From Candidatus Bathyarchaeia archaeon (GTDB lineage: Archaea; Thermoproteota; Bathyarchaeia; TCS64): a stretch of 25,614 nt of DNA. Below, piece after piece: positions 1 through 25,614 of this stretch. Below the pieces are notes generated by a model, which saw only the letters and a list, made by a program, of their open reading frames with translations, was not told where the DNA came from and did not search any database. The stretch lies in assembly GCA_050014495.1 (NCBI GenBank), contig JBEKDF010000039.1, positions 1-25,614 of the forward strand, in the 5' to 3' direction. A program made the position numbers and the translations under genes. How positions within the stretch are numbered: position 1 is the first letter of the stretch; every line of letters begins with the position of its first letter.

Positions 1-207
1 CGGCTTATTCAGCTGCTCGAGGAAAAGAATGATCCTGAGAAGGCTCAACTTGCATTTCGTTGCCTTCACCGGCTCCTGGAGGAGAACCCGGGTCGACCCA
101 AGTACCCGGAGTTCAGCTGGGAGTACCTATCATACTATGTATACAAGGGGGAGGAGCACATCTTAAACCGTCTCGAGGAGATGAAGAAGACGAAGCTCGT
201 CGACTAG
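1..207 (+). CDS. Hypothetical protein, 3' end (truncated by window edge)
   Basis: Frame 1 is open from base 1 to TAG at 205-207 and reads RLIQLLEEKNDPEKAQLAFRCLHRLLEENPGRPKYPEFSWEYLSYYVYKGEEHILNRLEEMKKTKLVD. Composition is protein-like; no family recognised. Confidence 0.65.
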   Translation, partial: RLIQLLEEKNDPEKAQLAFRCLHRLLEENPGRPKYPEFSWEYLSYYVYKGEEHILNRLEEMKKTKLVD

Positions 208-320
208 ATTCATGCTAAGCCTATGCTCATGATATTGTGGACAAGCGTCCGTAAACCGAAATAGAATCCATTTAAATTCACGCAAATGAGACGAGAGAAT
301 CCCAATTGGTCCCAGATTGG

Positions 321-1307
321 TTATCCTTGGTAGGGAGGGGTCCATGGGAGGATGATCTTACCCGTCTTATCCATCTCCTCCCAGTACCCCCACTGCTCAT
401 CCACGGAGAGCTGCATATACTCAAGGGCCGCCTCGTTCTTCCATAGATGGGAGAACCTCCCCTGCTTCATGACGTACTCACTGATCCTCCTCCTAGTCGC
501 CGGCTTCGAAGTGAGTCTGAAGTGCCCATTCTCATACTCCCAAAGAGCCCACATCCCCGTGCTGACAGCCATCTGCCCGATCTCAATCGTCTCCTCGGGT
601 GGGAAGGCCCAACCCTTGGGGCAAGGTGCAAGCAACTGAACCAGCGAAGGCCTACCACTGGAGAGTGCTTTCCTTACCTTATTGACGAGATCAACAGGAT
701 TCGACACCGAGGCCGTGGCAACGTAGCCAATCGACGGGTGCACCGCGGCTATCAGGGCCATGTCCTTCTTAAGCCTCTCATTACCGATGGCCTTGACCTT
801 CCCCGAGGGGGTGAAGGTGGTAGAGGAGCCGAATGGCGTCGTGCTTGACGCCTGAACACCAGTGTTCGCGTACGACTCATTATCGTAGAGGAGGTAGAGT
901 AGGTGCGGATAATCATAGGTCAGACCCATGGATAGGCCACTCAGACCAATATCCGCGAACCCACCATCGCCACCGTAGACGACGACGTTCACATCCTCCA
1001 CCTTACGCTTCCCCTTAAACATGAGGGCCCTGAGAGCAGCCGCCGTACCGATGCCCGCCGCTCCACCGGCCCCAAGCTGGGTGTGATACCACGGAACCGC
1101 GTATGGAGATGACAGGAACTGGTGCCCATTCGCCACATACATGCAACCAGTCGGACCAAGCACAATGGTCTTAGGACCAGCCGCCTTCAACACCAACCTG
1201 TAACCCAGTGCAGGGCCACACCCAGCGCAGGTCCTGTGACCCGAGACGTAGTAGTCCTCAGCGGGTATCTCCGTAAGCTTCCTGATCAACCTAGGTTCCC
1301 CACTCAT
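321..1307 (-). CDS. 2-oxoacid:ferredoxin oxidoreductase beta subunit (PorB family, TPP-binding), oxalate oxidoreductase-like
   Basis: GHRTCAGCG, GPTGCMYVAN and APCPKGW supply the [4Fe-4S] cysteines. The TPP/Mg motif is GDGG...DNESYANTG. Start overlaps the alpha subunit stop (ATGA). Confidence 0.95.
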   Translation of the reverse strand: MSGEPRLIRKLTEIPAEDYYVSGHRTCAGCGPALGYRLVLKAAGPKTIVLGPTGCMYVANGHQFLSSPYAVPWYHTQLGAGGAAGIGTAAALRALMFKGKRKVEDVNVVVYGGDGGFADIGLSGLSMGLTYDYPHLLYLLYDNESYANTGVQASSTTPFGSSTTFTPSGKVKAIGNERLKKDMALIAAVHPSIGYVATASVSNPVDLVNKVRKALSSGRPSLVQLLAPCPKGWAFPPEETIEIGQMAVSTGMWALWEYENGHFRLTSKPATRRRISEYVMKQGRFSHLWKNEAALEYMQLSVDEQWGYWEEMDKTGKIILPWTPPYQG

Positions 1308-2548
1308 ACATCTTCACCCCTCACAGTTACCCACCTGACGGGCTTATCCACGCGACCCTTCCTCACAGACTCGATTAATGCCTGTATGGATTTCTCGAGC
1401 TCAGGGATAGTCATCTCCCTGCCCCCAGCGAATATGTAGTCCATGATCAGAGGCCTCTGCTCAGCCTCGTAGAAGGCGGCCCTGACATCATTGTATAGGA
1501 CGCTCCCATTGCCCGGTGAACCGAAACTGTAGGAAAAGTCGACCACGCCAATACCCTTCACCCCATCGAGGGCCTTGACAAGTTCCTCCGTCGGGAAGGG
1601 CCTCAGATACTTCAATCGCAGCGACCCCACCTTTACCCCGGACTCCCTCATCCTCTCGACGACGTACTCGACGTTTCTGGAATACGCCCCCATCGAAAGG
1701 ATGGCGTAGTCGGCGTCCTCCATCTGGGTCCCCTCGAAGAATGGAGGATACTCTCTCCCAATCGTGTCTCCCCAGGCCTTCCACGCCTCCGGGATGACGA
1801 TGTTCTTCGCCCTCTTCATCGCTGCGTCGATGGACTTCCTCTGCTCGGGTCCGATCAGGGATGGGGCGATGTGCATCGCCTTACTCACCGACTCATAGGC
1901 CGGGTCGAGTGGGTGAAGAGGCTTGTAAGGCGGCAGGAACTTGGCCACCTGCTCCTTCGTCGGCGGTGTAACGGGTGAGGCGACGTGGGTGATGGCCGCG
2001 CCATCCAAAGCCACGAAGTGAGGCAGAAGAACCCTCGGGTCCTCAGCTATCCTATACGCGACGAGGGTCATCTCAAGAGCCTCCTGTGGATCCTTCGACC
2101 ACTCCATGAGCCACCCGACGTCCCTGAACATGAAGGCATCATTCCACTCCATGCCGAAGTTCCCGGGATCATCTAGCGACCGACAGCCCACGATACCCAC
2201 AACCGGTAATTGGCCAAGAGCTGTGACGACCGCGGCTTCAGCCCCGTAGACCAATCCGGTACCCGAGCTCCCCACGAAGGTCCTAGCCCCGACAGCGGAG
2301 GCGTGCTTCACGACCTCGAACTGGCTGTGCTCAGAGTCGCAAACCAGGTACTCCGCGTAGAAGTCCCCACCCGCTATCATCGTCGCGAGGGCATTCATGA
2401 TGCCCGTGTAGGGCCTGATGGGATAGGCAGCGATCACATCGACGTCCGCAAGCTTCACGGCCTCTGCAACTGATCGAGCCCCAGTCCACACACGCCTCTT
2501 CTGAACAGCCTTCTGAACGGCGACCTGCGAAGATTTACTCATCATCAA
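1304..2548 (-). CDS. 2-oxoacid:ferredoxin oxidoreductase alpha subunit (PorA family), oxalate oxidoreductase-like
   Basis: YPIRPYTGIM (family YPITP motif with Arg), SEHS catalytic Glu, LDG..ITH and LRPFP. RBS GAGGTGA at 2550-2556, so the true start may be ATG 2545 or 2542. Confidence 0.95.
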   Translation of the reverse strand: MMMSKSSQVAVQKAVQKRRVWTGARSVAEAVKLADVDVIAAYPIRPYTGIMNALATMIAGGDFYAEYLVCDSEHSQFEVVKHASAVGARTFVGSSGTGLVYGAEAAVVTALGQLPVVGIVGCRSLDDPGNFGMEWNDAFMFRDVGWLMEWSKDPQEALEMTLVAYRIAEDPRVLLPHFVALDGAAITHVASPVTPPTKEQVAKFLPPYKPLHPLDPAYESVSKAMHIAPSLIGPEQRKSIDAAMKRAKNIVIPEAWKAWGDTIGREYPPFFEGTQMEDADYAILSMGAYSRNVEYVVERMRESGVKVGSLRLKYLRPFPTEELVKALDGVKGIGVVDFSYSFGSPGNGSVLYNDVRAAFYEAEQRPLIMDYIFAGGREMTIPELEKSIQALIESVRKGRVDKPVRWVTVRGEDV

Positions 2549-2553
2549 TCACC

Positions 2554-3672
2554 TCAGTAAGCGTACTCGATGAGCGCCTCCCGAATCGTCAGGAACTCCT
2601 CCTCATCCAGGCCCTCCAGAGCCTGTAACTCATGGGGCATCGAAATCGCCTTCGAGCCACACACCCTCGCGCAGATTCCACACCCCTTACAATACTCGTA
2701 GTTGACCTTGATCGGTTCATAGTCGATGGCGCCGTCGGGGCAGAAGACGTGGCATAGCTTACAATTAACACACTTCCCATAATCAATCACCGGCCTGAAC
2801 GTCCTAGCGAAGCTCGTTTTGAAGCCGATGTTCCTCTCAGAGACCTTCGGCCCAAACTCGATGAGTGCCGGGGCAATCTGCTCCCAGCTCGGCATGGCTT
2901 CGATCCTCTGCTCGTATGTTGGGGCATTCGCGGCCCTCTCCTTGAGGCTCATGTAGGCCTCCCTGTCCCACCAACCCTTCGCCCCTTTGAACGGCTTCGC
3001 CTCACCTAAGCTGGATTTTAGCTTGTACTGTTCACAGTCCTGAGCCTTGAGCGTGACATCGAGGCTATCCGCCTCCTCGTAAGCGGACCTGACTGCATCA
3101 ACTGAATCGGTCTTCCCCTCGGATTCAAGTGACTCAACCACGTCATCTATCGAGTATAGTGGTTCCATCGCCTTGGCGATTGCCCCTGTCATTCCCAGTG
3201 CGATGTTTTGACCGTATTTCTTGGCTCTTAGGGTGATGATCTTACCCTCCCAGTCCTGGGCGCAGCCGTACTTCCTCACAAGATTCAGGATCACACTCGG
3301 TTTTAGAGACGTGTTAACGACGAGCGATGCCTTTTTCTTAGCTCCATCCATGAGCAACGCCCTCTGAGACGTCGATTTAACGAGGAGAGACGAGTCCAAC
3401 ACCGCCACCGTGTCGAAGACGCTGCCCACTGGCTCGACCTCCTCTGGAAGGATCACCCTGATCCTCGGGTTACCGAAGACAGCATAGTAAATGAATGGCA
3501 GCTGAACCCTCTCCGGGCTATCATCGTACCTCATGTAGTAGAACGCCTCTCTCCCCGCGGCTACACCCGCTTGGGAGAGGGTTAACGCGATCTGGGAGGA
3601 GTGTGCAGTGTTAATGACTCCTCTACCGTGAATGGCAAGCCACGTCAATTCCTCCAGCTCAGGCGAAACCAT
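2554..3672 (-). CDS. Fused gamma-delta subunit of 2-oxoacid:ferredoxin oxidoreductase (OOR delta-chain-like, 2x[4Fe-4S])
   Basis: N-terminal PorC/gamma-like domain (IHGRG, LVVNT) plus a C-terminal ferredoxin domain with CVNCKLCHVFCP and CKGCGICARVC. First gene of the operon. Confidence 0.92.
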   Translation of the reverse strand: MVSPELEELTWLAIHGRGVINTAHSSQIALTLSQAGVAAGREAFYYMRYDDSPERVQLPFIYYAVFGNPRIRVILPEEVEPVGSVFDTVAVLDSSLLVKSTSQRALLMDGAKKKASLVVNTSLKPSVILNLVRKYGCAQDWEGKIITLRAKKYGQNIALGMTGAIAKAMEPLYSIDDVVESLESEGKTDSVDAVRSAYEEADSLDVTLKAQDCEQYKLKSSLGEAKPFKGAKGWWDREAYMSLKERAANAPTYEQRIEAMPSWEQIAPALIEFGPKVSERNIGFKTSFARTFRPVIDYGKCVNCKLCHVFCPDGAIDYEPIKVNYEYCKGCGICARVCGSKAISMPHELQALEGLDEEEFLTIREALIEYAY

Positions 3673-3844
3673 ATGACTTCGAAGAAGCTCACATCTCGTA
3701 GCTCTTAAGCTGTATCACGATTACTGGACCCTTAACGGGACCATCAAACCAGAAGACTAAACCTCCCCGAGGATTCCTGAAGGCTTGTACATAATTTGAT
3801 TGAATAACCCCGGTATCACAACTATTCCCGGAGCCCAGCCAGAT

Positions 3845-4318
3845 ATGACTCACTTAACTAAAATCAGCTTCGGGGTAACCTCAGCCATAGTCACGAGCCT
3901 AGCCTTCATCGTGAGCCTAAGCGGAAACACCGAACCTCGGATGCCAATAATCGGCTCTCTGCTAGTCTTCGCAATAGCCGATAACATCTCCGACTCCCTA
4001 GGAATCCACATCTTCCAAGAATCAGACCTCAAGAAAACAGGCATAGTCAACACATCAACGGTCAGCAACTTCGTGACCAGATTCCTACTCATACTATCCT
4101 TCATCGCGGTCGTTTACCTGATACCTATACAACTCGCAGTGATCATCTCAGTTGTCTGGGGAATCTCGGTACTGATGGCTCTCACATACTTCATCGCCAT
4201 CGAACGAGAAACCAAACCAGTACCCGCAATGCTACAGCACCTCGCCATAGCAGCCCTTGTGGTGGTCGCAAGCCTGCTGCTACGATCATGGATAGTCACA
4301 TCCTTCAGCATGTCATAG
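3845..4318 (+). CDS. VIT1/CCC1-like small membrane protein
   Basis: About five hydrophobic segments; FGVTSAIVTSLA and AIADNISDSLGIHIFQES resemble VIT family TM1/TM2. ATG 3845 is preferred over TTG 3800. Confidence 0.65.
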   Translation: MTHLTKISFGVTSAIVTSLAFIVSLSGNTEPRMPIIGSLLVFAIADNISDSLGIHIFQESDLKKTGIVNTSTVSNFVTRFLLILSFIAVVYLIPIQLAVIISVVWGISVLMALTYFIAIERETKPVPAMLQHLAIAALVVVASLLLRSWIVTSFSMS

Positions 4319-4356
4319 ATTAACGTGTCCCATTACTAAAATTCACGAAAAATCAC

Positions 4357-5019
4357 CTATTCATCAGGCGATTTTTTCGTGTTCTCAGATGCTCTCCTCC
4401 AGCCCCACATCTTCAACGCAGTCGGGATCAGTGATACAAGCACAATGCCGATGATTGCGAAGGATAAATTCTGCTTGACGATGTCGAGACCCCCGAAGTA
4501 GAATCCTCCGAGGAGAAAGACCGAGACCCAGGCGACACCACCAACAATGTTGTAGAGGATGAAGCGCCTATACGACATACTCCCCATCCCCGCTAGGAAA
4601 GGCACGAAGGTTCGAACGAAGGGCACGAACCTCGCCAGTATGATTGCCTCTCCCCCATGCCTATCGAAGAAACTCTGCGCCTCATCGAGGTACTCCCTCC
4701 TAAGCACCCGTGAATCTTCGTGGAAGATCCTATGGCCGATGAAGTGGCCTATCGAGTAGTTCACCGTGTCACCAGCTATAGCCGCAGCCGTCAGCAAGAG
4801 GAACATCCCCTCGAGACTTAGAATGCCCTGGTTCGCCAATGTCCCCGCGACGAATATCATCGAGTCCCCGGGGAAAAAAGGCGTCACAACTAGACCAGTC
4901 TCACAAAATATGACCAGAAACATGAGGAGGTATGCCCATACCCCATATGTCTGGATGATGAGCACAATATACTTGTCAACGTGTAATACAAAGTCGATAA
5001 AGAACTCTATCGGCCCCAA
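4357..5019 (-). CDS. DedA family (VTT domain) membrane protein
   Basis: IFCETGLVVTPFFPGDSMIF, GDTVNY and ARFVPFVRTFVPFLAG are DedA motifs. Confidence 0.95.
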   Translation of the reverse strand: MGPIEFFIDFVLHVDKYIVLIIQTYGVWAYLLMFLVIFCETGLVVTPFFPGDSMIFVAGTLANQGILSLEGMFLLLTAAAIAGDTVNYSIGHFIGHRIFHEDSRVLRREYLDEAQSFFDRHGGEAIILARFVPFVRTFVPFLAGMGSMSYRRFILYNIVGGVAWVSVFLLGGFYFGGLDIVKQNLSFAIIGIVLVSLIPTALKMWGWRRASENTKKSPDE

Positions 5020-5394
5020 GATGTCCTATTAATGATCTCGTTTCTATTATCTTCTCCGACTCGCTCGAGGACCTGTTCAGCGTCAAACCTCACATGCGCG
5101 CGCCTCAGCGTAGGTTCAAGTCGGTTAACGCTCAACCTATCCTCATTGGAGAGTGTGCCAAGGTCTAAATAATTTCTAAAAAATTTTGCCATTCTAAGCA
5201 TGGACTCGACAACCTTGTGCATGCGCTGGTCCTGAGAAATGCATCAGTTCTGAAGACGCGATTCATAGGTCAATTCGAAATATCCGGCGAAGGCTGCAAT
5301 TAGTCTCTACGCAGGGTACCGCTTCTCATAACTCACATCAAGTGATGACCGAAAGTGCACTGACTATAAATTTGGTTGGGAAAATGTGTAGTCT

Positions 5395-6633
5395 ATGCCA
5401 GATTATACAGTCGGACGAGACGAAACAGCCAGCGTAGGACGCGTTGAGGGAGACCTGAAGGTCAGTCGCAACGCAACAATAAAAGCAGAAAAGGATGGAA
5501 AAGTCGTCGTAACTGGAGACGTCGTTTTCGATGGAGGAGCAATGATCGACTGCAGCCTCGAATGCAACTCGATCGAAGTGAGAGCTCGCGCCCACACAGG
5601 GGGTACGATCAAGGTCCATGGAGATCTCACAGTACACCAGGTTGCCGACGTAGCCGACTCTTTGGAGGTGGTGGGAATAGCAAATGCGGACGGCTTCGAC
5701 GTAGGCGGTCATTTGACGGCCGAGTCAATTAATTCTAAGCGAATCCGTGTAGGAGGTCATCTCAAAGTCAAGAACTCCATAGAGGCAGAGATAGTTGATG
5801 TTGCCGGCCACCTTACAGTTTCAGGTAATGTCAAGCTTGTCGACCTCCACGTTGGTGGACATGCGGAGGTCGGCGGAGGCAGAATAAGTGGCACCATCCA
5901 GGTGAGGGGTAATTTCTCAGCGAGCTCAGGCCTCGACTACGGCGAGCTTCAGACCTACGGCCATGTGGTTCTTCCGGCTAACAGTAAGGGCGATAAAATG
6001 TCCGCATCAGGTAGAGTGGAATTCGGAGGGGATACATTTTGTAGAGTCCTTGACGTCAAGGGCGTGGTTAAGGTAGCCGGCAACTGTAACTCGGAAAGCA
6101 TCGAGGTCGGCGGCAAGTTGAACGTCGCAGGTTCTCTAAGTGTCTCCAAGGATCTCAAGATCTTTGGGGTGACTGAAGTATTGGGGCAGGTCAAGTGTGA
6201 GAGCATCATCGTGGGTGGTAGGCTCAAAGCTGCTAGCATTTTAGTGGACGAAGAGGCTGATATCGACGGTGAGATTGAAAGTATGCGTGGCCTAAAAGCG
6301 AAGTCCATAATTGTGAGAAGAGGGTCGAGGGTAGTCGGCCCATTGGTTGGGAAACAGATCGAGATCGGTAAGTCAACCGGAGCATGGAGATTTCCAATGG
6401 GTGGTAGGCTAGCCTCGAGTGGGAGGAACACAAGCGTGGAGGATGTGCATGGAGGAACGATAAGGTTGGGGCCCGCCTCGCGAGCTAAACTCGTGTTTGC
6501 TGAGATTCTCGAGATGGATGATGGCAGCCACGCCGACCAGGTTACTTACACGAATGCTCTCAAGCTACATATGAACAACCTCCTGAACAAGCCAACGATG
6601 AAGACATCCGAGCTTCCCGATCCTCCGCTCTAG
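5395..6633 (+). CDS. Bactofilin-like (polymer-forming cytoskeletal family) beta-helix repeat protein
   Basis: V/G/I-rich with 16-17 aa periodicity (VEGDLKV, VHGDLTV, VGGHLTA, VGGHLKV, VAGHLTV, VGGKLNV, VGGRLKA). No TM segment. TATA-like CTATAAA near 5363. Confidence 0.7.
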   Translation: MPDYTVGRDETASVGRVEGDLKVSRNATIKAEKDGKVVVTGDVVFDGGAMIDCSLECNSIEVRARAHTGGTIKVHGDLTVHQVADVADSLEVVGIANADGFDVGGHLTAESINSKRIRVGGHLKVKNSIEAEIVDVAGHLTVSGNVKLVDLHVGGHAEVGGGRISGTIQVRGNFSASSGLDYGELQTYGHVVLPANSKGDKMSASGRVEFGGDTFCRVLDVKGVVKVAGNCNSESIEVGGKLNVAGSLSVSKDLKIFGVTEVLGQVKCESIIVGGRLKAASILVDEEADIDGEIESMRGLKAKSIIVRRGSRVVGPLVGKQIEIGKSTGAWRFPMGGRLASSGRNTSVEDVHGGTIRLGPASRAKLVFAEILEMDDGSHADQVTYTNALKLHMNNLLNKPTMKTSELPDPPL

Positions 6634-6651
6634 GATTAATGTAGGAGGTTA

Positions 6652-6942
6652 GTGGGTGTGGTGCGGAGTACAAAGAGGTCAAGAATGGAGCTTTACGCTG
6701 TGATTCTCGAGGTCATCACGCGCTATCCTGAGGGAGTAAGGATAACTAGGTTATCTTATGGGGTTGGTGTTCCGGTTGACAGATTAAAGTCTTTAATCGA
6801 TGATCTCTGTTCGAATGGTCTTGTTAGAAAGTCAACGAGCGAAGACGACACAGTTTATGGGGCAACCTCGAGGGGTAAGGACTTTCTCGAAACGTATTGG
6901 AAGATGAATGGTTTCTTTGAGATATTTGGGGAGAAGCGTTGA
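6652..6942 (+). CDS. Winged helix-turn-helix protein (archaeal Sso10a/HTH_45-like transcriptional regulator)
   Basis: KRSRMELYAVILE, ITRLSYGVGV, L...GLV and Y..T.RG..FL pattern. RBS AGGAGG upstream; 18 nt after the beta-helix gene. Confidence 0.85.
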   Translation: MGVVRSTKRSRMELYAVILEVITRYPEGVRITRLSYGVGVPVDRLKSLIDDLCSNGLVRKSTSEDDTVYGATSRGKDFLETYWKMNGFFEIFGEKR

Positions 6943-7040
6943 ATTTTCTTTCCTGTATTGTAGCAAGAGCATCTAATGTAAAATCAATGGGAGCCAAGTC
7001 CTCACTTAAAGACCTAGATTAATTGGTAAAAAAGGGGTCT

Positions 7041-9662
7041 CTACTTTGGCCTGATGTACTTAGCAGCCTCGATCCAAATCGTTGCGACGAAGGAAGCAGC
7101 CACCACCGTCGCCCAGTCAACCCAACCCAACGCAGTGACCCTGACCAGTCCCTGCAGGAAGGGCACATAGATGACTACCACTAGCAAGCCGATCGCCGCT
7201 ATGGCCCAGAGAACCATCACCCTGTTCGAGAACAGACCCCTCTTGAGCAGGGGCTCCTTCTCGGACCTCCTCACGAATGCGAGGAAGATGTGGCTGATTA
7301 TCCATGTTGAAAAGGCAACCGTCTGCGCGTAGACGAGGTCCCCACTCCTGTAGTAGGCCGTCAGGTAGCAGAAGCTCACAGCCACGAAGAGGCTGATGGC
7401 ACTCGCGAAGATCCCCGTCAGCGTCCCCCTATCCAGGAACTTCGCTGATGGGTCCCTCGGGGGCCTCGTCATGAGATCCGACTCGAACCCCTCCGCCACG
7501 AAGCCACTTGACGCGGCTAAGTCCATGAACATCTCGAGCAATATGATCTGAATCGGCGCGAAGGGAAGAGGCACATTCAGAATAATGGGGAGGATGAAGA
7601 TCAGGACAAGCGCCACCTTCACCGCCAGGTAGTACTTGACGCCCTTCCTCAGGTTGTCGAATATCTTCCTCCCCTCCCTAACCGCGCTTCCAATGCTAAC
7701 GAAGTTGTCATCTGTGAGGACGATGTCCGCGGCCTCCTTCGCCGCGTCAGTCCCCCTGACACCCATAGCGATACCTATCGCGGCTTCTTTAAGCGCAGGC
7801 GCGTCGTTGACACCATCCCCCGTGACCGCGACCACCTGGCCATTCTCCTTGAACAGCTTCACGATCCTCAGCTTGTGCTCCGGTGTGATCCTCGCGAATA
7901 CACTCGTGGTCTTCAGCGCCTCGCCGAGTTTGGCGTCATCCATCAAGGATATCTCGGGGCCGGTGAGTACAGAGGCGGAGTCTATCCCAACTTTAGCGGC
8001 AACAGCCTTAGCCGTCTCCGGGTGGTCCCCAGTGAGCATCACAACGCGGATTCCGGCCTCCTTGCACATCTTGATTACCTCAGGGACCTCCTTCCTCGGA
8101 GGGTCGATGAAGCTGAGTAGGCCAACGAATATCATTCCGCTCTCAGGTGGGGTATCAACCTCCTCATCCGACAGATCCTTGTAGACAACTGCGAGGGCTC
8201 GTTCACCCATCTGAGCTATCTTCTCAATAGCCTCATTGACTTGACCACGAACCGGGTTACTGAGAGAGACCGATCTTCCGCCCCTCAATATCTTTGATGA
8301 CTTTGATAGTACGGCCTCAGGTGCGCCGCTCATGTAGACGCGTAGTTTATCACCTTCCCTATAGACGTAGGAGGCAGTCTTTGTCCTAGTGTCGAAGCTG
8401 AACTCGTTAACCAGACTCCTCTTAGCCAACTCCTCCATCGAGACCCCTGAACTAGTGGCTGAATCAACAATCGCTGCCCCCATGGGATTGAATCCCCTGA
8501 ATCTCTCGCTAACGAGCGTCGTCTGACCGCGTGTCGCGAGGACACCCATCTCTAAGATACCCCGCTCCGAGGCGTCCCCCTTCGGCTCAATCAATTCATC
8601 CTGTGAGTAGATGTGGCCGAGCTTCATCACACTCTCAGTGATGGTGCCAGTCTTGTCCGTGGCGATGATCGTCACGCTCCCCAAAGTCTCCGAGGCCCTG
8701 AGGTGCTTGACCAAAGCACCACGTCTGCTTAAAGAATAGGTGCCTACCGCGAGGACCATCGTGATTATGATGGGAAGCTCCTCGGGAATTACAGCGAAGG
8801 AGAGTGAGAGCCCCGTCAAGATTAAAGTCTGCGGAGTCTGCAGAGCCCCATTCCTCAGATACTCGAGTACGGGGATCGAGATGCTGAAGAAGAGCGCTAC
8901 CCAAACAAGTGTCTTAGACAGCTGCGCCATCGCCACCTGAAGAGGCGTCTCCTCCTCCTCAGCCTCCTCCGTAAGCGTCGCGATGTGGCCAAGCTCCGTG
9001 TTGCGCCCAGTCGTCGAGACGATTGCGACCCCCTCCCCCTGAACAATGAGTGTCCCAGCGAGGGCCATGTTGGAAAGATCGGTGATCTGTGTACCCTCTG
9101 GCATAACAATGTCGGCGGTCTTAGAGACCGGCATCGACTCGCCTGTGAGGCTAGACTCGTCGAGCTGTAACCCATATGATCTATACAGTCTCAAGTCAGC
9201 TGGGATCCTCTCCCCGACGCTGAGAGGAAGCACGTCACCGGGTACAAGCTCCGCTGACTCCACCTCGCCAACCTTTCCATCCCGAAGTACGAGGGGCCTA
9301 GGAGTCGTTAACTCCTTCAAAGATTCTATGCCCTGCTCAGCCTTCCACTCATTATAGACCTCACTCAGGACCAGCACCGCTATGACAGTGAATATCGTAG
9401 CGGCGTCGAGGATGTTACCCCAAATACTGTAGAGCACTCCAACACCGATCAGCAGAAGAATCATCGGCTCCCGAGCCTCCTCCTTTAGGGCCGCCCAGAA
9501 GGTCTCCTCCTCCTTACCCTCCAGAGTATTCTCACCGAACTTCTCCAGCCTCAGCTTAACCTCAGCAGTGGTGAGGCCCTTCTCCGGGTCGGTTCCAATC
9601 TCCTTAATGAACTCGTCAAACTCCTTCGACGCGGCCTTCGCCGTCTCCGATGCGTTACTCAC
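7041..9662 (-). CDS. Cation-transporting P-type ATPase (type II-like)
   Basis: DESSLTGES, DKTGT phosphorylation site, DPPR, MLTGD and TGDGVNDAPAL. M4 motif is PEEL. Confidence 0.96.
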   Translation of the reverse strand: MSNASETAKAASKEFDEFIKEIGTDPEKGLTTAEVKLRLEKFGENTLEGKEEETFWAALKEEAREPMILLLIGVGVLYSIWGNILDAATIFTVIAVLVLSEVYNEWKAEQGIESLKELTTPRPLVLRDGKVGEVESAELVPGDVLPLSVGERIPADLRLYRSYGLQLDESSLTGESMPVSKTADIVMPEGTQITDLSNMALAGTLIVQGEGVAIVSTTGRNTELGHIATLTEEAEEEETPLQVAMAQLSKTLVWVALFFSISIPVLEYLRNGALQTPQTLILTGLSLSFAVIPEELPIIITMVLAVGTYSLSRRGALVKHLRASETLGSVTIIATDKTGTITESVMKLGHIYSQDELIEPKGDASERGILEMGVLATRGQTTLVSERFRGFNPMGAAIVDSATSSGVSMEELAKRSLVNEFSFDTRTKTASYVYREGDKLRVYMSGAPEAVLSKSSKILRGGRSVSLSNPVRGQVNEAIEKIAQMGERALAVVYKDLSDEEVDTPPESGMIFVGLLSFIDPPRKEVPEVIKMCKEAGIRVVMLTGDHPETAKAVAAKVGIDSASVLTGPEISLMDDAKLGEALKTTSVFARITPEHKLRIVKLFKENGQVVAVTGDGVNDAPALKEAAIGIAMGVRGTDAAKEAADIVLTDDNFVSIGSAVREGRKIFDNLRKGVKYYLAVKVALVLIFILPIILNVPLPFAPIQIILLEMFMDLAASSGFVAEGFESDLMTRPPRDPSAKFLDRGTLTGIFASAISLFVAVSFCYLTAYYRSGDLVYAQTVAFSTWIISHIFLAFVRRSEKEPLLKRGLFSNRVMVLWAIAAIGLLVVVIYVPFLQGLVRVTALGWVDWATVVAASFVATIWIEAAKYIRPK

Positions 9663-9727
9663 ATAACCACCTTGAATGCTGTGTTAGTGGTCACACTACT
9701 GCTAGACATATATTAGTTTCACACAGA

Positions 9728-9756
9728 TTCTTAATATCCGTATTAAGAAATATATA
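9728..9756. promoter_or_regulatory. Inverted-repeat operator abutting a TATA box in the divergent ATPase/PhoU-regulator promoter region
   Basis: TTCTTAATA-tccg-TATTAAGAA (9728-9749) is followed by ATATATA (9750-9756), about 24 nt before ATG 9780. Confidence 0.6.
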
Positions 9757-9779
9757 CCCAAATCAAAACATGAGCTGAT

Positions 9780-10829
9780 ATGGGCTCAGATCACCGCAAG
9801 ATAATGTCCCTCGGAAAAACCTCAACAGTCATCTCCCTCCCAAGGAGGTGGCTCGAAATTAACGGCCTCGAAAAGGGATCCCTGGTAAACCTTAGCATCC
9901 AAAGTAATGGGTCCCTCCTAGTAACATCGATTCGGGAAGAGTCTGGAACCCTGAGAGAGATCCGACTAACAGTAGGACAAAGCGAGAGCGGCGAATCCGT
10001 CATCAGGAGAATCGTCGCATGCTTCCTCGACGGCTACAACAGGCTCATTCTCACATCAAACGTATTCTCAGCGGAGCAGCAGCGAGAGATCCGCAGCATA
10101 GTAAGCGTACTCTACATGATGGTGGAGGAATCGGAGGCAAGTAAAGTCGTGCTAAGGTCGCTCGTGGATGACTCCAAAACATCAATACTTTCATGCGTCG
10201 AAAGGATGCACGCGATCACAAGCTCGATGTGCCGAGACCTACTGAGAGCAGTTGAAAAGATGGAGCCAGAACTCGCGAAGTCGGTTGTTTCAATCGAGGG
10301 CGACGTCGACCAACTCGCTTTCCTCGTCTTCAGACTCATTCGTATAGCCGCGATGACTTCCTCATCAGCTGACTCACTTGGAATAGATCACCTTGATTGT
10401 TTAGACTATCAAACCCTGGTTCACAGGGTCGAGAGGATCGCCGACGATGTGGAAATCATAGCTGCCAACATCGCTAAGACACTCAGCTTAGATAACTCAG
10501 GTGATAGAGTCGTACCAAAATCCCTAGTCAGCCTGATCGGAGGCATATTCAACTCATATAATGAAGCTGTGGGCAGTTTCCTAGAAAGTGACCTTCAACA
10601 TGTAAACGAGATAATTGAATACGAGGATCAGATAGACGCCGTCATCAAAGACCTCTACTCCGAATTCGCCGAGATGAGAAGGGCAGACGACTCGGGGAAC
10701 TCACTCTTCATTTCGAGGGTAATCATCATCGATAGCCTACGAAAAATAGCCCACTACTCAGCTGACATAGCTGAACTAACAATAGACAGAGCATATAAAC
10801 CAAAAACGACCCCGGCAAACCCCATTTAG
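9780..10829 (+). CDS. Archaeal phosphate uptake regulator (AbrB/MazE-type DNA-binding domain + PhoU domains)
   Basis: N-terminal RKIMSLGKTSTVISLPRRW...LEKG, then IVACFLDGY, EGDVDQL, VERIAD and LRKIAHYSADIAE PhoU repeats. Confidence 0.92.
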   Translation: MGSDHRKIMSLGKTSTVISLPRRWLEINGLEKGSLVNLSIQSNGSLLVTSIREESGTLREIRLTVGQSESGESVIRRIVACFLDGYNRLILTSNVFSAEQQREIRSIVSVLYMMVEESEASKVVLRSLVDDSKTSILSCVERMHAITSSMCRDLLRAVEKMEPELAKSVVSIEGDVDQLAFLVFRLIRIAAMTSSSADSLGIDHLDCLDYQTLVHRVERIADDVEIIAANIAKTLSLDNSGDRVVPKSLVSLIGGIFNSYNEAVGSFLESDLQHVNEIIEYEDQIDAVIKDLYSEFAEMRRADDSGNSLFISRVIIIDSLRKIAHYSADIAELTIDRAYKPKTTPANPI

Positions 10830-11046
10830 CAACTAAATAAAATCTATTCGCTAAAGCTTCAGCTTGAATCACGCGTGATAATCAAATCATCATATTCCTC
10901 AGCTTGATATGATTAAATTCAGGATGGCTCCAGAGCGACTATCTGGAACCAAGATCGGCAAACAAAACAAGAGTATGGTATAGGCGCGCGCGTTGATCCT
11001 CAAATGGTTAAATGCTAGGGTTCCACCTTTAAAGGAGGATGAAATA

Positions 11047-11133
11047 ATGGCGAAACACCATGGGATGTCACGAAAGGGAGATAAAAGCCGAGCAAAGAAG
11101 GCGAAGCGAAAGGGGAAAAGAGCGAAGAAGTAG
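11047..11133 (+). CDS. Small basic peptide, 28 aa (MAKHHGMSRKGDKSRAKKAKRKGKRAKK)
   Basis: GGAGG at 11034-11038, 8 nt before ATG 11047; TAG at 11131-11133; 14 of 28 residues are K/R. Below the ORF-track length cut-off. Confidence 0.6.
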   Translation: MAKHHGMSRKGDKSRAKKAKRKGKRAKK

Positions 11134-11364
11134 ATGACAGCCTTTCCCATATGTACCTATTCATTTGGCACTTAGATTCGGACAAATCAAAGTCGAGTAT
11201 TGGTCTCTCATTACTGAATACCTATTGATACAGTAACTTGTGCCATTTACATCTCAAAAGAGAGCTATATCCTTCTCCTATAATGCTTCTAGTGTCTGGA
11301 TTCACTTTGTCGTGCGTGCGCGATATTTATGGAATATTCATTCACGCGTGCGTGTCAGCTATAT

Positions 11365-11574
11365 TCAGTTTGGATTCATGGGGATCAGAAGCCAGGCGAG
11401 TATGTAAGCAAGAACTCCTATGCCATAAAACAGTGAAAAAATGACCCAGATCACCCTAATGATGATGGGATCCAAGTTAAGATATTCACCGATCCCTCCA
11501 CAGACACCCGCCAGCCACCTATTTTTTGATCGATACAGCTTCCTGGTGCTATCCAATTTTGATCCCTTTACCAT
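11365..11574 (-). CDS. PspC domain-containing membrane protein
   Basis: RKLYRSKNRWLAGVCGGIGEYLNLDPIIIRVIW...GVLAYILAWLLIP is the PspC signature. Start is ATG 11574 or TTG 11556, with TTTTTATAA just upstream. Confidence 0.93.
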   Translation of the reverse strand: MVKGSKLDSTRKLYRSKNRWLAGVCGGIGEYLNLDPIIIRVIWVIFSLFYGIGVLAYILAWLLIPMNPN

Positions 11575-11780
11575 TGTTAAGATTATTGTATTATAAAAAC
11601 ATAGGTGTCCGCGCTTCTGACAAGTACAGACGAGTTTAGAGTTTGCCAAAGTCTAACTTACCAATGCTAATATTTTTTTACCGATGAACGCGAGTGCACA
11701 TTTGTGCTCACACACGGAGAATGTAGAGAGTAAATGGGGTTTACATGCCGCGCTAATATCTTCCCTTTAGGAGAACTACA

Positions 11781-12365
11781 GTGAGCGAAATCCACCCAAG
11801 ACCTCGCCTCTACCTATATATTCTAACATCATTCACTATATCCTTCCTTCTTGCCCGCATAGTAACCTCGATCAAACCCGACCTCAGGCTGATCAGTAGC
11901 GGTTACCATATCCCCCACTTCTGGCTTGGCCTCGCTATGCTCGCTATAGGAGGCTGGATCGGTATAAACTACACAGGAGAAAGAATTGACAGACTATCAG
12001 CAATTATTTTCGGCGCTGGCGGCGGTCTAGTAGGGGACGAGGTGGGCCTCCTCCTCACCCTGGGAAACTACGATGCCACAATCACCTACACAATCGTCGT
12101 GGGCTTTCTCATACTAACATCTGGGTTAATTCTTGTTAACAGGTTCCGAACCGAAATAACGGAGGAAATAGCCCAAGCAGTAAAAAACAGGGTCTTCCTC
12201 TCCTTCACACTCGCTTTCACAATCATACTTGTTGGTTTCCTCCTCGAATCGACGAACCTACTCGTCACCGAGTTAGCCCTCGCACTGATTCTCTTATTGA
12301 TAATACTCCTACTTCTCCACTTCCTACTATCTAGAATAATCACTTACCCTAAGATGACTAATTAA
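11781..12365 (+). CDS. Uncharacterised polytopic membrane protein
   Basis: About six hydrophobic helices with conserved-looking GYHIPHFWLG and FGAGGGLVGDE motifs. RBS AGGAG before the GTG start. Confidence 0.8.
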   Translation: MSEIHPRPRLYLYILTSFTISFLLARIVTSIKPDLRLISSGYHIPHFWLGLAMLAIGGWIGINYTGERIDRLSAIIFGAGGGLVGDEVGLLLTLGNYDATITYTIVVGFLILTSGLILVNRFRTEITEEIAQAVKNRVFLSFTLAFTIILVGFLLESTNLLVTELALALILLLIILLLLHFLLSRIITYPKMTN

Positions 12366-12468
12366 GAAGAAAATTGTAATAACTGCCTCGCATTTGTAGC
12401 GCAGTAGCAACCAATATCCACAAATTAGCAAATATAATTGCTAAAAGTGATAAAAATAGAGAAATATT

Positions 12469-12867
12469 CTACTTTAACTTTGTCTTCGAGAGCTGCTTAC
12501 TCAGCACGTAGACAACCAGGGCGATGATGATGAAGTTGATCAGTGCACCGGCGAAGTCACCCAGCAGGAACATGATCGGACCCACGTAGAAGACCGTAGT
12601 CCTCCACGCACCACCCGGAATCAGCACGCTAATGATAGGCATAATCAAGTCATTTACAAGGGCTGATATGAGCGTCCCAGCCGCGCCGCCTATAATGAAC
12701 GCAATAGCTAGCCCAACCACCCCATACTTGTTCAGAAAATCCATAAAATCCTCGCTGAAACTCTTCTTCACCGATGGTGGGGGCGGTGGCGCCGGTTTAG
12801 GCGTCAGTAATTCCTTGATCTCAGTTAATCGCTGTAAAATCATCTCATCGGTCTGCTTATTGGACAT
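12469..12867 (-). CDS. mscL: Large-conductance mechanosensitive channel MscL family protein
   Basis: FMDFLNKYGVVGLAIAFIIGGA, LVNDLIMPII and GDFAGALINFIIIALVVY. Start ATG 12867 (MSNKQ). Confidence 0.93.
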   Translation of the reverse strand: MSNKQTDEMILQRLTEIKELLTPKPAPPPPPSVKKSFSEDFMDFLNKYGVVGLAIAFIIGGAAGTLISALVNDLIMPIISVLIPGGAWRTTVFYVGPIMFLLGDFAGALINFIIIALVVYVLSKQLSKTKLK

Positions 12868-13109
12868 ATTTTCACTCGCTTCTTTAATCATGCAGTAAAT
12901 ATTTAACATACACGGAAAAAAACAAAACAAAACATCAAGTATAAGTCGGCACTTATAAAAATCTTCATAAAAAATTTCATGTGGTACTAAAAAGGTAAAA
13001 ATTCAGAGTACATTTATTAATTTAAAATAAGATAGCGACATTCCCTCCGGATCCTCTACAAGAAGAAATCAGTTTACATCTTCGAAATAGTTAGCTACCA
13101 GGGAGAGAG

Positions 13110-13886
13110 ATGTCGGTCAACACAGGGCGTGTATTAAACGATAAATCGACCGACCCCAATTATGGCCTCGCACTAGACCACGCCCTACTCCTCCTAAACC
13201 CGAAGTCAAAGTACCCCGCAACGATTAGGTTCTGGAGAAACCCCTGCTCCGTGATACTGGGAAGAGGACAGACCCTAAGCGAAGAAGTTAACCAAACTTT
13301 TTGCAGGGAACACAAAATACCCATCGCGAGGAGAATAACCGGCGGTGGAACCGTCTATCACGACGAGGGAAACATCAACATAAGCCTCTTCATCCCAAAA
13401 AGCGCTCTCGAACAACCCAATGACGTAAAAAGAACAACTTCACTCTTCACGAACCTCTTAAAGGAAAGCATAGAGATGACCGGGATCAAAGAGATACATG
13501 TGGACGATTCCAATAACCTCCTCTACCAAGATCATAAAGTGTCCGGGGCAGCAGCCTACTTCACAAGGGAAACAATCCTTCACCACTCAACCCTACTGCT
13601 CTCAGTAGACCTCGAGAAACTTGAGGGGAGCCTAATACACAACATAGAACCACGTAGGGGTAGGAGTAAATACAAACCAACCACAAACCTCAAAGGTCTC
13701 CAATCTGAAAATTGGAAAAAAAAATACGTTAAACTATTAGGTGAAAAATTCAAATTAAATTTCCTACCTGGAAACTTAACACTGGAAGAAAGCGCCCTTG
13801 CTACCAAGCTGAGGAATACGATTTACATTAATCCTAATTGGATAAACAATGGAGAAAGGCCCATAGACCAAATGTCTGTTAACTAA
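13110..13886 (+). CDS. lplA: Lipoate-protein ligase family protein (catalytic domain only)
   Basis: IRFWRN..SVILGR.Q, RRITGGGTVYHDEGN, KVSGAA and LHHSTLL. Adjacent to the 2-oxoacid dehydrogenase genes. Confidence 0.9.
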   Translation: MSVNTGRVLNDKSTDPNYGLALDHALLLLNPKSKYPATIRFWRNPCSVILGRGQTLSEEVNQTFCREHKIPIARRITGGGTVYHDEGNINISLFIPKSALEQPNDVKRTTSLFTNLLKESIEMTGIKEIHVDDSNNLLYQDHKVSGAAAYFTRETILHHSTLLLSVDLEKLEGSLIHNIEPRRGRSKYKPTTNLKGLQSENWKKKYVKLLGEKFKLNFLPGNLTLEESALATKLRNTIYINPNWINNGERPIDQMSVN

Positions 13887-13960
13887 TGAACCTAATTAAG
13901 CCCCCGAAAAGGGTACAGTTTAAAAAAAAACATTACCAATTCTCTCTGAGGATCATCAAG

Positions 13961-15046
13961 ATGCTGAGTGACGAGTTTAACCCACTTGAGGGAAAGATGC
14001 TGCAGATAATCGGAGCCGACGGAACCGTAGATAAGAGGCTCGAGCCAAGCCTCGATGGTGACCTACTCCAACGTGCCTACCAGACGATGATCCTCGCCCG
14101 AGCAGCCGACGAGAAAGCGGTGAGACTCCAGAGACAGGGGAAAATCGGTGCCTATCCACCAAGCCGCGGCCAAGAAGCGAGCCAAATTGGCCCAGCCCTA
14201 GCCCTCGGACCAAATGATTGGATCATACCGGGATTCCGGGAGCTAACCGCACTAATATGGAGGGGAGTACCCCTACTCAACCTCTTCCTCTACTGGTCTG
14301 GAAACGAGGAGGGTAACGCTTACCCCGAGGGGGTAAAAGTGACGCCGGGTGTAATACCCGTTGGAGACCAGATCCCCCACGCAGTCGGTGTATCATACGC
14401 CTCAAAGCTAAGAGGCGAGAAGGTCGTCACCATGACATACTTCGGCGACGGCGGCTCCTCAGAGGGAAGCTTCCATGAAGGTCTAAACCTAGCCGGAGTC
14501 CTGAAGACACCAACCATCTTCATCTGTCAGAATAACCAATACGCCATCTCCCTCCCCCGATCAAAGCAAACAGCGTCTAAGACAATAGCACAAAAGGCAA
14601 TTGCATACGGATTCCCAGGAATAATGGTGGATGGCAACGATGTGCTCGCACTGTACGTAGCAGCGAAGGAAGCTGTAGACAGAGCCAGAGGAGGAGGAGG
14701 CCCAACACTCATCGAGTCCTACACCTACCGACTTGGAGATCACACAACCTCAGACGACGCGACAAGGTACCGTAACCAAGCTGAGTTGACGGAGTGGGAG
14801 GCAAAAGACCCATTGAATAGGTTCAGAGTCTACCTAGAAAACAAGGGGCTCTGGAATGAGGATAAGGAAAAAGCCTCAGTGGAAGAAGCCAAGAGTAGAG
14901 TAGATGAGGAATCTCAGAAAGCGCTAGACCATCCCCCACCCCAACTAGAAGACATATTCAAGTACACATACAGAGACTTGCCATCTGAGCTCCAGAATCA
15001 ACTGAAGTTTTTCAAAAAAGACCTCGAACAAGGAGGCTCCAACTAA
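13961..15046 (+). CDS. pdhA: Pyruvate/2-oxoacid dehydrogenase E1 alpha subunit
   Basis: LQRQGKIG.Y...GQEA, the TPP motif FGDGGSSEG...QNNQYAIS and YRLGDHTTSDD. ATG 13961 is preferred because of TTTAAAA near 13919. Confidence 0.94.
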   Translation: MLSDEFNPLEGKMLQIIGADGTVDKRLEPSLDGDLLQRAYQTMILARAADEKAVRLQRQGKIGAYPPSRGQEASQIGPALALGPNDWIIPGFRELTALIWRGVPLLNLFLYWSGNEEGNAYPEGVKVTPGVIPVGDQIPHAVGVSYASKLRGEKVVTMTYFGDGGSSEGSFHEGLNLAGVLKTPTIFICQNNQYAISLPRSKQTASKTIAQKAIAYGFPGIMVDGNDVLALYVAAKEAVDRARGGGGPTLIESYTYRLGDHTTSDDATRYRNQAELTEWEAKDPLNRFRVYLENKGLWNEDKEKASVEEAKSRVDEESQKALDHPPPQLEDIFKYTYRDLPSELQNQLKFFKKDLEQGGSN

Positions 15047-16023
15047 TGACAACCATGAACATGGTCCAAGCCATCGGTAACGCGTTAGCTGTAGAGATGG
15101 CGAGAGACCCCTCAGTAGTGGTACTAGGAGAAGACGTCGGCATCGACGGCGGAGTCTTCAGGGCCACCGAGGGGCTATACGAAAAATTTGGGCCAACGAG
15201 AGTCATCGACACACCATTATCAGAAGCCTGCATAGTAGGGGCATCCATTGGGATGGCCATGAACGGCCTCAAGCCTGTAGCCGAGATCCAGTTCCTAGGC
15301 TTCTCCTACTATACCCTAGACCAAATGATTTGCCACGCTGCCCGCATAAGGAACCGTTCAAGAGGACACCTAGGGGTTCCCCTTGTTCTCAGGACACCCT
15401 ATGGTGCCGGCGTAAAAGCCCTCGAGCATCACTCAGAGAGCACTGAGGCGCTCTACGCACAGATACCAGGATTAAAAGTAGTGGTGCCCGCAACCCCACG
15501 TGAGGCTAAGGGGCTACTCATCTCCGCCATCAGGGACCCCGACCCCGTGGTCTTCCTCGAGCCCACGCGAAACTATCGTCTCATAAAGGAGGACGTAGAG
15601 GAGGGAGACTTCACCATCCCCATCGGCCAAGCTAGAAAGGTGAAGGATGGTAAAGACGTCACAGTCATCGGCTGGGGTGCAATGATGCCTATCATACAGG
15701 ATGCTGCATTGAAAGCCGAAGCCAACGGTACCTCCGTGGAGATAATCGACCTACGTACCATTTCCCCAATGGACACAGATACGGTGATTGACTCCGTCAA
15801 AAAAACAGGCAGAGCCGTAGTAGTCCACGAAGCACCCAAGACAGGTGGAATCGGAGCAGAGATATCAGCGAGGATAGGTGAAAACGCCTTGTTATCCCTG
15901 AAGGCCCCAGTCGAAAGGGTCACAGCTCCAGATGTGACGGTGCCACTACCTAAGGGGGAGCACTTCTACTACGTTGACGCTGATAGGATACACAGAGCAA
16001 TTAGTAGGGTAATGACATTCTAA
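15046..16023 (+). CDS. pdhB: Pyruvate/2-oxoacid dehydrogenase E1 beta subunit
   Basis: LGEDVG..GGVFRAT.GL, DTPLSE, PVAEIQF, EHHSES and IDLRTISP. TAATG coupling to the alpha gene. Confidence 0.95.
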   Translation: MTTMNMVQAIGNALAVEMARDPSVVVLGEDVGIDGGVFRATEGLYEKFGPTRVIDTPLSEACIVGASIGMAMNGLKPVAEIQFLGFSYYTLDQMICHAARIRNRSRGHLGVPLVLRTPYGAGVKALEHHSESTEALYAQIPGLKVVVPATPREAKGLLISAIRDPDPVVFLEPTRNYRLIKEDVEEGDFTIPIGQARKVKDGKDVTVIGWGAMMPIIQDAALKAEANGTSVEIIDLRTISPMDTDTVIDSVKKTGRAVVVHEAPKTGGIGAEISARIGENALLSLKAPVERVTAPDVTVPLPKGEHFYYVDADRIHRAISRVMTF

Positions 16024-16033
16024 GGTGATATTG

Positions 16034-17290
16034 ATGGTAACTGAGTTTAGATTACCTGATCTAGGAGAGGGTATAACCGAGGGAGAGGTTAGGAAGTGGC
16101 TCATCAAAGAGGGTGACTCAGTCAAGAGAGATCAGTCACTCGCCGAGGTCGAGACCGACAAGGCCGTTGTCGAGATGCCGTCTCCAGCCGAGGGAAAGAT
16201 CCTCAAGATACATCACCCCGAGGGCGGGGTAGTCAAGGTCGGTGAGATCCTTGTCACGATCGGTGCTGAGGGAGAGACCGCTGGTATCCCCGAGGTAAGG
16301 AAACCATCGGTATCTGTTGTAGGAGAGCTACCTGAAGCCCCCGAGGAGAAATTATCCGAAGCTCCAATAATCAAACCGATCCAAGCAACTGAGCAAGAGA
16401 AAGCCATCCTCGCTCTCCCAGCTATACGCCGCCTAGCTGAGGAGCTTGGGGTAGACCTTGCCTCGATAAAAGGGTCAGGCCCAAATGGAAGAATAACTGA
16501 AGATGATGTACGAGGATCCAAGGAAACCCTCAAGGTATCTCGTCCTAGGATAGTTCCAAAGTTCGACGTTTATGGTTATGTAGAGAGAAAACCTATCCGA
16601 GGTATAAGGCGAACCACCGCGAAGAGGATGGTCGAGTCCTTAGCTAAGGCAGCTCAGGTTACTGCGATGGACCTTGTAGACATGACGGAACTCGTTGCAC
16701 TACGAGAACGGGAGAAGGTGACCCTCAAGGATGCCAAGGGAATACACCTCACATACATGCCATTCATCATCAAAGCTGTAGTGGAGGCTCTCAAGGAAAC
16801 CCCGATCATGAACTCCTCATACGACGAAGACTTAGAGGAAGTGATCATCAAGAAGTACTACAACTTAGGCTACGCTGTAGCCACCGAGGAAGGTTTACTT
16901 GTCCCAGTCGTCAAAGGAGCCGACCAGAAAAGCATAGTGGAGCTCGCCGAGGAAGTCGAGAGACTCACCGAGCTTTCCAACTCAAGGAAGATCGACTTAG
17001 GAGACTTGAAGGGTGGCACATTCACCATTACCAACTATGGTGTTTTCGGTGGAACCTATGGAACGCCCATAATAAACTACCCCGAGGTAGCGATTCTTGG
17101 AACAGGCAAGATAACCGACACGCCCCTAGTCATTGGAACAGAGATTAAGATAAGAAAAGTAATGTACATCAGTCTATCCTTCGACCACAGAGTCATGGAT
17201 GGCGCAGACGCAGCTAAATTCCTCAACAGCCTAAAGAAGTACCTCGAAGATCCCGAACTCCTACTCATCTCGATGGAGAGCGCTGGGTAA
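16034..17290 (+). CDS. pdhC: Dihydrolipoamide acyltransferase (E2) of the 2-oxoacid dehydrogenase complex
   Basis: One lipoyl domain (EVETDKAVVE), a peripheral subunit-binding domain (PAIRRLAEELGVDL..IKGSGPNGRI) and catalytic FDHRVMDG. RBS GGTGA before ATG 16034. Confidence 0.95.
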   Translation: MVTEFRLPDLGEGITEGEVRKWLIKEGDSVKRDQSLAEVETDKAVVEMPSPAEGKILKIHHPEGGVVKVGEILVTIGAEGETAGIPEVRKPSVSVVGELPEAPEEKLSEAPIIKPIQATEQEKAILALPAIRRLAEELGVDLASIKGSGPNGRITEDDVRGSKETLKVSRPRIVPKFDVYGYVERKPIRGIRRTTAKRMVESLAKAAQVTAMDLVDMTELVALREREKVTLKDAKGIHLTYMPFIIKAVVEALKETPIMNSSYDEDLEEVIIKKYYNLGYAVATEEGLLVPVVKGADQKSIVELAEEVERLTELSNSRKIDLGDLKGGTFTITNYGVFGGTYGTPIINYPEVAILGTGKITDTPLVIGTEIKIRKVMYISLSFDHRVMDGADAAKFLNSLKKYLEDPELLLISMESAG

Positions 17291-17303
17291 CTTCAGATTC
17301 AGC

Positions 17304-17594
17304 TCATCCACTCGCCCAGGTCTTAAGCTTCTCCAGGGACACCATCCCACATACCGCGTTGCCTGTTTTCTCGTTATAGAACGCTGGGACGCCGAGGTCC
17401 CCCCCACACGCCTTCTTTATTACTTCCCCGTAACCACGCATCACCTTTGCGTTATCCTCACTATGCCAAACCTCTAGCTCCGTTATTTTCTTCCCCGTTT
17501 CGGCCTCGAACTGTTCGACCACCGGGCGAAGCCGCTTACAGTGAACACACTCCTTTCCGCTGAACCAGATCAGACGATCAACTGAGCCACTCAT
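17304..17594 (-). CDS. Thioredoxin/glutaredoxin-like protein
   Basis: CVHC motif and GVP cis-Pro loop, 96 aa. ATGA overlap with the upstream FTR gene. Confidence 0.88.
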   Translation of the reverse strand: MSGSVDRLIWFSGKECVHCKRLRPVVEQFEAETGKKITELEVWHSEDNAKVMRGYGEVIKKACGGDLGVPAFYNEKTGNAVCGMVSLEKLKTWASG

Positions 17595-18055
17595 TGTTCA
17601 TCCCTCTTAACGTATAATCCACACCAACACTCACCGCGTTCGGCGTATGTCTGTTGTACTTGGAAGTTGCAGGGACAAATAAGCTTAAGATCTTGGATGA
17701 AATCCCCCTGTGCCAGCCTACAGGGGCAATATCTAAGTCCATGGGCTTTTTGATTCGATAAAACTCCTTCGGCAAGTCCTTCAACCATTTCCTTGTCCTC
17801 GACAAGTTTGTACTCGTCACTGATCTTCGCGAATCCCTTCCAAGCCTCAATTATGGCGCCAGTCGATGTAAGTGCCCCTCCTCTGTCGCCTATTATCTTA
17901 AGCGCTTCATCCCTGTCGACTTGTACAAAGGCTCCTCGGGCTCCACATGTGGGACATATGAGGGGTGGACCAGCTCCGTAATGAAGGTCGTTGCAGACGT
18001 GACACCTCCAGAGGCGTTTCACACTGATATCATACTCTTTCTTCAAGACACTCAT
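17591..18055 (-). CDS. Rubredoxin-like domain fused to a ferredoxin-thioredoxin reductase catalytic domain
   Basis: WRCHVC...CPTCG metal knuckles, then YCPCR, ICPCNF and ECWCGLYV FTR motifs. RBS GGAG before ATG 18055. Confidence 0.9.
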   Translation of the reverse strand: MSVLKKEYDISVKRLWRCHVCNDLHYGAGPPLICPTCGARGAFVQVDRDEALKIIGDRGGALTSTGAIIEAWKGFAKISDEYKLVEDKEMVEGLAEGVLSNQKAHGLRYCPCRLAQGDFIQDLKLICPCNFQVQQTYAERGECWCGLYVKRDEQ

Positions 18056-18221
18056 ATCAACAACTCCATTGTAATTGATCTTAATTCTCAGGTTAATTCT
18101 GAAAATCGTAATGGAAAAACCTACGTCTTTTCCTACTAAAAAAAGTGATAAGGAATGATTGATGTTCACGGATTCCCACAAGATAAACGAGAGATTCCTC
18201 TGAAATCTCCGGAGTGATTAG

Positions 18222-18863
18222 ATGTTCGCCGACAGGTATGACGCCGGGACTCAACTTGGCTTGGCTCTATCTCGGTACCGAGGGCGTCCTGACGTAATAG
18301 TCATCGGAATCCCGAGAGGTGGAGTCATTGTGGCAAGTGAAGTAGCTAGACTCCTAGCCGCTCCACTCGAGGTAGTTATCATTAAGAAACTGGGATACCC
18401 TGGGAACCCTGAACTCGCCCTAGGAGCCGCGAGCCCAGATGCCTTCTTCCTCAACGAAGACCTAGCAAAATCTGTCCCGAAAACCTACATCGACGAGGAA
18501 GTCAAGGAGAAGCAGCGAGAAGCCCGTGAACGCGTATCCCTCCTGAAGGGTAGCCACAAACCAATCAATGTCACCGGTAAGACAGTAATAGTCGTGGATG
18601 ATGGGGTCGCAACTGGCGCCTCAATGATGATGGCTATCAGGGTCATCAGAAACATGAAACCAGCATCGATAGTCGTCGCCGTCCCTGTGGCTCCGCCAGA
18701 CACCGTCAAAGAGCTGAAGGAAGTTGCAGACGACGTAGTCGCGATCATGCAGCCATTTGACTTCTTCGCGATCGGTCAGTTTTACTCAGACTTTACACAG
18801 GTCTCGGATGAGGAGACGATAAATGCCCTAGAGGGAGGGCGAGGTTCACGGGCGACTCTGTAG
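18222..18863 (+). CDS. Phosphoribosyltransferase family protein
   Basis: FADRYDAG, GIPRGGV, the PRPP-binding motif VIVVDDGVATGAS and AIGQFY.DF.QVSD. Confidence 0.93.
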   Translation: MFADRYDAGTQLGLALSRYRGRPDVIVIGIPRGGVIVASEVARLLAAPLEVVIIKKLGYPGNPELALGAASPDAFFLNEDLAKSVPKTYIDEEVKEKQREARERVSLLKGSHKPINVTGKTVIVVDDGVATGASMMMAIRVIRNMKPASIVVAVPVAPPDTVKELKEVADDVVAIMQPFDFFAIGQFYSDFTQVSDEETINALEGGRGSRATL

Positions 18864-19480
18864 CCATCACCTCCGGAAACATCAGGTTACTCGGAGAGTA
18901 CAATGCGCCATCTGAGGCAACCGGGATGATACTCTTCGCACACGGAAGTGGAAGCGGCAGACTCAGCCCAAGAAACAACCAGGTAGCGAATCGCTTCAAC
19001 CAAGCCGGTTACTCAACACTCCTCATAGATCTCCTCACAGAGGAGGAGGCGGCTAAGGACTCCTACACGATGGAGTATCGTTTCGACGTCCGACTACTAG
19101 CATCGAGACTCATACTAGCGGCTGAATGGCTCAAAACAAGATATCAACAGCCCCTCGGATACTATGGAGCAAGCACAGGGGCATCAGCCGCGCTCATCGC
19201 TGCAGCTGAAAGACCCGAGATGGTATCCGCAATAGTGTCAAGAGGAGGCAGACCGGACCTAGCTGGACCGAGCCTGCCCAATGTCAAGGCCCCAACTCTC
19301 CTCATAGTTGGTGGACTCGACGGTGAAGTACTCGAGTTAAACAAGGAGGCTCAGAGGCGGATGAAGGCGATAACAGATCTCGAGGTTGTGGAGGGTGCGA
19401 CTCACCTCTTCGAGGAGCCTGGAAAGCTTGAGGAAGTTGCTAAACTCTCTATATTATGGTTCTCGAAGTACCTCAAGTAA
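18848..19480 (+). CDS. Dienelactone hydrolase family alpha/beta hydrolase
   Basis: FAHGSGSGRLSPRN, the nucleophile elbow YGASTG, SRGGRPDL and GATHLFEEPG. The first canonical start is ATG 18926, but family-like sequence extends upstream to ACG 18848, which follows GGAGG. Confidence 0.88.
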   Translation, partial: TGDSVAITSGNIRLLGEYNAPSEATGMILFAHGSGSGRLSPRNNQVANRFNQAGYSTLLIDLLTEEEAAKDSYTMEYRFDVRLLASRLILAAEWLKTRYQQPLGYYGASTGASAALIAAAERPEMVSAIVSRGGRPDLAGPSLPNVKAPTLLIVGGLDGEVLELNKEAQRRMKAITDLEVVEGATHLFEEPGKLEEVAKLSILWFSKYLK

Positions 19481-19570
19481 TTACTGAAGAACTTGATCTC
19501 TCTCATATGCTTTCAACCTCGCCCTAAAATCAGATACAATTATATCGCCTAACCCCAACGAGAAACCAAC

Positions 19571-20290
19571 ATGGCTAGAACAGAGAAAGAAATAATCGAG
19601 AGACTCGAAAAGATCGACACTCCAACAATAAGTAACGTCGTGGCCACCTATCCCCGCTCCGACAACTGCATGAAGCTCTACGATGCTTGGTATGGGGAAT
19701 GGTACACCGACTCAACAATCCATTGCGTTTACCCCGAGATGGGGCCCAAGGTCGGCTACGTCGCGACAGTCGTGTTCTGTGAACGCTCAGAGAAATTCAC
19801 TGGCATGGGCAGATGGGTTCTCCCCGAACACATCGACCAGACCAAGAAACCCATAGTCCTCGTGGCTGAGCAACAGTTCCCAAGAGAACTTGATAATAGA
19901 GTCGGCTTATTCGGAGAGATAATGACCACACAATACAAGGCCTTGGGGGTAATAGGCGTCATAACAAACGGCCCCATGAGAGACATAGACGCGATAAAAC
20001 CCCTCAACTTCCAATACTACTCAACAGGGGTCACTCCCGGACATGGTGACTTCATAGTCAAGGCAGTAGGGGTACCAGTCAAAGTCGGTGGTATGACCGT
20101 TATGCCCGGGGACATGGTCCATATGGACATGCACGGGGCTGTCAAGTTCCCCGCTGATAAGATGGGGGAAGTCCTCGAGCGAGCGGAGAAACTACTCGAA
20201 TCCGAGGGTGCTACAATGAAGATCTACAAGGATCCAGAGTTCAGCTTAAAGAAATGGAAGCAAACCATAGAAGGAAACAAGACCTATTGA
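19571..20290 (+). CDS. RraA / HMG aldolase family protein
   Basis: DTPTISN, VGYVAT, FGEIMT, GVITNGPMRD and VGGMTVMPGDMVHMDMHG. Confidence 0.88.
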   Translation: MARTEKEIIERLEKIDTPTISNVVATYPRSDNCMKLYDAWYGEWYTDSTIHCVYPEMGPKVGYVATVVFCERSEKFTGMGRWVLPEHIDQTKKPIVLVAEQQFPRELDNRVGLFGEIMTTQYKALGVIGVITNGPMRDIDAIKPLNFQYYSTGVTPGHGDFIVKAVGVPVKVGGMTVMPGDMVHMDMHGAVKFPADKMGEVLERAEKLLESEGATMKIYKDPEFSLKKWKQTIEGNKTY

Positions 20291-20300
20291 GGTATGTGCG

Positions 20301-21287
20301 ATGAAAGTACTATTCGTAGCAGGCCGCTGGGCCCAGGATATTCAAAACTCCAAGAGACTCAAGGAACTTAGAAAAATAGTCGACGTGGAGATATCCGAGA
20401 TAGGAGACGAGAATACTCTCCTGAGCAAGATAAATGGTGTCGACGTCATCATAACAGGAGGCCCAATCACGGCCCCCGTGATCAATGCAGCTGATAAACT
20501 GAAAATGATCCAGACCACAAGCGTCGGTTACGAGTACATTGATGAAGCTGCTGCATCAGCTAATGGAGTAATAATCTGTAACGTGGCTGGCGTAAACGCG
20601 AACAGCGTCGTCGAGCTCGCTTTTGGTATGATCCTCGACATAGCCAGAAGAATAACGGCCCATAATCGCCTGATGCGTGACGGTGGCTGGGCCCGCGTCG
20701 ACATCGAAAGACAGGTCGAGATCAGAAACAGCACCATCGGAATAATAGGACTAGGAGCCATCGGTAGCAGGATGGCCCAGTTCGCCAAACTAGCCTTCAA
20801 CATGAATATTCTCACATACGACCCATACATAACGGAGGCGAGAGCCCAACAATTCAACGCTGAACTCGTCGACCTAGAAACCCTACTTAAGAAATCCGAT
20901 ATAGTCACAGTTCACGTCCCATTGAATGAGGAGACACGCCACATGATCGGCGAAAAGGAGCTGAGTCTACTCAAGCCCACAGCTATATTCGTCTCAACCG
21001 CGAGGGGGCCGGTAGTCGATGAAAAAGCCCTCATCAAGGTCCTACAAGGGAAGCGCATTAGTGGCGCTTGTCTCGATGTTTACGAGGTTGAACCTCTCCC
21101 AAAGGATAGTCCGTTAAGAACTCTTGACAACATTACACTAGTCCCACACATAGGCAGCACACCTGGAATTATGGTCCAGATGCGCGAAACAGCTGTTTGG
21201 AACGTCATCAGAGTTGCGAAAGGACAGTCACCAATGAACATCCAGACACTCAAACTCTACTATACAAGTCATAAATGGCAAAAATAG
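20301..21287 (+). CDS. D-isomer-specific 2-hydroxyacid dehydrogenase (PGDH/glyoxylate reductase-like, no ACT domain)
   Basis: GIIGLGAIG Rossmann motif, YDP (NAD-type), and the TARG / DVYEVEP / PHIG catalytic Arg-Glu-His. Confidence 0.93.
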   Translation: MKVLFVAGRWAQDIQNSKRLKELRKIVDVEISEIGDENTLLSKINGVDVIITGGPITAPVINAADKLKMIQTTSVGYEYIDEAAASANGVIICNVAGVNANSVVELAFGMILDIARRITAHNRLMRDGGWARVDIERQVEIRNSTIGIIGLGAIGSRMAQFAKLAFNMNILTYDPYITEARAQQFNAELVDLETLLKKSDIVTVHVPLNEETRHMIGEKELSLLKPTAIFVSTARGPVVDEKALIKVLQGKRISGACLDVYEVEPLPKDSPLRTLDNITLVPHIGSTPGIMVQMRETAVWNVIRVAKGQSPMNIQTLKLYYTSHKWQK

Positions 21288-21647
21288 CATCTTCACAACC
21301 AAAAAATAACATGATAAATAACCCCTTCAATCCTAACCCTTATCCCCAACCCAAACACACATACCACTTTCTCTACAATCAAACATAAACAAACATGCAT
21401 GCAATGTAGGGTCAGCTTGGGAAGATGATGTCTATTTCCGCGATCAGCCTCACCATCCAACCCTTGTTGGGAACACCCCAAACCAGTTCGAGAGGATACT
21501 CGTTACTGGGTAGAGCCTTTCCATCCATCTTTAGTGAGTAAGATATCATTAATCATCTTTACACTGGCTGAGGCTAAGTCGCGTGCGCGGGTAATCCTCC
21601 CTATTGTCTGCCCGTTGGGTCTGGATGAAAATGGTAGAACCTCATAT

Positions 21648-22247
21648 CTATCCATCCTTGTAGACCTGCATTACTCCCCCATGGATGTCCTTATTCCGTT
21701 CGTAATTAGAATAAAGTTTGAAATCATGCTTGAGAAACTCATCGGTTATATAGGTACTGTGGGTTTCTAGAACAATCTTACCCTTAATTTCATCCAGATA
21801 CGGAATCATCTTTATCTCATGACCCTCCATGTCGAACTTGCGTAAATCAAAGTCACTAAACAGGTCATGGGTTTCGAACCCACGTATCTCGTATGTCAAT
21901 CTAGGTTCTAGTTCGCTATTATACTTGAGATATTTTTCACATTCTGGGTTTATCTCTATAACATGAACAGATTTAACTCCTCTATCCAGAAAACCCTTGG
22001 CATCTTCTCCACAACCACCTCCGACACTTAGAACCCTTAAACCCTTTACATCAAAAGCACGATAATAACCCCAAGAATCGACTTCGTTGAGATAGAGAAC
22101 TCCATACTCAAGATCGAACCGCCAGCCGTCAATCTCCAGATAATCGCCCCTATACGCTTTAAGGAACTGGGGTATCTTCTTTAATCTAAGGTTTGAGCCA
22201 TCGACAAAAACCCTTATCGGAACTTTGAGGGAAACTTTGAACGTTAT
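21648..22247 (-). CDS. FkbM-like class I SAM-dependent methyltransferase, probable non-canonical ATA start (199 aa)
   Basis: Frame is open from 22277 to the stop at 21648. It contains DVKGLRVLSVGGGCGE (motif I), VHVIEINP and KFDMEGHE...IVLETH. AGGTG lies 7 nt before ATA 22247, and TATATAA is at 22293-22299. The ORF track shows only the last 83 aa. Confidence 0.75.
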   Translation of the reverse strand: MTFKVSLKVPIRVFVDGSNLRLKKIPQFLKAYRGDYLEIDGWRFDLEYGVLYLNEVDSWGYYRAFDVKGLRVLSVGGGCGEDAKGFLDRGVKSVHVIEINPECEKYLKYNSELEPRLTYEIRGFETHDLFSDFDLRKFDMEGHEIKMIPYLDEIKGKIVLETHSTYITDEFLKHDFKLYSNYERNKDIHGGVMQVYKDG

Positions 22248-22612
22248 TTTATCACACCTATACGTCGTGCGCGCTGGTCAATTTGTAAAGAATTATATAT
22301 TTTATCCAGGGATAAATTCCAGTCAATGCCAATTGATTTTATTATTTCTCCCTTTAATGTCCCCCAATGTTTGGGTGCTGATATAATCTCGTTGAGATTC
22401 TTTGAAATATTCAAACCAAATCAAAATCTATATCTGATTTAATAAGTGTAATAGATTGTTAATCTGTTTCAAAAATTAACTATGAGAACACTTACATAGT
22501 TCTTACGAGAGCATTGAATTTAAAAAGATCAAATTAAAAATGCTGAAGGATATGGGGATAGAATGCGCACTTTTTAGAGAAAGCAGGAGAGTATAGGAGA
22601 GAGTAGGGAAGA

Positions 22613-22628
22613 GCGTGCGCGCACACAC
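22613..22628. repeat. Longest copy of a dispersed intergenic alternating purine-pyrimidine motif (CGTGCGCG-like)
   Basis: GCGTGCGCGCACACAC. Related copies at 5091, 5216, 10870, 10984, 11311, 11343, 21580, 22266 and 25429. Confidence 0.5.
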
Positions 22629-22632
22629 TAAC

Positions 22633-23544
22633 CTATCCAGCAAGATGTTGGAGAAGTATAAGACTCGAGACGACGTACCCTAGGATGGCCCCACTGCATA
22701 GAAATGGAAGACCCGCCTGAGGTTTCCCCCTCGCTACGAAAATAGAGAGAACAATAAAGCCGATGAGTGTACCTATCATAACCGAGGCTGCTATCGGTAG
22801 GCCAGCAGCGCCTAGGGCCCCATAGACTGAAACTACTAAGCAACCAGGGATCACGAGGTCTCCCAACCCCATGTAAAAGGCATTCCGCTCTCCACCAGGC
22901 GGCGGGGCTTCTTTCTGAATCTTGATATCCCTGGACTCCTTGTAATCTAACCCTTTAGGCACAATCACCATGAGTGGAAGTCCAGAGTTCAAGATTGCCT
23001 CAGCGAGGGTTAGCATGTGGCCAGTCTTGTAAACAGCTATCGCATCGTAGATGGCTAAACCGATTAGGAGCACCGATACTAAGGGTGGGCTTAGACTTAT
23101 CCCGAGCACCGTCGTCGAGACAGCGCCTAATAGTAGGGCCGCAGCGTCGATCATATACCACCTCTGCCATTTAACGAGTGCCACGATAAGAGCAAGAGAG
23201 CCAACCAACGAGATGACTGTGGCTAAGGGATCGTCTACTAAGAACAATACAAGCGAGTAGAGTGTCGAGAATATTGAGAACCATATAGTCCCAGTGAGTA
23301 CCCATCTCACGAACTTCCCTCCTCGGAATCTCGCCAGTGCAAGAATAAGACCCGTAGTTATCAGCATCGTGACTACGAAGTATACGATGTCTAGGGGATC
23401 CCCCGAGTCTGTGTATGCGAAGAGTCCAGCATAGCTAAAGGGAGAGACGAGTAAGAGTGCCAAAAGGTCAACGACTAAAAACAGTCCACCCATGGCAAAG
23501 AAGGGTACCAGGCTCGATAACGAGACAACTCTGCGCGTAGCCAC
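22633..23544 (-). CDS. Presenilin-like / signal peptide peptidase GxGD intramembrane aspartyl protease
   Basis: LAIYDAIAV, YMGLGD and PQAGLPFL with about nine TM segments. Start uncertain: GTG 23544 chosen, frame open to 23634. Confidence 0.93.
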   Translation of the reverse strand: MATRRVVSLSSLVPFFAMGGLFLVVDLLALLLVSPFSYAGLFAYTDSGDPLDIVYFVVTMLITTGLILALARFRGGKFVRWVLTGTIWFSIFSTLYSLVLFLVDDPLATVISLVGSLALIVALVKWQRWYMIDAAALLLGAVSTTVLGISLSPPLVSVLLIGLAIYDAIAVYKTGHMLTLAEAILNSGLPLMVIVPKGLDYKESRDIKIQKEAPPPGGERNAFYMGLGDLVIPGCLVVSVYGALGAAGLPIAASVMIGTLIGFIVLSIFVARGKPQAGLPFLCSGAILGYVVSSLILLQHLAG

Positions 23545-23839
23545 AAGCCCTAAACTGCAACCACTCCTTATTGACCTTACGGAGCAGATTCCCTCGTATG
23601 CGCCGGTATCATCGTGGAAAGCGTAAAGGATCACATCGATGCATTGAATACACGTAATTCTTTTGTATTCTACAAAAACTACATTAAACTATCCCTATTT
23701 AATAAAAAAAGTAATATTGTAATTAAATATTTTCAAATTATAAATTGATAACTTTCTAAATAAAAATAGTCTATTTAACGCGAAACATCCTCATCATCAT
23801 ATGTAATATTAATAAAGTAACATTCCTCAAACATCTTAG

Positions 23840-24178
23840 ATGATTTCAAACTGCCACAATGATTTCTGCCTCTTCCAGCACGAGAATGGGTGCACAGAGT
23901 GCAGAGTATGCGCCTATTGTGGCACCTCAATAGATAACGCTGGACCAAACCCTATGTGGATGAATGCGTCCATCAACTCTTTACTCGACACCTACAAGAC
24001 AACGGTCCCAACATGCATGAGCTGCAAGACCTCGAAGGAGTCTCTCAAACTAAAAGATTGGCTATCTAAGATAAAGCGAACCGACCCAGAACATTACGAG
24101 ATGATCTTAAGATATCACAGTTCTCTCAATAACACGATTAGCCTCATCTTAAAGAGAAATAATTCAGATTCTAAATAA
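23840..24178 (+). CDS. Cys-rich Zn-finger protein, degenerate HNH-like
   Basis: CHNDFC, CTEC, CAYCG and VPTCMSCKTSK...LKDWL. AT-rich promoter region upstream. Confidence 0.7.
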   Translation: MISNCHNDFCLFQHENGCTECRVCAYCGTSIDNAGPNPMWMNASINSLLDTYKTTVPTCMSCKTSKESLKLKDWLSKIKRTDPEHYEMILRYHSSLNNTISLILKRNNSDSK

Positions 24179-24334
24179 GTATAAACGATTTGTACATTGA
24201 CGAATTGTAGATTTTTCCTTCATCTAGAAGTGTTAAACGGATATTCCTCGTTTTCTGACCCTTTTTTCTCATTAATTAATGACAGTCTCAGTCTGAAGCT
24301 AAAGACATAATAAAAAGGCGATTCTTAGTTTGTT

Positions 24335-25405
24335 GTGGAAAAATACGCGATCGTTTACCATGAGGGTATAGCTGAGTACGACTTCGGAGAGGAATACTCT
24401 CTAAGGGGAGACCGTTTCCCCCGTTACATCCATCTTCTAGACTCAGAAGGGGTACTAAGTAAACAAGGGATCGATCTATTAACCCCCGAGCCAGCAAGTG
24501 ATAAAGATCTTGGCCTAGTCCACACTTCTGATTATATAAAGAAAGTCAAAGAGATCTCCGAAAAGCATGGCTACTTGTCTGATGACACACCGATCTCACC
24601 CTCCCTTGTAAAGGCAGTTAGGCTAATAGTCGGCGCAGCTCTAACGGCGGGAGATGCGGTAGTAAATAAGGGCTACACAATAGCACAAGGGGTGGGAGGT
24701 GGTCTACACCATGCAGGTAGTGACTACGGGGAAGCATGGTGTGTCTTCAACGACGTTGCCATTTGCGCCCGTGCGCTAACGGAACGACATGGCATGAATC
24801 GAGTCCTAATACTCGATACAGACGCTCACGCTGGGAACGGTACCATGGACATCTTTTACACAGACCCAACGGTTCTTTACCTCACAATACACCAGGACCC
24901 AATGACCCTCTATCCTAATACTGGATTTATCGAGCAGATCGGGGAAAGTAATGGAAAAGGCTACACAATCAACGTTCCCCTCCCTCGGAGAGCTGACGAC
25001 GCGTGCATGGCACTCGTCTTAGAGCACGTCTTCAAACCAATTGTGCGTCAGTTTAAACCCCAGATAATAATCAGAAACGGTGGAGCAGACCCGCACTATC
25101 AAGATGAGTTGGCAGAGCTGGGACTGACATACAAGGGGCTCTGGTCCATAGGCAGGGCCGTTGCTGAAGTGGCTAAGGAGATGAACTGTGGAGTTGTGGA
25201 CTTACTCTGCGGAGGCTACAGCCCAGGCCGCGAAGAAAATGGTCTATATGCCCTCTTCTCAGGTGAGCTTGGACTACCCCTAAACCAGGAGGAAGATAAA
25301 CTTCCTCCGATTTACGACCCCTTCGTCCTCTCAAAGACAAAGGTTGTAATCAATCAACTAAGCGATTTGATTGCAGATTACTGGGAAATCAAAAAAACTG
25401 TATAA
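24335..25405 (+). CDS. Histone deacetylase family protein (AcuC-like Zn-dependent deacetylase)
   Basis: LVHT.DYI, GGGLHHA, CVFNDVA, DTDAHAGNGT, INVPLP, GADPH and GGY. Confidence 0.94.
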   Translation: MEKYAIVYHEGIAEYDFGEEYSLRGDRFPRYIHLLDSEGVLSKQGIDLLTPEPASDKDLGLVHTSDYIKKVKEISEKHGYLSDDTPISPSLVKAVRLIVGAALTAGDAVVNKGYTIAQGVGGGLHHAGSDYGEAWCVFNDVAICARALTERHGMNRVLILDTDAHAGNGTMDIFYTDPTVLYLTIHQDPMTLYPNTGFIEQIGESNGKGYTINVPLPRRADDACMALVLEHVFKPIVRQFKPQIIIRNGGADPHYQDELAELGLTYKGLWSIGRAVAEVAKEMNCGVVDLLCGGYSPGREENGLYALFSGELGLPLNQEEDKLPPIYDPFVLSKTKVVINQLSDLIADYWEIKKTV

Positions 25406-25496
25406 AATTATTCGCATGACTCGCCAAGGCGTGCGCTCCCGTCTATGGGATTCAGCTTCAGGAGTGTTGGTCTACCAAAAAAAGTAAACTAGCTAC

Positions 25497-25614
25497 TCAA
25501 CCGGTTCTAACGCCGAGGGTCACGTTTACGACCATCTCTGTGTCACCCCTAATTATCGTAATGGCGATCATATCACCCGGCCTCTTATTCCTCTTCATAT
25601 ATAGAATGAAGTCG
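25497..25614 (-). CDS. PDZ-domain protein C-terminus (likely HtrA-type serine protease), truncated by window edge
   Basis: The minus strand reads DFILYMKRNKRPGDMIAITIIRGDTEMVVNVTLGVRTG*, a typical PDZ C-terminal pattern (PGD.I.I.I.R......VTLG.R). A T7 run follows at 25477-25483. Confidence 0.7.
   Translation of the reverse strand, partial: DFILYMKRNKRPGDMIAITIIRGDTEMVVNVTLGVRTG

Follow-up and report, generated by a model that had tools for sequence, protein, structure and literature searches.

Introduction

To our knowledge, Moorella is the only source from which an oxalate oxidoreductase (OOR) has been characterised. The enzyme of M. (Neomoorella) thermoacetica (MtOOR; EC 1.2.7.10; PDB 5C4I, 5EXD and 5EXE; NCBIfam models NF045790–NF045792) comprises three chains, one of which fuses domains III–V. 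Asp116 of the alpha chain is the basis of the switch that explains its mechanism, and this switch drives decarboxylation. We take Gln211 and Glu59 of the alpha chain and Asn143 of the beta chain to have active-site roles as well, and the Glu154 loop to be the plug that closes the channel. The description of MtOOR in PMC5020499 gives the YPIRP motif (Arg31) and Arg109 as features of the enzyme and Asp116 as important for its mechanism. The four-chain archaeal PFOR/VOR enzymes (Methanosarcina acetivorans PFOR, PDB 9BT4; NF040682, NF008819) resemble the locus described here in OFOR fold, in their set of domains and in gene order, but have YPITP, a GRGGQG P-loop and gamma and delta on different chains, and are CoA-dependent. 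CoA is bound by the P-loop (PMC8091585).

Results and discussion

Operon organization

The window, i.e. the whole 25,614-nucleotide stretch analysed, carries a three-gene operon on its minus strand in the order gamma-delta, alpha, beta, the order that an earlier sequence-only reading had described. The gamma-delta subunit (372 aa; 2554..3672, minus strand) fuses domains III–V by fold, and its best NCBIfam match is NF045790. The alpha subunit (domains I–II; 1304..2542, minus strand) and the beta subunit (domain VI, 328 aa; 321..1307, minus strand) were assigned by sequence match. For alpha, the ORF finder returned 1304-2548 with a TTG start at 2548; the likely start is the ATG at 2542, giving 412 aa (P0001). 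The alpha and beta genes overlap in an ATGA; at the stop codon of gamma-delta there is an overlapping GAGGTGA motif. Scanning for promoters and terminators gave counts at chance level (3 vs 2.9 and 4 vs 2.4, respectively).

The fold search agrees with the domain III–V fusion that had been claimed: with the AlphaFold model of gamma-delta (pLDDT 87.7), Foldseek placed MtOOR chains at ranks 1–8, aligned over 345–372 columns. As a hallmark of OOR the fusion fails, as one locus of OOR proper (L186) has gamma and delta as separate genes. A pair of genes for an RraA-like protein and a 2-hydroxyacid dehydrogenase lies 16 kb off in the window; it is absent from the recurrent neighbour clusters and was not counted into the system.

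Placement relative to OOR and POR

In sequence searches MtOOR came first for each of the three chains, and in fold searches for alpha and gamma-delta; M. acetivorans PFOR was the second-best match. Alpha scored 302.6 bits against MtOOR alpha vs 192 against M. acetivorans PFOR, and beta 326.9 vs 226.9 bits. Alpha identity is 41% to N. thermoacetica OOR alpha (P0394) and about 30–34% to the four-chain enzymes, while gamma-delta is only about 23% identical to MtOOR and has new insertions. In the careful tree (43 rows, alpha only) the window enzyme falls inside a YPIRP superclade (100/100), apart from the POR-type chains. The contention that this is no ordinary PFOR is upheld. Assignment to the OOR clade stands in part: the superclade is shared, but within it the window enzyme belongs to an archaeal subclade (100/100), and OOR proper (100/99), which holds the characterised bacterial enzyme, excludes it. 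All three NCBIfam OOR models likewise scored below cut-off (NF045790, 93 of 230; NF045791, 354 of 500; NF045792, 364.6 of 590); at the control locus L181, alpha passed at 586.6 and beta fell short at 562.5. The POR/VOR models were also below cut-off (NF040682, 293 of 550; NF008819, 297 of 405; NF008818, 269 of 405).

The sister group in the tree (100/98) is an uncharacterised YPIRP clade from Acidobacteriota, Chloroflexota and some Nitrososphaerota. It shares the gene order, YPIRP, a degenerate P-loop and the lack of Asp116. It differs in having Ala at position 116 (Ser in L099) and keeping Gln at 211, where the window clade has Asn and His, and in mostly having Asp after the beta Asn (ANTD rather than ANTG). 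OFA-family transporters neighbour 5 of its 44 loci.

Active site of the alpha and beta chains

YPIRP is encoded at 2411..2425 (minus strand), where it had been reported, and aligns Arg43 with MtOOR Arg31. A motif scan of the 3.1 Mb host genome found it once; of the seven further POR-like alpha genes there, six carry (Y/F)PITP and one is unmatched by the scan pattern. The motif is thus not a chance occurrence. Arg occupies this position in 120/120 homologues. Arg121 (2180..2182, minus strand) aligns with Arg109, and equivalents of Glu59, Asp112 and Phe117 are kept. The beta chain contains GHRTCAGCGPAL, GPTGCMYVAN and DNESYANTG, all of them identical in MtOOR beta, as the earlier reading had it. 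DNESYANTG (858..884, minus strand) ends the TPP/Mg motif and aligns Asn148 with Asn143; the paralogous host betas have DNEAYMNTG (7/7). Four cluster cysteines of beta (27, 30, 55 and 229) are likewise common to MtOOR. These equivalences, like the chain architecture and the tree position, were computed directly.

Three departures from MtOOR had been overlooked in the earlier reading. First, Asn128 (2159..2161, minus strand) stands where MtOOR has the switch residue Asp116; among 120 homologues the position is Asn in 117 and Ser in two, with one unmatched. Second, HMMER and HHalign agree in aligning His224 (1871..1873, minus strand) with Gln211, whereas MAFFT chose a different register that puts Glu there. 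His was found here in 115/120 homologues, five being unmatched by the pattern. In the AlphaFold model of alpha alone, pLDDT is below 50 in the active-site loops, and confidence is low in the His224/Gln211 region. In OOR-proper proteins, both Asp116 and Gln211 are invariant (119/119). Third, the Glu154 loop of domain III is absent and the corresponding window segment is much shorter; its SG(A/S)EG motif occurs in 0/104 clade matches but the loop is present in 5c4i_B and in gamma of the OOR-proper loci L186 and L189. In addition, MtOOR His121 is Trp in the window alpha, and a His-Gln-Phe segment of beta (with His62) is specific to the window clade.

The clade-wide changes (Asp to Asn, Gln to His, the His-Gln-Phe segment of beta and the missing Glu154 loop) favour the main rival to oxalate, namely a CoA-independent enzyme acting on another small oxalyl-type acid such as oxamate, glyoxylate or mesoxalate, with oxamate giving CO2 and carbamate or carbamoyl phosphate. 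Retention of both arginines would better fit a dianion, and we regard this rival as possible, with perhaps one chance in four.

P-loop, channel and ferredoxin domain

In gamma-delta, residues 16–21 (3610..3627, minus strand) read GRGVIN instead of the GRGGQG of the CoA P-loop; MtOOR is also non-canonical here (ARGVVM). GRGGQG is kept in five host paralogues and occurs in 0/104 clade gamma-delta matches. This degeneracy suggests that the enzyme is probably CoA-independent, in keeping with the sequence-only reading. Domain V contains two CxxCxxCxxxC motifs (C301–C338; 2659..2772, minus strand; Pfam Fer4), predicted to bind two [4Fe–4S] clusters, and all eight cysteines are invariant in 47/47 aligned sequences.

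A third possibility, that the motif has simply diverged in an ordinary oxidoreductase of pyruvate or 2-ketoacids that depends on CoA, would agree with the missing Glu154 loop, since without this presumed plug the CoA channel may be open, and with database names: close homologues are called pyruvate ferredoxin oxidoreductase at JGI and NCBI, the kind of label that had been anticipated. The P-loop, however, is degenerate in all matches, Thr is replaced by Arg, and the alpha tree splits the enzyme from POR-like chains (100/100). Moreover, the host already has seven other POR-like alpha genes, and the window-type gene is patchy (19/401 genomes of the class). Together, we consider CoA-dependent oxidation very unlikely.

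Neighbour genes of relatives

Within 1 kb of the operon, 10/116 clade loci have an OFA-family transporter. The five adjacent OFA transporters from named genomes keep Arg272 and Lys355 of OxlT, but these residues are conserved across the OFA family (PMC10070484) and are therefore no proof of oxalate transport. One of the transporters (L010) is above the TIGR04259 cut-off and 67% identical to those adjoining the OOR-proper loci L186 and L189. A genome-wide search for OxlT-type proteins in five genomes found the operon-adjacent gene as sole match in four and none in the fifth. There is some redundancy among the transporter loci, which stem from about two lineages. A distinctive extended SDR gene flanks L186, L189 and, partly, L187 of OOR proper, and the same type flanks clade loci L008, L021, L027, L145, L169 and L196, partly also L094. 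These transporter and SDR genes, common to OOR-proper loci, speak for oxalate rather than another oxalyl-type acid. The locus encoding the F. fontis-type protein (L195, genome G762) has no OFA transporter, SDR or GGT-like neighbour.

A GGT-like gene lies immediately upstream and co-oriented in 18/116 clade loci. Among PDB entries it matches 6j3a best, at 441 bits; in length and in the start of its small subunit this entry fits LmbA2991, an enzyme that performs oxalate-releasing hydrolysis (PMC5519988). The neighbour is thus LmbA2991-like, and the adjacency looks like that of one lineage. An Ntn-hydrolase at this place suggests oxalyl-amide chemistry and would suit oxamate, as would the carbamate kinase found within 2–5.3 kb in 5/116 loci. 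All five of these loci also have the GGT-like gene, however, and look like lineage synteny, and an upstream oxamate hydrolase would yield oxalate, not oxamate.

A purine/oxamate cluster was considered and rejected: against 5hft, which we take to be HpxW, the GGT-like neighbour scored only 66 bits, compared to 441 for 6j3a. Ldh_2 neighbours scored higher with sulfolactate dehydrogenase than as AllD, so no purine cluster is seen, which again argues against oxamate. An oxamate:ferredoxin oxidoreductase in the Asn/His clade, which would oxidise the amide to a carbamoyl-TPP adduct and release either carbamate or, where phosphate takes part, carbamoyl phosphate from which carbamate kinase would make ATP, appears unlikely. 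If true, it would be an undescribed energy-conserving end step of purine or oxalyl-amide breakdown in anaerobic archaea.

Host context and possible source of oxalate

No OxlT-type transporter lies beside the operon within the window, and searches of the host and 70 further genomes of the same family gave no OxlT-like match. The host does encode an LmbA2991-like hydrolase (C18:15048-16781), 57% identical to the gene neighbouring L006. Such genes show no clear genome-level enrichment (10/13 OOR-like genomes vs 33/58 others in the host family; 0/6 outside). The lack of an OxlT match, the presence of the hydrolase and the loss of the switch that drives decarboxylation would accord with an enzyme of the same chemistry that mainly clears internally made oxalate or runs reductively (2 CO2 to oxalate), rather than one serving growth on imported oxalate. 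Importers adjoin the operons of relatives, which argues otherwise; furthermore, oxalate oxidation is strongly favoured thermodynamically, so that reduction is unlikely in vivo. This reading seems quite improbable. The Wood–Ljungdahl genes cdhC, mch and fwdA were above cut-off in the host. For oxc and frc, no host match exceeded the cut-off.

Proposed function

Oxidation of oxalate without CoA to 2 CO2 and reduced ferredoxin, feeding the Wood–Ljungdahl genes of the host, is the function we favour, with reasonable though not high confidence, for the oxidoreductase of this archaeal Asn/His sister clade of OOR. We infer oxalate mainly from the gene neighbours of relatives, and not from the motifs singled out in the earlier reading, because the window enzyme is outside OOR proper, below cut-off and without Asp116, Gln211 and the Glu154 loop. 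The two arginines would hold the oxalate dianion, and the TPP ylide would attack one carboxyl carbon, after which the first CO2 would be lost. Two low-potential electrons would pass via three clusters to ferredoxin, and the carboxy-TPP adduct would give off the second CO2. As the enzyme has neither the Asp116 switch nor the Glu154 loop, proton transfer and product release would need other residues; the most plausible, if speculative, candidates are His224 of alpha and His62 of beta, which are conserved in the clade. The H4MPT Wood–Ljungdahl pathway of the host would then take up the CO2 and the reduced ferredoxin; the oxalate itself may arise inside the cell via the LmbA2991-like hydrolase.

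If oxalate is indeed oxidised, the clade would give archaea of sediments and hot springs a further route, anaerobic and independent of CoA, for a common acid of plants and fungi; in annotation this route stands as pyruvate oxidoreductase. A clade with the arginine bait but without the acidic switch is also a natural test of the need for that switch. Its members occur in Bathyarchaeia, Thermoprotei and Thermoplasmata, and the cultured Fervidicoccus fontis (WP_014558070.1) makes it experimentally accessible now.

Operon and closest characterised enzyme

The three genes lie on the minus strand in the order gamma-delta (2554–3672), alpha (1304–2548; likely start 2542, giving 412 aa) and beta (321–1307), alpha and beta overlapping by ATGA. 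This order had been read from the sequence alone, and it was recovered together with the YPIRP motif of alpha (2411–2425, minus strand) and the three beta motifs as quoted. The operon's neighbours in the window (an unassigned membrane protein, DedA and a P-type ATPase) give no pointer to substrate. The nearest named relatives of the alpha chain are from Bathyarchaeia MAGs (90–92% identity), and the host probably belongs to Bathyarchaeia as well; in one close relative the alpha gene (L001:8001-9240) is split near its end into two overlapping frames, by frameshift or sequencing error. Elsewhere in the host's 3.1 Mb genome (completeness 96%, contamination 7.5%) are seven further POR-like alpha genes at 30–34% identity, six with (Y/F)PITP and one without a match to the scan pattern, and all seven partner betas carry DNEAYMNTG.

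Against PDB sequences, alpha scored 302.6 bits to Moorella thermoacetica oxalate oxidoreductase (MtOOR) versus 192 to the M. acetivorans PFOR, and beta 326.9 versus 226.9. The gamma-delta sequence is far more diverged from MtOOR than alpha or beta. Its predicted structure (pLDDT 87.7) matched MtOOR chains over nearly the whole length at Foldseek ranks 1–8, and at the level of this model the proposed fusion of domains III–V is confirmed. For each chain the top-ranked NCBIfam model was likewise that of OOR, with none of the cut-offs reached (354 of 500 for alpha, 364.6 of 590 for beta, 93 of 230 for gamma-delta). As a hallmark of OOR, the fused three-chain architecture did not hold: L186, a locus of OOR proper (the clade of the characterised enzyme), encodes gamma and delta separately (L186:3282-4345), preceded by a GntR gene and followed by one for OxlT, and the fusion is therefore not diagnostic.

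Active site

Equivalents of MtOOR Arg31, Glu59, Arg109, Asp112, Phe117 and beta Asn143 are retained, as are all cluster cysteines. PMC5020499 names Arg31, Arg109 and Asp116 for OOR, with Arg31 and Asp116 driving a bait-and-switch with the plug loop. In contrast to MtOOR, Asp116 is replaced by Asn128 in the window's alpha. The protein search was used to count this position because the locus-search pattern itself contained that Asn; in its 120 homologues the residue is Asn in 117, Ser in two and unmatched in one, whereas Asp116 is kept in 119/119 proteins of OOR proper. With the arginine equivalents retained and Asp116 replaced, the enzyme thus has the cationic bait but no acidic switch. Gln211, also invariant in those 119 proteins, pairs with His224 of the window's alpha by HMMER and HHalign; MAFFT gave another register, and the alpha model is unreliable at this site. 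The Glu154 loop (domain III, MtOOR chain B), which we take to be the plug loop, is kept in OOR-proper gamma chains and absent from the window's gamma-delta as from all 104 hits of its clade. Beta carries a clade-specific His–Gln segment after YVAN. Archaeal switch-loop variants occur with Ser (L099:1510-2721) or Ala (L097:1492-2694), both keeping the Gln, and the basal Asn/His members L094 and L096 retain His121. Another small oxalyl-type acid as the substrate is less likely than oxalate, and is the main rival reading.

PMC8091585 identifies the P-loop as the CoA site, and PMC12337175 and PMC13768988 place CoA binding in domain III. At this loop the window's gamma-delta reads GRGVIN, similar to ARGVVM in MtOOR. 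GRGGQG is retained in five host paralogues and was found in none of the 104 clade hits, 18 of which are without the N-terminal motif. A CoA-dependent POR is very unlikely.

Phylogeny and distribution

The sequence-only reading had assigned the enzyme to the OOR clade, with a phylogeny as the check. A 43-row alpha tree (IQ-TREE; bootstrap/SH-aLRT), built on alpha only and with 13 outgroup rows of POR-like proteins and host paralogues rather than characterised POR, VOR or KGOR, upheld this in part. The window's alpha falls within a YPIRP superclade (100/100) of three groups: OOR proper (100/99), represented by P0280, a protein in the same 90% cluster as that of N. thermoacetica; an Ala/Ser-type group (99/95); and, with support of 100/100, the window's own group, which pairs with the Ala type as its sister at 100/98. 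A 99-row quick alpha tree gave the same result. The enzyme is predicted to work like OOR yet stands outside OOR proper.

The window's group comprises 36 loci among the best 80 of 174 GTDB loci, all 36 with archaeal titles, from Bathyarchaeia, Thermoprotei (Fervidicoccaceae, Desulfurococcales, Sulfolobales), Thermoplasmatota and a few others; P0104 of Fervidicoccus fontis (WP_014558070.1) belongs to it. Of 401 genomes sampled from the host's class, 19 gave a match at E 1e-80; score or motif places three of these in the Ala/Ser type. Titles and abstract starts of the OOR literature, including searches for Bathyarchae- and Fervidicoccus with oxalate, yielded no archaeal OOR; the OOR group of a 2016 OFOR phylogeny may already include sequences from archaea.

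Genomic neighbourhood

Neighbours were surveyed in 116 partly redundant clade loci (36 GTDB and 80 of 322 metagenomic), with at least 600 bases of flank upstream in 71 and downstream in 79. In 10 of the 116, a gene for an OFA-family transporter is no more than 1 kb away. OxlT Arg272 and Lys355 are kept in all five transporters from named genomes; these residues are described in PMC10070484 as essential for oxalate transport yet conserved across the OFA family. The transporter of L010 passed the TIGR04259 cut-off and that of L025 the TIGR00890 cut-off, and the adjacent gene was the sole TIGR04259 match in four of five genomes tested, the fifth having none. Four OOR-proper loci served as controls: in L186 and L189 a TIGR04259 transporter, sharing 67% identity with that of L010, precedes an extended SDR, and L187 and L188 have other transporter genes. 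The same SDR, by shared motifs, flanks clade operons L008, L021, L027, L145, L169, L196 and partly L094 (genes at L189:6693-7634, L021:5115-6038, L008:4904-5806 and L196:3023-3946). This unnamed extended-SDR family accompanies OOR-type operons and OFA transporters in bacteria and archaea alike. The associations with a transporter trace back to roughly two lineages. No OxlT-like match was found at E 1e-40 in the host or 70 other genomes of its family, nor in the host at 1e-6, and G762 (locus L195, 100% identical to P0104) has none of the transporter, SDR or GGT-like neighbours.

A GGT-like gene is directly upstream and co-oriented in 18/116 loci; two others have it in inverted orientation at a distance of 1.8 kb. 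Its best PDB match is 6j3a (617 aa), whose length and small-subunit start fit those given for LmbA2991; we infer the two to be identical, a lookup of the code having returned nothing relevant. LmbA2991 performs C–C cleavage with oxalic acid as co-product, its native role being unclear (PMC5519988). As such a gene is present within the host family in 10 of 13 genomes with the OOR-like enzyme versus 33 of 58 others, and in 0/6 OOR-like genomes outside that family, the adjacency is probably one event. The host's copy lies elsewhere (contig C18) and could feed oxalate from inside the cell.

In five Bathyarchaeia loci (L003, L026, L029, L033, L105) the operon is followed, after a few kb, by a gene for formate–tetrahydrofolate ligase, four of them with a FolD-like gene; this may be lineage synteny. 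A DHDPS-family aldolase fused to Fae (formaldehyde-activating enzyme; L101:9892-11385) lies 1.7 kb downstream of a close relative's operon.

Proposed reaction

By analogy with MtOOR, we favour CoA-free conversion of oxalate to 2 CO2, the overall OOR reaction set out in PMC5020499. Steps are carried over from MtOOR, with intermediates taken from PDB titles: two arginines would hold oxalate, which would add to TPP and be oxidized to 2 CO2 without CoA, electrons passing through three [4Fe–4S] clusters to ferredoxin. His224 of alpha or His62 of beta might, speculatively, stand in for Asp116. In the host, cdhC, mch and fwdA exceed their cut-offs and neither oxc nor frc does, which fits a Wood–Ljungdahl sink for the oxalate-oxidizing reaction; a clean-up or reductive role is very unlikely.

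Other features of the window

A lipoate-protein ligase is followed by genes whose sequences resemble those for the E1 alpha, E1 beta and E2 components of a 2-oxoacid dehydrogenase complex (13110–17290, plus strand); the host also has eight OFOR alpha genes of the operon's kind. A small CxxC protein (17304–17594) adjoins a rubredoxin-like domain fused to a ferredoxin–thioredoxin reductase catalytic domain (17591–18181, minus). An RraA/HMG-aldolase-like and D-2-hydroxyacid dehydrogenase tandem (19571–21287, plus), the dehydrogenase matching models for glyoxylate reductase and PGDH without reaching their cut-offs, could link to C2–C3 acid metabolism; the pair is not recurrent among neighbours of related operons. 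At 5395–6633 (plus), a 412 aa bactofilin-like repeat protein is encoded in this archaeon.
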